This document shows positions 1-64,000 of a stretch of 64,000 nucleotides of DNA, piece after piece. Position numbers and translations under genes: made by a program. The notes under the pieces were generated by a model. It had not been told where the DNA came from. It saw only the letters and a program-made list of their open reading frames with translations, and made no database searches. Source of the stretch: an uncultured Planctomycetaceae bacterium (GTDB lineage Bacteria > Planctomycetota > Planctomycetia > Planctomycetales > Planctomycetaceae). The DNA is taken from contig CAWFGE010000013.1 in NCBI GenBank assembly GCA_963815195.1, positions 448,001 through 512,000 of the forward strand. Direction: 5' to 3'. How positions within the stretch are numbered: position 1 is the first letter of the stretch; the number at the start of each line of letters is the position of its first letter.

Positions 1-1303
1 CGTCGAAGGTTTCCTGAAACATCGTTTGCTCGGACTGGCCGCCGAAGATGTAGGGATTGTTCGCCTGAAACGGCACCGGCGTCCCGGTGGCCTGGGCCAG
101 GCTCTCGTAAAGCTGTTCCGGGGTCAGGCCTTGCACGTTCATGCGGGCGAAGAGTTCGGGCGGCTCCTGCGATTTGTCCGTCAGCCGGCTGCTTTGTTGA
201 TAAGTCCGGCTGGCGGTGATCGCGCGGATCAGGAACTTCAGATCGAACTCGTGGGCCGCAAATTCCTTCGCCAGAAAATCCAACAGTTCGGGATGGCTGG
301 GCGGGTTGGCGTCGGAGAAATCATCCACCGGCTCCACAATCCCCCTCCCGAAGAAATGGCCCCACATCCGGTTCGCAGCGGCGCGGGCGAAGTACGGGTT
401 GTCCCGCGCGGCGACCCAATCGGCCAGCGTTTTTCTCGCCCCCACGCGAAACCGCCATTGCGGCTCGCTGCCGTCGAGGTAGCTTGCTTGCACGACCTGT
501 TCGCTGTCGGGGATGCTGATTTCCCGGCGGTCGGGGATCTCGCGGACCTGGCCGAACACGTTGGGCTGGCCGTCGCGCACGATCCCGCCGAAGAACGCCG
601 CGAACGACCAGAACTGATCCCGCTTCCAACTGTCGAACGGATGGTCGTGGCATTGGGCGCACTCGATGCGGATGCCCAAGAAGATCCGCGACGTCGCCGC
701 GGCAAGGTTTTCCGGCGCGACCTGCTTGGCCTGGTAAAACGCCAAAGGCGTCGCCCCGCCGACCGCTTGCATATAAGCCCGGCGGTTGTCTCGGTCCTGG
801 TTGAACTTCACATCGATGATCGCCCGCGCGATCTCGTCGTAAGACGTGTTCTCGGTGAGCCGTTCCCGCAGCCAGGCTTCGAAACCGGGAATCAAAAACC
901 GCGTCTGCAGGTCGGAGTCGGTTTCGGGCAGCATCACCCGCCGCCAGTAGCGGGTGAAATTCATGATGTAGCCCGGCCGGTCCAGCAGTTCCTCCACGAC
1001 TCGCCGGCGTTTGTCGGGCGAGGTGTCCGCTAAAAACTCCCGCACCTTGAACACCGGCGGGATGCCGCCGTCCACGTGCAAGTACAGCCGCCTGAGAAAC
1101 TCCGCATCGCTGGCGGGTTCGGCGGGTTTGACGCCGGCTTCCTTCCAGCGGCGGGCGATCAGTTCATCGATCCGGTCCGCCACCCGCTGGACATCCTCCG
1201 CGGCGGGTTGGGACTCGGTGGCGGAATCCTCGGCTTGCGCCAGGCCGCCTGCCAAGAGCAGGAAGCAGGCGCACATTCGAAAGAGTCTGTGACGTATTCG
1301 CAT
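1..1303 (-). CDS. DUF1549/DUF1553 (PSD1) planctomycete protein, 3' end runs off window
   Basis: Read manually on the minus strand from ATG 1303: signal peptide, then ASDAEFLRRLYLH, LGIRIECAQCHDHPFD (CxxCH), NPYFARAAANRMW, NPPSHPELLDFLA. Confidence 0.9.
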   Translation of the reverse strand, partial: MRIRHRLFRMCACFLLLAGGLAQAEDSATESQPAAEDVQRVADRIDELIARRWKEAGVKPAEPASDAEFLRRLYLHVDGGIPPVFKVREFLADTSPDKRRRVVEELLDRPGYIMNFTRYWRRVMLPETDSDLQTRFLIPGFEAWLRERLTENTSYDEIARAIIDVKFNQDRDNRRAYMQAVGGATPLAFYQAKQVAPENLAAATSRIFLGIRIECAQCHDHPFDSWKRDQFWSFAAFFGGIVRDGQPNVFGQVREIPDRREISIPDSEQVVQASYLDGSEPQWRFRVGARKTLADWVAARDNPYFARAAANRMWGHFFGRGIVEPVDDFSDANPPSHPELLDFLAKEFAAHEFDLKFLIRAITASRTYQQSSRLTDKSQEPPELFARMNVQGLTPEQLYESLAQATGTPVPFQANNPYIFGGQSEQTMFQETFD

Positions 1304-1337
1304 GGCTGTGGCTCGCTTGAGAGGAACGCTTCAGGGA

Positions 1338-4300
1338 TTAAGGCTGGGTCGAGTCCGGGATTTTCGCAACCTGGGTTTGCGCGGACGGTTTCATTTCCCA
1401 AACGGACAACGCTCCCGCCTCATCCGCGACGAGGACGTGTTTGCCGTCGGGAGCGAACGTGGCGCAATGCACGAATTTTTCCGAGGCTTTGAAGGACGCG
1501 ATCGGTTGGGATTCGTTTCGATCCCAAATCTGCACCAGGCCGGGTTTGGCGCAGGCGATGATCCGCGTTTCATCCCGGCTGATCTCCACCCAGCGCGTGT
1601 CTTGATCGGGGCGGTAGCTTTCTTCGATCTTTCCGGTTTCGACATTCCAGATGGCACAGCCCACGCGGGCGTTGCCGGCCAGGAGGTGTTTGCCGTCCTT
1701 CAAGAACTGCAAATCGAAGACATAGCCCTCGCTATCGGCGAACTCCTTGATTTTTTTTCCGTCCTCTGGATTGTAGAGCGTGATGTGGCCCGGTTTGTTG
1801 TCCCGCCAATTGCCCGTGCCCACGGCCAGAATCTTGCTATCCGGCGAGAAGGCGAGGCTATAGACGTTGAGCCCCACGTCGATCGACTGGCTGAGCGCCA
1901 AGTCGGGAGTAAACAGCCGGACGTGATGGTCCTCGCAAGCGGTGGCGATGAATTGGCCATCGGGCGAGAACGCCACGTCGCGGCATCCGCTTTCGTGGGC
2001 TTGGGCGGACGCGAGCAGTTTCCCCGTCTCCACATCCCAGAGTTTTACGGTTTTATCCGCGTCCCAACTGACGGTCGCGACTTTTTTGCCGTCCGGAGAG
2101 AACGCCGCGCGGGTCGTGAACGCACGGTGGCCCGACAGCGTGTGGATCAGTTCCATGGTTTCCGCGTTCCAGAGTTTCACGGTTTTGTCGGTTCCGCCCG
2201 TGGCCAGCGTTTTCCCGTCCGGAGAGTAGATGGCGAACCAGACCTGCTCGCCGTGCGGCGAGAGGGATTTCAGCTTCCTCATCTCCAGGGATGTCGCGCC
2301 GCCCAGGGTCAAGGATTGCCAGCCGCGAATTGTCTCGGCGAGCTGATTTCTCTCGCCGGCTTCCGGCACGGGCATTTGCCGAATCGCGAGTTCGGGCATT
2401 TTTGCGGACCAGAGTTTGAAGTAACTGTCGTGGCTGGCGGTGGCGATTTCAGAGCCGTCGGGCGAGAAGGCCATGTTCCCGATCAGATTGAAATGCCCGC
2501 CGGTGCGCTGGGTGACGACGCCTCGTTTGAGGTCCATCAGACAAACGCCGCCGCGAAAATCGCCGAAGGCCAACTGATCGCCCGAGACCGCGGCCGCCGT
2601 AATCGTGCGGTCGTGCACGTAGGTTCGAACGAGACTCTTCTTGTCGACGTCCCAGAACCTTATGGTTTTCGCATTGCCCCACGAAATCAGCGTTTTGCCG
2701 TCGGCGGTAAACAACACGCCGTTGATGCACTGCGAATGCCCTTCCAATTTCGCCAGACCGGCCGCGGGGCTCCAGAGGAAAACGATCCCCGCCGCGTTGG
2801 CGTTTTGCCAGCTTCCCGTGCAGCCGGCGAGGATCTCTCCGTCCGGAGAGAACGCCAACCCGGAGATGGGCAGCGACTGTTTGGGCAGCTCGAAAACCAA
2901 TTCTCGCGTTTTCACGTCCCACACGCGGGTTTCGCCGTCCCAGTTGCCCGCGGCGATTCGCTCGCCGTCCGGGGAAATCGCCACGGACCGCACCATCGAA
3001 ATCTTCTCGGCATGCGCCGTCCACGAGGCGATCTTCCGGCCGGTTTCCACATCCCACAACCGCACCGTCCCGTCGCTGCTGCCAGAGAGAAGCGATTTTC
3101 CGTCCGGCGCAAATACCATCCGGAACACCATGCCGTTGTGCCCGCTCAGTTCTTTTTTGACCGTCTTGGTTTTGGCGTCGATCAGGCTGATCGTCTTGTC
3201 TTTGCCGCCCACGGCGATCAGGCTTCCATCCGGCGAATAGGCCACGCTCAGGGATTCCACCGGATCGTCGTGCAATTGAAACTCGCGAGTCAGCACCGGC
3301 ATGCGTTCGCCCGGCCAGATTTTCACGGAACCATCTTTGGAGGAACTGGCGATAAGCGTGCCGTCGGCGGAAGCGCTGATGTCGTCAACCAACTCTTCGT
3401 GCCCCTCGAATGTCCGTTTGATCTTGCCGGTTTCCAAGTCGTAGACCGTCGTCCGGCCCGACCGTTCGCCGGCGTAAAGCGTATTGCCATCCGGAGAGAC
3501 CGAGGCGGCGGTGATCGTTGTGCCCGCTGCGATGGCGTGGTGCAACTTGCTGTCGAAGCGGCTCCAGATTTTGATCCCGTTCACGCCGTAGGAGATGATG
3601 TGCCAGCCGCCGGCGTCGAACAGCAGGCCTTTGATCTCGGCATCGTGGCTGCCCAGGGTTCGGACAAACTTGCCATCCTCGGCCATCCAGCATTTGACCG
3701 TGCCCGGCTTTTGCCACTCGTGATGCGAGCCGGTCGACGTGATCAGCAGTTTGCCTTCCGGAGTGAATTTTACGTCCGAGAGAGCCAGGCCCTGTTGATC
3801 GATGCGGTAACGGAGCGAGCCGTCGGGCAGGTTCCAGACCGCGGCGGTTTCGTCCCAACCGCAGGTGGCCAGCATCCCGCCGTCCGGGGAAAAGTTCGCC
3901 CGCCGTGCTCCACCGGGATGGGCCTCCACGGAGAACAGTTTTTCGCCGGTTTCGGCGTTCCAAACCGTCGCCCAACCGCTTTGTGCCGCCCCGGCGATCC
4001 ATTGCCCGTCGGGAGAAAACGACACCGACGCGCAAGAGGATTTGAAAGGGCCGATGGTCTTGAGGACGTTGCCGGTTTTGGTTTCGCGGATCTCGATCGT
4101 TTTGGCCGTCGTCGCAACCGCCAATCGGCTGCCGTCGGGCGAGACCGCGACGCTGAAGGGTTCGGCCTTCTCGATCGAAAATTCCACGAGTGCCGGGATC
4201 GGCGGCAAGTCGGACGTGGGCCAGAGTTTCACATGGCCGTCGGCACTGGCGGACGCCACGACCGACCCGTCAGGCGAAACGCCGACATCATAGACATAGC

Positions 4301-7300
4301 GCCTTTTCGGATCCGCACTCCGACTATGACCTTCGTAATTGGCAAGCCGTTGGCGGGACTGCACGTTCCACAACTCCACTTTCCCGTCGTAGCGGCCGAC
4401 CACCGCGGTGCGCGAATCCGGCAGAAACGCCAGGGCGTCAATCTCCGTCCCCATCGGCACGCGCGCGGCGAGCTTTTTATTGGGCACATCGTAAACCAGC
4501 AATTCGTTTTGGGTACCGCCCGCGATCAACGTCCGGCCATCGGGGCTGAAGGCGACGGGCCGCATTTTTTTCGTCGGGCCGGGGAGATTCGCGATCTCGT
4601 TCCAGGTCTCCGTGTTCCAGAGTTTGACGGTGCCGGCCTTGTTGCTTTCTTTGTAGTTGCCCGTTGTCGTGGCCGCGAGCTTGCCATCCGGCGAAAAGGC
4701 AATCCCAGTCACCGGCAATTCCTGTTTCGGCAACTCGCCGATCTTCTTGCGGGTTAGGACATTCCAGATCTTCGCATTGCCGTCCCAGTCTCCCGTGGCG
4801 AGGAGTTTTCCATCCGGCGAAAACGCCATAGCGGTGCCTTGCGATTGGCCGGTTTCCAGCGTATCAATCAATTCGAGTGTTTCCGTGTTCCAAAAATACA
4901 ATTTCCCGCCGAAGTCCACGGTCACCAGGAGTTTGCCGTCCGGGGCAAGCGCGCCGTCGCTGATGCCACGCGGGTGAACCGCAGTCTTCATGACCCGGCC
5001 CAGATTGAGATCCCACAGCCGGAGACTTTGGTTCTGGGTGCCGGTGATCATGCGGGTTCCCTCCGGATTGAAAACCACAAACCGCACGAGAGACGCTTCT
5101 CCGTTATCGGCGAGATTGAGATCCGCCAAGGCGGGGATCGGCGGCTCGATGGCGGGCCAGAGTTTCAGAGTTTTGTCATAGCTGCCCGTGACGATCCCCG
5201 AGGAATCGGGAGCATAGGACAGCGACGTGACGACATCCTGATGCCCGGTGAGCGTTTGCAGCGGCGAACCGCTTTGGCCGCTCCAGAGGCGGAGCGAATT
5301 ATCGAACCCGGCACTCGCGAGCGTCCGGCCGCGCGGCGAAAAGGCCAAGGCCCAGACCATCCCCGTGTGTCCTTTGAGTTCTTGGGGCGATTCGCCCGTC
5401 GCGGGGTTCCAGATGCGGATGGTTTTGTCTTCGCTCGCGCTCGCGATGCGGGCTCCATCTGGGGAATACGCCACCGCGCGGACGGCTGCGGTGTGGCCTT
5501 TGAGTTCCTTCAAGGGCTTTTGTGTTTCGAGATCCCATATCTGAACGGATCGGTCGCTGCTGCCGGAGACGAGATGTTTCCCGTCCGGCGAGAAGGCCAA
5601 GGACCGACGGCCGCGGTGTGCCCTTCCAGAACGCCCTTGGGTTCGCCGCCTGAGACGTTCCACAGCCGGATCGATTTGTCGTACCCGCCGCTCGCGAGGG
5701 TTTTGCCGTCCGGCGAAAAGGCCACCGAAAACACCCAGTTCGTGTGCCCTTTCAATGTCCGCAGCAACTCGGCCGATTCGGCGTTCCAAAGTTTGATCGT
5801 TTGATCGTAACTTCCCGTGGCCAGAGTTTGGCTGTCCGGAGAAAACGCGACCGTGGACACCACGTCGTCGTGGCCTTTGAAGGACTTCAAAAGTTTTCCG
5901 GTCGCGGCATCGCGGAGCCGGACCGACGTGTCTTCGTGCGTGGTCACCACAAACCGGCCGTCCGGGGAATGGGCGATCGCAAGTACGGCTTCCGGGGTGT
6001 CTTCGAGCGACTCGTGAGGCCGAAGGATCCCCTGAGGCACGCCGGTGTCGGGGTTCCAAATCCGAATCGTGGCGTCCTCGGCTCCGGTGGCGAGCGTTTT
6101 CCCATCAGGCGTGAACACCGCCGAGAGCGCTTCGCGTTCGTGGCCGGTCATCTGCCGCAGTATCCTGTGGTCTTTCATCACATAGACCGTGCCGTCGCCG
6201 CACGCGGCCGCCATCCGCCCGTCGGGCGCGTAGTTGACCTCGCGCACTCGTGCCCGGCAGGTTGAGGCTGGCGGTCTGTTTCCCGGTGCCGGGTTCCCAA
6301 AAGGCAACCGTGTTGCCAAATTCGCCGGTGGCGATTTCCTTCCCATCGGGTGAAAACTCACCGCGCCGAAAAACCATGCCGCCGGAGTCGAACTTCGCGA
6401 TTTGCTTGCCGCTTTCCACTTCAAACACCAGCCCGCGTCCGAAGCGGTTCTGCTGCTCGAAACTTCCGCCGACCGCCACGAGCAGTTTGCCGTCCGGCGA
6501 GAAGGCGACTTTCTGGAAGCGGAAAAAGTCCCCCTCGAAGGCCCGCTCCTCGTCCCATTGCCCGACGGTCCACATCATCAACTGGCCCGCTTCGTTGGCG
6601 GCCGCGAGGTATTTGCCGTCGGGCGAAAAATCCAGCCGGGCGATCTTCGTGCCGGTGCGTTTCTCGGCGACGAGTTCCCACGTGGCCGTGTCCCGAATCT
6701 GCAATTCGGCGTCTTGCCAGGTCGCGGCGGCGAGGTATTTCCCGTCCGGGCTGAACATCACTGTCGAGACGCCTCGACGCAGCGGAAATTTTTTCAGTAC
6801 CGTTTTCTCCGCGAAATCATAGACCACGATTTCGCCCGTCGTGTCCCAGCGGCCGTACCCCGCCGCCAAGAGCTTGCCGTCGGGAGAGAACGCCAGGTCG
6901 TGGACTTCCAGTTCCGCCATGGGAAAGCCTTGGGATTTTTTCTCGTACTCAACTGGCTCCTGACCGACGATGCGCTTCGCCTGTTGGCCGACGACGATGT
7001 GCTGGAATCCGGCTGGACCGGCTCGGCGGATTTCTGGGCGGTCTCCGCTTCAGCCGGGGCGGTTTCGGTTTTCGATGGGTTCGGCTTTTCGGCGGTCTGG
7101 GCGACCAGTCGGGGCAAGACCGACAGACACGCGACCGCGGCGGTCAGCAATAAGAACTTCGGCAAGCCCGCCAACCGGGCCGAGACTCCGCCTTGCATAA
7201 TCATGGTCAATCTCCGCTTGAGGAATTCCAAATTTCCGATGCCGCTTGCCGCGGGCGGCAAGGCTTTGGGGCTTTTTGACAAAAAATCCACCGTGGCCAC

Positions 7301-8353
7301 CAACGCGTGCGCATACACGCCGCCGCCTTGGCAATGCTCCACCACGAACGCGTCGCAGCATTCTTCTTCCACGATGCGGAGCTGCTTCCGGCCCCACCAC
7401 ACCAGCGGATGCCACCAATAAACGCCTTGGCACAAAAGCTCGAGCACGCGCACCCAATGATCGCCGCGCCGCATGTGGGCCAGTTCGTGAAGGATCAATG
7501 TCTCGGCCGCGTCGTCGTTCAAGCGGGCCAAGAGATCCTTGGGCAACAACAACCGGGGCCGCCAGCCGAACCCCCACAACATCGGCGAGACGGCACCACC
7601 TAGGAGATAAACGTCCGGGGCGCGGTTCAGTCCCACCTGCGTCGCCAACCGCCCGACCCAATGACGCAACGCGTCTCCCGCGGGCTCCGCGCGCTTGAGA
7701 GACCGTTCAAACTGCACGATCTGCCGGACCGCGCAGAAGAACACGGTCATCGCTCCCGCTCCCCAAACGACAAGCAGCCCCCACCACGCCGTTGTCCAAA
7801 AATCATGCAAAACCGGCGACGGCCGGCGCTCACCTGCGGGAAGAGGAGCAGTGGCGGGAAATCCCACGCCTTCCGAAGTCCGAGCCTTCCGGGCGGCCTG
7901 GGCTGGATCGCGTTCACGGCCCTTAAAAGAAGCGACCGTCTCTGGCGAGCCATCCTCCGTCACGCCGAACGATTCGTCAGGAAGATCCATCGCAAATTCG
8001 CCCGGTATCGTGGCCGGATCGGTGAAGTCCTCAATAACGACCGTCGGAAAGGGCTCCAAACCCGTGCCCTCTTGCCATGAGCGCGGACTGGTCGCCGGCG
8101 TTTCGGACAACGTCGCTTCGGGCATCTGCGGCACATCGTCGGGCACGGCCGGTTCCGGGGCCAAGGCCGAGATTTCGACGGGTACGGGAATCGTAACCAT
8201 CGGCGGCGTGACCAGCTTGAGCAGGACCACGACCCATAAGCCATGTAGCAGGGCGGGCTTATGATACCAGCGGGCCAAAACCACGACGCCAAGGGCGACG
8301 AGGCTCGCGACCAACGCATTCCCCAGCACAACAGCCACCAAAGACGTCAACAT
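1338..8353 (-). CDS. BlaR1/MecR1-like peptidase M56 fused to very long WD40 repeat region (~2340 aa; frameshifts near 7010, 6255, 5600)
   Basis: N-terminal TM helices, LWVVVLLKLVTPP, SPMLWG, HELAHMRRGD (HExxH), YWWHPLVW, EECCD. Roughly 40 GH...AFSPDG...W(D/N) repeats continue across ORF pieces 6105-6920, 5510-6424 and 1338-6059. Confidence 0.85.
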
Positions 8354-8469
8354 CGCACACTCCCGTGAATACGGGCCAGGAGATTCGGACGGGGGCACCG
8401 ACCGGTTCCGCTTTCGAACCGCCGAGAGATTTCGGCCGCCTGGGGAAATGACCTTTCCGCCAGGCAAAT

Positions 8470-8877
8470 TTATCTGCGTTTTTTTTGCGAAGGGGGTTTC
8501 ACCGCGTCGAACTCATTGACGAGTTGGCGCAGCATTTCGATTTCTTCGGGCGTCAGCCGCTCCGGATCGACCAGGTGCATCAACAGGGGCGTTCGCGAGC
8601 CGTCGCACAGGTCATCGGCGACGGCGCTCAGCCGCCGTTCGATGAGATCCTCCCGGCCGACGCTCGCCGAGAACAAGAGCAACCGCCCCGTGTCGTCCCG
8701 GCGGACGCAATCTTTGGCTTCCAATCGCTCGAGAAGCTTCAGCACAGTGGGGGCGGCCCCTTTCTTTGCCGGGTACAGGGCTTCGGCCATCTGCCGCGTC
8801 GTCGAGGGGCCATGATCCCACAGGTGCGAAAGCACCGCGAACTCCGCGTCGGTCACATCATGCGTATGCTTCGTCAT
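8470..8877 (-). CDS. BlaI/MecI/CopY family repressor
   Basis: VTDAEFAVLSHLW...TVLKLLERLEAK...DDLCDGSRTPLLMHLV...LTPEEIEMLRQL; directly upstream of the M56 gene. Confidence 0.9.
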   Translation of the reverse strand: MTKHTHDVTDAEFAVLSHLWDHGPSTTRQMAEALYPAKKGAAPTVLKLLERLEAKDCVRRDDTGRLLLFSASVGREDLIERRLSAVADDLCDGSRTPLLMHLVDPERLTPEEIEMLRQLVNEFDAVKPPSQKKRR

Positions 8878-8891
8878 GTCATGCTCGCAAT

Positions 8892-8943
8892 AAAGACAGT
8901 GTGTCTTTTGCTCCACCATAAGACGCCCTGTCTTAAATTGCAA
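8892..8943 (-). promoter_or_regulatory. sigma70-type promoter with two palindromic operators
   Basis: Minus strand TTGCAA (8943-8938), 17 bp, TATGGT (8920-8915). Palindromes AAAGACA-gtg-TGTCTTT (8892-8908) and TAAGAC-gccct-GTCTTA (8919-8935). Confidence 0.75.
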
Positions 8944-9050
8944 GCGACTTTTTTGAAAAACTTGGAGATTCTCCGATTTGTTCCCGGCCTCGATTTTACC
9001 GGGTTCCCAGACGGGCCGTGTCACGGCTTTGTAACAACTCAAACTGTAAG

Positions 9051-9189
9051 CGTTTGGGTGGCTGGGGCGCAAATTCCCCTTGGAATAAGGCTTGAACTTT
9101 GAATGCTGGGGCTGTGGCCGGGCGAGAAGAATTTCACATGGCGCCAGGCCTCAAATCTGCTTTTACCTTGGAACATTCCTTTGCGCCCC
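9051..9189. repeat. REP-like element bounded by inverted GGGTGGCTGGGGCGCAAA
   Basis: Inverted repeat pair at ~9056-9073 and ~9180-9197; the body is a diverged reverse-complement homologue of the 109-bp unit at 25832-26158. Confidence 0.65.
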
Positions 9190-9521
9190 AGCCACCCCCT
9201 GCACTTTCAACTTTCAGTTTGAGCAACAACAAAATCATGGGGCACGAAATCATGTCTTGCGATCGTCGCGGCGGTTCGCTTGCCGCAGAGGCCGGAACCC
9301 GGAAGCCCAGATGATCGGCGTTCCGTTTGAAACGGCGCGTCGCTTGGACTTCATGATCCACCGCACCGCTTCGCGCGAAGATCTTGGCGGAGTCCTGAAG
9401 CCTCGCTTTTCGGGGGTTCACCTCAACCTGTTGTGCCGAGTGCGCCGATGACAAGGGTGATCACGCGGGCGAATCCGCACAAGCTTTTCTTCGCGCCGAC
9501 CCTTTGCTTCGAGACCCAAGT

Positions 9522-10677
9522 ATGTCCCATTTTTTTGCCGGTCTGGATCTGTTGGTCTGCCCGCAAACCAAACAGCCCCTCGAATTGTTGCCGCTGCCGG
9601 AAGCCGAGATTCTCTTCGGCGAACGGCCGGGACCGCTGCGGCAGACAACTTCGGAGAGAGCGGCCGCCTCGCCGCCGTTCGGGGCGACGGAAACCGTGCT
9701 GGTCCGCGCGGATGGGCGATGGGCGTATCCCGTGGTGGACGGCGTGCCGATTTTGCTGGCTCCCGAAGCTTTGGGACGCCGGCAGGATCAGCGGGCTTTC
9801 GATTTGGACGATCCCCGCTACGCGGAAGCCTACCTGGAGATGGGTTTTTACAACGAAGTCGCGAGCGAAGAAGCGCGAAATATCGAGGCGTCGGAGTCGT
9901 TCGCCATCGTCCGGCCGGTGCTCGAAGCGAGCGAGGCGGATCGCCGATCCTTCCCCGTGCCCCGGCGGGTTTGGCTCGATGCAACTTACGACTGCGCGGC
10001 CCAGTGGGATGCCTATTCGCATCTCAGCCCGCTCACCGGACGGCGGGTGATGCAACTCGGGGGCAAAGGGATTCATGCGGTCAAGTTGTTATTGGGCGGC
10101 GCGGCGGAAGCCTGGGCTGTTACGCCGATGCTCGGAGAGATTCGCTGCGCCATCGCCCTCGCCGAACGCGCGGGCGTGGCCGACCGCTTAAGGTGCCGCG
10201 GTCAGCGTGGGCGAGGAATTGCCGTTCGCTGCGGAGACATTCGACGGCATCTACTGCGGCGGCTGCCTGCACCACATGCAAACCGCGATCGCCATGCCAG
10301 AGATTTCGCGCGTGCTCGTTCCCGGCGGAACGTTCGCAGCGGTCGAGCCTTGGCGGGCTCCGCTTTATGCCCTGGGCACGACGATTTTCGGAAAGCGGGA
10401 GCGCGGGGCCTTTTGCCGGCCGCTCACCAACGAGCGAGTCGCCCCCGTGGGCGAAACGTTCACAGATCATGCCATCATTCAGCACGGCACGATGTCGCGG
10501 TATCCGCTATTGGCCCTCGCCAAACTTGGTTTGCCCTCATCGATGGAAACCGTGTGGCGGTTCAACCGCATCGATGACGCCGTGTGCGCCTTGGTCCCCA
10601 AACTCCGCAAGATGGGCAGCAGCGTGGTTTGCCTCGCGACCAAAGAACCCCGCCGCCAATTCGCCCGCGCCGCGTAA
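9522..10677 (+). CDS. Trm112-like domain fused to class I SAM methyltransferase (frameshift ~10195)
   Basis: LLVCPQTKQPL...AYPVVDGVPILL; C-terminal EELPFAAETFDGIYCGGCLHH...ISRVLVPGG. Confidence 0.75.
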
Positions 10678-10682
10678 CCGTT

Positions 10683-12164
10683 CTACGGTTTGTTCTTGGA
10701 CCGGCCTTTGTTGCCCTGCTTTTTGCTGTCGAGCAAATCGGCGATGGCTTTTGCCTCGGCTTGGGCATCGTAGGCCGGATTGGGCTGGTCCGGAATCGGG
10801 GCGTGAATTTCCTGCTGCCAGGACTTGAGCCGCTGGAGAAGTTCTTGCGTCTTTTCGGGATTCGTGCGGGCGAGATTCTTCGTCTCGCCGATGTCTTCCC
10901 GCAGGTGATATAACTCCAGGCCGCCGTCCTCGAAGTATTGGTGGAGCTTCCAATCGCCGAGCCGGATGATGCTGCACGGGCGGGAGCGGAACAGCGGATC
11001 CCGCTGCTCGTCCCAAACCTCGTAGGACTGCAAGTAAGCTGGGAAATGCCAGTACGAGCGCCCGCTCCGGCCATTTCTTTTCTCCTCGAAACAGCGGTAC
11101 GAGGCTGACGCCGTCGCGAGGCTGATCCGGAGGAAGTTTGGCCCCCGCGATTTCGCAGATCGTCGGATAGAGATCCACGCCGATGATCGACTCTTCGCAT
11201 TTCGCGCCCGGTTGGACGACGCCGGGCCACTTCACAAAAAACGGCTCGCGGATGCCGCCTTCATAGTAGGCGCCTTTGTAGCCTTTGAGCGGATCCATAT
11301 CGGTCGCCGGCCCGTAGCCGCCGTTGTCGGAAAAGAACAGCACCACGGTCTTATCCGTGAGCTTCAACTCATCGAGCGCGGCTTGAATCCGCCCCACGCC
11401 GTCGTCGACCGCTTGGATCATCGTCGCCATCGCCACGTGATGATGCAGCTTGCCTTTGGGCTTTTCTTGATACTTGGGGACGAGTTCTTTCTTCGCATCC
11501 AAGGGCGTATGGACCGCGAAGTGCGTGAGATAGAGCGCCCAGGGCTTGTTTTGGTTCTTGCGGATGAACTCGACGGCCTCGTCGCTCAAGCGGTCGGTGA
11601 CGTATTCGCCTTGGGGGGCGTCTTTCAAGCCGGGTACGTTGCCGTGCGGCGGATAATAACCCCGCGGCGGACCGCCGGAGTGCGTGCCGCCGATGTTGAC
11701 GTCGAACCCATAGGGAATCGGGTCATTGCTCAGATGCCACTTGCCCATCGTGGCCGTGGTGTAGCCGGCTTTTTGCAGTTGGGCCGCCCAGGTTTTGATT
11801 TTGGGATCGAGGGTGTTCGTTCCCGGCACGTGCAAAAGTTTTCGATGCTTCGCGTTCCCGCGCGGCCCCGTGCCGACGTTATAAATCTCGTGCCGAGGCG
11901 TATATTGCCCCGACAAAAGACACGCCCGCGCCGCGCGCAATTCGCGGCACACGAATACGCGTTCGTAAAGACCATCCCCTCGGAAGCGAGCCGATCGAGG
12001 TGCGGCGTCTCATAGAAATCCGAACCCATATAGCTCGTGTCTCGCCAACCGAAATCGTCGAGAAAGATAAACAGAATATTCGGCGTCTCGGCGCGAGAAG
12101 GTCTTGGCTGAACAACAACAAGAGCCAGGATGATCGCAACAAGGATGTAAGCGAGGCGTCGCAT
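10683..12164 (-). CDS. Sulfatase, arylsulfatase-like (frameshifts ~11935, ~11055)
   Basis: Signal peptide, PNILFIFLDDFG, TPHLDRLA; restoring one C gives CAPAR (CxPxR); GKWHL, SDNGG, KGAYYEGGIREP. Confidence 0.9.
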
Positions 12165-12243
12165 GCAAAGTCTCCGGGGGGGTTATCTAAGAACGTGAGC
12201 GGCGAGGGGCTAACCGCCGGTTTGGCTTTTGGGAATCTCATTT

Positions 12244-12348
12244 CATCGAAGCCGGAGGCTAGCGCCTACCGCTCACATCATCGAAGCCGGAGGCTAGCGC
12301 CTACCGCTCACATCATCGAAGCCGGAGGCTAGCGCCTACCGCTCACAT
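12244..12348. repeat. 3 x 35-bp tandem REP-like repeat
   Basis: CATCGAAGCCGGAGGCTAGCGCCTACCGCTCACAT three times with no spacers. Confidence 0.85.
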
Positions 12349-12361
12349 TTCAAACACATTC

Positions 12362-13524
12362 CTAAAGCGAATTCAATAGAGCACGCGTGGCGGTGAGTTC
12401 GCGGGTCAGGCCGTCCACGAGGTTCACCGCCCCGCCGGGCAGGACTTCCCAGGTATAGGTTTCCACCTCCAGGTGCGGCGCGGAATCCAATTCGGCGACG
12501 GCCCCAAGAGCCAGCTTCAATTCCCGCCGCGTGGTGCCCAGCGGACCGAGGTGCTCCGCGTCCACGGGCACGTGGAAATGGATCCGCCAGGCCTCGGCTT
12601 CGGCAAAATTCGAAGGCGGCTGAAGCGCCAGCGACTCGCTCAAATCCACATGCCGGAGCGTCTGGCCCGCGGCGGTCTTCGCCAGCATTTGATGCAAATA
12701 GCGAGGCTCGACATATTGTGCGAGCGCCTCTCGGCCCTCGGCATTCGCTGCGGGATTTTCGAGATGGATCGCGCAGGTGATGTGGATTTTATTGAGCCGA
12801 ATCCCCGCGGCGTCGATTTGCCGAATGGAATCCGCAACGTCTTCAAACTCCACCGCTTGATGGCAAACGTCATAACACAGGCCGAGGTATTCTTGGGCGA
12901 GGATCGGGCTTGATGTCTCGGCGGCGGTTTCAAACAGCTTCGTAAAAAAGGCAATCGATTCGTCCGTCGTTTCCAAAAGACAAAACGGCTCCGGTTCGAT
13001 CGCGAGGCGGACTTTGCGGCCCGTTTCCTGATAGAGACGATCCAGTTGCACCGCCAGGTCCAAAAGCTGCACGATGGCCTGGGCTTCAAAATCCGCCGGG
13101 TATTGGAAAACCTTAAAACCCAAAGGCACCGTGGAAATGCTGCCTTCCCCGCCCGCGGGCAACAGGGCCGCGAGGATCCGGCGCAGTTTTTCGTGTATTC
13201 CAGGCGCTCGGGATCGGTCCAATCCGGCAGGTAAACGTTTTCCTTCACCCGCTGGCTGTGAAAATCACCGAACGGAAACGCATTGAGTGTATGGCAACTT
13301 AAATCCTGGCGATGCAACTTCTCGGAGAATTCCTTGACGCCGTCGGGCGTGCTCAATAATTCCTCGACCACCGGTTGAGCGAGCCATAAGCCGGCCGCCA
13401 AGGGTTCGCCAAAGTTCGCGTGCATCGGGACGGTGTATTCATTGAGGCCATGCTCGACCTCGGCCACCGTGCGGCCTGGATGGACGTTGGTGCAATAACT
13501 CAAAGGCAGGGGGTTTAATGCCAT
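12362..13524 (-). CDS. eboE: Metabolite traffic protein EboE, TIM barrel (frameshift ~13185)
   Basis: LSYCTNVHPG, LNAFPFGDFH...VKENVYLPDW, LAIEPEP, CYDVCHQAVEFE, RIHFHVP, HLEVETYTW. Confidence 0.85.
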
Positions 13525-13666
13525 CAGATCATTGATCGGATTATCGAAGGGACAGAGACAGGACGTGCAAGACCGCAGGCGATTCTACCGCGCCGAGATC
13601 TGTCACACCACCGTCCCGGCGGTTTGAGAACGCATTAACATCCGGCAAAACTCTGATGCCCTCGAA

Positions 13667-14548
13667 TCAGTACCCGATGCGGTGGCCGGTGGGATCGATG
13701 AGCCAGAGCCAATCGTCGAACAGGAATTCAAAGCGAATCGCCAAAAGCGCGATCCGGCCCATGACGGTATAGCCGAAGGCCGCCCCGAACGTAATCATCA
13801 GCACCCAGATTCCGACGCGAGAGATTTTTCCGACCGTGCCTTTGTGCTCGATGGAGAAGAAGAAGTACACGAGGCAGCACAGGATGCTGGCGATGATGAG
13901 CACGTTCTTCAGCGAATCCCAAGGTTCAAAGCTTCCTTCGCCGTTCAGCACGATCAAAGGCAGGATGCTGTTGTTGATCTGGCTGATGAAGTCGGCCTGC
14001 AGAAAGCCAATGAGCCGAATCCCGGCCGTCGCTCCGATGATAAACGCCAATGGCCAGCGGGAAATCCAGCCGCCGACGGGCATCAACCGCCAGAGGAGCA
14101 TCGCGCTTAAGATCAAAGGGATGATGGACCATTCCCAACCGCCGGTGTAAAGGGGCGAAAGTCCCGGCTGGGCCCAGGACTGAATCCAGGAGGGAAACAG
14201 CACGCCGAACAGGTTGGGAACCAGCGTCGTCCAAAACCCCACGACCATCCAATACGCGGCGGAGACGCCGACGACTGTGGATTCCGCCAGTTTGTAGAGC
14301 GGATTGTCGCGGTACAAAAAGGAGAACACGCACAAGGTCATGATTGCGGCGACCCAAATCCCGACGGTCCGCGAGAGGCTGAACTCCGCGGCCCCGGCGG
14401 CGGCTTCGGCGGGAGAGGCTCCCACCCAATTGCCCGCGGGCGTCTCGCGCACAAAGCCGAAGCCCATGCCCGAGGTCGTCGCGCGGTAAATCAGGAATCC
14501 GCCTCCCGCGACAAACAGAATCAGCCAGATTATCGTTTCACGTTTCAT
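13667..14548 (-). CDS. Multi-pass membrane protein of the glmL-like cluster
   Basis: 293-aa ORF with several hydrophobic helices; FSFLYRDNPLYKLAE, MITFGAAFGYTVMGRI; start overlaps upstream stop. Confidence 0.8.
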   Translation of the reverse strand: MKRETIIWLILFVAGGGFLIYRATTSGMGFGFVRETPAGNWVGASPAEAAAGAAEFSLSRTVGIWVAAIMTLCVFSFLYRDNPLYKLAESTVVGVSAAYWMVVGFWTTLVPNLFGVLFPSWIQSWAQPGLSPLYTGGWEWSIIPLILSAMLLWRLMPVGGWISRWPLAFIIGATAGIRLIGFLQADFISQINNSILPLIVLNGEGSFEPWDSLKNVLIIASILCCLVYFFFSIEHKGTVGKISRVGIWVLMITFGAAFGYTVMGRIALLAIRFEFLFDDWLWLIDPTGHRIGY

Positions 14549-15406
14549 CGGGTCGAACCCTCAAGCGAACGTTCCATAAAGAAGATCACATTCCCCGCGA
14601 TGATCAACAGGATCATCAAGACGTGGGCAATAAGCTGCGGCCCCATGCGGCGTTTGGCTTCCAGATATTTCGGATCGGGATTCGGGCCCGCGTATTCGTC
14701 GTTCACGAGCTTCTCATACTCCGCCGCCCCTTTGATGGCCCCCAACAAGCCCGGCAACTGATCGCCGAGATAAGGATAGAGTAATGGCGCTTGCACCCCG
14801 GTGCAGCCCGCGACCAGCGGGATTTTATAAGGCGTCGCCGCGTATTGGACCCACTCCTTCGTGCCCGGATAACCGGCGCTCACGTTGATGACCAAATCCA
14901 TGTCTTGCACGCTGTCGATTCCCCGGCACATGGGGATCTGGTCGATGTTCGTGCCGCGGGCGTCGGTCGTGTAAAGCTGCCGGAGATCGGTGACGATGAC
15001 CTTGATCACGCCTTCCTGCCCGGGCTTGAAGCCCAGGTTCACGTAGTCTTCGCCGTAGACGAGATGCGGGAAGTCGGCCTTGATGACGTTGTCGATGGAC
15101 TCGTCGATCATCTGCGGACCGACCGGCCAGAGGGCGAGGAAATACATTTTCAGTTTCTTCTCGCAGCAGTGCCGGACGAAGGCGGTGGCCATCGGGCCGA
15201 GTTCCCCTTCGCTGGCCGGGTCGAAGTCGAAGGCCAGCAGCACCTTGTCGCCCGGCTGCGAGGTCTTCGATTTCCTCGAACACGGAATCGGCGAGCTTCG
15301 TCGGCTTCTCGGGGAATTGCAGCTCGAGCAGGATCGGCACGCCCACCGCCAATGCCATCAGGAGAAAGATCCAGCGGCGGTCCACGTTTTTCAAGAATTG
15401 ATACAC
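14545..15406 (-). CDS. Membrane-anchored protein of the glmL-like cluster (frameshift ~15255)
   Basis: DRRWIFLLMALAVGVP N-terminal TM; VLLAFDFDPASEGELGPM; YGEDYVNLGFKPG; GLLGAIKGAAEYE; C-terminal TM. Confidence 0.8.
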
Positions 15407-15409
15407 GGG

Positions 15410-17239
15410 CTAATCCTCCGACGAACCCAAATAGGATCGGTCGATTCCCAAGAGCACTTTCAGCGATGTCGAGGCAATCCCCAGGGCGATCCCGATCATG
15501 ATCGCCCGGTTCCCGGCGGTGTTGAACACGATCATGATGTAAACGGCCAGGTTTTCGATTCTGAGGCCCGACAACGACTCCGGCATCCAGGAGGTCAACC
15601 ACACCCCGGCGGCAACTCGGCCGAGCAAAATGATGAATGCCGTCCCCAACAGCAAGGTGGCCTCCAGGTTCTTCGCCCGGAACGCCCGGAACGCCGCCGA
15701 TGCCACATAAAACGCCAACAGCGAGAACATCGTCGCCGTCAGCGGCTTGAAGAGATACTCGTAAATCCACCAGAACGGCGTGCCCTGTTCGCGGTAGTCG
15801 CCCGACCAGCGATATTTGATCTGATGGGCCAGCTTGAACAGCTTCACGATTTGCTCTTGCCAGGCGGTCTCGGCTTTGAGTTCCGCCAGCAGAAAATCTT
15901 TCTGCTCCGGCGTGAGCGGCCCGTGCTTGAGCAACGCGAAATACAGCGCACGGTTCCGATCGCCGATCGTGGGCTGCGATTGCAGGAATTTTTTCAAGGC
16001 CGCTTTCTGGCCGTCGCTCAACGGGCCGGCTTGTTCGAGCTGCTTTGTGAGCCGGTCCGTCAATTGTCCCGGGGGAGCCGGTTCGATCGCCGCCCTCAAC
16101 AGCCCTTCCTGCGCGGCGTTCAATTTCTTCGCGGGCTTCTCGGCGACAGCGGGCGGGCTGGTGCCGATTTCGGACAACATTTCGCAGGCGTCTTTTTCCG
16201 GCGCTTGATAGGCCCCGCCCGCGTTGATCGCTTCAATCAGTTGATCCGCGGTCCAGAGTCCGTCCAAGACCTTATTGAATTCTTCGAGTTGTTCTTCATT
16301 CAAAGGTTCGCCGCGGGATGCCATGTCTTCGCGGAGGGCGGTTCGCTCCTCATCCGTCAACGGGACCGCCACGGGAAACTGATCGAGCAGCGCGTCCCGC
16401 TCCGCGGTGGACATCGGGCCTTCAAACGCCAGCGTGCCCGAGTCCTTTTTGAACATGGCCACCTGAGCCAACGACTTCGGCACGGCAAAACTCGGCGGCC
16501 GTTCGGCTTTCACTTCCACAATGCGATGCGATCGTTCGCTCAATTTGTTGACGGCCGATTCCCAGGCCTCGTCGCCGTTCATCTTCAGCAGTTCGCTGCG
16601 CCGTTGGTCGGTCATCGCCCCTTTGAAGGCGAGCGTTTCGTGATCGGACAGGAAGGAAATCTTGCCTTTGAGATCCTGGGTCGGCTGCGCGGTCTCTGCC
16701 AAATGTTCGACGGCGCACCGCCACTTGAGCGAGCTGTCATATTCGTTGAGATCCTCGATCTGGTTCTCGCGGATCCAGCCTTTGAACACGATCTGGCCGT
16801 CTTTTCCCGAAAGTTGCCTGCGGACCGACGCGGGCAGTTCCTCCTCGACTTCGCGGTGCGGGATCTCGCCGGGGACGCGGAAGGTTTGCGAGTCGGGAAG
16901 GTCTTCCAAGGGGAAGTCGGCGAAGACCTGGCCGTAGAATTCCTGGTTCGGCGCGGGCGGGGCTCCGACTTTGATGAGCCCCACAATCAGCGTGACGAGG
17001 AACGCGAGCAACGTGATCATCGCATAACCCCAACCGGCCGACCGGTCGCTGATCTTCTTGAGTTGGACTTTGAGCAAGTTGCCGCCGCCCAGAATGAACG
17101 CGACCGCCGCGAGGATGTCAAACCAGACGGCCGCCACTTCCCCCCAGCCCACGGTGGCGGGAATGAACGATGCGACGATCAACACAAACCCCACCGCCGC
17201 GGTGATGAGCAGGGGCGTCGTGCGTTTCAAAAAGTTCAT
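15410..17239 (-). CDS. Membrane protein with large soluble insertion, glmL-like cluster
   Basis: 609 aa; N- and C-terminal TM blocks; ATMFSLLAFYVASAAFRAFR, AGNRAIMIGIALG, LKVLLGIDRSYLG. Confidence 0.8.
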   Translation of the reverse strand: MNFLKRTTPLLITAAVGFVLIVASFIPATVGWGEVAAVWFDILAAVAFILGGGNLLKVQLKKISDRSAGWGYAMITLLAFLVTLIVGLIKVGAPPAPNQEFYGQVFADFPLEDLPDSQTFRVPGEIPHREVEEELPASVRRQLSGKDGQIVFKGWIRENQIEDLNEYDSSLKWRCAVEHLAETAQPTQDLKGKISFLSDHETLAFKGAMTDQRRSELLKMNGDEAWESAVNKLSERSHRIVEVKAERPPSFAVPKSLAQVAMFKKDSGTLAFEGPMSTAERDALLDQFPVAVPLTDEERTALREDMASRGEPLNEEQLEEFNKVLDGLWTADQLIEAINAGGAYQAPEKDACEMLSEIGTSPPAVAEKPAKKLNAAQEGLLRAAIEPAPPGQLTDRLTKQLEQAGPLSDGQKAALKKFLQSQPTIGDRNRALYFALLKHGPLTPEQKDFLLAELKAETAWQEQIVKLFKLAHQIKYRWSGDYREQGTPFWWIYEYLFKPLTATMFSLLAFYVASAAFRAFRAKNLEATLLLGTAFIILLGRVAAGVWLTSWMPESLSGLRIENLAVYIMIVFNTAGNRAIMIGIALGIASTSLKVLLGIDRSYLGSSED

Positions 17240-17297
17240 GCGGGCCGTCTCCCTGGGGTGCCGTCTGGTCGCCTGATTTTTGACATGTTAAAGGCCT

Positions 17298-18521
17298 TTA
17301 TGACAACACTTCGGATTTGAGAAATTCCACGGCATTTTCAAAGAACTCGGCTCCCGTAAGGTTGAACAGCGTCGCAAAGATGCAGCCCAATAGCAAGAGG
17401 CAGCCCACGATCAGCTTGCCCACATCCTGGCCTTTGAGGCTGCCGAGTTGGTCGGGGTCGCCCGACAAGTAAGCCGAGGCCGCGAAGAATTCTTCGCCGA
17501 TCAACGTGTAATCGCAGGCCGCCACGAAGAACGGCAGCTGCGCCGGCTGGGCCGTGCCCGCGACCTGGATCGCTCCGATGGAGTTCCCGGTCTCGGCGAG
17601 GATCAGCGACTCGGCGAAGAACGAGCCCATGTAAAAACACGCGGCGGGCTTTTCGCGAACCATCATCCCGGACAAATACGCGACGTAGCCGAATTGCTCG
17701 TCGGTCACGTAATAGATGCGGTCTTCGTTGTAGGCGTCGGGCCGGCCCGCGGCGAGGTAAGCGGACTGCACGGTCTCGCGGCCCGTGGTCATCACCAGGG
17801 ATCGGCTCGTGGGGACTTCCACGACGGCGTCGTATTCCGCCGCCGTCTTCGCCACCCGCGAAAGCACCGTAAGCCCCGCCACGGTCTGGATGTCGTTGAT
17901 GTCCTGGACGCCTGGCACGAACAAGCACGTCCGGCCCATTTCGGTCGCCCGGCCGACGGCTTCATCGACCGCTTCCAGACCCGCGATTTTGCGAATCTTG
18001 AGCTCCCGCCCCGTGCGGGCAATCCCGATAAAGATAATCACCGAACCGCACACCAACGTGGTGATGATCGCCAGTCCGAACCGATCGCCCAAGAACCATT
18101 CCCGCGTGGCTTCGGCGGGTTCTTCGGTCGTGATCCAAGCCGAGGTGTCGCCGCCGGGTGACACGGCCCGCACGCGAAAATAATACGGTTCCCGCCGGTG
18201 GTTCTTGCCGACGGTCACGGTGATCGTGCCGGCCTCGTACGCGTCTTCATCCGGCACCGCCAGCCCGACATCCGTAAAGATGCCATCGGGTTCAACAGCC
18301 CGCTGCACGACATACCGCGCGACGCCGGGCGTTTCGAGGCCGGGCTTGTCGCTCGGCGAGAGCTTGAACGTCACATCGATCTGCTCGCCGTTGTCGAGCG
18401 GATGATCGCTCGCCGTCACATTTCGTGGCGGAGCCGGCACCGCGGCGCTGCCAGCGTCGGGCAGAAGAACCACGGCCGCCGCGAACGTCAGCAGAATGAA
18501 CAAGCATTGTGTCGGACGCAT
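17298..18521 (-). CDS. FN3-like + DUF6754-type membrane protein
   Basis: Signal peptide; PAPPRNVTASD...YYFRVRAV (FN3-like); TM; IRKIAGLEAVDEAVGRATEMG, FFAESLILAETG, CDYTLIGEEFFAASAYLS. Confidence 0.75.
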   Translation of the reverse strand: MRPTQCLFILLTFAAAVVLLPDAGSAAVPAPPRNVTASDHPLDNGEQIDVTFKLSPSDKPGLETPGVARYVVQRAVEPDGIFTDVGLAVPDEDAYEAGTITVTVGKNHRREPYYFRVRAVSPGGDTSAWITTEEPAEATREWFLGDRFGLAIITTLVCGSVIIFIGIARTGRELKIRKIAGLEAVDEAVGRATEMGRTCLFVPGVQDINDIQTVAGLTVLSRVAKTAAEYDAVVEVPTSRSLVMTTGRETVQSAYLAAGRPDAYNEDRIYYVTDEQFGYVAYLSGMMVREKPAACFYMGSFFAESLILAETGNSIGAIQVAGTAQPAQLPFFVAACDYTLIGEEFFAASAYLSGDPDQLGSLKGQDVGKLIVGCLLLLGCIFATLFNLTGAEFFENAVEFLKSEVLS

Positions 18522-18524
18522 GGA

Positions 18525-19653
18525 TTATTCTCCAATAATCTCCACATTGGCGCGGGGGACGAGGACTTTGCTGCCGGATTCCAGATCGACTTCCAGGACG
18601 CGGGCTTTGGAGCCCGAGCCGAGGACTTTGGGTTCCGGAGGGCAGGCCGCTGACGTGGCCGATCAGGCCGAAATGCGGGTCGCGGATGATCCGCACCGGG
18701 GAGCCGATGTTCAAGGCTCCGTCCGCGTGGGCGGGCTCGGCTTCTTGGTTGAGTTCGTCCCCTGAAAGCGGGATCAGAATCTCCGGCCGCATCACGCCCG
18801 CGCGGATTTGCGTGGCCCCGTTGACCGCGGCGTCATCGCCTTCGCGGGACTTCAAAAGCCCGAACGTGCGCTCGGCCATGGCGATCTCGCCGAAGCCTTC
18901 AGTGATGATTACCGTGGTGCCGACGTGTTCGGAACCCGTGACCGCCACGCCCAGGTCGTAGCCGAGGATTTCCTTGAGATCCTGATCGTCCATCCCGCCG
19001 GAGACGACCGCCGAGATGCCGATGTCGATAGCTTTCCGCACGGCGTCGCCGGTCATTCTCGCCCCGCCGATGACGATGTGGTCTTTCATGTCCGAGGAGA
19101 GCAGTTGGGCGGTGAGTTCTTCCTTAGGGTCGGCACAGGCCATTTTGAGTTTGCCGTAGGCTTCGCCGCCGATGCCGAAGATGCCCTGGATGTAGGTGAT
19201 GTCGGCTTCGATGACCACGCCTTCGTTGGGAATCACCTCGATGACTTGTCCCGCCAGGAATGCGAGCACCCGCACGGCGAGCGGCTCGCCGCGAATGATG
19301 AGCTGCCCGGTGACTTTGGAGACCGATTCCAGCGTGCCCGCCGCCTTGGATTTGTACTCGTTCTTGAACATCCCGAAGATGCCCTTGGTCCGGGCGAGCG
19401 GCTGGCCGATCTCGACGGCTTCGCCTTCCTTCACGAGCAGAGATTCGCTGACTTCGGCCGGCGGCAGCGAGAGCAGATTCGCCAGGTTAATCGGCGTGAC
19501 ATCGCCCGGCATAAACGTTTGGGCGACGACGTCCCGCGCCCCGACCTTCTGCCCGACCTCGACGAGCACATCGCCCGCAATCGGCAACAGCCGCCGCGTC
19601 TGATGCCTGACGCGATTGGTGACTTTTAATCCGGGTGTGTATGCAACAGCCAT
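18525..19653 (-). CDS. Conserved hypothetical soluble protein with biotinyl/lipoyl-like hybrid segments and KOW-like C-terminus (frameshift ~18640)
   Basis: MAVAYTPGLKV; GDVLVEVGQKV; LLVKEGEAVEIGQPLA; IQGIFGIGGE; IITEGFG; IGSPVRIIRDPHFG...VPRANVEII. Confidence 0.75.
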
Positions 19654-19687
19654 GCAAAGAATCTTTTCTTCTTCAAACGAACACAAA

Positions 19688-19817
19688 GGCGAGCGGGGGG
19701 CGTAAGCCCCCTGGTTGCTCACGATGTGTGATCGTGTATTGCGCTTCTATTGACTTCCATAAATCGAAGTTCTTTCAGCATTCCACATAACCAGGGGGCT
19801 TACGCCCCCCGCTCGCC
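19688..19817. repeat. REP doublet (family E)
   Basis: GGCGAGCGGGGGGCGTAAGCCCCCTGGTT and its reverse complement flank an AT-rich spacer. Confidence 0.85.
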
Positions 19818-19820
19818 GTT

Positions 19821-21645
19821 TTACTCGGGATAAAGTTGTAACTCATCAATCCAACTCTTCACCGCACTCCGACACGCGACCGGATCTTGCGGCAAGGATA
19901 GCGGGCGGCCGCGGGCGTCGAGAATCAAACCCACGGTGCCGCCTTTGACGGTTTTCTTGATTGCTTTGCCGGAGCCGGCTCCCATATTAAAACCCTTGGC
20001 CGGATCGATTTCGACCTCGGCGGTTTGGTCTTCCGCGAGCGGGAAGAGTTTCATTTCGCCGTAGGCCAACTCTCCCTGTTCCGAGAGGCCGCCGCCTTCG
20101 ATCTGGTACTTAAAGCACGCTTTGCCCGGCTTGCCGGTGCCGGCGGGGGCGATGCAGGTGCCCAGGTAGATCAAGCAGTCCCGCTCGAAGACTTCGAGGG
20201 CCGCCGCGGGATGCACTTGGGCCAGCACGCCCAGATGGGGCATCATGAAGATGCTGTCTTTCGCGAGCGTCGTGAAACCTTCCGGCTCGAAGGCATCGAC
20301 CAGCATCGCGGCCGTCTGGTGCATTCGCGGGGCATGCGACAACACGCCGCCCGATGCGACCAACAGGTTGAGCTTCATGTTATCGACGATCGTCTGCCCG
20401 CTGGTCTGCTGGCTGAACGTGTCGCCCACGGTCCGCTGCTGCTGCACGCCTTTAAGCGTCGTGGCGAACTCCTTGTGCTGGATGTAAGCGAGCCTGAGCG
20501 CTTCCGCGCGACGGCTTGCTCGAAGATTAAGGCCTCGAGCGTTTGCGGGATTGTGGTGGGGCGGATCATTTTGTTCTTCACGCGGTTTCTGAGGTCCCGC
20601 TCGTCCATGTCGAAATGCACCCACCTTAGAGATCATCGGCAGCGTGGCCTCGGCACAGACGTTGGAGATCGAATAGCTCATCCCCAGATTCGCCGAGACC
20701 GTGCGGTTGAAAACCGGGTCTTCCGAATCGGGGTCGCGGAACACGCTGAACACGTCCGTCGTCGCCCCGCCGATGTCCACACCGACCGCCGTGATCCCCT
20801 GCCGCTCGGCGATGGTTTGCAGAATGTTCCCCACCGCGCCGGGCGTGGGCATGATCGGGGCGTCGGTCCATTCGATGAGCTTGTTATAACCCGGGGCGTG
20901 GGCCATCACGTGTTCGAGGAACAGATCGTGAATCGCATCGCGGGCCGGGCCAAGGTTCTCCCGTTCGAGCACCGGGCGGAGGTTGTCCACGATCTTCAGC
21001 TCGACCGAGTCTGTCGAACACCTTCGCGACCAAGGGGGCGGCGTCTTTGTTCCCCGCATAGACCAGCGGCATGCGGTATTCCTTCCCGAACCGCGGCTGC
21101 GGCTTGGCGGGGGCGATGAGTTCGGCAATCTCCACCACCTTCGTCGCGTTGCCGCCGTCGGTGCCTCCGGAGAGCAAAATCATATCCGGCCGCAGTTCGC
21201 GGATCCGCTGGATTTGCTCGTGCGGCAGGCGTTTGTCGTTGGAGGCGATCGTGTCCATCACAATCGCCCCGGCTCCGAGGGCAGCCCGCTTGGCGCTGGC
21301 GGCGGTCATCTCCCGCACGATGCCCGCGACCATCATCTGCAGTCCCCCGCCCGCGCTCGAGGTGGAGATATAAATATCGCAACCTTCGCCGTCTTTGGCG
21401 GGGCGGATGATGTTGCCGTCGTCATCGACCAGTCGACGGCCCGCGAGTTCGCCGACTTCGGTGACGGCATTCACCACGCCCACGGTCACATCGGCCACGG
21501 GTTGCTCGACGGTCGTGGGGGCTTCGCCGCGATAGGTCTGGCGGTAATGGCCGTCGACTTTTTCGATGAGGATGGCCTTGGTCGTCGTGCTGCCGCAGTC
21601 GGTGGCCAGGATGACGTTGATTTTGTCGGGATCAAGCTGGTTCAT
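19821..21645 (-). CDS. Glutamate mutase L (GlmL)-like ASKHA-fold protein (frameshifts ~21015, ~20625, ~20510)
   Basis: ATDCGSTTTKA, SSAGGGLQM, AKRAALGAGA, LLSGGTDGG, YAGNK, MPTPGAV, VDIGGATTDVFS, RTVSANLGM, SGGVLSHAP. Confidence 0.8.
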
Positions 21646-22006
21646 CGGGGGTGTCTGTCCGTAAGTCGTCCTGTGTGGGGGCGGCTTCGTGCCGGGTCGC
21701 TTCGGCTTCGAGTTCTTCAATCCGCCGGCAAAGGTACTCAATCGAACCGCGTTGTTCCAGGAAGGCGGCAAAATGCCGGTGCCCGCCGGTTTTGCTCAGC
21801 ACCGACAACACCGGGGCGAAAAAATGCAGCGCCTGCGAGCCGAGGTAGTTCAGCGGCCGGGACATTTCCAAAAACACGAGGGCCGGCGTGGTGAGATGCC
21901 GTTTGACGATCTGCCGGCACACCGCATCCACCGCGTGCCGCTGTTCGGGCGTGGGTTCGGATGGTCCGGGCGGATCGACCGCAAACGCATGTTTCAACCA
22001 CTGCAT
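21632..22006 (-). CDS. Hypothetical protein
   Basis: 124 aa, IVKRHLTTPALVFLEMSRPLNYLGSQ; 3' end overlaps start of the glmL-like gene. Confidence 0.75.
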   Translation of the reverse strand: MQWLKHAFAVDPPGPSEPTPEQRHAVDAVCRQIVKRHLTTPALVFLEMSRPLNYLGSQALHFFAPVLSVLSKTGGHRHFAAFLEQRGSIEYLCRRIEELEAEATRHEAAPTQDDLRTDTPDEPA

Positions 22007-22606
22007 GGCGTTCGCTCCTCCTGTGAAACTTCCACTTTCGTGCGTATCTCAGAAAGGTTGGCAAGATCCGGCTGGCACGTCCCGGAGCGCAGCGAAAGGG
22101 GTGGCGAATCGCAAGCACCATCCCGTTGACCACGCCCTTCGTTCCTCAGGGCGTGCCGCCCCTCCCGCGAAACGTCCCGCACAATCGCCCCGTCCGGCAA
22201 CAGATTGCAAATCTGCCGGATGACCTCTTCCGAGTTCTTGCCAAACAGCACCGAGACGCCGCGGTATTCATCCAGAAACGACCGCTTCGTGCGGGGCGAC
22301 AAAAACCCGCCGGCTTCGTCGAAGACAAACCGCCGAAGTTCCGCCCATGGGTAGCGAGCGGTTTTGAGCGGAAAGCGGGCCGAGATGCCCTCTGCGTCCA
22401 ACTCATACCGCGTCGGAAAGAAAAACCGATTGCACCCGACCAGCAACACCCCCGCCGCGAAAACTCCCCAGCCGGGTTGTTCCATCAACTCCGCGCACAG
22501 CCAAGCAGCCAGAAGGATCGCCAGCAACACACAAAGCGCGGTTCCCGGGCGGCTCCCGTGCCGGGTGAACTCGCCAGGCCAAGATGGAGGACGGAGGTGC
22601 ATCCAA
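21994..22606 (-). CDS. Hypothetical membrane protein (probable frameshift ~22550)
   Basis: AWRVHPARE...two TM helices...FFFPTRYEL...LSPRTKRSFLDEYRG; stop overlaps next start. Confidence 0.6.
22074..22157. repeat. REP-like palindrome (family C)
   Basis: GGCACGTCCCGGAGCGCAGCGAAAGGGGTGG...CCACGCCCTTCGTTCCTCAGGGCGTGCC; homologous to 29226-29306. Confidence 0.75.
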
Positions 22607-22691
22607 CGCAAAATCTTTCGCCAAAACCGGTAAGGGCGTTTTGGAGTTACGATAGCATCCCCGCACCGAGAATGCGACCAACCGCAGCGCT

Positions 22692-23153
22692 TCATTCCTG
22701 CGCCTGGAATCCCAGATCGACATCATAGTAATTGAGCGCCCATTCCTTCATGTACCTGACCTGGTTGGGGACGATGCGGTACACGATGAGGTCCGGGTTG
22801 TCGAGGCTGCCCAGGTATTGGCGGAGGAGCGGGTTTTCGTTCCAGATGTCTTCGAGCAGCGGCCGGTCGGTGACGACTTCGGCCACGCCGGTGATGCGGA
22901 CCTGGTTGTGCCCCTCGTCCAGGTAGCACAGCTCGACTTTGGGGTTGGCGGCGATTTCTTCGGTCTTGTGATACTGCCGAAGGTTCGCGACATACACGGT
23001 GAAGCGTTCCGTGCGGACGGGAGACACGGGCCGCAGGCGGGCCTGGTCTCCGTCCATCGACGCGAGGTACGGAAACCGGTCGTGGGCGACGACGCCGAGC
23101 GCTAACTCTTCCACGCGGGCGGGATCGAGAGGTTCCGGAACGGGCTTGGTCAT
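22692..23153 (-). CDS. Pyridoxamine 5'-phosphate oxidase-like FMN-binding protein
   Basis: YLASMDGDQARLRPV...KTEEIAANPKVELCY...QVRITGVAEVV. Confidence 0.85.
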   Translation of the reverse strand: MTKPVPEPLDPARVEELALGVVAHDRFPYLASMDGDQARLRPVSPVRTERFTVYVANLRQYHKTEEIAANPKVELCYLDEGHNQVRITGVAEVVTDRPLLEDIWNENPLLRQYLGSLDNPDLIVYRIVPNQVRYMKEWALNYYDVDLGFQAQE

Positions 23154-23282
23154 CGTTGGGGCTTCCTGTGTTGTAAACTGTCGGCGGGGCGATGCTCATG
23201 GTAGCATACCGCGAATCGATTGCGTTTTTCAAAACCGCCCGGTAGGTTGGTTTGCGGGTTTTACGAAGAAATTCAGGTTAAG

Positions 23283-23317
23283 GAAAGTCGCCCTTCGGGG
23301 AGCGAAGGGCGACTTTC
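23283..23317. repeat. Perfect hairpin / REP-like palindrome
   Basis: GAAAGTCGCCCTTCG-gggag-CGAAGGGCGACTTTC. Confidence 0.6.
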
Positions 23318-23338
23318 GTTCCCTTTCCAAAGGTTTCC

Positions 23339-25339
23339 ATGATGTTACTCAGTTCCCGGTGGATGTTGCTGATTGTCGGCGGTGTGGGGGGGGCGATTTG
23401 GCCTGGCGTGGTTTTGGCTCAAGCCCCGCCGGCCGAGGTCGCGAAAGAGTTGCGTGCCGAGCTGGAAAAGCTGCAACAGCAGGTCGCCGAGGAAACCAAG
23501 CGGCGGGAAGCGGAGGCCAAGAAAACGGGGCGGCGGATCGATCGGCAATCGCTCGCCGATGCCGCGGTATTCCCGAAGGCCGTCGAGTGGATCCTCCGGC
23601 ACGAGGAATTCTATAAGCCCAATTACATCGACCAGACCCGCCAGGTTTTGAAGTGGGGCCGGGAACGAGCCGGCCAGCTGGCCCAGGGAAAATCGCCCTG
23701 GCAAAACCGCGCAGGCTCGACGGTGTATGGCTACTTCTCCAAGGTCGATGGCTCCGTGCAGCCTTATGCGATCACATTGCCCGCCGGCGTCGATCCGCAA
23801 GCGGGCCAGCGCTGGCCGCTGTACGTCAAACTCCACGGCCGGGCGGCGACGATGAATGAAGTCAACTTCATCACCCGCTACGAAAACAAACCCACTCCCG
23901 CGGAGCAGACGTGGATTCAATTGGACGTGTTCGGCCGCACCAACAACGCCTTCCGTTTCGCGGGCGAGACGGACGTCTTCGAAGCCATCGCCGACGTGGA
24001 ACGCCGCTTCCGCATCGACGACAAGCGGATCACGCTGTGGGGCTTTTCGATGGGCGGAGCCGGGGCCTGGCATTTGGGTCTGCATCATCCGTCGAAGTGG
24101 GCTTCGGTCGGCGCGGGCGCGGGCTTTGTCGATTTCTACAAATATCAGAAGCGCTCGGAAAAACTTCCGCCTTATCAGGACAAAACCTTGACGATTTACG
24201 ATGCGGAAGATTATGCCCTGAACGCGGCCGATGTGCCGATCATCACCTACGGCGGCGAACTGGATGCGCAGCTCGTCGCGAGCACGAACATGGTCGAAGC
24301 CGCCAAGAAGTTGGACGTCGAGATTCCGCTCCTCATCGGCAAAGGCATGGGCCATAAATTCAGCCCCGAAGGCTACAAGAACTTCATGGCCTTCCATGCC
24401 GAGCACTCCAAAACCGGCCGGCCGAGTTATCCGGGGCGGAAGAAAATCCGCTTCATCACCTACACGCTGAAGTACCCCCATTGCGAATGGCTGACGATTC
24501 AGGAAATGAACTTTATGTATCAGCCCGCGACCGTGGAAGGCGAAGTGACGAACGAACGCGTGCTCAAACTTGCCACGAAAAACGTCGCGGTGCTGGCCAT
24601 CGCCCGGGACACGGCTCAGGACATCGAACTCGACGGCCGGCGTTTGCCTTTGCAATCCGCGGCCGACGCTTTGTTGCCGGACGTGTATTACGAGCGCGGC
24701 GAGAAAGGCTGGATCGTGCTCGATTACAACGAATCCCGCCGATACATGGCGAACCCCAACCACAGCAAACGCCACAATCTCCAAGGGCCGATCGACGATG
24801 CGTTTATGCTGCCGTTCGTTTGCGTGGAAGGCACCGGCAGGCCCTGGTCCGCCGAGCAAACCGCCTGGGCGAATTGGACGCTCGAACGCTTCGATCGCGA
24901 GTTCGACAAATGGATGCGCGGCAAAATCCCGGTCATCAAAGACACCGAACTCACTGAGGACATGATTCAAGACAAAAACCTGATCCTGTTCGGCGATCCC
25001 GGCTCCAACAAAGTGCTCGCCAAGGTCCTGGACAAGCTGCCCGTCGAATGGACGAAGGATTCGCTCAAAGCCGGCGGGAAAACTTGGGACGCAAAGAGGC
25101 ACGGCTTATCGATGATCTATCCCAACCCGCTCAATCCGCAAAGGTATATCGTGATCAACAGCGGGCACACCTTCCACGAGAAGGATTTCAAAGCCTCGAA
25201 CGCCTGGCTGTTTCCCCGCTTGGGCGACATCGCCGTCCAGCGGTTTGAAAAGAACGCCAAGAATGGCTACGACGAGACGGTCGAATGGGCGGCAATTTTT
25301 CACTCCGGTTGGCTTCTCCCGCCGGCTGAGGCAAAATGA
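23339..25339 (+). CDS. Secreted alpha/beta hydrolase (S9 peptidase/esterase-like)
   Basis: Signal peptide; PLYVKLHG; WGFSMGGAG (GxSxG); GELD; GMGH. Confidence 0.8.
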   Translation: MMLLSSRWMLLIVGGVGGAIWPGVVLAQAPPAEVAKELRAELEKLQQQVAEETKRREAEAKKTGRRIDRQSLADAAVFPKAVEWILRHEEFYKPNYIDQTRQVLKWGRERAGQLAQGKSPWQNRAGSTVYGYFSKVDGSVQPYAITLPAGVDPQAGQRWPLYVKLHGRAATMNEVNFITRYENKPTPAEQTWIQLDVFGRTNNAFRFAGETDVFEAIADVERRFRIDDKRITLWGFSMGGAGAWHLGLHHPSKWASVGAGAGFVDFYKYQKRSEKLPPYQDKTLTIYDAEDYALNAADVPIITYGGELDAQLVASTNMVEAAKKLDVEIPLLIGKGMGHKFSPEGYKNFMAFHAEHSKTGRPSYPGRKKIRFITYTLKYPHCEWLTIQEMNFMYQPATVEGEVTNERVLKLATKNVAVLAIARDTAQDIELDGRRLPLQSAADALLPDVYYERGEKGWIVLDYNESRRYMANPNHSKRHNLQGPIDDAFMLPFVCVEGTGRPWSAEQTAWANWTLERFDREFDKWMRGKIPVIKDTELTEDMIQDKNLILFGDPGSNKVLAKVLDKLPVEWTKDSLKAGGKTWDAKRHGLSMIYPNPLNPQRYIVINSGHTFHEKDFKASNAWLFPRLGDIAVQRFEKNAKNGYDETVEWAAIFHSGWLLPPAEAK

Positions 25340-25376
25340 AGGCCAGGGGCTTTCTCCGGATGCGGGACACTCAGGC

Positions 25377-25712
25377 ATGACCTCTTACAAAACCAACAAC
25401 CTGCATGTTTACGAGGCGGGCAAACTCACGGTCGTCGGCTTCGGCCGCCGCGATGTGCTGGATCATGTCAACGTGCCCCAGTGCCGGGATGAACTGGCCC
25501 AGATGATCCGCGACCACGAGGTGGAAGTCCTCGCCTTCGATTTGACCGGCGTGAAACTCATCCCCAGCGGCATGCTGGGGCTTTTGGCGTCGCTTCACAA
25601 GCTGGGCGTCAAGGTGATGGTGTTCAATCCCAGCGAGGACATCCGCGAAATCCTGGAGATCACTCGCCTCAACCAGTTCCTCGAAGTCCACGAGGCCCGC
25701 ATCGGGGATTGA
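25377..25712 (+). CDS. STAS-domain anti-sigma antagonist
   Basis: LAFDLTGVKLIPSGMLGLL...NPSEDIREILEITRLN. Confidence 0.8.
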   Translation: MTSYKTNNLHVYEAGKLTVVGFGRRDVLDHVNVPQCRDELAQMIRDHEVEVLAFDLTGVKLIPSGMLGLLASLHKLGVKVMVFNPSEDIREILEITRLNQFLEVHEARIGD

Positions 25713-25831
25713 AGGTTTTGTCCCCCTTGGGGGAGAGGGGGACACGAGTGGCTTCAGCCGCTACTGCTTTTCTCCTCAAACGGTAACGCGGATGGGGGTG
25801 GCTGGGGCGCACTGAAATTCATCAAGCGAAA

Positions 25832-26158
25832 AACGCGTTTCGAAAGCTGGGGCCGTGGGAGTTATTTCTCTCGCGTTCATCGCCCCAGTACTTCGCTTGC
25901 CTCACTTTATTCATAAAGGAATCTGCGCCCCAGCCACCCAAACGCGTTTCGAAAGCTGGGGCCGTGGGAGTTATTTCTCTCGCGTTCATCGCCCCAGTAA
26001 TTCGCTTGCCTCACTTTATTCAAAAAGGAATCTGCGCCCCAGCCACCCAACCGCGTTTCGAAAGCTGGGGCCGTGGGAGTTATTTCTCTCGCGTTCATCG
26101 CCCCAGTACTTCGCTTGCCTCACTTTATTCAAAAAGGAATCTGCGCCCCAGCCACCCA
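25832..26158. repeat. 3 x 109-bp tandem repeat
   Basis: Units start at 25832, 25941, 26050 and are near-identical; an inverted copy of the unit end lies at ~25795-25811 and a REP-A follows at 26161. Confidence 0.9.
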
Positions 26159-26280
26159 AACGCAGGGCGCTAGCCCCGGTTTTCGCGGGCGACGTGGACG
26201 TCAGCGCGTTCCGCCCGGTCTCGACCAAGGGAGGATCTCTGAAAATCCAGACCGGCGGCTAGCGCGTTGCCGCTCGCTTC

Positions 26281-27138
26281 TCAAGCGAACGCCTTGTGGA
26301 ACGGCGTGATGGCCCTGGCATCCTGGCTGTGATCGAGCACCGCGAAGACCACCCGGTCGAACGCGTCGCGGAAGGTTTCGTTTTCCACGAAATGGTATCG
26401 GAACCAGCCGGCGACGTCGGCGGGATCGTTCTGGAACACGCCGCAGCCCCACGCCCCCAGGACCAGCGTGGTGTGCCCGCAGACCACGGCGACCGACAAC
26501 AGCTTCTCCATCCGCCGAAGCATCGTTTCCTGGATCCGCGGGATGTTTTCGGGTTCGTTCTGGCGGACGGCCCCGGCATTGACCGCGGGAGCGGTCAACA
26601 GGGACACGAGCCAAGGCGTTTCCAACAGCCGGTCTTCATCATCCCGAAACACCGGCACCCGCGGGGAATGGATCAGGTGGTCGGTATACAGGCTGGATCG
26701 GTAGCGGGCGTTGGTGTCGTACATGGTCCGCATCGGCGAGATGCAGGCGTAAAGTCCCGACGCCCGGGCGAGGCTTTCCTCCTGGGCCTGGCTGCCGTTC
26801 AAAAACCCGCCGCCTGGATTCTTGGCCGACGCAAAGTTCAGGCACAGCACATCGCCGCATTTTTCGTGTTCCACCAGATGCCGGGCGGCGGCGAAGGTGG
26901 TGGCGTCGACGACCTCGAACCGGGTCGGCTTGGGGCAAGGCGAACCGGCGAGCCGTTCGTCGCGGCGGGCGAAGACCTGGGGAAACTGCTGCGGAGCGAA
27001 AAGCTGCGACCCATCGACCGCCTCGCTTAACGCCTCCGCAATCTCCACCGTTTGGCCTCGGGGAGATTGATAATGGCCGCGCTTTAGAATCTCAAGCGTG
27101 TCGCGCGCAATCGCCGCGCGCCCCTGTCGACTTGGCAT
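26281..27138 (-). CDS. TIGR02452 family microbial poly(ADP-ribose) glycohydrolase
   Basis: LNFASAKNPGGGFLNGSQAQEESLAR (GGG-x-QEE), SPRVPVFRD, LVLGAWGCGVFQNDP. Confidence 0.9.
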   Translation of the reverse strand: MPSRQGRAAIARDTLEILKRGHYQSPRGQTVEIAEALSEAVDGSQLFAPQQFPQVFARRDERLAGSPCPKPTRFEVVDATTFAAARHLVEHEKCGDVLCLNFASAKNPGGGFLNGSQAQEESLARASGLYACISPMRTMYDTNARYRSSLYTDHLIHSPRVPVFRDDEDRLLETPWLVSLLTAPAVNAGAVRQNEPENIPRIQETMLRRMEKLLSVAVVCGHTTLVLGAWGCGVFQNDPADVAGWFRYHFVENETFRDAFDRVVFAVLDHSQDARAITPFHKAFA

Positions 27139-27612
27139 GGAACGCAGACTTTAATCGAGAGAGGTGATTCGAGCGGTCTGAGGCGTGCACTTCAAACCGC
27201 ATAGGTTGATCGAACAATTGAATTAGCCGCAGGGCGCGAGCCCCGGTTGACAGACGGATTGTCTCAACGGGAAGTTCCCGCAGAACCGGCGGAAATTCAA
27301 TTTTTTTACGAAACGGCCCGGCGGTTTTTTCAGTCGGCGATCCGATTCGCCGCGCCGGTTGCATGGCCCGTCCCGGAACAACCCGTTCAATTTGCATGGG
27401 CCTTCAGGCCGCTGAGGGTGGCGGGAACCGTTTCGCCTAATCATTTGGAGCGATGCGCACCATGCCGCCGGAAACCCGGACCGCCCCGCGAACGGACTGA
27501 AATCATTGAAATCTTTCGGCCCGCTTCCCGATGTAGAAGCCTGCGGCGAAGATCTGCCGACTTTGCGAAACGTCCACTTTGCGCCCAGACAACCGAATCG
27601 GAGACTCCACAC

Positions 27613-28107
27613 TTGAGCCACTCTCACATCCCGGTGAAACATCTGTTGAAACAGCTGGAAGTTTATCGCTCCACCCGTCGCAACCGCGACATTCGCCCCG
27701 ATTGGCTGACCCATCTGATCGGCCGGCTTTCGGATTTGTTCGACCCCGAAGACGACGTGGCCCGCGTGGGGTTCGAGTGCGGGTGGACGGAAGACGCCTG
27801 GGAAGTCGTGTTGTTTCTGGGCAGCACGGAAATCGTGGGCGGCCCCAACGACGGCAAGAGCCGGCTGGCGAATTTCCGGTTGGATCTCCTCACGCTCATG
27901 GGCAATTTCACCGAGGTCGACCACGTCGAATGGCTGGCCCGGCCGCAATCCGAAATCGGCCATGAACCGTCCCGCGGGGCGTCGTGTCTTCAAATCGTCG
28001 GGCGCATCGACGCGGAACCGTTGCGGCTGATGATTTTCGCCGCTCCGCCCGCGGACGTCGGGCCCGGCATCCGCAAACACCAAAACGGCCACTGCGAACC
28101 GGCGTGA
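27613..28107 (+). CDS. Hypothetical protein
   Basis: 3' part of ORF 27247-28107 has protein-like composition (ARVGFEC...LGSTEIVGGPNDG); start uncertain. Confidence 0.6.
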   Translation: MSHSHIPVKHLLKQLEVYRSTRRNRDIRPDWLTHLIGRLSDLFDPEDDVARVGFECGWTEDAWEVVLFLGSTEIVGGPNDGKSRLANFRLDLLTLMGNFTEVDHVEWLARPQSEIGHEPSRGASCLQIVGRIDAEPLRLMIFAAPPADVGPGIRKHQNGHCEPA

Positions 28108-28116
28108 GCGTGCGCC

Positions 28117-28272
28117 AAAGAGCCGCGCACGAAGTCAGCGGACCCGAAATGAACAGCCCGCATCCGCTTACTTCGTGCGCGGCTCTTTTCGGCATTGCCC
28201 GCATCCGCTTACTTCGTGCGCGGCTCTTTTCGGCATTGCATCCGCTTACTTCGTGCGCGGCTCTTTTCGGCA
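28117..28272. repeat. REP cluster (family D)
   Basis: AGAGCCGCGCACGAAGTCAGCGGA followed by three inverted copies TCCGCTTACTTCGTGCGCGGCTCT, between convergent genes. Confidence 0.85.
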
Positions 28273-28275
28273 CTG

Positions 28276-29055
28276 TTATCGGCGGATGGGGCTCGTGAGC
28301 AGGTTGATCAGCCAGGCGAGAATCAGCGTGACAATCAGAATCGAAAGCGTGAACGCGAACACGCCCACCAGATAGGGCACCAGGGCGTTTGCGAGGCTCT
28401 TCACCAGAGAGCCCGCCACGTACAGAATCAGAAACACCACGCCCGCCGCCGCGACGAATTTCAAAATGTGCCGCCAGAAATGGCGGTACGAGTTGGCAAA
28501 GTCCTGCTTGCTGGGAGCCAGCGCGATCGCGAGGGAAATCGTCAAATACAGGTATCCCCAAAACGTCCACTCGCCCGCGTGGTCCATCACGTGGCCCGGC
28601 AGGCGGCCGATGACATAGCTGATGCCCGAGAGGATGCTCGTGAGATTGCTGAGCGGCGCGGCTTCGAATTCCACCGTTTCCGAAGGGCCGCTCCGAAAGC
28701 CCAACGGATCATCCGCCGCCCACGTCAAAAGCGCCATCACGCCCAGGCAGCCGAACACCGGGGCGAACGAAATCAGCGGATCGCCCAGCAAAGGCAGCTT
28801 GGAAGGCCCGTGCGTCACATAGCCCCCATAGACGGTGTGCCCTTTGACCTCTTGCTTCTCGAAGAGCTTGAGTTCCACGACCTTGGCTCCGGTGAGTTTG
28901 CACATTACGTAATGCGACAACTCGTGCACGAGCACGCCGGGGAAAATCATCAGCCGGAATAGATATCCCGAGGTGGCGGAGGTCATCAGCCGGGTGATGA
29001 GGTTGCTCAATAAAATGACCAACCCCAGCCAAACGGCACAAGCCAAGACAATCAT
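28276..29055 (-). CDS. Membrane metalloprotease, M50-like
   Basis: FPGVLVHELSH (HExxH), GYVTH, ISFAP, APSKQD; multiple TM helices. Confidence 0.75.
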   Translation of the reverse strand: MIVLACAVWLGLVILLSNLITRLMTSATSGYLFRLMIFPGVLVHELSHYVMCKLTGAKVVELKLFEKQEVKGHTVYGGYVTHGPSKLPLLGDPLISFAPVFGCLGVMALLTWAADDPLGFRSGPSETVEFEAAPLSNLTSILSGISYVIGRLPGHVMDHAGEWTFWGYLYLTISLAIALAPSKQDFANSYRHFWRHILKFVAAAGVVFLILYVAGSLVKSLANALVPYLVGVFAFTLSILIVTLILAWLINLLTSPIRR

Positions 29056-29225
29056 GGGCGAGCGGATGGGAAAGACGAAGGGAACATTCGGGTTCGGTTT
29101 TTATCATACCGTCTCCGGCGCGGAAACTCGAACGCAATCGGTTCCGCGGAATTCGGCATGGTGGACAAGGGCCGCCGCCGGGTATCATACTCAAATGTGT
29201 GTTTCACGACAGTCGGTTGGAGCCC

Positions 29226-29306
29226 GGGTGGCACGTCCCTGAGCGCAGCGAAGGGCGTGGCAATGCGCAGCGGCCATGCCCTTCGTTCCTCAGGGACGTG
29301 CCACCC
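29226..29306. repeat. REP-like palindrome (family C)
   Basis: GGGTGGCACGTCCCTGAG...CTCAGGGACGTGCCACCC. Confidence 0.8.
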
Positions 29307-29373
29307 ATGCCACCCCATCCGAATCTCCCACTCGGTCTGTGAGTTTTGTTTTTGATTTCCCGGCACGATCTTT

Positions 29374-30516
29374 ATGCAGAATCTTGTCCGCCGCGAAGTG
29401 GTGGAAACCGCGCACACTTTTGTCGTCAAAATCGGCACGAACGTCCTGTCCCGGCCGGACGGTTCGCTGGACGTGGATCGGCTCACGAGTCTGGCCGAGC
29501 AGATTCACCGCGTCCACACGACCGGCCGGCGGGTGGCGATCGTTTCCAGCGGAGCCGTGGGGGCGGGCATGAGTCTGCTCTCGCTCACCGAGCGCCCGCG
29601 CGACCTGCCGCACTTGCAAGCCGCCGCCGCGACCGGGCAGGCGCATCTCATTCGGCTGTATGACGACTGCCTTCGCCGGCACGGATACCACGCCGCCCAG
29701 ATGTTATTGACCGGGAACGACTTCAAGACCCGCGCCCGCTACCTCAACGTCCGCAACACGCTGCACACGTTGTTTGAATACGGAGCGGTGCCCATCATCA
29801 ATGAAAACGACACCGTGAGCGTGGCGGAAATCAAGTTCGGCGACAACGATCACCTGGCGGCGATGGTGGCGAACCTGATGTCCGATCCGCTGCTCATCAT
29901 CTTGTCGGTCGTGGACGGGCTTTACGACGGCGACCCGAACCAGCCGGAGACTCGGCCGATTTCTCTCGTCGAGCGGTGGGACGATTCGCTTTTCGATCTC
30001 GCCGGCTCCGCGCGGAGCTCGCGGGGGACGGGCGGGATGCAATCGAAGCTCTCGGCCGTGCGGATGGCGACCGCCGTCGGCGAGAACGTGATCATCGCCA
30101 ACGGCACGGCTCCCCATGTGCTCGAACGGATTTTGGCGGGAGAAGATGTCGGCACGCTGTTTTTGGCGGAAGGCAAAACCGTGCCGGCTTGGAAACGCTG
30201 GATCGGCTACACCGTCCCGCCCAAGGGCCGATTGCTTTTGGATGAAGGGGCTTGCCGGGCCATTGCCGAGCGCGGGCGGTCGCTGTTGGCGATTGGGATC
30301 GCTCGCGTCGAGGGCGATTTTTCGAAGGGCGAACTCGTGTCCCTCGCCGATGCGTCCGGCCGGGAACTTGCCCGCGGCCTGACCAATTACTCCGCTCACG
30401 AACTCGTCCAGATCTGCGGCAAGCACACGGAGGAAATCGCGACGATCCTCGGCAGCCTGCCCTACGCCGAAGCCGTGCACCGCGACAACCTGGTCCTGCT
30501 CCCCGGCACGGCATAA
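29374..30516 (+). CDS. proB: Glutamate 5-kinase with PUA domain
   Basis: [62 protein letters not shown]. Confidence 0.95.
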
Positions 30517-30539
30517 CGGCATCGCCGCAGCGAGAAATG

Positions 30540-30688
30540 AAAGAGCCGCGCACGAAGTAAGCGGATCTTTGGCAGCGTCCGCTTACTTCGTGCGCGGCTC
30601 TTCAGGATCTTTGGCAGCGTCCGCTTACTTCGTGCGCGGCTCTTCAGGATCTTGGGCAGCGTCCGCTTACTTCGTGCGCGGCTCTTCA
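30540..30688. repeat. REP cluster (family D)
   Basis: One forward and three inverted copies with ~42-bp period. Confidence 0.85.
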
Positions 30689-30868
30689 GGCAATTTGATT
30701 CCGCCTTTAACAGTGCTGCGGATGTTGCAGGTTTTCGGAATCGCGCCGGCGACCGGGGCGGATTTTTGAAACGCGGCCGAATTTTTGCCGCCTGTTTCTC
30801 CGCGGCGACGTAGGGTTTCATGACGGTTGCGTCAAATTGCCCCTTTCCTCGCCCGCGTGAGATGGATC

Positions 30869-31039
30869 ATGCTGGACAACGCCCTTGCCACTTTTCGCCA
30901 GTACATGTCGTTCTACGGCAAGTTCATTTCCGACCAATGGCACGCCATGGGGCCCACGGGTTATGGAATCTTATTGATCTCCATCGGCGTTTTCGGTTGG
31001 CTGTTGATGAAGAGCGGCATCAAAGGCCCGGGAAGTTAA
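30869..31039 (+). CDS. Small membrane protein (56 aa)
   Basis: MLDNALATFRQY...GYGILLISIGVFGWLLMKSG; one TM helix, GC3-rich codons. Confidence 0.6.
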   Translation: MLDNALATFRQYMSFYGKFISDQWHAMGPTGYGILLISIGVFGWLLMKSGIKGPGS

Positions 31040-31236
31040 ACGATTAGCCGCAGGGCGCTAGCCCCGGTTCATTGCTGACTGGGAAACCCGCATCCATCAG
31101 CCCCCGGGCGCTCGCCCCGGCACCGGTGAGATTTTCGAGATTTTTCTGGAGCGATCGCCTCAAGCCGACCCGCCGGGCGAGTCGATGATATTTTCGCTGA
31201 GATGGGGAGGCGAAGAACAGTCCAAACCAACTATCA

Positions 31237-31388
31237 GAACCAAGCAAGCCTCGTTGTGGCGATTCCCGTCGGAGGTGCCAAACACATTTTATTGGTCGGC
31301 TTCCAATCACGGGACGTGCTTGAGCACGCCCGGAAGCCCGCCATTCTTAAAGCGACTCCACCGTCGCGACCCCAATGAGGTTTGATTC
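31237..31388 (+). ncRNA. ssrS: 6S RNA-like rod-shaped RNA
   Basis: Nested pairings AAGCCTCGTTG/CAATGAGGTTT, GCGAT/GTCGC, GGAG/CTCC, A/U-rich central bubble, GGCTTCC/GGAAGCC, apical CGTGCT/AGCACG; G-U wobbles favour + strand; terminator follows. Confidence 0.6.
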
Positions 31389-31392
31389 GACC

Positions 31393-31429
31393 GCCGCGGC
31401 CGGGGAGCATCCCCGGCCGCGGCATTTTT
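31393..31429 (+). terminator. Intrinsic terminator
   Basis: 14-bp stem GCCGCGGCCGGGGA-gca-TCCCCGGCCGCGGC then ATTTTT. Confidence 0.8.
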
Positions 31430-31552
31430 ATGGGAGGATGCCGATTTTGGGACTGCGATTATCCGCGCCTCGCAAATTTGATAATCTGGAACGCGGGCGC
31501 CTTCGTTTTATGATCGGCTGGTCCCTGGCCGCAGTCCGAGAGATCCGCACTT

Positions 31553-32176
31553 ATGCCCACTTCGGTTTGGTCGCGACTGATCTTCTTTCTCACAGTCTTG
31601 GGAGCCGTCTGCACGGTGGCCTCGTGGTTCGGACCGGCGGGCCGGCTGATCCTGTTGGTGCTGATGGGCATGTTCGCACTTCAGGCGGCACCGGTGTACG
31701 CGGTTTATGTCCTTTCGCGGACCCATCATCGCCGGCGGGTTTTGGAATCCATCGCGGCTGCCGGCGGACGCATCACCGCCCGTCTCGGCAGCGATCCCCG
31801 GCAGATTCTGGAACTGGATCTCTCTGGGACCGATCTCGCGGAGTTGCCTTGGGAATCGTTTCACGCCCTTCCCGAAGTGGAGTCGCTCAATTTCGCCGGC
31901 ACCGACCTGACGGACGACAACCTCGACCACCTGGGCCGGCTGTCATCGCTCCGGCGGCTGTGTCTCGACGGAACGGCGGTCAGCGATGCCGCGGTCGCGG
32001 AGCTGCGGTCGTTTCCCCACCTCAGGAGTCTCTCGCTCAGCGACACCTCGCTCACCGAGGAGGGGCTCACGCGGTTGCATCAAACCTTTCCACGGGTCCA
32101 AGTCAGGGCGCGGCATTTGGATTATGAGGACCCGTTCCCTTCTTGGCAGGATGTGCCCTATGACACGGTCTTTTGA
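31553..32176 (+). CDS. Membrane-anchored leucine-rich repeat protein
   Basis: Two N-terminal TM helices; LDLSGTDL, LNFAGTDLTD, LCLDGTAVSD, LSLSDTSLTE. Confidence 0.8.
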   Translation: MPTSVWSRLIFFLTVLGAVCTVASWFGPAGRLILLVLMGMFALQAAPVYAVYVLSRTHHRRRVLESIAAAGGRITARLGSDPRQILELDLSGTDLAELPWESFHALPEVESLNFAGTDLTDDNLDHLGRLSSLRRLCLDGTAVSDAAVAELRSFPHLRSLSLSDTSLTEEGLTRLHQTFPRVQVRARHLDYEDPFPSWQDVPYDTVF

Positions 32177-32994
32177 TCGGCCCACGATTTTGATGTGCCC
32201 GCCGGACTTTTACGGGATCGAATACGAGATCAACCCCTGGATGAGCCGCAGCCGGCAAAGCGACGCGGCGACTTCGCAACAGCAATGGCAGGATTTGCAC
32301 AATTTGCTTTCGTCGTTGGGGGCGGCGATTCGCTTGCTGACGCCGGTCAAGGGCTTGCCGGATTTCGTGTTCACGGCCAACGCGGGTTTGGTCTGGCGGG
32401 AGAAAGTGTTTCTCGCGCGGTTTCGGCACGCGGCCCGGCAGGGAGAGACGGTGCTCGATGAGGAATGGTTCCAAAGCCAGGGGTTCGAGACAATCACCGT
32501 TCCCGACGCGTGGAATTTCGAGGGGGCCGGCGATGCGCTGTTCTGCGGGGACACGTTGTTCGCGGGGTATCTCATCCGCAGCGACGCCCAGGCGATGCAA
32601 TGGCTTGCGGGGGAAATGGGCTGCCGGGTCATTCCGCTGCAACTGGTCGACAACTATTACTATCACCTCGACACCTGCTTCTGCCCGCTCGCGGAGGACT
32701 TGGCGCTTTATTATCCGCCGGCATTCGACGGCTACGGCCGCACGGCGCATCTGCGAGCACATTCCCAATTTGATTTCCGTCGAAACGGAAGAGGCCCGGC
32801 GGTTCGCGTGCAACGCGGTCGTGGTGGGCCGGCATGTCGTTTTGAACACAGGCTGCCCCCGCTTGGAAGCCGACCTGAAAGAGCACGGCTTCGAGCCGCA
32901 CGCGACGGAGTTGGGCGAGTTCATCAAAGCCGGGGGCAGCGCAAAATGCCTGACGCTCAGGCTCGACGGCGAAGACGCGGCCGTTTGGCCGTAG
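32160..32994 (+). CDS. Amidinotransferase / DDAH-like pentein (frameshift ~32745)
   Basis: LMCPPDFYGIEYEINPWM, LPDFVFTANAG, FEGAGD, YHLDTCF, FACNAV, EFIKAGGSAKCLTL. Confidence 0.9.
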
Positions 32995-33175
32995 CGCGAG
33001 GGGTCGCCGATGCCGGCGCGAAAAGTCTTTCAGAATTCGGAATAGCGCTTGACACGGCAATCGCCACGGGGGATTATCATTTTACATTCATCGAATGTGT
33101 TTCAACCGGCGGTCTGCATTGCGGTTACACATTTTGTTGCGTTTCCCTCTCTGGTTTGTGCCCAAGGAATAAAAC

Positions 33176-33532
33176 ATGTCAACTGGCTATCGGCGATTGG
33201 ACATCGAGGAAGTGGGCGATGTCACCGTTGCCAAATTCATCGACAAAAAGATTCTCGATGAAACCAACATTCAAATCATCGGCAACCAATTGTTCGGCCT
33301 CGTCGATGAGGACGGCCGCGACAAAATCGTGCTGGATTTCTCCAACGTGGAATATCTCTCGAGCGCCGCCTTGGGCAAATTGATTACGCTGGACAAAAAA
33401 GTCAAAGCCGCCAAAGGCAAACTGCGGTTGTGTTCCATCCGCCCCGACATTTACGAAGTCTTCGCGATCACCAAGCTCAACCAGCTTTTCGCGATCGATA
33501 AAGACCAGGAAACATCGCTGGCGGCGTTTTAG
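33176..33532 (+). CDS. STAS anti-anti-sigma factor (SpoIIAA/RsbV-like)
   Basis: IVLDFSNVEYLSSAALGKLI...IYEVFAITKLN. Confidence 0.9.
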   Translation: MSTGYRRLDIEEVGDVTVAKFIDKKILDETNIQIIGNQLFGLVDEDGRDKIVLDFSNVEYLSSAALGKLITLDKKVKAAKGKLRLCSIRPDIYEVFAITKLNQLFAIDKDQETSLAAF

Positions 33533-33685
33533 TCCGCGTCCCCGCGGCCACTGGATGGAACCTGCCTCGGTCCGTGTCCGTAAACATCCCCGCATCCTCT
33601 GTTTGCCTTCCCAACGGTCACTCTCGCATTTTTGACCCCAGTCGCGTGTGTCAGCCAACCGTTCCATTGAACATCTTGTGGATTC

Positions 33686-34109
33686 ATGGTCCAAGACGAA
33701 TTTCAAGTCGCGATCCCCAGCAAAACGGGTGAAGGCCAGGCCGTTCAGGAGCGAATCGTCTCGCTCCTCGAACAGTTGGAATACCCGCCGCGGGACGTGT
33801 TTGGAGTTCGCCTGGCCTTGGAAGAGGCGCTGGTGAATGCGATCAAGCACGGCAACGGGATGGTGCCGTCAAAGTTGGTCCGGATCGAATGCCGGGTCAG
33901 CGCAGGATTCCGTGTGGATTCGCATCGAGGATGAAGGCCACGGCTTCGATTTGGAATCCTTGCCGGATCCCACGCTGGAGGAGAATCTGGAAAAACCCTC
34001 CGGCCGCGGCATTTTGCTCATGCGGGAGTTTATGACGAAAGTCGAATACAACGAGCGCGGCAATTGCGTTATTCTGGAAAAACGCCGCGATGTCGCCGAC
34101 GCCGACTAA
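33686..34109 (+). CDS. RsbW/SpoIIAB-like anti-sigma kinase (frameshift ~33900)
   Basis: LALEEALVNAIKHGN, IEDEGHGFD, SGRGILLM, YNERGN. Confidence 0.9.
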
Positions 34110-34578
34110 GCCGCCGACAGCCGAGTGGGAAAAAGCCCTCGTTTGCGACCCAGGGTTTTCTGGGGCGGCAAATCGGGGAAAACGCGAAATCTGTGAGGAT
34201 TCTGTGTAGACAACTCTTCCACAATTCGGCAGACTGAACCAAGCGCTCGATTCCTCAACTTCGCTTCCCAGCGTAAGTTGAGGAAGGGCAACTGTCCTAC
34301 GAACGTGAAAAATCCGAAATCCTCCCCTCTGTGGGAGACCTTCGGTGCGGGCCATTTCATCATAAACTCGTTCGAGAAACGGAATTCCTTTGCGGGTGGA
34401 CGACCCGCCTGGCGTTTCCTCCGTGTCGCTGAATACCTAATTCGCAACCCACTCGTCTTCCAGAAGCGCGAATGCGAAGGGTGGGCGGCACGTGGAATCT
34501 TGAAGTGTTGGGTTTCTCGACTTTTGTGTTTGCGGAGGTGGCTCGCCCGGTTGGTTTCCCCCAACTTAGGATTCTCTC

Positions 34579-35571
34579 ATGGCCCAAACCGTTTCGCCCC
34601 CCAATGGACGGATGGCGCGATTGGACCGCCGGCATGATGCGATTTGGTTGGATGGTCCAGTCCCGGCGGGGTTTTGGGACGAGTGGGAAAACCGCAGGCG
34701 TTACCTGCTCTGGCTCGGCGAGCAGCTCGGCTTTGAATCGGTCCGGGATTGGTACCGCGTTACCACGGACGACGTCAAAGCCCATCGCGGCGGCGGCGTG
34801 CTCAAATACGCCTGGAACAGTTCCATCATCGCCGGCGTGAGAGACTGCTTTCCCGATTATGACTGGAAAGATTGGCTGTTCGGAATGTGCCCCCGCACCT
34901 TCTGGTGCGATCCCAAGAACCACAAGGTCTACATGAATTGGCTGGGCCAGCAGCTGGGAATCCGCCGCGCCGAAGATTGGTACAACGTGACCAACGACGA
35001 CTTCATCCGCAACAAAGGCGGGGCGTTTTTGCTGCACTACAACTGCACTATCTCCGCCGCGGTGATGGCCCATCTCCCCGATTACGAGTGGAAAGAGTGG
35101 CTGTTTCGCAAGATCCCCAAAGGCTTCTGGCATTTGAAGAAAAACCGCCTCCGCTATCTCAAATGGCTCGCCGATCGCCTGGAAATTCGCCGCATGGAAG
35201 GCTGGTATCACCTTACCCGCCGGCATTTTGAAGAGAACTGCGGGAACAATCTGCTCAAGCAGTTCGCCGGCTCGCCTTGCCTGCTCTTGAAAGACGCCTA
35301 TTCCCGCTACCCCTGGAAGGAATGGATGTTCCGCCGGGTGCCTTTGGGGTTCTGGAAACGCCGCGAAAACCGCCGCCGGTATATGGATTGGCTCGGCAAG
35401 CACCTCGGATACAAAACCCCCGAGGATTGGTACCAAATCCGCCGCAGCGATTTTCTGCAAAACTACGGCGGCGGATTGTTGGCGTCGCTTTCGTCCTACA
35501 AAGATCTCCTGGAAGAACACCTGCCCGATTTGGACTGGAACCGCGAAGCCCTCGCCATCCCTCGCCAATAA
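34579..35571 (+). CDS. Protein of four ~75-aa Trp-rich repeats
   Basis: 4 x PxxFW...N..Y..WL...L....(D/G)WY......F....GG..L.....P.Y.WK.W.F. Confidence 0.8.
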   Translation: MAQTVSPPNGRMARLDRRHDAIWLDGPVPAGFWDEWENRRRYLLWLGEQLGFESVRDWYRVTTDDVKAHRGGGVLKYAWNSSIIAGVRDCFPDYDWKDWLFGMCPRTFWCDPKNHKVYMNWLGQQLGIRRAEDWYNVTNDDFIRNKGGAFLLHYNCTISAAVMAHLPDYEWKEWLFRKIPKGFWHLKKNRLRYLKWLADRLEIRRMEGWYHLTRRHFEENCGNNLLKQFAGSPCLLLKDAYSRYPWKEWMFRRVPLGFWKRRENRRRYMDWLGKHLGYKTPEDWYQIRRSDFLQNYGGGLLASLSSYKDLLEEHLPDLDWNREALAIPRQ

Positions 35572-35694
35572 CAAAAGCCGGCGGATCCGGAAAATGGGAA
35601 ACAAAAGTCTGGATCTGAGGCGAAGTTCACGGTACGCTTTCTCGAAGAGCCTCTCTTCATTTCCCTGCGCTCGACTGGAAGGAATCCCGTTCCC

Positions 35695-36078
35695 ATGAGC
35701 GTCTCCGACTCTTTTACTCCCGGCCGCAATCGAACCGAAACTCTGCCCAAGGTCTTCGACATCGATGAGTCGGCCAAGTCGATCCTCGTGAGACTCGGCC
35801 GGGAAGCGTCTTTGGAGGAGGCGTTCATTGTCCGTTGCCGAAAGGAGATCACCCGGCTGTTGGAATCCGGGGACTTCGAGACCGTGCTCTTCGATTTGGA
35901 AGATTTGCTGATTTTGCCAAGCAGCGCCTTGGGTTTGATCGCCGCCGTCAGCAGGCAGCCCGCACTTGTCATCGTGAAAAACGCGTCCCCGGCGATTCAC
36001 GAGGATTTCCAACTCACGGGTCTCTATCGCATGGTCGAGTTCGACCCGGCCCCGGGAAAATCTCCTCCTGCGAAATGA
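35695..36078 (+). CDS. STAS-domain protein
   Basis: VLFDLEDLLILPSSALGLI...NASPAIHEDFQLTGL. Confidence 0.65.
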   Translation: MSVSDSFTPGRNRTETLPKVFDIDESAKSILVRLGREASLEEAFIVRCRKEITRLLESGDFETVLFDLEDLLILPSSALGLIAAVSRQPALVIVKNASPAIHEDFQLTGLYRMVEFDPAPGKSPPAK

Positions 36079-36085
36079 TCTTGGA

Positions 36086-37086
36086 TCATTCTGCGAATCG
36101 CTTCAATTCCGGCTCGATCCGCCGCAGGCCTTCTTCCACGCTGATCTCGGGATTGTAGCCGAAGTCGCTCTTCGCTTTGGAAACGTCATAAGTGTGCGAT
36201 TGGCTGAGTTCGAGGGCCAGAAACCGCGTCATGGGAGGCTCGGCTGCGATTTTGAGCGTCTTGTAAATCCCCTCGAATACCGCCCCCAATCGATAAGCGG
36301 CCTTTGCGGAGATGTGTTTTTTGACCGGCGGCACGCCCGCCCGCTTTAACAACTCGTCGATCCAATCCCACAGGTTGACCGGTTCGGGCTCGTTGATGAA
36401 GTAGGCTTCTCCGCAGACCGCGGAACCGGGAACCAGGGCATCGCCCGCTTGGAGATGGGCGGCGGCGGCGTTTTCCACGTAGCACATCGAAATCAGATTG
36501 CTCCCATCACCCACGCGCCGCAAGCGCCGGACTTCGCCCGGCGGATGAGCCGCGGGATCAAATGATTGTCCCGCGGCCCCCAAATCAGATGCGGCCGCAG
36601 AGCGCACGTCAACAGCCCGTCCCGGCCGTTCGTGGCGAGAACCGCTTGCTCCGCGAGGGCTTTTGTGTGCGGATAATGACAGAGATACCGCTGGGGATAG
36701 GGGGCGGTTTCATCGGTCCCCAAATGCGGCGTGCCGTCGAACACCACGCTGGGGGAACTGGTGTAAACGAGCCGCCGGACGCCGCGCTCCCGGCAGGCTT
36801 CGATGACATTCAAAGTGCCCTGGGTATTGACACCGTAGAAATGTTTCCAGGACCCCCAAATCCCCGGAACCGCGGCGACGTGAAACACCGTCTCGCAATT
36901 CGCCGCGGCTTGGGAGACGGCCGCCCGATCCCGCACGTCTCCGCGAACACAGGAAACGCCCAGAGCCTTGAGTTCGGGATACTCCCCGCGGGCCAACACG
37001 CGAACCTCGTCGCCCCGGGCTCGCAGGTGCTCCACGATATACCGCCCCAAAAACCCCCCGCCGCCCGTGACCAGTGTCGTCGCCAT
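36086..37086 (-). CDS. 3-beta-HSD-like NAD-dependent epimerase/dehydratase (frameshift ~36525)
   Basis: [28 protein letters not shown] (YxxxK), [20 protein letters not shown]. Confidence 0.9.
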
Positions 37087-37230
37087 GTTGATTCATGAGC
37101 AAAGTGAAAGAAAATAGAGGATAGAAGTTGGAGGATAGCCGCTTCTAACCTCGATCTTCCATCCTCAATCCGGCGTGTGAAGGCAGGAGATTATCCTCCG
37201 CCAGGTCGCTCGTCATTCCGGTGCCTTTCC

Positions 37231-37345
37231 CTCGTTCCCAAGCTCTGCTTGGGAACGCACTCACGCGAAGCTCCGCTTCGCAACGCATCCATAACGCGAC
37301 CGTCTCCGAGTGGATTTGAGTCGCCCGACGGAGCTTGGGAACGAG
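37231..37345. repeat. REP-like element (family F)
   Basis: CTCGTTCCCAAGCTC...GAGCTTGGGAACGAG terminal inverted repeat. Confidence 0.75.
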
Positions 37346-37368
37346 GGTAGAAAATGCACCGGCGGACA

Positions 37369-38215
37369 CTACTCTTCCGCCAGGTCGCTCGTCGCTCCGG
37401 TGCCTTGCTCTTGGATTCTCATGTCCACGTTGAAGGTGGAGGTGGACTGGTAATCGTCGCGCGAAGCGTTGCCGTCTTTCTCGTGGCGAACCACTTCGAC
37501 CTTCCAGCGGGCGAGGCCGAACGGAACCTGGTCGCTGGTCCAAATGTCGGCTTTGTTGACCGAACGATTGGTGGGGCTTTCCATCGTCAACTCGCCCTTG
37601 TAATGCGTCGCGGTGGTCACCGACTGAAGTTTGACTTGGGGAATCTTCGCCCTCGCCGGCGACCTCCAAGGTGCGATAATAAGCCAAGAGCGAGATCATC
37701 GGGTAGGTCTGCAAAACCCCGGACGTGATCGGTTCCACGGGCCGTTCCCCGAACCGGCGATAGCCTTTCACCACCGGCAGAAACGCCACGGGGATAGTGT
37801 CTTTGTCGATGACTCGACCTTCGACCGGCGGGCCGGTGATGCCCGCGATCGGCACGAGCACCTTGTAAATTCGCTGCCCGCCGGGGCCGGGTTTCAGAGT
37901 TCCGTCGCCGCCTTTTTCCGAAGCCGTGATGACTTTGATCTCGAACCATTGGCAATCCACGGTTTGGCCCTCGTACTCCGCTTGGGTCTTTTTGAGGGCT
38001 TTGAGCGTCAGGTGCCGACGCCAGGGGCCGAGTTTCAGGCGTTTATCGACCGGATCGTTGGGGCGGTCGTCGAACTGCGAGTAGTCGCCTTCGTACCGCA
38101 CCCAGGTTCCCTCGTCGGGGGCTTTCCAGATCAAGCCCTGTGCGGACGCCGAGGACGCGGTGTAAGCTCCGAGTCCGAAAACCAACAGATAACCCAAGAA
38201 AAATCGCCGAAACAT
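37369..38215 (-). CDS. Secreted hypothetical protein (frameshift ~37625)
   Basis: Signal peptide MFRRFFLGY...ASAQGLIW; GTWVRYEG; C-terminal WTSDQVPFGLARW. Confidence 0.7.
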
Positions 38216-38440
38216 AAGTTCCTCGATATTTGAAACCAATGATGGGAAATATGGAAACCCTGGATTGGGGAAGGAAGAGTCCTTCTTTCCAGTGTGACAC
38301 ACCGCCGCGGAGGTGGCAAGGGTTTTTCTCGGCGGCGGAATTTGACCACCACGAAAGTTTTTATCCGGCGCAAAAATCGGCACGGAGAATGTCGCTTGGG
38401 ACATCTTCCGCGCCGATTGGGGGGGGCCGTCGATTTGGGA

Positions 38441-38956
38441 TTATTTCGCGGCGGCGAAGGCGGCGTCGTAGTTGGGATGCTCGGCGATTTCCTTCACGTA
38501 TTCCACGTGCTTGACTTTCCCTGCGCCATCGACCACGAACACCGCCCGCACCAGCAATCGGTCAAGCGCACCGCCCGAAAGCAACACACCATAATCTTCG
38601 GCGAATTTCGTGCAGCGGTGGGCGCTTAAGGTTTTGACATTGTCCACGCCCTCGGCTCCGCACCAGCGTTTGATCGCGAACGGCAGATCCATGCTCACGA
38701 CCATGATCTCCACGCCCGGGTGGCTTTTGGCCAGGTCGTTGAATTTTTTGGTTTCTTCGCTGCAAACCGGGGTGTCCAGCGAGGGGACGGTGGCGATGAC
38801 GCGCGTTTTGCCCGCGGATTGGGCCAGCGTGACATCTTCCAGAGCCGGACTTTGCAGTTTGAAATCGGGAGCCGAGTCGCCCGCTTTGAGCACCGTTCCC
38901 GCGACATCCACGGGGTTGCCTTTAAATGTCACCGCATCATTTCGCACATTGGCCAT
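38441..38956 (-). CDS. tpx: Thiol peroxidase (atypical 2-Cys peroxiredoxin)
   Basis: [44 protein letters not shown]. Confidence 0.95.
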
Positions 38957-39112
38957 CGTGTGATCCTTCCATATAATGAAGATTCCAAAAGGGAGAGTCC
39001 CGCTCACAATCCGCAGTATCCCAACTGCCGCCCAAGTTGCAAGTCTGTCGGCGGCCAGACTGGGAGATGGGGAGAGCCGAGGCGAAAACTCAAATACACA
39101 ACGGACAGCGGA

Positions 39113-40947
39113 ATGGCACGATCGGTTTATGATTTTGACGTCGTGGTCGTGGGAGCCGGGCATGCGGGCTGCGAGGCGGCATTGGCGGCGGCTCGCATCG
39201 GGGCGAAAACCGCGCTTTTGACCATGAACTGCGACACCGTGGCCCAGATGAGTTGCAACCCCGCCATCGGAGGCGTGGCCAAGGGGCAGATCGTCCGCGA
39301 GATCGACGCCCTGGGCGGCGAGATGGGCCGGGTCACCGACGAGACCGCCCTGCAGTTCCGCATGCTCAACCGCGCCAAAGGCCCGGCCATGCACAGCCCC
39401 CGCGCCAGGCCGACAAAAAAGCCTACCAGTTCCTGATGAAGCAGCGGGTCGAGGCCCAGGAAAATCTCGTGCTTCGCCAGGAAATGGCCGAGGGCCTAAT
39501 CGTCGAAAACGGAGCCGTCGCCGGGCTAAAAGTCCGCGGCGATGCGATGTATCGGGCGAAAGCGGTGGTGCTGACCACGGGCACGTTTTTGCAGGCCGTG
39601 ATGCACACCGGCGAATCCAAAACCCAAGGCGGCCGGGCCGGCGAAGGCACCACGGGCACGCTGTCCGATTGCCTCTCGGCGTTGGGGTTTGAGCTGGAAC
39701 GATTCAAGACCGGCACGCCCGCCCGCTTGAACGGCCGCACGATCGATTATTCCCTCCTCGAACTCCAGCCCGGCGACGACGACCCGCAGCCGTTTTCGTT
39801 TCTGACCGACCGCCTCACGCAGACGCAGCTTCCCTGTTACATCACGCACACCAATGCCGGCGTCCACGAGATCATCCGGGCCAATCTCGACCGGGCCCCG
39901 ATGTATTGCGGGCAGATTTCCTCGACGGGGCCGCGGTATTGTCCGAGCATCGAGGACAAAGTCGTGCGGTTCGCCGAGCGGGATTCGCACCAGATTTTCC
40001 TGGAGCCCGAAGGCTACAACACGCACGAAGTGTACTGCAACGGCATCTCCACCAGCCTCCCGCGGGACGTGCAGGACGAGATGGTCCGCCGGATTCGCGG
40101 CTTGGAGAACGCGGAGATCATGCGGTACGGCTACGCGGTGGAATACGATTTCGCTCCGCCCACGCAACTCAAGGCGACCTTGGAGACCAAGCGCGTGGCC
40201 GGTCTGTATTTCGCGGGCCAACTCAACGGCACGACCGGTTATGAAGAAGCCGCGGGCCAGGGACTTTTGGCGGGAGCGAACGCGGCCCTCAAGATCGCCG
40301 ATCAGCCGGCGTTGATTCTCGACCGCAGCCAGGCGTACTTGGGGGTGTTGATCGACGACCTCGTCACCAAAGGCGTCGATGAGCCTTACCGCATGTTTAC
40401 CTCGCGGGCGGAGTATCGGCTCTTGCTCCGGCACGACAACGCCGACCGCCGACTTACGCCCCTCGGCCGCCGGGCCGGGTTGGTGTCGGACGAACGCTGG
40501 CGTCGGCTGGAACGGCACGAAGCCGAGATCGCCCGCGCGACTGAACTCATCACCGGCCGCCGACATCAGGGGGCGACGTTGGAAGAGCTTCTCCGCCGGC
40601 CCGAAAACAATTGGGACAAGATTTCCGCGGTCTCGCCTGAAGCGGCGGAACTCGATCTCTCAGCATTAGCCCGGCATCAGGTGGAAGTCGAAACCAAATA
40701 CGCGGGCTACATCCGCCGGCAGTTGGCGACCGTGAACAAGCAGCAAAAGGTGCAAAACGTGCGGATTCCCGACACGTTCGACTACATCGCCATCCCGCAG
40801 CTTCGCGCAGAGGCCAAGGAAAAGCTGACCCGCATCCGCCCCCAAAACCTGGGCCAAGCCGGCCGCATCAGCGGCATCACCCCGGCCGACCTCGCGGTGT
40901 TGATGCTGTATCTCGACAACCCCAACCGCAGCGCCTCGACCCGCTGA
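39113..40947 (+). CDS. mnmG: tRNA uridine-5-carboxymethylaminomethyl synthesis enzyme (frameshift ~39405)
   Basis: [68 protein letters not shown]. Confidence 0.95.
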
Positions 40948-41115
40948 TGCTCCGGCCAAACTCAAACCGTGCGCTTCGAGGCTTAGATGAATGGTGACCG
41001 TTGAAACCAAGACCGGCGACTAGCGCCGTTCCGCTCACGTTGGCGGAATCTGCATTTTCACGCACGCTTTCAACAAGAACCCGGCCAATGACAAAATGCA
41101 CCCGAATCGTGGCGT

Positions 41116-42711
41116 TCAAGCGGGTTTGACGTGCGGGTCGCCGGCTTCGACGACGAAGGACGCCCGTGTGGAACACTTGCCGCCCGGCTTTTGAATATCG
41201 TCGACCACCACGTAATCGCTGGTCCAAGTCTCCGGCGTGACGCGGCAGCGGACGTAGCCCCGCTCGCGGTTGTGGAACTTGACGCAGGGATTGTCCGCGA
41301 GCAGTTTTTCGAGATCGCGCGGTTTGTCCTCGCCGTTGCCGCCGCTGCTGATCGATGTGCCCACGAACTCGGTGGCGACGACGGCTTCGCCGGGTTTCCG
41401 GTCATCGATGCGGAGTTCGTTGACCCAGTTGGAATGAATGTCCCCCGTGAGCACAACGGGATTGGGCACCCGCCGCTCGGCGATGTACTTCATCAACTGC
41501 ATTCGCTCGTAAGCGCAGCCGGGCCATTGATCCATCGAATACACCGGCGGCTCCATGCCCTTCGCGAAGCCGACGAGGCCCATCATCACCTGCTGGGCGA
41601 GCACGTTCCACGTCGCTTGGGACGCGATCAGCGATCGGTCCAGCCAGTCCCGCTGTTTGTCTCCCAACAACGAATTGCCGCGGTAGAGGGCCGCATCGTT
41701 CAAGGGCGATTTCTTGTCGCCGTTGGGCTGATCGGTGCGGTATTGCCGGGTGTCCAATACGAAAAAGTCGGCGAGCCGGCCGAAGGGAGACCGGCGGTAA
41801 AGCTGCATGTGCGGTCCCTTGGGCAGCGAACGCCGGCGGAGAGGCATCATCTCGTAATACGCCTGATACGCATTGGCCCGCCGGATAAGATAATCCACAG
41901 GGTCGGCATCAAGCTCTTCGGAAACATCTCCCGCGCAATTGTTGTCGAACTCATGATCGTCCCAGGTCAAAAGCCACGGGCATTTCGCGTGCATGCCGTG
42001 GAGCAAGGGGTCGGCCCGGTACTGCGAATGCCGGACGCGGTAATCGCCCAGCGATTCGAGTTCCGGGCCGAGGTGCGTCCGCACCTTGCCGTTTTTGCCG
42101 GAGGCGTATTCGTAGATGTAATCGCCCAGATGGATCACCAGGTCGAGGTCGTCTTGGGCCATCTGCTCGTAGGCGGTGAACAGGCCCTGCTCGAAATTCT
42201 GGCAGGAGGCGAAGGCGAATTTCAGTTCTCCCGGGAGCTGAGCCGGGCTGGGGAACGTGCGGGTGCGGCCGATGGGACTCTCCGCATCCCCGGCCCGGAA
42301 ACGATACCAATACCAGCGGTCCGGCTTGAGGCCTTCGACTTCGACGTGAACCGAATGTCCCAACTGCGGCGTGGCCAGGGTCTTGCCGGAAGCGACGGTT
42401 TTCTTCATCGCGTCGTCTTCTGCCACTTCCCACTTCACTTCGACCGCCGAGGGCGGCATGCCGCCGTGGGGATCGAAAGGTTCGGGAGCGAGCCGGGTCC
42501 AAATCACCACGCCCCGGCTCCAGGGATCGCCCGATGCGACGCCCAGGGCAAAGGGTTCCTTCGGAAAATTGGGGATCGCTTCGGCCATCGCCGCGCGGTT
42601 CAAAAGCGGTAGCGAAGACAGCGCGGCCCCGTAGCCCAAAAACAACCGCCGGCTGATGCCCCCTTCATAACGCACCGCTTCGCGAAGATTCCGCAGATCG
42701 AACATCGTCAA
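41116..42711 (-). CDS. phoD: Alkaline phosphatase D, Tat-exported
   Basis: SRRLFL Tat motif, FALGVASGDP, FASCQN, HLGDYIYE, WDDHE, LDTRQYR, LTGDIH. Confidence 0.9.
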   Translation of the reverse strand: MTMFDLRNLREAVRYEGGISRRLFLGYGAALSSLPLLNRAAMAEAIPNFPKEPFALGVASGDPWSRGVVIWTRLAPEPFDPHGGMPPSAVEVKWEVAEDDAMKKTVASGKTLATPQLGHSVHVEVEGLKPDRWYWYRFRAGDAESPIGRTRTFPSPAQLPGELKFAFASCQNFEQGLFTAYEQMAQDDLDLVIHLGDYIYEYASGKNGKVRTHLGPELESLGDYRVRHSQYRADPLLHGMHAKCPWLLTWDDHEFDNNCAGDVSEELDADPVDYLIRRANAYQAYYEMMPLRRRSLPKGPHMQLYRRSPFGRLADFFVLDTRQYRTDQPNGDKKSPLNDAALYRGNSLLGDKQRDWLDRSLIASQATWNVLAQQVMMGLVGFAKGMEPPVYSMDQWPGCAYERMQLMKYIAERRVPNPVVLTGDIHSNWVNELRIDDRKPGEAVVATEFVGTSISSGGNGEDKPRDLEKLLADNPCVKFHNRERGYVRCRVTPETWTSDYVVVDDIQKPGGKCSTRASFVVEAGDPHVKPA

Positions 42712-43056
42712 AAAGTCCTTATGAGTTAGCAGCGGTTCAGAAATTAGCCGCAGGGCGCTAGCCTGGGCTGTTAAAAAATTGGTATTGAAGTCTAAAAACG
42801 CGGGTTCTGGCTTGCGCCACCTTTGTTCTCGTTTTTTTGGAAAGCATTAGGGCCGAAGGCCCGGCTCTCTGTCAGCCCAGGGCCAGCGCAGCGCCGCCCT
42901 GGGTTACGGATGATCCATGAAACGCAAGCCCCACGGGGGCGGCCCCTCTCGCCACGGAACAAGGCATCGCGCATTTCCGATTTCGGGCCGCCCCGTTGGG
43001 GCTTCGGCATTTTGCTCGTTCCCGTTCCCAGGGCTGCGCCCTTATAGGATTTGCTG

Positions 43057-43360
43057 AGGGATGGATCGGCCGCGGGAGAGGGCGGGGGGACGCAAGTCTC
43101 TCCCCACGGACTCTTCCGCGCCGGAGCCGATCCAGCGCCGTTTTTTTCCTGTTTTTCCAGCCCCAACTTTGAGAGGATCAAAATCAGGCACGCGTCGCCC
43201 CGCTACGAATCGTGCGCCCCATCGCTTCAACGATTGAGCCCAGACTTTCGAGCGGGACGATGCTCTTGGGAACCAACGAATCACTCCAGATGATGACGCC
43301 AAAACGTCTCGGACTATAAGGTTTTCGCCCGCTCCCAAGATCGCGTGCCCTTTTTGATTG
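43057..43360 (+). ncRNA. IS110 bridge RNA
   Basis: 5' hairpin 43062-43134; target loop with TGCGCCC (43213-43219) and AGCCCAG (43237-43243); donor loop with CAGATG (43287-43292) and CTATAAG (43314-43320). Confidence 0.8.
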
Positions 43361-43389
43361 TGTTTCACTTTAACAGGAGACGATCCCCC

Positions 43390-44673
43390 ATGCACTCGAA
43401 TTTGCTCGACCCCAATGCCTGTGTGCTGATCGGCCTCGATTGGGCCGACCGCGAACATGCCGTCTGCCGGCTGCTTCCCGACGGCGGAACCGAACACCGG
43501 CAACTCGAACACACGCCCGAAGCGATTGCCGACTGGCTCGCCGGCCTGCGGAAGCAATTCCCCGGTCGCCCGATTCGGATCGCGTTGGAGCAAAGCCGCG
43601 GCGCGCTGATGAACGCGCTCCGCCGTTTCGCCGACCTGGAACTCGAACTGTATCCCATCAATCCCAAGCAGCTGGCCCGCTATCGGGACGCGATTCATCC
43701 TTCGGGAGCGAAATCCGATCCAGACGATGCGCAGCTCTTGGCCCGCTTTCTGCAAAACCATCAGGAGCAACTCCTCCCGTTCGTGGCGGACGATCCCGAA
43801 ACCCGCCGCCTGGCCGAGTTGTCCGAACTTCGCCGCAAGCTGGTCGATGACCGCAAAACCCTTGTGCAGAAGCTCGAAGGCACGCTCAAGCTGTATTTTC
43901 CGCAACTGCTCGAATGGTGTGCCGGCAAGAGTCGCCAACCCCTGTTGCTCGCCGTGCTTCGCCGCTGGCCGAGCTTGGGCGATCTTAAGCGGGCTCATCC
44001 CAAAACGCTGCGCACGTTCCTCGCCGAGCATGGCCTGCGGAACCCCGACCAGCAAACCGAGTGGATCGACAACGTCCGCCCCGCCACCCCGTTGACCGAG
44101 GATGCCAGTTTGATCGAACCCCGCGCGATGTACGCCCAAAGTCTCGGCCGGCAAATCGAGGAACTGAACGAGGCCATTGCCAAATTCGAGAAGCAACTGG
44201 ACGAGGCGACCACCGCGCATCCCGACCACGAACTGTTCCGCTCGCTGCCCGGTGCCGGCGACGTCCTCACGCCGCGACTCATCGTGGCGATGGGCTCCGA
44301 CCGGGACCGCTACCAAGACGCCGGGGACGTGCAATCCAAAAGCGGCATCGCCCCGATCACCAAGCAAAGCGGGAAGACCCGGCTCGTGTTGTCGCGAATC
44401 GCCTGCCCCAAATTTCTCCGGCAGACATTCCACGAGTTCGCCGACCAGGCCCGCCGCTGGAGCGATTGGTCCCGAGCGTTCTATCAAATGAAACGCGCGG
44501 CCGGCATGAGCCACCACGCCGCGGTCCGCGCCTTGGCCTTCAAATGGATTCGCATCATCTTTCGGATGTGGCAAACCGGCACCCCTTACTCGGAAATGAA
44601 GTACCAGGAACAACTCACAATCAGAAACAGCCCCGTCTGGAATTTATTGGAAACAACAACAGAAACCACCTGA
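43390..44673 (+). CDS. IS110 DEDD recombinase/transposase
   Basis: RBS AGGAGA; IGLDWA, IALEQ, KSDPDDA (DEDD); LPGAG, GIAPITKQSG; no frameshift. Confidence 0.95.
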   Translation: MHSNLLDPNACVLIGLDWADREHAVCRLLPDGGTEHRQLEHTPEAIADWLAGLRKQFPGRPIRIALEQSRGALMNALRRFADLELELYPINPKQLARYRDAIHPSGAKSDPDDAQLLARFLQNHQEQLLPFVADDPETRRLAELSELRRKLVDDRKTLVQKLEGTLKLYFPQLLEWCAGKSRQPLLLAVLRRWPSLGDLKRAHPKTLRTFLAEHGLRNPDQQTEWIDNVRPATPLTEDASLIEPRAMYAQSLGRQIEELNEAIAKFEKQLDEATTAHPDHELFRSLPGAGDVLTPRLIVAMGSDRDRYQDAGDVQSKSGIAPITKQSGKTRLVLSRIACPKFLRQTFHEFADQARRWSDWSRAFYQMKRAAGMSHHAAVRALAFKWIRIIFRMWQTGTPYSEMKYQEQLTIRNSPVWNLLETTTETT

Positions 44674-44680
44674 AACCCAC

Positions 44681-44686
44681 TTGAAA
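44681..44686 (+). promoter_or_regulatory. -35 box of the IS110 circle-junction promoter
   Basis: TTGAAA; after circularisation at CT it lies 17 bp from TAGGAT (43045-43050). Confidence 0.8.
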
Positions 44687-45145
44687 AAACCTCAGATGTC
44701 TGGGCTGACATCGGGCCGGACCTTCGGCCCTTTTTCTCAAATTTGAAACAGTTGAATTTACGAACGGTCGAAAAGCTGCGCAAAGACAAATCGTCGTCAA
44801 CACCAAATTTTTAAGGGCCCAGCGCTAGCCCCGGTTCACTGGGATAACCGGACGCTAGCACATTCCGGCTGTGATTGAAAAGTTGCCTGGATGAGCCGCA
44901 GGGCGCTACCGTGAAACAAAACTCCTACTAAAAAGTGTAGCGGGGCTTGATGAAGATACAATGAACGGGGTGCAAAGAGTTCGTCAAACCCCCGGGGCGG
45001 CGAAATGACCAATGAATGAATGACCAAAACTTGAAACATGCAACTGGAAACTGCCGGACAACGGATACGGACCAATGGCAGAATCCGCCGGATTTGCTAC
45101 ATTGCCGGGGGATTGTCTCTCTTGGTCCTTTTGCTTTGAATTGCC

Positions 45146-47260
45146 ATGCCGCCCGAACCGAATCGATTCTTCAATCGCGAACTGAGTTGGTTGGAATTCA
45201 ATCAGCGGGTGCTCGACGAGGCCCGCGACGCCTCGATTCCGCTCTTGGAACGGCTGAAATTCCTGGCGATCACCGCGTCCAACCTGGATGAGTTCTTCAT
45301 GGTCCGCGTGGGCGGTTTGCAAATGGTCTCCGCCCAGGGCAGCACCAAGACCGATCCCTCCGGGATGACCGCCGACGAGCAGCTCGACGCCATCAGCCGC
45401 CGAACCCACAAAATGACGGCCGACCAGTGCAAATGCTTTCTGGCCGACCTGGAACCCGCCCTTGCGCAAGCGGGCTTCCGCCGATTGGCGGGCGATCAAC
45501 TCACCCGGGAGCAACTCCAATTTGTTGAGCAGTTGTTTGCGGAAGAGATCTCGGCCGTGCTCTCGCCGATGGCGGTTTCCGCGGACGAGGAGTTCCCGCT
45601 GTTGGGGAACCAGACGCTCAACGTCTGCGTGCAGCTCAAGCCGAAGGCCAAGGATGAGGCCCCGCGGTTCGCGCTGATTCCTTTTGGGCTGTACTCCCGC
45701 CGGTTTATCACTTTGCCCATGCAGGAGCGGAGCGATCAGTACGAATACATTCTTCTGGAAGATGTGGTCAACCTGTTCGCCGGCCGGTTTTTTCCCGGCG
45801 AGCCGGTGGTGGAGTGCGTGCCGTTTCGCATCACCCGCAATGCCGACCTCAGCGTGCGCGAAGATCTCGCCGCGGATTTGATGGTCAGCATGGAGGAGAT
45901 CCTCGATGCCCGGAAACAAAGCGCCTGCGTACGCCTGGAGATTTCTGACAATTGCACATCGGCGACGCTCTCGTTTTTGCGGAACACGCTCGGCGTCCTG
46001 GAGAACAGCGTGTATGCCTCGCCGGGGCCCTTGGATCTGGCGGCGTTCATGCGGCTGACCGATGTCAAAGGCTTCGATCCCCTGAAGTACGAGTCCTGGC
46101 AGCCGCAGCCTTCGCCCAACGTCGATCCGCAAACCAGCCTGTTTGAAACGCTCCGCGACCGCGACGTGCTGCTCTACCATCCCTTCGAGAGCTTCGAACC
46201 GGTGCTCCGGCTTATCGAAGAAGCCGCGGCGGATCCGGACGTGCTGGCGATCAAGCAGACCTTGTACCGCACGAGCCGCGACAGCCCCGTGGCCGCCGCC
46301 TTGATGCGGGCGGCGGAGAACGGCAAATACGTCACCGCCCTCGTGGAGCTCAAAGCCCGCTTCGACGAAGCCCGCAACATCGAATGGGCGAAGAACCTCG
46401 AGCAAGCCGGCGTGCAGGTGATCTACGGCGTCAAAGGCCTCAAGACGCACGCCAAGATCTGCGTGATCATCCGCCGGGAACCGCAGGGCATCAAACGCTA
46501 CGTCCACTTCGGGACCGGCAACTACAACGAGCAAACCGCCCGGCTCTACACCGACGCCAGCCTGATGACCGCCGACGAAATCCTCGGCTCCGATGCGACC
46601 GCGTTCTTCAATGCGGTCACCGGCTATTCGCAGATTCACGAATTCCAAAAGCTCGCCGCCGCCCCGATTAGCCTGCGCGACAAACTACGGGAACTGATCG
46701 AGGGCGAAATCGAGCGGAAGAAACAAAACCAGGCCGCGAAAATCGTGGCCAAAATGAATTCGCTCGCCGATCCGGCACTGATCGATGCCCTCTATGCCGC
46801 GTCGGAAGCCGGCGTGAATGTGGAACTCAACATCCGGGGCATTTGTTGCCTCCGGCCGGGCGTGAAGGGCCTCAGCGAGAATATCAAAGTTGTGAGCATC
46901 ATCGACCGGTTTCTGGAGCACAGCCGGATCTTTTCGTTTCATCACGGCGGGGACGATGTGGTGTATATTTCCAGTGCCGACTGGATGCCCCGCAACCTCG
47001 ACCGCCGGGTGGAGCTATTGGTCCCCGTCGAAGACAACAGAGCCCGCCAGCAGTTGCTCCGGGTGTTAAGTTCCTCGATGAAAGACACGGTCAAAGCCCG
47101 GCGGCTGACGGCGGACGGGCAGTACAAAAAAATCCGCTCCAAAACCGCCCACCGCAGCCAGGAAAGCCTGTATCAAGCCGCCTGCCGGGCCACCGCCCGC
47201 GCCGCCAAGACCCAAGCCGTCGCCTTCGAACCCCACCGCGCCCCGGAGGACAACGGGTGA
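45146..47260 (+). CDS. ppk1: Polyphosphate kinase 1
   Basis: FNRELSWLEFNQRVL, SNLDEFFMVRV, LYHPFESF, IKQTLYRT, ELKARFDE, LKTHAK, GTGNYN, RFLEHSR, SADWMPRNLDRRVE. Confidence 0.97.
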   Translation: MPPEPNRFFNRELSWLEFNQRVLDEARDASIPLLERLKFLAITASNLDEFFMVRVGGLQMVSAQGSTKTDPSGMTADEQLDAISRRTHKMTADQCKCFLADLEPALAQAGFRRLAGDQLTREQLQFVEQLFAEEISAVLSPMAVSADEEFPLLGNQTLNVCVQLKPKAKDEAPRFALIPFGLYSRRFITLPMQERSDQYEYILLEDVVNLFAGRFFPGEPVVECVPFRITRNADLSVREDLAADLMVSMEEILDARKQSACVRLEISDNCTSATLSFLRNTLGVLENSVYASPGPLDLAAFMRLTDVKGFDPLKYESWQPQPSPNVDPQTSLFETLRDRDVLLYHPFESFEPVLRLIEEAAADPDVLAIKQTLYRTSRDSPVAAALMRAAENGKYVTALVELKARFDEARNIEWAKNLEQAGVQVIYGVKGLKTHAKICVIIRREPQGIKRYVHFGTGNYNEQTARLYTDASLMTADEILGSDATAFFNAVTGYSQIHEFQKLAAAPISLRDKLRELIEGEIERKKQNQAAKIVAKMNSLADPALIDALYAASEAGVNVELNIRGICCLRPGVKGLSENIKVVSIIDRFLEHSRIFSFHHGGDDVVYISSADWMPRNLDRRVELLVPVEDNRARQQLLRVLSSSMKDTVKARRLTADGQYKKIRSKTAHRSQESLYQAACRATARAAKTQAVAFEPHRAPEDNG

Positions 47261-47392
47261 TGGGCGAAGTTTATCAGACGGCATGCGCTAGCGTCCGGTT
47301 CATCGAAATCCAGCGAATCGCAGTAACCGGGGCTAGCGCCCTGCGGCTAATTTTCTTGCACCGTAATAATCGCAAATGGCTGGACGCTCCGG

Positions 47393-49114
47393 TTACGATC
47401 TCCCGCGGAGCCAGATGTTGGCGGTGTTGACGGTGTCCGCGTCGTCGTTGTGTTTGATCGCCCGGAAGCGGTCTTGGTTTCGGCGGTACGCCAGTTCCAT
47501 ATAGTAAAGCCCCGTGGCGAGTTCCTGCTCCGTCGGCCGCTGCTCGGTGCTCAACAGGCGGGAAAACACGCAGCTGGACATAAACAGCTCCGTCGCGGCA
47601 TCGCCGATTCTGGCTTGGATGAGTTGCCGATTCAAGATGCCTTCGCGGTATTGAATCAATGCCGACTGGCACGCCGACGCGAAGTTCGCGATTTGCTTGG
47701 AAAGATGGTTCGCCGCCCGTTGTAACGGCGGGGTCAGGTCGGCTTTGGGCATTCGCGGCCGATTATGCCACAGCGTCCACACATTCCACGGTTTCTTCGT
47801 CAAACTTTCGAGGTGCTTGCCGACGTTGCGGAGGCCGTACATCGCGATGAAGCCGCGGAGCACATCGTTGGCCCCTTCGCCGATGAGGTTCAGCCGGGCG
47901 TCGCGCATCATCCGCTCGAAAGGCTGGTCGGTGAAGAAGCCCGCCCCGCCCCAGATTTGCAGGCAGTCGTTGACGATCCGCCACAAGGCATCGCTCGCGA
48001 AGACTTTGATCATCGCGGTTTCGAGCATGTAGTCCTCGGCCCCGCTGTCGATGAGCGCGGCCGTGTGATAGGTCGCGCTTTCCATTGCGTAAGTCTCGGC
48101 GGCGGCGAGGGCGATTTTTTCTTTGACCAACTCAAACTCGCCGAGCGTCTGCCCGAACTGCCGGCGGGAGTTGGCGCGCTCGATCATTTCCTCCAGGCAA
48201 AACTTCGCCGCCCCGGTGCAACTCGCTCCGAACGTCGTCCGGCCGAAGTCGAGCACCGTGAGCGCGAGCTTCAATCCTTTGCCGATTTGCCCGAGGATGT
48301 TTTCCCTGGGCACGAACATGTTGTTGAAGCTGAGCCGGGCGGTCGCGGTGCCGCGGATGCCGACTTTGGGCATGCGGGCTTCGAGGACTTCAAAGCCTTC
48401 CATGTCCGGCGTGACGAGGAAGGCGGTGATCTTGCCGTCGGGGTCTTTTTCGTCCGGCGTGCGGGCCATCACGGTGAGCACCCCCGCGATGCCGCCGTTG
48501 GTGATGTAGCGTTTCTGGCCGTTTAAGATATAACCCTTGCCGTCGGGCGTGGGCTGGGCGCGGGTTTGCACGTTGGAGGCGTCGGAGCCGGCTTCGGGTT
48601 CGGTGAGGGCGAACGCCGCGAGCTTTTGCCCGCTGGCGACGGGCCGCATCCATTGGGCTTGTTGCTCCTTCGTGCCGAAGAGTTCCAAAGCCCTGAGGCC
48701 GATGGAATGGTGGGCATTGACGAACACCGCCGTCGAACCGCACCGCCCGCCGATGACTTCCATCACCCGGCAGTAGTTTTGCTGCGACAATCCCCGCCCG
48801 CCGTGTTCCGGTCCGACCGTCATGCCTAAGACGCCGAGCTTGGCGAGGCCGTCGATGACCGATTGCGGAATGGCTTCGTCCCGGTCGATCTGAGCGGGGT
48901 CCACGTGCTCATCGAAAAACTGCCGGACTTGGGCGACGGCTTCGTCGCCGATTTTGCGTTCGGCCGCGGACAACACGGGATAGGGCAAAATCGATTCCGT
49001 GCGGAACCGGCCGAAGAACAGTTCCTTCGCAAAGCCCGCCTTCTGCGGGCCGGAAAACAAGAGTTCCTCCGCCTGCTCGATTTGCTTCTGTTGAAGCTCA
49101 GTCATCGTGGTCAT
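47393..49114 (-). CDS. Acyl-CoA dehydrogenase (VLCAD-like)
   Basis: AFALTEPEAGSDA, LNGQKRYITNG, KVGIRG, LDFGR, RRQFG, QIWGGAGF, RDAR..LIGEGAND. Confidence 0.92.
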   Translation of the reverse strand: MTTMTELQQKQIEQAEELLFSGPQKAGFAKELFFGRFRTESILPYPVLSAAERKIGDEAVAQVRQFFDEHVDPAQIDRDEAIPQSVIDGLAKLGVLGMTVGPEHGGRGLSQQNYCRVMEVIGGRCGSTAVFVNAHHSIGLRALELFGTKEQQAQWMRPVASGQKLAAFALTEPEAGSDASNVQTRAQPTPDGKGYILNGQKRYITNGGIAGVLTVMARTPDEKDPDGKITAFLVTPDMEGFEVLEARMPKVGIRGTATARLSFNNMFVPRENILGQIGKGLKLALTVLDFGRTTFGASCTGAAKFCLEEMIERANSRRQFGQTLGEFELVKEKIALAAAETYAMESATYHTAALIDSGAEDYMLETAMIKVFASDALWRIVNDCLQIWGGAGFFTDQPFERMMRDARLNLIGEGANDVLRGFIAMYGLRNVGKHLESLTKKPWNVWTLWHNRPRMPKADLTPPLQRAANHLSKQIANFASACQSALIQYREGILNRQLIQARIGDAATELFMSSCVFSRLLSTEQRPTEQELATGLYYMELAYRRNQDRFRAIKHNDDADTVNTANIWLRGRS

Positions 49115-49284
49115 CAAACGCCCTCCGGTTTGTGCAAACATTCTCTCCATTAAGAATGATACCGCATGGGAGGCGTTTTGACCGGAATTTCCGGAAGAAA
49201 TAAAATACAACTCTCTGCTGTGTTTGAAGTTACGACGATTATCGCCGTCATCCTCTGATTGGGACAGTTTCCAATGGATGTCAC

Positions 49285-49489
49285 TACGCCGAAGGCGTTT
49301 CACAACAAAGCCCAGGGTCAACGGCGCAGCCGCGCCACCCTGGGTTCAGGAACCCAAAAAATCCTTACGCCGAAGGTGTTATACAGAATCGCTGTATAAC
49401 GCCTTCGGCGTAAAGAATGAATTGGGGACGCTGTTCACCCAGAGTGCGCTTCGCGACTCTGGGCTTTGTTCTGTAACGCCTTCGGCGTA
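49285..49489. repeat. Large REP-like element with four TACGCCGAAGG motifs
   Basis: Nested inverted repeats; close homologue at 63696-63901. Confidence 0.85.
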
Positions 49490-49618
49490 AAAACAATTTC
49501 CCGATTTCGTGAGATTCGTTCACGCGTGCCGTGGCCAATAATCTCCTGATACTGTAGCGGACAGCGAAAACTTCGTATGGTGGAGCGATTGGCGTTTTGT
49601 TTTTGTGAGAACGATCCA

Positions 49619-50716
49619 ATGAACGAATCCGGTCCGCCCTCCTCCGAACCTCACACAAGGCTCCGCGAATGGATGCGGCAAGCCGTGGCGAGGGGGGCGT
49701 CGGATTTGCATTTGGTTCCGGGCTATCCGCCGGTGCTCCGCGTGCATGGGATGCTCGAGCAGCTTGCGGAACAGCCGTTGGACCGCGAAGAAACCGCGGA
49801 CATGTTCCGAGCGATTTGTCCCCAAGAATTGGAGACCACGTTCGAAGCCGAGACCGATTTGGATTTTTCCTTCGTGATGGAAGAAGGCGGGAAGCCGGCG
49901 CGGTTTCGGGTGAATGTGTTTCGCGCGGCCGGGAGCCGGGGGGCGTGTTTGCGGTTGATTCCTCCGAAGATTCCGACCTTCGCCTGGGCGGAGTTCTCGC
50001 CGGAGCTCGGCGAGCGGTTGGCGTTTTTGCGGGATGGGTTGGTGGTCGTCACGGGGCCGACGGGTTCCGGGAAGACGACCACGCTCGCCATGCTCGTCGA
50101 ACTCCTCAACCGCGAAGGCGGGCGGCGGATTCTCACCGTGGAGCAACCGGTGGAATACGTGTTTTCGCGGGCGACCGAGTCCGTGGTCACGCAGCGCGAA
50201 GTCGGCCCCGATGTGCCCACGTTTGCGGATGGACTCAAATACGGGCTCAGGCAGGATCCGGATGTGATTCTTGTCGGCGAAATCCGCGACCGGGAGACGG
50301 CTCAGATGGCGCTGTCTGCCGCCGAGACCGGACATCTCGTTTTCACCACGTTGCACACGCGGGACGCCAAGGGCATGGTCACGCGGTTTGCCGATTTGTT
50401 TCCGCAGGAAGCGCAGAAGGACATTCGCTCGCAACTCGCGATGAGCCTGCGGGCGGTCGTCAGCCAGCGGCTGCTCCCGGATGTGGAGCCGGGAAACAAA
50501 CGCCATCTCGCCGTGGAGGTGCTGTGGAACACGCATCCGATCGCGAGCGCCATCCGCACCGGCAAGGTGGAGAGCATCGACAACTATCTCGTCACCCGCC
50601 GGGACGAGGGCATGGTCAGCTTTGATGAATCCGTCCGCCGGCTGTATCAAGAAGACAAAATCGCCCGCAGCGTCGCTGAGCAGAACGTCACGGATCCGAC
50701 GGTGTTGGGATATTGA
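49619..50716 (+). CDS. pilT: PilT/PilU family ATPase
   Basis: GASDLHL, RFRVNVF, GPTGSGKTTT, QREVG, LRQDPDVILVGEIRD, AETGHLVFTTLHT. Confidence 0.85.
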   Translation: MNESGPPSSEPHTRLREWMRQAVARGASDLHLVPGYPPVLRVHGMLEQLAEQPLDREETADMFRAICPQELETTFEAETDLDFSFVMEEGGKPARFRVNVFRAAGSRGACLRLIPPKIPTFAWAEFSPELGERLAFLRDGLVVVTGPTGSGKTTTLAMLVELLNREGGRRILTVEQPVEYVFSRATESVVTQREVGPDVPTFADGLKYGLRQDPDVILVGEIRDRETAQMALSAAETGHLVFTTLHTRDAKGMVTRFADLFPQEAQKDIRSQLAMSLRAVVSQRLLPDVEPGNKRHLAVEVLWNTHPIASAIRTGKVESIDNYLVTRRDEGMVSFDESVRRLYQEDKIARSVAEQNVTDPTVLGY

Positions 50717-50807
50717 CCGGCGAGCGTGGGGCGTCGCCCCGGGCGTCGGCTCCATGATCAGGGGGATTGTCGAAACAATCCGCTTCATCGGAATGGATTG
50801 CGACGTT

Positions 50808-51185
50808 TCACACCGGGCTGGGGTGCTCGACCGTGATGTTGGTGCGGATGCCGCCGCGGGGCGTGAATTCCGCCACGATTTTCAGCCAATGGGGTTCGGT
50901 GACTTCGAGCAAGTCCTCAAAGATGCGGTTGGTGACATCTTCGTAGAAGGCCCCGACGTTTCGGTAAAGCTGCAAGTAGTGCTTGAGGGATTTCAGCTCG
51001 ACGCATTTCTGGCGGGGGCGGTAGGTGATCGTCAACGTGCCGAAGTCGGGCTGGCCGGTTTTGGGGCACACCGAGGTAAACTCGGGGCAAATCGTTTCGA
51101 TGGTATAATCGCGCCCGGGGTGGGGATTGGGAAAGGTTTCCAACTGATCCTTAAACCGGGACGTGTCTTGGGATGCGGGATTCAT
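50808..51185 (-). CDS. queF: preQ1 synthase (nitrile reductase, type I)
   Basis: [36 protein letters not shown]. Confidence 0.95.
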
Positions 51186-51212
51186 AATGGGTCGGTCAAT
51201 CGGCGGCACATC

Positions 51213-51280
51213 CTAGACCCAAGCCGCCGGCTTGCCGGCGGACCGCGCTAGACCCAAGCCGCCGGCTTGCCGGCGGACCG
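51213..51280. repeat. 2 x 35-bp tandem hairpin repeat
   Basis: CTAGACCCAAGCCGCCGGCTTGCCGGCGGACCG twice. Confidence 0.75.
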
Positions 51281-51309
51281 GCGTCAAGGCGTCGGCTTGG
51301 GTGTCATTT

Positions 51310-54300
51310 TCAGGGACGGACTGCCAGAACGCGGATGCCTTCTTCTCGCGTGAGGGGTTTGGTGGTCTGCTCCGAAGCGATTTCCAGCCGCAGCCGGGCG
51401 TCGCCGGCTTTTACGGATTTGAGGACCAGGTCAAATTCCAGTTCCGTTCGTCCTTGAAGGGACTCCACAGGATTAAATGTAAGCGTCCCGCCGTCGCGTT
51501 TGAAGTCCACGGGGCCTTTGGCGGACACAAATTCCAGTTCTTCCGGGATTTGCAGCTTGACGACGACCTGGCTCGCGGCCCCGGTGCCCCGGTTGGTGGC
51601 GACGATTCGCAGATTCACCTCCTGGCCGACGTCCACGGGCTCCGCATATTCGCGGACATCCAGGCGGAGCGCGGTGTAGCCTTCGATGAGGGTTTCGGAC
51701 TTGACCACGGACCGCGTGCCGTTGGGATCGAACGCCGTCACTTCGCTGGCTTGCTTGCCTTCGTTTCGGGCGACGAGTTCGAGCTGGAGTTCTTGCTCTT
51801 CGCGGGGTCCGAGTTCCCGGATCGCCCAGGTCACCGTGCGTTTGTCGGGGTCGAATTTCCCGCCCGCGGTGGCCTTGACGAAATCCAGGCCGGCGGGAAC
51901 GGCTTCCACGACTTGAAAGCCCGCCACGTTGGTGTCGGATTGGTTGGCGATCGTGTTGGAGAACGCAGCGAGCCGGCCGATGTATCGGCGTTTGGGGCCG
52001 GTGCGGGTGATCTTTAACCGGTCGCCGATGATCTTCAGGTTCGACGTGGCTTCCTCTTGCAGGCCGCCGCTGGCGGAGATGACGGCTTTGTTGACGAACT
52101 CGCCGGCCGCCGCGGCGCTGACGGTGAGATCGATCTCCCGGCTTTCGCCGGCCTTGAGCGTCCCGACTTCGTATTCCAGGTCGCCCCCGTCGGGGTGTTT
52201 GAGTCCTTTGGGAAGAATGTTTCGCAAAAAGACCCGAGCGGCGTCGCCAGTGCCGGTGTTGGCGATTTTGAAGTGATAGGTCACATTGTCGCCCAGAACC
52301 GCCCGCTCGGGGCCGGTGAATTCCAGGTCGAGGTTTGGAGCCGCAACCACTGTCTGTGAAGCGACTTCCGCGACAAAACTCACCTTGGCCACGCTGCCGA
52401 TCTGGCCTTCCTGAGTGGGGATGAGACGCACGGCGATTTTCTTTTCTTCGCCGGGCGGAATCTCTCCCAATCGCCAGATCAAGCGGGAATCGGCCATCTC
52501 GCCGCGGGGAATCGTGCCCGTCAAACGAGTCCCCTTGGGAATTTGATCTTCCACTATCACCTCGCGGGCGGCACTGGTGCCCACGTTGCGGACGACGATG
52601 TTGTAGATCATCGGTTGTCCGAGCACCGCCTTGGGCGGGGCGGTCTTTTCGATTTTCAGTTGCGGACGCTGCTGCGCGGCTGGGGGCAATTCCGCCAGTT
52701 CAGCGGTCTGCGGCGTGTCGGAACCTGGTCCCGGCTCTAAGGGCGGCGTTCCCATTGGGAAGGGGGACACCGGGGACGGGGCATCGGTGAATTGGATGGG
52801 GGGGGATGATTTCGGTTCTGTGCTCAATGCGGGCGGCGAGGTTTCAGGCAGCGGATTGGCATTGATTTGTGCCTGCGGACTCGAGGTGGGCGGGTCGGCA
52901 TCCGGGAACGTCACTTGATCCAGCGGATCGACAAATGCGGCCGGGCCGACTGCGGGAGCCTGCGAGCTACCGGCGGCGGGAATAGCACACCCCGGGACGT
53001 TCGGGGCCATGTTCGTTTCCGGCCCCACGACCGCGGGGCTGGTCAAATTCGGACCGGCCGGCTCAGCTTGCGGAGGCAACGTCCCGGTTGATTCCGGCGC
53101 AGTGGGGAAAGGATTTTCATTTTGATGTTCATTTTCGCTCGCCGATTGGGGTGCCGAGGGGGCGGGATCGACGGGAAACCGCGGACTGTTATCGACGGGC
53201 GGCGGTGCCAAGGGGGGCGAAGAACTCGCCGGCACGCGCACCGAAGCCCGCCCCGGAGCAGGCGGGTCTGCGCCGGTTGGCAATTCCTCCAGCGAGGCTT
53301 CTCGAGGCGGATTCAAGTCCAACGGATCGACGGGGGCCGCCGGGGCGGAATCCATCGGTTCGGGTGCGACGGTCAACCCGCCGAAACGGGGATCGCCTGG
53401 ATCGGCCGCATTGCTCGGCGGAACTGCGGGAAGAGGGGAAAGTGTAGGCGACGCCGGCACCTCGGCCGAAGCGGGCAATTTGGGTTCCGCCGGATCAACA
53501 GGACGCTCGGCCGGCCCGGCAGAAATCGATGGCCCGTTCAATTGCGGCGGTTCGATGGGATCGGCGGGATCGGATTCCGCGGGCATCGGTCCCGGCAAGA
53601 CCGGCGGCGTGGTTTCAGGCGAGTCGCCTGCCGGTTCGGGTTCATACGGATCGAAGGGAGCCTCGACCGGTTCTGCTTCCGTTTTATGTTCGGTTGAAGG
53701 CAGAACGGGATCGGAGAATGGATTGTCTTCCGGCGGTATGGGTGGCTGGGAAACGGGCGGAACGGCAGTCGGCGGAGCCGGGGCCGGTTCCGATTGGCTT
53801 TCGGCAGAAAACGCGTTGAGATCAGGGACCGCGGGGCCTTCGGCTTCCACGGCCGCTGCCGGAACGGCAATGGGAAGTTCCGGAAACGCAGGCTCCGGAG
53901 GATTGCCGACTTGTTGGATGGGGCTGTCCGCCGCAGGTCGTGCGGGGGCCGCTGTTTCCTGCGAAGGGCCGTTGTCCGCCGCAGGCGTCAACAACGGCCC
54001 AGCATTTGCCGCCGGGTCCTTCGCGACAGGAAAAGGCGTCGGGGGATCGTTCGCGGCCTCAAAGGGGTTGTTCTCTGCCGGTTCGGGAAGCGGCTCGAAC
54101 GTCGGGACCGGTTCCAAACCGGCCGCTCCTCCGGGATTTTGCTCTCCGGACGGAGAGGCGGCAAAGGAGGGGGCCGCCCGCACCGCCGCGGGTTCTTCCT
54201 CCGCCGGGTCGCCCGTGGAAGCCGTGGCCGGCCTGCGCTCCGAAATTCGGAGCGAGCGACAAGCCTTCCATCGCTTGCAGCACAACCAGAAACCCAATTC

Positions 54301-54346
54301 CCGTCACGCCCGCCAGCGCGACGAATTGCCAAAGGAGATTGCGCAT
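51310..54346 (-). CDS. Pro-rich membrane-anchored protein with C-terminal DUF11-like Ig repeats (frameshift ~54240)
   Basis: N-terminal TM, long Pro/Ala/Glu-rich region, then KTAP...YNIVVRNVG...VEDQIPKG, IANTGTG..A, TNRGTGAA repeats. Confidence 0.8.
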
Positions 54347-54671
54347 GGGAGTCCTTTCCCCATCTCCGAAAGATTTCAAGGTGATTCCGTGAGAATTTCC
54401 CCGCCAAAAGGGAGTCCATGCGGACACCGGATTCGTTATCCAAAGGGGGAATCGGCGCTACTTACCACAATCCCGCGCATGAGAAAAGATCAATCTGAAT
54501 CGTAAAGGCGTTTTCTGTTACCGTATTGTTACACGTTTGGCCCGTCGTTGCGGTTAGAATCATGGGTGCAGGGAGCGGGATAGGGCGGAGTCACCTGGAA
54601 GACTGGCCGCCTTGGACAAAATGGGGCGAGGGAGCCGATTTGGAGAATATGCGTTTTTGGGAACTTTGAAA

Positions 54672-57053
54672 ATGAAATGGCATAACGGCTTCTTGCTGGT
54701 TCTCGCCTTGTGTCTGACTCGCGCGGGCCTGGCTCAAGAGCCCGCGAACCGGCCCGCGGGAACACCTTCGCCCGAAGTGGTTCTGCCCTATGTGTCGTCC
54801 GCGGCGGTGACTCGCGGTTTGACGCGAAATGAGCCGGCGGCCGCAAAGTTGGAGAGTGTCACCTTGGGGCGATGGAAAGTTCCCAAAGTCTCCGCACGGG
54901 TCAAAATCCAAAACGATCTCGCCGAGACGCAACTCGATTTTTTCTGCACCAACACGGCCAGCGTCACCGCCCCGGCTCAAATCGCCCTGCCCGTGCCGGC
55001 GACCGCCCAACTGGTCCAAGGCAAATCGTTGGCCGCCGGTTGCGAGGTGGTCTCCGCGAAAAACGCCCTGCCTGTGTGGCAGAGCTACGCCCGGCAGATT
55101 GCCGACCCGGGACCGATCGAGTTCTGCGGATGGCCGCTCCTCCAGACCGGGCCGATGAGCATCCCGGCCGGCAAGTCGGAGCCAATCGAACTCACATACA
55201 AGCAAACGCTGCCGCAAAATCATTCCCGTTTTGATTATGTGCTGCCGCGGAGCGAATCCATCCAATACGCGGTCCCCTGGTCGATCGAGTTGGACGTGCA
55301 AGCGGACCGGCCGATTTCCACGGTGTATTCGCCGTCGCATAAGCTGCGGACCGAGCGAATCTCGCCGAACGTTTTGCATGTGACGGTCGACGAAACCGCC
55401 GCCGCCCAGCCGGGTGCCTTTTGGTTGTCCTATTTGCAGGACGGGGGCGAAGTGTCGGCGACGTTGTTTACGCAACCGGACGAAACGACGCCCGCCGGCG
55501 GCGGCACGTTCTTGTTTCTCGCCGGCCTGCCGGCTGAAATGCCCGCGGACAAGGCCCTGTCCCGGGAGTTCACGCTGGCCCTCGATCGTTCCGCCAGCAT
55601 GCAGGGCAAAAAGATCGAGCAAGTCCGCGATGCCGCGGTGCAGGTTGTGGAAGGTCTGAAGGACGGCGAGTTCTTCAACATCGTCACCTACAACGACAAG
55701 GTCCATTCCTTTGCCGAGAAGCCGGTGCGGAAAACGCCGGAGACATTGGACGCCGCGAAGGACTTTATCAAAGAGGTCAAACCCCGCGGCGGCACGGATT
55801 TGAACGGGGCTTTGCTCGAATCCGTCCGGCAGGAACCCACGGCGAAGACGCTGCCCATCGTGCTGTTTTTGACCGACGGCCTGCCCACGGTGGGTGAAAC
55901 GGACGAAGTCAGAATCCGCGATGCGGTCGCGAAGCAGAATCCCTTCCGCCGGCGGATTTTCACCGTGGGCGTGGGCGTGGACGTGAATACGCCGCTCTTG
56001 GAAACCATCGCCACCCAAACCCGCGCCCAACCCGCGTTTGTCCTGCCCACGGAAAACATCCAGGCCAAGATCGCCGGGGTCTTCAAAAGCCTCGAAAATC
56101 CGGTCCTCGCCGACGCCCGGTTGGATTGCATTACTCCGTCCGGTCAGCCTGCTCCGAGCCGCATCGGCGATGTGTTCCCCAATCCGCTGCCGGATTTGTT
56201 TCAGGACGACCACCTGGTCGTGCTGGGACGGTATCAGGGATCGGGACCGTTGACGTTCCGAATCCAAGGCAATTACCTGGGCGAGGCGAAGACGTTCGAG
56301 TTCACGTTTCCGCTGAAGGACCAGCCGGCTTATCCGTTCGTGGTCCGGTTGTGGGCGACGCGAAAGATCGCCGACCTGGTCCGGCAAATCCGGCATTCGG
56401 GAGCCGAGGCCGACCCCTACACGATCCTCAGCAATCCCAAGCAGGATCCGAAATTGAAAACGCTCGCCGAGGACATTCTCCAACTGACGACGCGGTACGG
56501 GATCGTCACCGAATACACCGCGTTTCTCGCCGAGAGCGGCAACACTTCGCTCAGCCGGAGCGAACAACTCAATCAGGCCTATCGCAACTTCGACGAACGG
56601 GCGGTGAAGACCCGCGTGGGGCTTTCGTCGGTCAATCAATCGATCAACAACAGCCTCTTGGGGCAGCAGCATTATTTGAACGGCGGCAATTACTATTGGG
56701 ACGCCAACATGCGGCGCGTCGCGGCGACCGGCGTGCAGCAGTTGGGCCGCGGGGCCTATTTCCTGCGGGGGGACACCTGGGTGGACGGGCGGCTGGCGGA
56801 TCAGGTCCAGATCACGCCGCAGGAAGTCGTGTCCTTCGGCAGCCCGGCTTATGACAAACTGCTCCACCGTCTCGTGACCAAAGGCGAGCACACGCCGCTC
56901 TCGCTGAACGGAAACGTGCTCATGCAAATCGACAACAAACCGGTCCTCGTCTGCCCGCCCGCTGCGAATCCCGTCGCCGCTGCGGGAGCCGTCGAGGCGC
57001 GCGTGGGGCGTCAGCCCCATGATGCTTCACAATCGGACGTCAAGAATCGATGA
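54672..57053 (+). CDS. Secreted VIT + vWA domain protein
   Basis: Signal peptide; ALDRSASM (MIDAS), PRGGTDL, LFLTDGLPT, RLWATRKI, YGIVTEYTAFL. Confidence 0.85.
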   Translation: MKWHNGFLLVLALCLTRAGLAQEPANRPAGTPSPEVVLPYVSSAAVTRGLTRNEPAAAKLESVTLGRWKVPKVSARVKIQNDLAETQLDFFCTNTASVTAPAQIALPVPATAQLVQGKSLAAGCEVVSAKNALPVWQSYARQIADPGPIEFCGWPLLQTGPMSIPAGKSEPIELTYKQTLPQNHSRFDYVLPRSESIQYAVPWSIELDVQADRPISTVYSPSHKLRTERISPNVLHVTVDETAAAQPGAFWLSYLQDGGEVSATLFTQPDETTPAGGGTFLFLAGLPAEMPADKALSREFTLALDRSASMQGKKIEQVRDAAVQVVEGLKDGEFFNIVTYNDKVHSFAEKPVRKTPETLDAAKDFIKEVKPRGGTDLNGALLESVRQEPTAKTLPIVLFLTDGLPTVGETDEVRIRDAVAKQNPFRRRIFTVGVGVDVNTPLLETIATQTRAQPAFVLPTENIQAKIAGVFKSLENPVLADARLDCITPSGQPAPSRIGDVFPNPLPDLFQDDHLVVLGRYQGSGPLTFRIQGNYLGEAKTFEFTFPLKDQPAYPFVVRLWATRKIADLVRQIRHSGAEADPYTILSNPKQDPKLKTLAEDILQLTTRYGIVTEYTAFLAESGNTSLSRSEQLNQAYRNFDERAVKTRVGLSSVNQSINNSLLGQQHYLNGGNYYWDANMRRVAATGVQQLGRGAYFLRGDTWVDGRLADQVQITPQEVVSFGSPAYDKLLHRLVTKGEHTPLSLNGNVLMQIDNKPVLVCPPAANPVAAAGAVEARVGRQPHDASQSDVKNR

Positions 57054-57143
57054 AAAAAAGGAACTCTCGAGCCCCGGCGACCGTCCCAACGTTTGCGATC
57101 GCAGCGATTTTTCATTCCCACTCCCGAACGATAGGCTCGCTTC

Positions 57144-57842
57144 ATGAACCGCCAGCGGATTTTGACGATCGAAGACGACCCCGCGATCCGGCGAGGCGTG
57201 GTGGACGTGTTGGAGTTTGAAGGCTACGCCATCCTCGAAGCCGACCGCGGCGACACCGGGCTCGCCATGGCCTTGGAACGCACCTACGACCTGTTGCTTT
57301 TGGATTTGGTTTTGCCCGGCGTGGCGGGGCTGGAAATCCTTAAAGAAGTCCGCGACCACCGCCCGACGTGCCCGGTCATCATCTTGTCGGCCCGGGGCGA
57401 AGAAGCCGACCGCGTCGCCGGGCTGAAATTCGGAGCCGACGATTACGTCGTCAAACCCTTTAGCGTCAAAGAACTCGTGGCCCGCGTCGCCGCGGTGCTC
57501 CGGCGGTCGCCCGAACGCGCCGCCCTCTGCCCGGAAGTCCCCGTGCCCGGCGGCATTGCCGACTTGAGCCGCGGGGAAATCCGTTATGATGATGGGAGCC
57601 GCAGCGATCTATCGGAACGGGAGGTGGATATTTTAAGGTATCTCTCCAGCCACGCCGGGCGGACGATCAGCCGGGACGAATTGATGGCCCGCGTGTGGCG
57701 GATCGATCCCCGCGGCCTCAACTCCCGCGCCATCGACATGCAGATCGCCCGCCTCCGCGAGAAACTCCGCGACAACTCGCAGGTCATCCGCACCGTCCGC
57801 GGCAAAGGCTATGTCTTCGTGACCGGCGAACCGGTCTCTTAG
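57144..57842 (+). CDS. OmpR-family response regulator
   Basis: IEDD, LLDLVLP, GADDYVVKPF, winged helix IDMQIARLREKL, TVRGKGY. Confidence 0.95.
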   Translation: MNRQRILTIEDDPAIRRGVVDVLEFEGYAILEADRGDTGLAMALERTYDLLLLDLVLPGVAGLEILKEVRDHRPTCPVIILSARGEEADRVAGLKFGADDYVVKPFSVKELVARVAAVLRRSPERAALCPEVPVPGGIADLSRGEIRYDDGSRSDLSEREVDILRYLSSHAGRTISRDELMARVWRIDPRGLNSRAIDMQIARLREKLRDNSQVIRTVRGKGYVFVTGEPVS

Positions 57843-57865
57843 CCAATCATCGAAACGAACCCATA

Positions 57866-57995
57866 AGCCGCAGGGCGCTAGCCCCGGTTCTTGAACAAAA
57901 GGGGAGACAAGGAGAAGGGGAGATTGGGAGAGTGTTCAACGTACAATCCCAACGACCGCAATCGATGAGCCGCAGGGCGCTAGCCCCGGTTCTTA
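57866..57995. repeat. Two REP-A copies
   Basis: AGCCGCAGGGCGCTAGCCCCGGTTC twice; the same family occurs near 26161, 27225, 31045, 42746/44823, 44893 and 47325. Confidence 0.85.
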
Positions 57996-58116
57996 AACCA
58001 TGATTATGTAATGACGTGACCGAGCATACGATGATGAATAGCGAATTAAACTCAATGGTGCGGCCCCTAACTCCGTATCTCCCGACCTCCCCTTCTCCCG
58101 ATCTCCCAATCTTGAC

Positions 58117-60018
58117 ATGATGCGGCCAAGATTCATCTGGTTGGCGTTTGTGTTCTGCCTCGCCATCGTGACGGCGGCGATGGGCTGGATCAGCCATACC
58201 GTGCTCAGGCTTGAGACCGCGGAAATTCAGGCCGGCCGCCAATCGGAAAACGAACGGCTTGCGCTCTGGCGCATGGATTCCACGATGATGCCGCTGATCA
58301 CCCGCGAAAGCGCCCGCCCGGCGTACGAATACCAGCCGTTTTATCAGCCGGACAACCTCTACACGCGGATGTTCTCTCCGATCGACGCCAGCCGGCTGCA
58401 AAGCCGGTCCTCGCTGATCACGCTGGACACGCCCATGATCCGGCTGCACTTTCAATACGAGGCCGACGGCAGCCTCTCGTCTCCGCAGGTGCCCACAGAG
58501 AGTTGGCGGGATTTTGCCGAGTCCCAACACTTCACAACTTTCGAACGGATCGAAGCCTATTCGCGGGAACTGGGGTCGCTGAAACAGGGCGTCCACTGGG
58601 CCGATCTCAACGCGGCCTTGCCGGACGAGATCGAAACCGAGCCGGACGCGGTCGGGCCCGAGGACCAACTTGCGGAAGTCCAGCCCAACGCCGATCGGAA
58701 TTCTCCGCCGGACGATTTTCCCATGCAGGCGGGGTTGCCGCAGCAACTCGCCCAGCCTCTCCAACAGAAGCGGTTTCTCGAGAACAACCGCAGCATGAAC
58801 GAGTTTGAACGCCGCAAAGGAGCGGCCCAGAAAAACCAGGTCCGCAGCAACTCCTATCAGCAGCCGAACGCCCCGCCGCCATCGGAACCGAATCCGAATG
58901 CCGATCCGATCGGGCCGCAAACCGCGCCGGTCCCCGCTGCCAAAGGGCAGGGGCAATCGCGGCACGGGCCGATGCACGCCGTGTGGCACAACGGGTTGTT
59001 GCTGTTGGTTCGCCGGACGATGGTGGCGGGCAAAGAATCGATCCAGGGATGTCTTTTGAACTGGCCGGAGATTCGCCGCCGGCTGCGGTTGGACATCGCC
59101 GATCTTCTGCCCAAAGCCAAGCTCATTCCCGTCGCCGGCGCTCCGACCGCGAACCGCACCTTGCTCTTGGCGACGCTCCCGGTGCGGCTTTCGCCGGGCG
59201 GCGCACCGGCGGAAGTGATTCCCCCGGTCACGCCGATCCGCTTGTCGCTCCTCATCGCCTGGGGCGGCGTGTTTCTCGCGGCGACCGCGGTTGCGGTGCT
59301 GCTCATGTGCGTCGTGCGGTTGAGCGAACGCCGGGGCGCGTTTGTCTCGGCCGTCACACACGAACTCCGCACGCCTTTAACCACATTTCGGCTCTACACC
59401 GAAATGCTCGCCGACGGGATTGTGCCCACCGAGGAAAAACGCAGAACCTATCTGCAAACGCTCCGCGTGGAGGCCGACCGCTTGGGGCATCTTGTGGAGA
59501 ACGTGCTGTCTTACGCCCGGCTCGAAAACGGGCGGTCCAAGCGGGTCAAGGATGAGATCGATCTGGCGGAGCTCTTGGGCCGATTGGAAAGCCCGCTCCG
59601 CGAACGGGCCGAGCGGAGCGGGATGACGCTCCAGTTGGACCTGCCCGCCGATTCGCCGCTGTCCGTGCGCGGCGACGGGGCCGCGATCGAGCGGATTGTG
59701 TTCAACCTCGTGGACAATGCGTGCAAATATGCGATCGAAGCCCACGACCGCTGCATCCACCTCGCCGGCCGGGCGGAAGGCCATCATGTGCTCGTGGAAG
59801 TCCGCGACCACGGGCAAGGCATCGCGAAGAAGTCGGCCCGGCAGCTGTTTCGGCCGTTCTCCAAATCCGCGACCGAAGCCGCCCACTCCGCTCCCGGCGT
59901 GGGCCTGGGCTTGGCCCTCTGCCGCCGTCTCGCGAAAAGCCTAGGCGGCCAACTGATCATCGACCACAACGTCGAAGAGGGGGCCTCGCTGATCCTCCGC
60001 CTGCCGATTTCGCGGTGA
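58117..60018 (+). CDS. Sensor histidine kinase
   Basis: Two TM helices; VTHELRTPLT, NLVDNACKY, DHGQG, GVGLGL. Confidence 0.93.
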   Translation: MMRPRFIWLAFVFCLAIVTAAMGWISHTVLRLETAEIQAGRQSENERLALWRMDSTMMPLITRESARPAYEYQPFYQPDNLYTRMFSPIDASRLQSRSSLITLDTPMIRLHFQYEADGSLSSPQVPTESWRDFAESQHFTTFERIEAYSRELGSLKQGVHWADLNAALPDEIETEPDAVGPEDQLAEVQPNADRNSPPDDFPMQAGLPQQLAQPLQQKRFLENNRSMNEFERRKGAAQKNQVRSNSYQQPNAPPPSEPNPNADPIGPQTAPVPAAKGQGQSRHGPMHAVWHNGLLLLVRRTMVAGKESIQGCLLNWPEIRRRLRLDIADLLPKAKLIPVAGAPTANRTLLLATLPVRLSPGGAPAEVIPPVTPIRLSLLIAWGGVFLAATAVAVLLMCVVRLSERRGAFVSAVTHELRTPLTTFRLYTEMLADGIVPTEEKRRTYLQTLRVEADRLGHLVENVLSYARLENGRSKRVKDEIDLAELLGRLESPLRERAERSGMTLQLDLPADSPLSVRGDGAAIERIVFNLVDNACKYAIEAHDRCIHLAGRAEGHHVLVEVRDHGQGIAKKSARQLFRPFSKSATEAAHSAPGVGLGLALCRRLAKSLGGQLIIDHNVEEGASLILRLPISR

Positions 60019-60032
60019 CTGGCCCCGAGGCG

Positions 60033-61025
60033 TCAAAAGTCTGAGATTGGTTGACCGTCGTTTCGCGACATCAGTCGTTCCAGGGTGGAGTCCACCGCGT
60101 CGGTTCTCGTGGAAATCGAGCCGGGGCCGATGTCGGCGTCGATCGTTTCCGAGATAAACCTCACCGAGCCGTCGGCAAACAAGAATTGGACGCCGCCCGA
60201 GTGCGAACTGGAGAAACCGCGACGAATCTTGGAGTGGCCGCCGCCCGGAGCGTCGTCGTTGAACCTTGAGTTCAGCGCATACTTCCCACAACCCTGGTTG
60301 TCGGCCAGCCCGTGTTGGGAGGCCTCTCGGATTCCACGCGTCCCGTACACGACCCCGGCGCGGTGGTCCTGCGGGAGGCTGCCCCACCCCTTGCCCGGAA
60401 GAGACCAGCAGCGTTCTCCGACCATGAGCGTATTTGAGGGTCCATCAATGAAATCTCCAAATCTAACGGAGCTATTGACGTAAAACGTGCCGTTCGAGAC
60501 GTGCTGTAACTCACCGCTGCCGTTGACGCCCACATAGTTGGACAAGGCGAGCGCGTACTGAGGTTCGCCGTTCAAACCGGCGAACGGCCGGGAAACGTTG
60601 ATCGCGGGGCCGCCGTCCGAAGGACATTGAAAGACCTGAAGACCAACGCCGGTCGGCGTTCCCGACGCATCCAAATTGGCGGGCATCGAACGATAATCGA
60701 ACTCGCGGTATAAGCGCATATCGAGATAAGGCAAGACCGACGCTCCCCAGCCCCAGTTCCCCTGATATGTGACCGCCTGGGGATCGCCGTCAACCCCGGG
60801 AACGACGTTCACGCAGCCGGGTGGGAAGCAATTGTATGAATCATGATAGTTGTGCAAGGCCAGTCCCATCTGTTTCAAATTGTTCTTGCACGTCGAGCGC
60901 CGGGCGGCCTCGCGGGCCTGCTGCACGGCCGGCAACAGCAGTGCGAGCAAGAGCGCCAGGATGAAGTTGACAATCAAGATTTCATGCAGGACGAACCCGG
61001 CTTTCCGCCAACCTAACCAGAACAT
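60033..61025 (-). CDS. DUF1559 prepilin-like protein
   Basis: GFVLHEIL..LLLPAVQQAREAARR..C.NNLKQMGLALHNYHD; FQCPSD; HSGGVQFLFADG (H-X9-DG). Confidence 0.92.
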   Translation of the reverse strand: MFWLGWRKAGFVLHEILIVNFILALLLALLLPAVQQAREAARRSTCKNNLKQMGLALHNYHDSYNCFPPGCVNVVPGVDGDPQAVTYQGNWGWGASVLPYLDMRLYREFDYRSMPANLDASGTPTGVGLQVFQCPSDGGPAINVSRPFAGLNGEPQYALALSNYVGVNGSGELQHVSNGTFYVNSSVRFGDFIDGPSNTLMVGERCWSLPGKGWGSLPQDHRAGVVYGTRGIREASQHGLADNQGCGKYALNSRFNDDAPGGGHSKIRRGFSSSHSGGVQFLFADGSVRFISETIDADIGPGSISTRTDAVDSTLERLMSRNDGQPISDF

Positions 61026-61075
61026 GGTGTATTCCCCGACTGATGGGACGACCGATCTTGCGCAAATGGAAATCT

Positions 61076-62299
61076 CTACTTGTTCGGACCCCGCTGACTA
61101 TCTTCCTGTTGGAACTCGTCTCGATCGTTTTGCAGTAGTTCCGCCAGTTCCGCGCCGCTTAAGGGCGTGACCTCAGCTTTGCGGGATGAGTCGGATGGCG
61201 ATGAAGACGCAAAAATCAGAGCTTGGCCGACGGAGAATAATAGCGGCGACATCATGGACACAAAGCCGATGCTGGCCTTGATTCGGTCCCACGGAATGCC
61301 GACGTCGCGAATATACAAAAACCAGTTCTGCACCAGCAGCCACATATTCACGAGCGCGAAGGGTCCGGCAATGAGCACGCCGATAAACTTTAATCCGGGT
61401 TGGAGAGTGCCTGCCAAACCGACCGCGATTTGCACGACGACTTGCAGGACCAGCAGCAGCGCCTGCAGTTTGACGATATCCCCAAACATGCGGTCTGAGT
61501 GCCGGCGTCCCTGCGGAATCGGCTGGACGGGACCGCACCAGTCAGGACAGGTTTTATCAGGCGGCAGGAGAGGCTGCTTTTGCACGGAGTCCGCCAACGA
61601 TCGGATTTGCTTACGGAAGCCGCGCACGCCTTTGCGGGACGACTTGCCCGGCCAGATCACGATCTGACCGACACCCGCCGCAACGTCGGCCCCCAGTTCC
61701 TCGGTCAGAATTGCTCGGATGTCGTCAGCCGTCTGAGGAGCGTGGCCGAGGAACACGACGCGGTCGAAGCCGAGCGCATCGGTTACGATGCGAGTTTCCT
61801 CGCGCACGGCGGGAGTCGGCGTCGACAGGTCGATGAACGCCAACTGCCCTTTTCGAAGAGAATGCCACAGTCTGGGTATCCAGTCGTTTCCGGCCACCAG
61901 ATCCATGTGGCGCGGCGTGCAGTATTTCATGGCCATGTAGATCGGACTGTATTTCTCCTTCAAGCCCAGTTTGCGCCGTCTCGGATCGCGAATCCCAGAC
62001 AGCCGCAGCTTGTTGCCGAGCGCGCGTTGGATCTCCACGCGGATCGGCCAGGTGTCGACGTCGTTCTGGAACGATCTCAGATAAAAAGCATCCGTGATAT
62101 GCCTTGGCGCGAAGGCGCGCCACCAGACCAACACTCCGACGGCGACGAACACCAAGAGCCACGACAGCAGCGTGCCGACGAGCGCCACAGTTCCGACCGC
62201 TTCGGTCGGCGAAGACATCGCGACGCCAATGCCGGCTATGGTGAGGAGCACCGCCAGGATCAAGGCGCGAAGCGTCCACTTCTGAAAGATGGACGTCAT
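61076..62299 (-). CDS. Hypothetical membrane protein
   Basis: ~400-aa ORF; two N-terminal and several C-terminal TM helices; soluble part with YLRSFQND; start may be 62338. Confidence 0.65.
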   Translation of the reverse strand: MTSIFQKWTLRALILAVLLTIAGIGVAMSSPTEAVGTVALVGTLLSWLLVFVAVGVLVWWRAFAPRHITDAFYLRSFQNDVDTWPIRVEIQRALGNKLRLSGIRDPRRRKLGLKEKYSPIYMAMKYCTPRHMDLVAGNDWIPRLWHSLRKGQLAFIDLSTPTPAVREETRIVTDALGFDRVVFLGHAPQTADDIRAILTEELGADVAAGVGQIVIWPGKSSRKGVRGFRKQIRSLADSVQKQPLLPPDKTCPDWCGPVQPIPQGRRHSDRMFGDIVKLQALLLVLQVVVQIAVGLAGTLQPGLKFIGVLIAGPFALVNMWLLVQNWFLYIRDVGIPWDRIKASIGFVSMMSPLLFSVGQALIFASSSPSDSSRKAEVTPLSGAELAELLQNDRDEFQQEDSQRGPNK

Positions 62300-62760
62300 T
62301 TCGCGAATCGGATCTTCCAATTCGAGGCAATCAGCCATAGTGCGGGGATATCCTCAAGTGGAACGCCGGGCCACAACGCATGGCACAATGGTCTGCACCG
62401 CCCGACGGGTCGTCTGGCCGACGCGCGCCGCGATGGAGTGAAAAACGTCGGCTGTGCATTATGTGGCGGTTCGATGGCTCGTTCAAGTCCGAAGGTGTTT
62501 GCGGCATGGATGCAGAAACTCAGCGGCGACACATTGTCGCGAGCCCGGATTGCTCTCCGAAATCCCCGTCCGATTCCATGCGGTGAGGCCCCGGCAAATC
62601 AGTATTGCACACATTTTATGCCACCCCCAAACTGCGTTTGCCCCAATTCCCGCGGGCTGGGGGGGACCGACGTTGCCGACCTCTCATCCAATGCTTTAAG
62701 ATGCGGGAACAGGTAGAATCGTCTGTTCCCAGGCTCCATCCGGCGAGGGAGACTCCACCC

Positions 62761-63600
62761 GTGAGCACACCTGACACCCAACCGACAACCCAGTCTTCGC
62801 CCCCGCCGCCCCGATTTCGCGGACGGTTGGCTTGGAGCCTGGGCGGGTTGGTTTTGATCGGCGGCGTGTGCATCGCCTGGGCGATGGCCGTGGATCAACC
62901 GGCCGCCGTCCAAGGTTACGAAGTCGTCCAAATCTATCCGCACGATGCGGGGGCCTTCTCGCAGGGCCTCGTGATCGAGAACGGCGATCTTTACGAAGGC
63001 ACCGGGCTATATGGCGAATCCACCCTCCGCCAGGTCGATCTCAAGACCGGCAAAGTTCTCAAAGACTACAAGCTGAACCCGCAAGTTTTCGGCGAAGGCA
63101 TTGCGTTCGTCGATGACACGATCGTCCAACTCACCTGGCGGCGACAGATCGCGATCGTTTACGACCGCAAAACCCTCAAACCCCAGCGAAGCTTCCCCTA
63201 TCGCGGCGAAGGCTGGGGGCTCACCTACGACGGCACCCACCTCATCATGAGCGACGGGACTTCGCGGCTGCGGTTTCTCAACCCGAAAACCTTCCGCGTC
63301 GTCAAGCGGCTCCGCGTGAGCGACGGCGATCGCGAAATCAACCGGCTGAACGAGCTCGAATACGTGGGCGGCGAAATCTTCGCCAACGTCTGGCACTCCG
63401 ACCGCGTCGCCCGCATCTCCCCCAAAACCGGCGAGGTGCTGGGCTGGATCGATTTGAGCGGCCTGCTCAAACCGGGTGAAGTCGACAACGAAGAAGCCGT
63501 CCTCAACGGCATCGCCTATGACGCCAAGACGAAAAAACTCTACGTCACCGGCAAGAACTGGCCGAAACTCTTCGAAATCCGCCTGACCAAAAACCGCTGA
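62761..63600 (+). CDS. Glutaminyl-peptide cyclotransferase
   Basis: [59 protein letters not shown]. Confidence 0.93.
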
Positions 63601-63695
63601 CACACGAAAATCCGAATCTCGAAATTCGAAACAAATGTTACATTCAAATGACTAAAACTTTTGCGACACGAGGAATCGCTTCTCGTGCGGGATTA

Positions 63696-63901
63696 TTACG
63701 CCGAAAGGCGTTACATCCCAAAGCCCAGGGTCAGCGGCGCAGCCGCGCCACCCTGGGTTTCGAATCAAACAAATTTCCTTTACGCCGAAGGCGTTATACC
63801 AAGATGTTGTATAACGCCTTCGGCGTAAAGAAATCGGGACGATCGTTACCCAGAGTGCGCTTCGCGACTCTGGGCTTTGGGATGTAACGCCGTCGGCGTA
63901 A
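63696..63901. repeat. Large REP-like element, homologue of 49285-49489
   Basis: Same arrangement of TACGCCGAAGG motifs and CCCAGGG/CTGGG arms. Confidence 0.85.
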
Positions 63902-64000
63902 AGGATTGGAAGCCCAATCTCTTTGAAAGTTTGCGCGGAAAACAATCCCGGTAAATAATACTCTTTTTCGTTTGTCGCATAGAGGACCGCGAAATCCGTC

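Follow-up and report, generated by a model that had tools for sequence, protein, structure and literature searches.

An IS110-group element with a predicted bridge RNA and junction promoter in one arm of a REP-like repeat of a planctomycete genome

The described systems against which the present element can be set are IS621 of E. coli, from which the mechanism is taken here, and ISPpu9 and ISPpu10, through which the targeting of REP sequences by IS110 elements was known before. At native IS621 loci, both circles and emptied sites have been detected, and the linear copies show low read-through expression (PMC13626964). The same paper places excision in vitro about 2,000-fold under insertion, and describes an increase from one to three handshake pairs across insertion, a pattern that suppresses excision. 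Copy-out, in which the donor site stays occupied, is described in two preprints (10.64898/2026.08.31.748434 and 10.1101/2025.10.25.684509), and the formation of a circle and a promoter has been reported for ISEc21 (PMC11187229). The mechanism is already known, and the element described below is not in itself surprising. No paper on this element, or on IS110 elements in a planctomycete REP, was found among the titles and abstract starts searched; the element or its clade may already be catalogued.

We consider it very probable that the window (the whole stretch of 64,000 nucleotides that was analyzed) contains an IS110-group element that is intact and has spread recently, that a bridge RNA steers its recombinase to one arm of a repeat, and that its expression is driven by a sigma70-type promoter at the circle junction. 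The element occupies positions 43041..44701 on the plus strand (1661 bp including both CT cores) and lies between phoD (minus strand, directed away) and ppk1 (plus strand). The cores, at 43041..43042 and 44700..44701 (both read on the plus strand), are exactly where the first-pass annotation had placed a CT at each end. Target and donor have exactly these 2 nt in common, the neighboring bases on both sides being different in the two. To the left, the host repeat runs from 42847 to 43040 (arm A, the central palindrome, and the first half of arm B, recognized by inverted repeats I1 and I4 and by the family census), and the remainder of arm B follows the element at 44702..44731; neither part is assigned a strand. 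The two groups of the family are distinguished by which non-coding end is long (PMC11208160), and here the left non-coding end is 347 nt, with 26 nt from the stop codon to the right core. IS1111 elements carry their RNA in a long right end and have inverted repeats of 7-17 bp in a sub-terminal position, whereas this right end is short and only a 6-bp inverted match (43054-59/44690-95) is present. That match was also considered as a family feature and rejected: among 111 loci, its left-end pattern stands at the true end only in the window element and in one copy from a sister genome. Judged on sequence, every IS110-group feature that can be tested in this way is present and the IS1111 features fail.

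The gene at 43390..44673 (plus strand) encodes a 427-aa IS110 DEDD/serine recombinase; AGGAG is found at 43375-79, and an alternative GTG start at 43345. The protein contains both expected domains (PF01548 and PF02371) and scores 171.8 bits against NCBIfam NF033542, for which the cut-off is 140; the nearest named recombinases, at 56-61%, come mostly from Planctomycetota records. In an alignment with the IS621 recombinase (PDB 8wt6), whose catalytic residues are numbered D11/E60/D102/D105/S241 in PMC11208158, residues D17, E67, D110, D113, and S327 fall at these catalytic positions, and they are conserved in 68, 68, 68, 68, and 69 of 69 aligned proteins, respectively. No frameshift interrupts the ORF, and the earlier claim of an intact DEDD set and serine in an unbroken gene was correct on both counts.

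Five copies are present in the genome from which the window derives (G000): two on contig C13 and one each on C15, C18, and C19. The check proposed in the first-pass annotation, a search for different boundaries in other copies, was carried out; all five share their ends, as does a 93%-identical copy in the sister genome G001 (one of three same-genus genomes), and both the IS110 identity and the boundaries hold. A match at 1e-40 was found in 4 of the 41 genomes searched, G000 counted. The core dinucleotide is present at both boundaries of each G000 copy, and an empty target (C12:900523) has it once. Relative to the window copy, the C18 copy differs by one base, the C15 copy by a 1-bp insertion, the second C13 copy (C13b) by a 1-bp deletion and a 301-bp deletion, and the C19 copy by eight changes, including a 2-bp deletion inside the gene; identity is 99.5-100% where the copies align. 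The recombinase gene is intact in two of the five (window and C18) and carries indels in the other three; those of one base, in C13b and C15, could be assembly errors. Elsewhere in the window, a gene at 38720-40947 (plus strand), which from its motifs we take to be MnmG/GidA-like, looks split across two frames near 39400, and a gene at 37145-38404 (minus strand) also seems to shift frame; both breaks may be errors of the assembly, a point relevant to the indels seen in the other element copies.

The left flanks of the five insertion sites are only 66-90% identical and the right flanks 90-93%, against 99.5-100% for the elements, and similarity jumps at the CT cores; the copies therefore represent separate recent insertions. 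The window and C18 units align across 2.1 kb, including flanks, at 98.8%, which might suggest that an already occupied repeat was multiplied through duplication or gene conversion and that there were no separate guided insertions, but this reading is contradicted by the flank divergence and by the sharp rise in similarity at the cores, and we regard it as very improbable. Among contigs of the read run closest to the source, a single unbranched contig at a depth of 14.8 represents the element, and the outermost flanking contigs have depths of 3.4-5.4; this is in line with several copies, with the proviso that the run may not be independent.

The left non-coding end (43043..43389, plus strand) is predicted to encode a bridge RNA with target and donor loops. 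This was overlooked in the first-pass annotation and is probably why the element sits in a REP-like repeat. The region folds with z = -3.33, none of 100 shuffles being equally stable, and has a 5' hairpin at about 43062-43134. A scan of 42700-45200 found no Rfam family at its gathering score for the left end; two matches far under their gathering scores were dismissed. When the guides are held unpaired, the fold shows two stem-loop modules with internal loops, both on the plus strand: a predicted target-binding loop at 43192..43263, built of stem, loop, inner hairpin, loop, and stem, and a predicted donor-binding loop at 43264..43340. They carry four guides, all on the plus strand, in the IS621 order. 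The left target guide (LTG, 43213..43219) matches six left-flank bases and the core C. The right target guide (RTG, 43237..43245) comprises 7 nt at 43237-43 and the handshake AC at 43244-45, and is the reverse complement of 9 nt at the right junction. The left donor guide (LDG, 43287..43292) matches 44693-98 over 6 nt and changes with the donor in relatives L008 and L035, and the right donor guide (RDG, 43314..43322) comprises a donor match at 43314-20 and the handshake GT at 43321-22. The LTG match ending at the core C and the 6-nt LDG are both under IS621's 9 and 8 nt. When the left end was shuffled 20,000 times with its dinucleotides preserved, no shuffle contained three or more of the four guides. 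The target reads CC at positions 6-7, and the donor positions read GT; with the handshake bases AC and GT, no Watson-Crick handshake pair exists before the strand exchange of insertion and three exist after it.

Related elements were used to examine the guides. Of 141 loci, 111 were near full length once eight duplicates had been dropped; the right-end motif was present in 101 of these and a donor loop in 93, a single left-end candidate remained for 76, and 72, including the window and G001 copies, were scored. Relatives were chosen by end motifs from the window element, and divergent ends are consequently under-sampled. A first left-end motif proved too strict, finding few ends, and left ends were instead located through each relative's own right donor guide, which leaves the LTG match as an independent check on them. 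LTG matched the left flank at ≥7/8 positions in 49/72 elements, against 2.3% of swapped controls, and RTG matched the right flank at 7/7 in 48/72, against 2.1% of controls; the rows are relatives of each other, and these percentages are not independent trials. Twelve of the 72 rows were poor on one side, partly through a wrong register in the best-offset search. A test made without the left-end call gave a right-flank match of at least 5 nt in 38/80, against 0.09% of controls, and the first handshake base of the donor loop complements target position 7 in 67/72 elements. The predicted target guides thus covary with insertion flanks among the 72 related elements. The literature searched contained no mention of the 11-nt right-end motif with IS110, and the motif had no match in the PMC11208160 supplements as far as these were readable. 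One subclade (L120, L121, L010, L137, L115, L118, L141, L029, and others, the named members being Acidobacteriota) has a CC core, and both of its right guides are altered to fit CC. Separately, L032, from a record labelled Granulosicoccus (Pseudomonadota), groups with Planctomycetota L018 and L025 on a starred branch of the tree, reflecting either cross-phylum transfer or mis-binning.

All five G000 copies are inserted at one base of arm B of a repeat of ~200 bp with two inverted arms, one of a family of dispersed short palindromic repeats with about 90-100 arm-like sites in G000 and 24 in G001; it is termed REP-like for its palindromic repeats. Empty arm B folds into a hairpin with an 8-bp stem and the CT core in its 3' side, and the same hairpin forms when the flanks of the window element are rejoined. 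The 13-nt target of those rejoined flanks exists unoccupied at C12:900523. A census of 93 arm-like sites in G000, the bins of which are approximate, classed 5 as occupied, 42 as arm A, 26 as arm B without an insertion, and 20 as other. Only one of the 26 empty arm B sites matches the 13-nt target exactly, the other 25 being imperfect, and arm A has at least three mismatches to the target at every site. Perfect hairpin targets are therefore filled in 5/6 cases and imperfect ones in 0/25 (Fisher p 3.5e-5). One further perfect target, outside the repeat at C13:264250, is empty, making two empty exact 13-nt targets genome-wide; shorter target definitions leave 3-13 empty sites. Perfect targets in G000 are nearly exhausted.

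A stem-loop requirement has been published for ISPpu10 (bioRxiv 10.64898/2026.03.19.712850), and in target choice here the DNA hairpin of the repeat might likewise be needed alongside guide pairing, or outweigh it. The core does lie in the 3' arm of the 8-bp stem, all five insertions are at hairpin-bearing sites, and the lone perfect non-repeat site is empty. However, 5/6 versus 0/1 are numbers too small to carry this, and the match to the guides is enough by itself to tell occupied hairpins from empty ones, none of the 25 imperfect ones having been used. We regard a hairpin requirement as unlikely, though worth keeping in mind, and prefer direction by the predicted guides.

Two further features of the repeat were observed. 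A second, small type of palindromic repeat is present on both sides of the main one (window 42742-42765 and 44818-44913), and together the two types make the repeat unit between phoD and ppk1 a composite one. In addition, the target-bearing segment has been lost in about 9/37 arm-B sites of G000 (e.g., C12:853118, C15:508790, C16:46332, C18:197686, C19:238555, and C22:142872), versus loss of the hairpin in 0/37 arm-A sites; the same segment is missing from 2/24 arms in G001. Slippage is the simplest cause, because a 6-bp direct repeat borders the lost segment, but the losses may also represent escape from the element, or imprecise excision.

The copy in G001 (C25 about 390885-392542; L052; L146:6885-8542) argues against guided targeting: its guides are identical to those of the window element, but the target loop suits neither of its flanks, and that genome has two perfect hairpin targets that stay empty. 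In the five bases of the right flank that follow the core, four agree with the left end of the element itself, and the fifth is a G-U wobble. The copy is the only row of the 72 with a right flank resembling its own left end, and such resemblance occurs at 0.47% of CT sites in G000, taken as a stand-in for G001. An "RD-only half-match" class of insertion is described in preprint 10.64898/2026.08.31.748434, and these features fit it; all in all, we put the odds that the G001 copy is a natural donor-half-match insertion at about even. A truncated IS66 transposase adjoins the site, as does a Y2 transposase/integrase pair of IS91-like type, and no empty allele of the site was found in G000; the abutting IS66 remnant and the missing allele both count against a half-match, and a decayed tandem copy or a later rearrangement is a possible explanation.

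The -35 hexamer TTGAAA (44681..44686) and the -10 hexamer TAGGAT (43045..43050), both on the plus strand, are exactly where the first-pass annotation had put them, and joining the ends through one CT gives a spacer of 15 nt (44687-44701) plus 2 nt (43043-44), i.e., the 17 bp it had stated. In the linear form, the best -35 upstream of TAGGAT matches at 3/6 positions for spacers of 15-19 in the five copies, and at 1/6 for spacers of 16-18 in the window copy, and there is no -10 downstream of TTGAAA. A promoter scan of 42700-45200 returned no promoter-like site, and a search for a hybrid promoter in which TTGAAA would read outward through the right flank to ppk1 was negative. The assertion that a promoter forms only on circularization holds for the TTGAAA/TAGGAT pair itself, but IS621 also has low read-through expression from its linear form. 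As a control for chance, 300 kb of contig C13 contained a -10 at 16-18 bp behind 18 of 930 hexamers matching the -35 consensus at ≥5/6 positions.

The relatives add support through compensatory spacing. Of 70 unique end pairs, 69 have a TTG at a distance of 20-24 nt from where the core ends. Where the -35 distance is ≤21 nt, a T stands at +8 of the left end in 28/28 cases and at +6 in 1/28; where it is ≥23 nt, T is found at +6 in 31/35 and at +8 in 7/35, the T at +6 being absent from 4/35 of these long-register ends; at 22 nt, T is at +6 in 6/6. A -10 at 16-18 bp is kept in 65/69 end pairs, compared with a shuffled mean of 41.3 and a maximum of 54 in 10,000. The compensatory registers indicate that TAGGAT is the right -10 in the window element; TATAGG (+1 to +6), considered as an alternative, would leave a spacer of 15 and has no T at its position 6. 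On a quick tree the register switches at least four times. The tree-corrected covariation is suggestive rather than significant because only four independent pairs are available, which average 2.5 concordant, 0 opposite, and 1.5 uninformative (sign-test p 0.25). Overall, the junction promoter looks to be under selection for spacing.

The hexamers could of course be a by-product of conserved binding sites for the recombinase or guides and not a working promoter, as the left-end TATAG is fixed by the right donor guide and the tree-corrected test is not significant. But the -10 T at +6 or +8 is beyond the five guide-paired bases, it shifts with the position of a TTG that is 1.6 kb away in the linear form, and junction promoters have been demonstrated for IS621 (PMC11208160, PMC13626964). 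We find the by-product explanation improbable and retain the promoter.

Whether the element is still active, as the first-pass annotation thought probable, is a different matter from whether it was active recently. Copies at 99.5-100% among flanks at 66-90% point to recent activity, and this is as far as the sequences go; indels in three of the five genes and the lack of a circle junction in the G000 assembly weigh against continuing activity, which we nevertheless judge likely. The element may instead have been mobile recently and now be dormant, its junction rarely or never formed since the perfect targets were filled and most copies decaying. This is a minority reading, but the most plausible of the alternatives weighed here: three of five copies have indels, C19 has eight differences, only two empty exact 13-nt targets remain genome-wide, no junction is seen in the assembly or in run contigs, and there can be no read-through into the window copy from phoD because phoD points away. 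Conversely, the window and C18 genes are intact and one base apart, the single-base indels may be assembly errors, and rare circles are invisible in contig data. A back-joint was likewise absent from the contigs of four runs (X1-X4); contigs drop rare forms, and this is not evidence of absence. An empty-looking joint of 43041 to 44702 in run X2 was rejected as an excision product, as it has C for the core T and three other differences in the right part and probably belongs to another copy of the repeat.

By analogy with IS621, the element ends would join in a circle to form the sigma70-type promoter, which would transcribe the left-end bridge RNA, likely its main product. The RNA would pair with target and donor DNA, and composite RuvC-serine sites would cleave the top strand at CT and exchange strands. 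The guides would direct the recombinase to one hairpin arm of the REP-like repeat, and the handshake bases would favor insertion, so that copies build up in matching repeat arms. The first-pass annotation expected excision to restore the repeat without a scar. In sequence terms this stands, rejoining through one CT restoring the repeat exactly, but clean cut-out would be a minor and probably rare route; the change from zero to three handshake pairs across insertion suggests that excision is scarless yet disfavored, and circles may arise mainly by copy-out.

The element and its approximately 70 relatives represent natural bridge recombinases far from IS621 for which guides, donor, and handshake are mapped; with a naturally long right target guide, they are candidates for genome-editing orthologue screens. 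The two-register promoter offers comparative evidence for spacing selection on IS110 junction promoters, and filled versus empty repeat arms provide a within-genome read-out of mismatch tolerance. The off-target G001 copy may be a natural example of the half-match route of the 2026 preprint, which we found described from laboratory data only. A bolder reading sees a selfish repeat and an RNA-guided transposon engaged in an arms race, with five of six perfect targets filled, changed or lost targets immune, about a quarter of the targeted arms deleted versus none of the other arm, a natural half-match in a sister genome, and a promoter register repeatedly shifted to keep 17 bp. We consider this unlikely, but if true, element and host repeat would preserve a natural record of the IS110 life cycle.

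With respect to known systems, the best match to a solved structure is the ISCro4 recombinase (PDB 9t56; E 1.3e-9), which has the same two domains but is distant in sequence. The closest IS-named protein among the 15 plasmid matches listed is an ISEsa2-labelled transposase (NZ_CP056623.1, WP_191225826.1; 42% identity over 94% of the protein). That element shares a right end of TTG then CTCAG and similar loop-anchor motifs in its left end, but differs in the donor sequence after CTCAG and in target; no experimental study of it was found. IS621 (PDB 8wt6; PMC11208160, PMC11208158, PMC13626964) shares the CT core at both ends, the long left and short right end, the sigma70 promoter across joined ends and the two-loop bridge RNA in LTG-RTG-LDG-RDG order (both predicted here), the DEDD and serine catalytic set, and three handshake pairs after exchange. 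Its protein is distant (E 1.4e-7; a 328-aa PDB chain versus 427 aa here), and the left end here, at 347 nt, is longer. The natural RTG is 7 nt here and 4 nt in IS621, longer RTGs in orthologues having already been noted (PMC11208160); the LTG and LDG matches here are shorter on the core side, donor and target sequences are other ones, and handshake pairs go from 0 to 3 instead of 1 to 3 (PMC13626964). ISPpu9 and ISPpu10 of Pseudomonas putida differ in host and repeat family, but share the insertion of several copies in REP hairpins, and for ISPpu10 a CT duplication like that found here has been reported (bioRxiv 10.64898/2026.03.19.712850).

What the first reader, a model, noticed from the sequence alone, without database searches (positions are those of the whole stretch)
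43180..43360. Readable IS110 bridge RNA whose guides match its own REP target and donor junction
Seen: the reconstructed target is ...GCTGCGCC-CT-GGGCTG and the circle junction is ...TCAGATGT-CT-TATAGG. The left end has two internal-loop hairpins. Loop 1 (closed by CGCTACGAA/TTCGAGCG) carries TGCGCCC (43213-19, equal to left target + core C), a hairpin ATCG-cttcaa-CGAT, then AGCCCAG (43237-43, exact reverse complement of CTGGGCT). Loop 2 (closed by TCTTGGGA/TCCCAAGA and CGAA/TTCG) carries CAGATG (43287-92, left donor), a hairpin GACG-ccaaaa-CGTC, then CTATAAG (43314-20, exact reverse complement of CTTATAG). GGCACGCG/CGCGTGCC (43187-94/43342-49) encloses both loops. Known: IS621 uses this target-loop/donor-loop layout for RNA-guided recombination. 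Inference: this is a planctomycete bridge recombinase with 7-nt right guides and could be reprogrammable. The left donor guide is imperfect next to the core.
Basis: partly seen in the sequence, partly recalled or inferred. Interest (0 to 1): 0.9.

Follow-up and report, generated by a model that had tools for sequence, protein, structure and literature searches.

The report
Bridge RNA of an IS110 element
A small jumping gene in this bacterial genome carries its own guide RNA whose loops spell out both the site it inserts into and its own ends, a recently discovered and already well-described mechanism, so this is a clear new example, not a new principle.

Summary

- **Element:** window 43043-44701 is a 1,659-bp IS110-group insertion sequence. 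It sits in a REP-like hairpin and has five copies in the genome.
- **Boundaries:** an intact empty site confirms the ends and the CT core.
- **Protein:** the 427-aa product matches both IS110 Pfam domains and NCBIfam "IS110 family RNA-guided transposase".
- **RNA fold:** a covariance model finds the same two-loop RNA upstream of the gene in 34 orthologue loci at 31-61% protein identity. All six helices covary.
- **Guides track flanks:** the left target guide equals the left flank 6/6 in 15 of 29 loci. The right guide equals the right flank 5/5 in 21 of 26. Mismatched locus pairs give 0 of 800 and 0 of 630.
- **Further known features:** handshake positions and a circle-junction promoter also follow the published rules.

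Differences from IS621 are modest. A conserved outer helix closes both arms with a 3-nt linker, the 5' stem-loop is longer, and the left donor guide has a bulge.

Expression and activity are untested. New member of a known kind; interest about 0.35.

The parts
43031..43040 (+). Left target flank. The last 6 nt, TGCGCC (43035-40), are the left target read by the LTG. The flank is part of the REP-like hairpin CCCAGGGC-TGC-GCCCTGGG.
   Evidence: The empty site folds as a DNA hairpin.
43041..43042 (+). Core dinucleotide CT at the left junction.
   Evidence: There is a single CT in the empty site and one CT at each junction of all 5 copies.
43043..43389 (+). Left non-coding end (LE, 347 nt) of the element.
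   Evidence: A long LE with a short RE is the IS110-group pattern.
43045..43050 (+). Predicted -10 hexamer TAGGAT of the circle-junction promoter. It pairs with the -35 in the RE at a 17-nt spacing across the core.
   Evidence: TTGnnn-16/17-TAnnnT is present in 21 of 24 reconstructed junctions and 0 of 24 integrated states. Expression was not tested.
43062..43134 (+). Long 5' stem-loop of the LE transcript.
   Evidence: Centroid fold of 43056-43362. Most orthologues show a long hairpin at the same place. The IS621 consensus also starts with a 5' stem-loop.
43141..43156 (+). U-rich linker (T7 and T5 runs) after the 5' stem-loop. It looks like a terminator but is not conserved.
   Evidence: The terminator scan did not flag it.
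43187..43193 (+). Outer helix P1, 5' strand. It pairs with 43343-43349 and, in the window, extends to 43176-83 with 43351-59.
   Evidence: 6 of 7 pairs carry compensatory changes. Own duplex energy is -12.25 against -6.23 kcal/mol for cross pairs. Fold.
43195..43260 (+). Target-binding arm (TBL): a stem, an internal loop and a distal hairpin at 43221-34.
   Evidence: helices 2 and 3. The loop strands are hypervariable among orthologues.
43213..43219 (+). Left target guide UGCGCCC. It equals the top strand of LT (6 nt) plus the core C.
   Evidence: Covariation is 15 of 29 perfect and 20 of 29 at 5 or more of 6, against 0 of 800 cross pairs.
43237..43243 (+). Right target guide AGCCCAG. It is the reverse complement of CT plus GGGCT.
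   Evidence: Covariation is 21 of 26 perfect against 0 of 630 cross pairs.
43244..43245 (+). TBL handshake guide AC. It is complementary to donor positions 7 and 6 (GT) and not to target positions 6-7 (CC).
   Evidence: TBL-HSG1 pairs with donor p7 in 25 of 27 loci; pairing with its own target occurs in only 1 of 29.
43264..43340 (+). Donor-binding arm (DBL): outer stem 43264-71/43333-40, inner stem 43277-80/43324-27 and distal hairpin 43295-308.
   Evidence: helices 4-6. The loop strands are conserved among orthologues.
43284..43292 (+). Left donor guide CUC(C)AGAUG. It equals the top strand of RE CTCAGATG with one bulged C. The two following nt (AU) do not match donor position 7 or the core.
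   Evidence: The extra nucleotide is shared by the 7 closest sequences. LD position 7 is mismatch tolerant in IS621.
43314..43320 (+). Right donor guide CUAUAAG. It is the reverse complement of CT plus TATAG.
   Evidence: Variant RDGs (CTGTAAG, GTATAAG, CTATAGG) find their matching LE starts upstream.
43321..43322 (+). DBL handshake guide GU. Its G is complementary to target position 7 (C).
   Evidence: DBL-HSG1 pairs with target p7 in 28 of 29 loci (G:C 22, C:G 4, A:T 2), against 59% for cross pairs.
43343..43349 (+). Outer helix P1, 3' strand.
43390..44673 (+). IS110-family recombinase gene (427 aa), with an AGGAG ribosome-binding site at 43375-79.
   Evidence: PF01548 at 3.7e-25 and PF02371 at 8.8e-14. 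NF033542 scores 171.8 bits against a cut-off of 140. D17, E67, D110, D113 and S327 align with the IS621 catalytic residues.
44674..44699 (+). Right non-coding end (26 nt). It holds the -35-like TTGAAA (44681-86) and the left donor CTCAGATGT (44691-99).
44700..44701 (+). Core dinucleotide CT at the right junction.
44702..44709 (+). Right target flank GGGCTGAC. Its first 5 nt are read by the RTG.

Best explanation
Window 43043-44701 is an apparently intact IS110-group insertion sequence. Its left end encodes a bridge RNA.

**Proposed cycle**
1. The element excises as a circle. Joining the right end to the left end creates a sigma-70-type promoter, with -35 TTGAAA in the RE and -10 TAGGAT in the LE, 17 nt apart across the CT core.
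2. Transcription from that promoter yields a 5' stem-loop, a U-rich linker, a two-armed guide domain closed by an outer helix, and then the recombinase mRNA.
3. [quoted passage not shown] 4. In the donor arm, CUC(C)AGAUG and CUAUAAG do the same for the element's own joined ends.
5. The 3' neighbours of the right guides (AC and G) are handshake positions. They pair with the other DNA after the first strand exchange.
6. The DEDD/Ser recombinase exchanges strands at the CT core. This places the element into the descending arm of a REP-like hairpin.

**Shown here:** the sequences, the complementarities, helix covariation, guide-flank covariation, the site specificity of five copies, and conservation of the catalytic residues.

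**Inferred from IS621:** transcription, RNA-protein binding, the order of strand exchange, and activity.
For: - **Motifs:** all are at the stated coordinates.
- **Copies:** five copies in the genome share identical junctions and an identical RNA region. Two of them have intact ORFs.
- **Empty site:** it has a single CT.
- **Site specificity:** all 5 insertions rebuild the perfect 13-mer, of which only 2 empty copies remain. The 17 sites with one left-target mismatch, 13 of them in the same repeat by my own count from the listing, are intact.
- **Protein:** it matches PF01548 and PF02371, scores above the NF033542 cut-off, and aligns to IS621 and ISCro4 chains with D/E/D/D/S conserved.
- **Orthologue RNAs:** model R1 finds a full-length homologous RNA upstream of the gene in 34 orthologue loci at E <= 2.6e-6.
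- **Helix covariation:** 96.8% of cells are paired, against 68.1% in shuffles and 32.5-40.7% in slid controls. Compensatory changes occur in 36 of 40 pairs.
- **Guide-flank test:** LTG is 15/29 perfect and RTG 21/26 perfect, against 0/800 and 0/630 for cross pairs.
- **Core covariation:** the core variant CC covaries with GG in both right guides.
- **Handshake rule:** 28/29 and 25/27 pair as predicted, while pairing with the loop's own DNA is avoided at 1/29 and 2/27.
- **Junction promoter:** present in 21/24 reconstructed circles and 0/24 integrated states.
- **Published mechanism:** read.
Against: - No expression data: no RNA run was listed for this sequence, and no promoter-like site was found in the integrated sequence.
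- A GC-rich hairpin followed by T-runs (43062-43156) lies between the predicted junction promoter and the guide domain. It could terminate part of the transcripts.
- The left target guide does not match the second core base. The left donor guide matches neither donor position 7 nor the core, unlike the IS621 description in which the core is included in all four pairings.
- The LTG test missed in 9 of 29 loci at 4 or fewer of 6. At least three of those look like register shifts of my fixed extraction (L009, L030, L033), and one is a doubtful boundary (L064).
- Element boundaries in orthologues were called from the donor guides. Donor-guide agreement is therefore partly circular; the target-guide test is not.
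- The alignment used for pair counts was fitted to the model's structure.
- Three of the five copies carry frameshifts or a 301-nt deletion.
Confidence: 0.9

Rival explanations
1. The structured left end is a cis-regulatory 5' leader of the transposase mRNA, acting in translation or stability control or as a protein-binding site. On this view the matches to the flanks are coincidental and no RNA guides anything.
For: The RNA lies directly upstream of the ribosome-binding site and start codon. Structured leaders that limit transposase translation are known in the IS110 family; an earlier scan note, e1-105925, described one in another genome. No expression or binding data exist here.
Against: The loop strands change with the flanks across orthologues while the stems stay fixed. 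Cross-pair controls give 0/800 and 0/630 perfect matches. Handshake positions covary with the non-cognate DNA. A leader-only function predicts none of this.
Confidence: 0.03
2. The guide RNA is real, but this lineage is a decaying, no longer mobile element. Its RNA-target matches would then be fossils of past insertions.
For: Three of five copies have a frameshift or a 301-nt deletion. The junction -35 is TTGAAA, not TTGACA, and the -10 is TAGGAT. A terminator-like hairpin with T-runs precedes the guide domain. One REP copy and one non-REP copy of the perfect 13-mer remain empty.
Against: Two copies (window and C18) are full length, differ by one base and keep an open 427-aa frame with all catalytic residues. 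The RNA region is identical in all five copies. The flanks differ beyond the target, so these are separate insertions.
Confidence: 0.1
3. The functional RNA is only the closed two-arm domain (about 43176-43359), made from its own promoter or by processing. The 5' stem-loop plus T-runs would then be an insulator or terminator that blocks read-through from outside, not part of the bridge RNA.
For: The hairpin at 43062-43134 is followed by T7 and T5 runs. The 5' stem-loop is dispensable for IS621 RNA binding and was omitted from its structure. T-runs also follow the hairpin in L024 and L047.
Against: No sigma-70-like site was found between 43135 and 43186. The T-runs are absent from most orthologues. 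The junction promoter is conserved, and a long 5' hairpin recurs in most orthologues, as in the published consensus.
Confidence: 0.2

Closest known systems
IS621 bridge recombinase and bridge RNA (E. coli; Durrant et al. 2024, PMC11208160; Hiraizumi et al. 2024, PMC11208158)
   Same: - Same two protein domains and the same catalytic D/E/D/D/S residues.
- RNA encoded in a long left end.
- A 5' stem-loop, then a target loop, then a donor loop.
- The 5' loop strand equals the top strand and the 3' strand is its reverse complement.
- CT core.
- Handshake positions 3' of both right guides.
- Promoter rebuilt at the circle junction.
- The donor loop is more conserved than the target loop.
   Different: - Only distant in sequence: the PDB chain matches at E 1.4e-7 and mainly over the C-terminal domain.
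- The protein is 427 aa, against a 328-residue IS621 chain.
- The two arms are closed by a conserved outer helix with a 3-nt linker, where IS621 has an open 11-nt linker.
- The 5' stem-loop is about 73 nt, against 33 nt.
- The right target guide is 5+2 nt, where wild-type IS621 has G77-G80.
- The left guides do not cover the whole core.
- The left donor guide carries a bulge.
ISCro4 / IS622 (Citrobacter rodentium; Perry et al. preprint 10.1101/2025.05.14.653916; PDB 9t56)
   Same: This is the best solved-structure match by sequence (E 1.3e-9). The overall system is the same.
   Different: The scaffold differences are the same as for IS621. IS622 was chosen for activity in human cells, and nothing is known about activity of the present element.
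ISPpu9 and ISPpu10 of Pseudomonas putida (PMC12288879, seen only in the search listing; preprint 10.64898/2026.03.19.712850, abstract read)
   Same: These are IS110-family elements with several identical copies. All are inserted in one conserved repetitive extragenic sequence that forms a GC-rich stem-loop.
   Different: The host phylum and the repeat family differ. Whether the hairpin itself adds specificity here, as reported for ISPpu10, was not tested. Here the insertion point lies inside the 3' arm of the hairpin.
IS1111 group / seekRNA elements
   Same: The same recombinase family and the same RNA-guided principle.
   Different: IS1111 elements carry the RNA in a long right end and have 7-17-bp subterminal inverted repeats. 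Here the right end is 26 nt and the RNA lies in the left end.

Membership tests
IS110 family, IS110 group (bridge-RNA-guided recombinase elements) | [quoted passage not shown] | tested here: met
   PF01548 at 3.7e-25 over residues 14-171. D17, E67, D110 and D113 stand at the aligned IS621/ISCro4 positions. The N-terminal alignment to IS621 is weak on its own (3.0 bits).
IS110 family, IS110 group (bridge-RNA-guided recombinase elements) | C-terminal Tnp domain (PF02371) with the conserved serine | tested here: met
   PF02371 at 8.8e-14 over residues 281-366. S327 in KQSGK aligns with the SG of IS621.
IS110 family, IS110 group (bridge-RNA-guided recombinase elements) | Curated whole-protein model | tested here: met
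   NF033542, 'IS110 family RNA-guided transposase', scores 171.8 bits against a cut-off of 140.
IS110 family, IS110 group (bridge-RNA-guided recombinase elements) | Site-specific insertion centred on a short core, with no further target duplication | tested here: met
   There is one CT at each junction in all 5 copies and a single CT in the empty site.
IS110 family, IS110 group (bridge-RNA-guided recombinase elements) | Long left end and short right end, with the RNA in the left end | tested here: met
   The LE is 347 nt and the RE is 26 nt. The RNA model hit lies at 43183-43353.
IS110 family, IS110 group (bridge-RNA-guided recombinase elements) | Structured RNA with two stem-loops, each carrying an internal loop, supported by covariation | tested here: met
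   Fold. Compensatory changes in 36 of 40 pairs, with 96.8% paired against 33-41% when slid. The alignment was fitted to the model.
IS110 family, IS110 group (bridge-RNA-guided recombinase elements) | Loop strands complementary to target and donor under the top/bottom strand rule, covarying across orthologues | tested here: met
   Window matches. LTG is 15/29 and RTG 21/26 perfect, against 0/800 and 0/630 cross pairs. Variant donor guides find matching ends.
IS110 family, IS110 group (bridge-RNA-guided recombinase elements) | Handshake guides pair with the non-cognate DNA and avoid the cognate DNA | tested here: met
   Non-cognate pairing in 28/29 and 25/27 loci; cognate pairing in 1/29 and 2/27. 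The rule was read.
IS110 family, IS110 group (bridge-RNA-guided recombinase elements) | Promoter reconstituted across the RE-LE junction of the circle | tested here: met
   This is a pattern match only. TTGnnn-16/17-TAnnnT occurs in 21/24 junctions and 0/24 integrated states. No transcript data.
IS110 family, IS110 group (bridge-RNA-guided recombinase elements) | RNA is expressed, binds the recombinase and is required for recombination | not testable with these tools
   No RNA run was listed. This needs bench work.
IS621/IS622-type bridge RNA scaffold | TBL and DBL are independent stem-loops joined by an unpaired linker of about 11 nt, with no closing helix | tested here: not met
   Here a 7-bp or longer outer helix encloses both arms, with a 3-nt linker. 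It is conserved in 34 orthologues. The IS621 layout was read.
IS1111 group | Guide RNA in a long right end, with 7-17-bp subterminal inverted repeats | tested here: not met
   The RE is only 26 nt and the RNA is in the LE. The definition was read.
Any Rfam 15 family | Match at the gathering score | tested here: not met
   Only two sub-threshold chance-level hits appeared at 43070-43127, and none over the guide domain.

The most novel reading that the evidence does not exclude
This clade spans Planctomycetota, Acidobacteriota, Gemmatimonadota and a few Proteobacteria. It may use a distinct closed bridge-RNA scaffold: a conserved outer helix and a 3-nt linker lock the target and donor arms into a three-way junction.

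In IS621 the two loops of one synaptic complex come from two different RNA molecules and work even when split. A locked junction could impose a different stoichiometry or geometry. For example, it could enforce a fixed pairing of arms across two RNAs, or allow one RNA to serve both DNAs.

The outer helix plus the U-rich tract could also set the RNA's ends and its ratio to transposase mRNA.
Probability: 0.2. Interest if true: 0.5.

Novelty: new member of a known kind. Interest (0 to 1): 0.35.

Why it matters
The finding adds a cleanly readable, naturally diverse bridge-recombinase clade from soil and aquatic phyla that are far from the enterobacterial model systems.

- **Natural reprogramming on one scaffold:** 26 distinct left and 20 distinct right target guides, plus a CT-to-CC core switch, sit on one conserved scaffold. 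This gives a natural reprogramming table for choosing or engineering orthologues.
- **A testable structural variant:** the closed three-way-junction scaffold and the bulged left donor guide can be tested directly.
- **Genome biology:** it explains why five copies sit in one variant of a REP-like hairpin while single-mismatch variants of that hairpin are untouched.

It does not change the known mechanism.

Tried and rejected
- **Rfam:** nothing matched over the guide domain. Only sub-threshold RAGATH-31 (24.1 bits against 71.8) and mir-3155 hits appeared on the tip of the 5' hairpin, and I treat them as chance.
- **RNA runs:** no RNA holder was listed.
- **Promoter scan of the integrated sequence:** 0 sites found. 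I considered an internal promoter at 43135-43186 by eye and saw nothing convincing. TTGAGA at 43169-74 is not at a conserved distance in G228.
- **3' U-run as a conserved terminator of the RNA:** rejected. It is present in the window and a few loci but not generally.
- **First alignment:** the window versus G228 alignment (A1) was not used for the model, because MAFFT shifted the donor stem by one column.
- failed on a one-base frame slip and was corrected.
- **Earlier scan notes:** nothing was found near the finding, by sequence, or on this topic. One note on another element's transposase leader did not bear on this case.
- **Literature searches:** no paper was found for bridge RNA together with Planctomycetes or Planctomycetota, or for bridge RNA with three-way junction and IS110. 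This covers the held library only.
- **Supplements:** the supplementary tables of Durrant et al. list thousands of predicted bridge RNAs. I did not open them, and they may already contain members of this clade.

Full report
**Observation.**
- The left junction is GGGCTGCGCC (43031-40), CT (43041-42), TATAGG (43043-48).
- The right junction is CAGATGT (44693-99), CT (44700-01), GGGCTGAC (44702-09).
- Within 43187-43349 lie TGCGCCC (43213-19), AGCCCAG (43237-43), CAGATG (43287-92) and CTATAAG (43314-20), together with the stems and small hairpins described.
- RNAfold of 43180-43360 returns exactly this layout: two internal-loop hairpins inside an outer stem. The MFE is -63.1 kcal/mol and z is -3.9, and none of 200 shuffles folds as well.

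**The element.**
- The ORF 43390-44673 encodes 427 aa with PF01548 (3.7e-25) and PF02371 (8.8e-14).
- It scores 171.8 bits on NCBIfam NF033542, "IS110 family RNA-guided transposase", above the 140-bit cut-off.
- Against solved structures it matches ISCro4 (9t56, E 1.3e-9) and IS621 (8wt6, E 1.4e-7).
- D17, E67, D110, D113 and S327 stand at the aligned catalytic positions. The N-terminal part of that alignment is weak.
- The left end is 347 nt and the right end 26 nt, which is the IS110-group pattern and not the IS1111 pattern.

**Copies and target.** The genome (8.87 Mb, 25 contigs) holds five copies. All have the same two junctions, while the flanks diverge further out, so they are separate insertions into one repeat family.
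- The RNA region is identical in all five copies.
- The window and C18 copies differ by one base and keep the open frame.
- The C15 copy has a 1-nt insertion. The C19 copy has a 2-nt deletion and substitutions. A second C13 copy has a 301-nt deletion (part of that output was cut).
- An uninterrupted 20-mer target exists once, in the same repeat context, and carries a single CT.
- As DNA it folds into CCCAGGGC-TGC-GCCCTGGG, so the element enters the 3' arm of a REP-like hairpin.
- Of 1,318 genomic CTGGGCT sites, only 2 intact ones have the perfect left target.
- Another 17 have one left-target mismatch, 13 of them in the same repeat by my own count from the listing. All five insertions rebuild the perfect 13-mer.

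**Orthologues and RNA structure.**
- A protein search of 401 genomes of the phylum found 12 with a match, the window's own genome included.
- A scan of genome contigs gave 50 loci at 31-61% identity. By record title they come from Planctomycetota, Acidobacteriota, Gemmatimonadota and a few Proteobacteria.
- A covariance model was built from the window's copies with my hand-written structure. It found a full-length match just upstream of the gene in 34 orthologue loci (E from 6e-28 to 2.6e-6), plus 4 weak hits that I dropped as spurious.
- On the clean 35-row alignment, 96.8% of cells pair, against 68.1% in shuffles and 32.5-40.7% with partners slid. Compensatory changes occur in 36 of 40 pairs, and all six helices are supported.
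- That alignment is fitted to the model, which favours the structure. As a check on the outer helix, own 5'/3' segments form duplexes of mean -12.25 kcal/mol (34 rows), against -6.23 for 1,054 cross pairs.

**Guide-flank covariation.**
- The target-loop strands are hypervariable between conserved stems. The donor-loop strands are nearly constant, as published for IS110 elements.
- I called element ends from the donor guides only.
- The reverse complement of the 7-nt right donor guide occurs exactly in 28 of 35 rows, always 77-217 nt upstream of the model hit. Three of the 7 misses are cut by contig ends.
- Variant guides (CTGTAAG, GTATAAG, CTATAGG) find correspondingly variant ends.
- With ends fixed this way, the independent target test gave the following. 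The 6 non-core nt of the left target guide equal the left flank in 15 of 29 loci, and 5 or more of 6 in 20 of 29. The 5 non-core nt of the right target guide equal the right flank in 21 of 26, and 4 or more of 5 in 23 of 26.
- Guides paired with other loci's flanks were perfect in 0 of 800 and 0 of 630 cases.
- Rows without a flank, because of contig ends or no boundary, were left out: 6 on the left and 9 on the right.
- Several misses are register shifts of my fixed extraction (L009, L030, L033) or a doubtful boundary (L064).
- A Vicinamibacterales-rich subclade and L033 use a CC core, and both right guides there carry GG in place of AG.

**Handshake guides.** Hiraizumi et al. (passages read) showed that the two bases 3' of each right guide pair with positions 6-7 of the other DNA after strand exchange and must not pair with their own.
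- In the window, AC (43244-45) complements donor GT. The G at 43321 complements target C7.
- Across loci, the donor-loop base pairs with target position 7 in 28 of 29 (G:C 22, C:G 4, A:T 2), against 59% for cross pairs.
- The target-loop base pairs with donor position 7 in 25 of 27.
- Pairing with the loop's own DNA is seen in 1 of 29 and 2 of 27.

**Expression signals.**
- Joining right and left ends in silico gives TTGnnn-16/17-TAnnnT across the core in 21 of 24 loci that have both ends. It appears in 0 of 24 when the left flank is used instead.
- Where the -35 sits 2 nt closer to the core, the -10 shifts from TATAGT to TAGnnT, which keeps the 17-nt spacing.
- In the window the hexamers are TTGAAA (44681-86) and TAGGAT (43045-50).
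- This agrees with the published junction promoter.
- The transcript would start near 43056. It folds into a long 5' stem-loop (43062-43134), a U-rich linker, and the closed guide domain.
- Most orthologues also have a long 5' hairpin.
- No promoter-like site was found in the integrated sequence.
- Transcription itself remains unshown.

**Comparison with the known.** The mechanism is that of IS621 as described by Durrant et al. (sections 5, 6, 7, 10 and 12 read) and Hiraizumi et al. (passages). Bridge RNAs were predicted there for 85.7% of IS110-group elements, and REP targets were noted. The differences I can document are these:
1. A conserved outer helix and a 3-nt linker enclose both arms, where IS621/IS622 have an open linker of about 11 nt.
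2. The 5' stem-loop is much longer.
3. The left target guide covers only the first core base, and the left donor guide covers none. The base next to the core is mismatched, which fits the mismatch-tolerant LD position 7 of IS621.
4. The window's subclade has one extra guide nucleotide, so CUC(C)AGAUG pairs with CTCAGATG with a bulge.
5. The protein is about 100 residues longer.

The held library has no paper combining bridge RNA with Planctomycetes or Planctomycetota, or with three-way junction and IS110. I did not open the supplementary tables of Durrant et al., which may list this clade.

**Verdict.** It is a new member of a known kind with a modest scaffold variant. Interest is 0.35.

Noticed in passing
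window 42990-43042 and 44702-44740; genome-wide: The insertion site belongs to a composite REP-like intergenic repeat. Its parts are a small hairpin with T-run, the target hairpin CCCAGGGC-TGC-GCCCTGGG, and then CTGACA plus a terminator-like hairpin GGGCCGGACCTTCGGCCC-TTTTT (44713-30, flagged). CCTGGGCTGACA occurs 51 times in the genome and GCCGGACCTTYGG 40 times.
   Followed up: partly
window 42874-42905 (reverse strand) and genome-wide: A second repeat subfamily shares the right half ...CCCTGGGCTGACA but has a different left half (GGCGGCGCTGCGCTTGCCCT and variants, at least 25 copies). These sites match the core and right target perfectly without the left target, and none carries the element.
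   Followed up: partly
window 43141-43156: T7 and T5 runs directly after the GC-rich 5' stem-loop look like an intrinsic terminator between the predicted junction promoter and the guide domain. Similar T-runs occur in L024 and L047 but not in most orthologues. A possible attenuator; untested.
   Followed up: partly
L048, L036, L055, L041, L064, L052, L050 (Vicinamibacterales and Acidobacteriota records) and L033: This subclade uses a CC core in place of CT, with GG in both right guides. It also has a longer left end (172-217 nt before the guide domain) and an enlarged donor-loop hairpin.
   Followed up: partly
L012 (G244:C879), positions 100-411: An orthologue at 34% protein identity, in another family of the same phylum, has the same right target guide (AGCCCAG). 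It sits after CAGGGCTTCGCC-CT, a variant of the same REP-type hairpin. That variant also occurs in the window's genome.
   Followed up: no
G000 C13:264244 (- strand): A perfect 13-mer target lies outside any REP context and is unoccupied. The other empty perfect site is in REP context at C12:900517. This may bear on whether the hairpin contributes to target choice.
   Followed up: no
window 43077-43114: A sub-threshold Rfam hit to RAGATH-31 (24.1 bits, gathering score 71.8, E 0.12) falls on the tip of the 5' stem-loop. It is most likely chance.
   Followed up: no
reconstructed circle junctions of 24 loci: There are two promoter registers. TTGACx with TATAGT occurs when the -35 ends 15 nt before the core. 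TTGxxx with TAGnnT occurs when it ends 13 nt before the core. Both keep a 17-nt spacer.
   Followed up: partly
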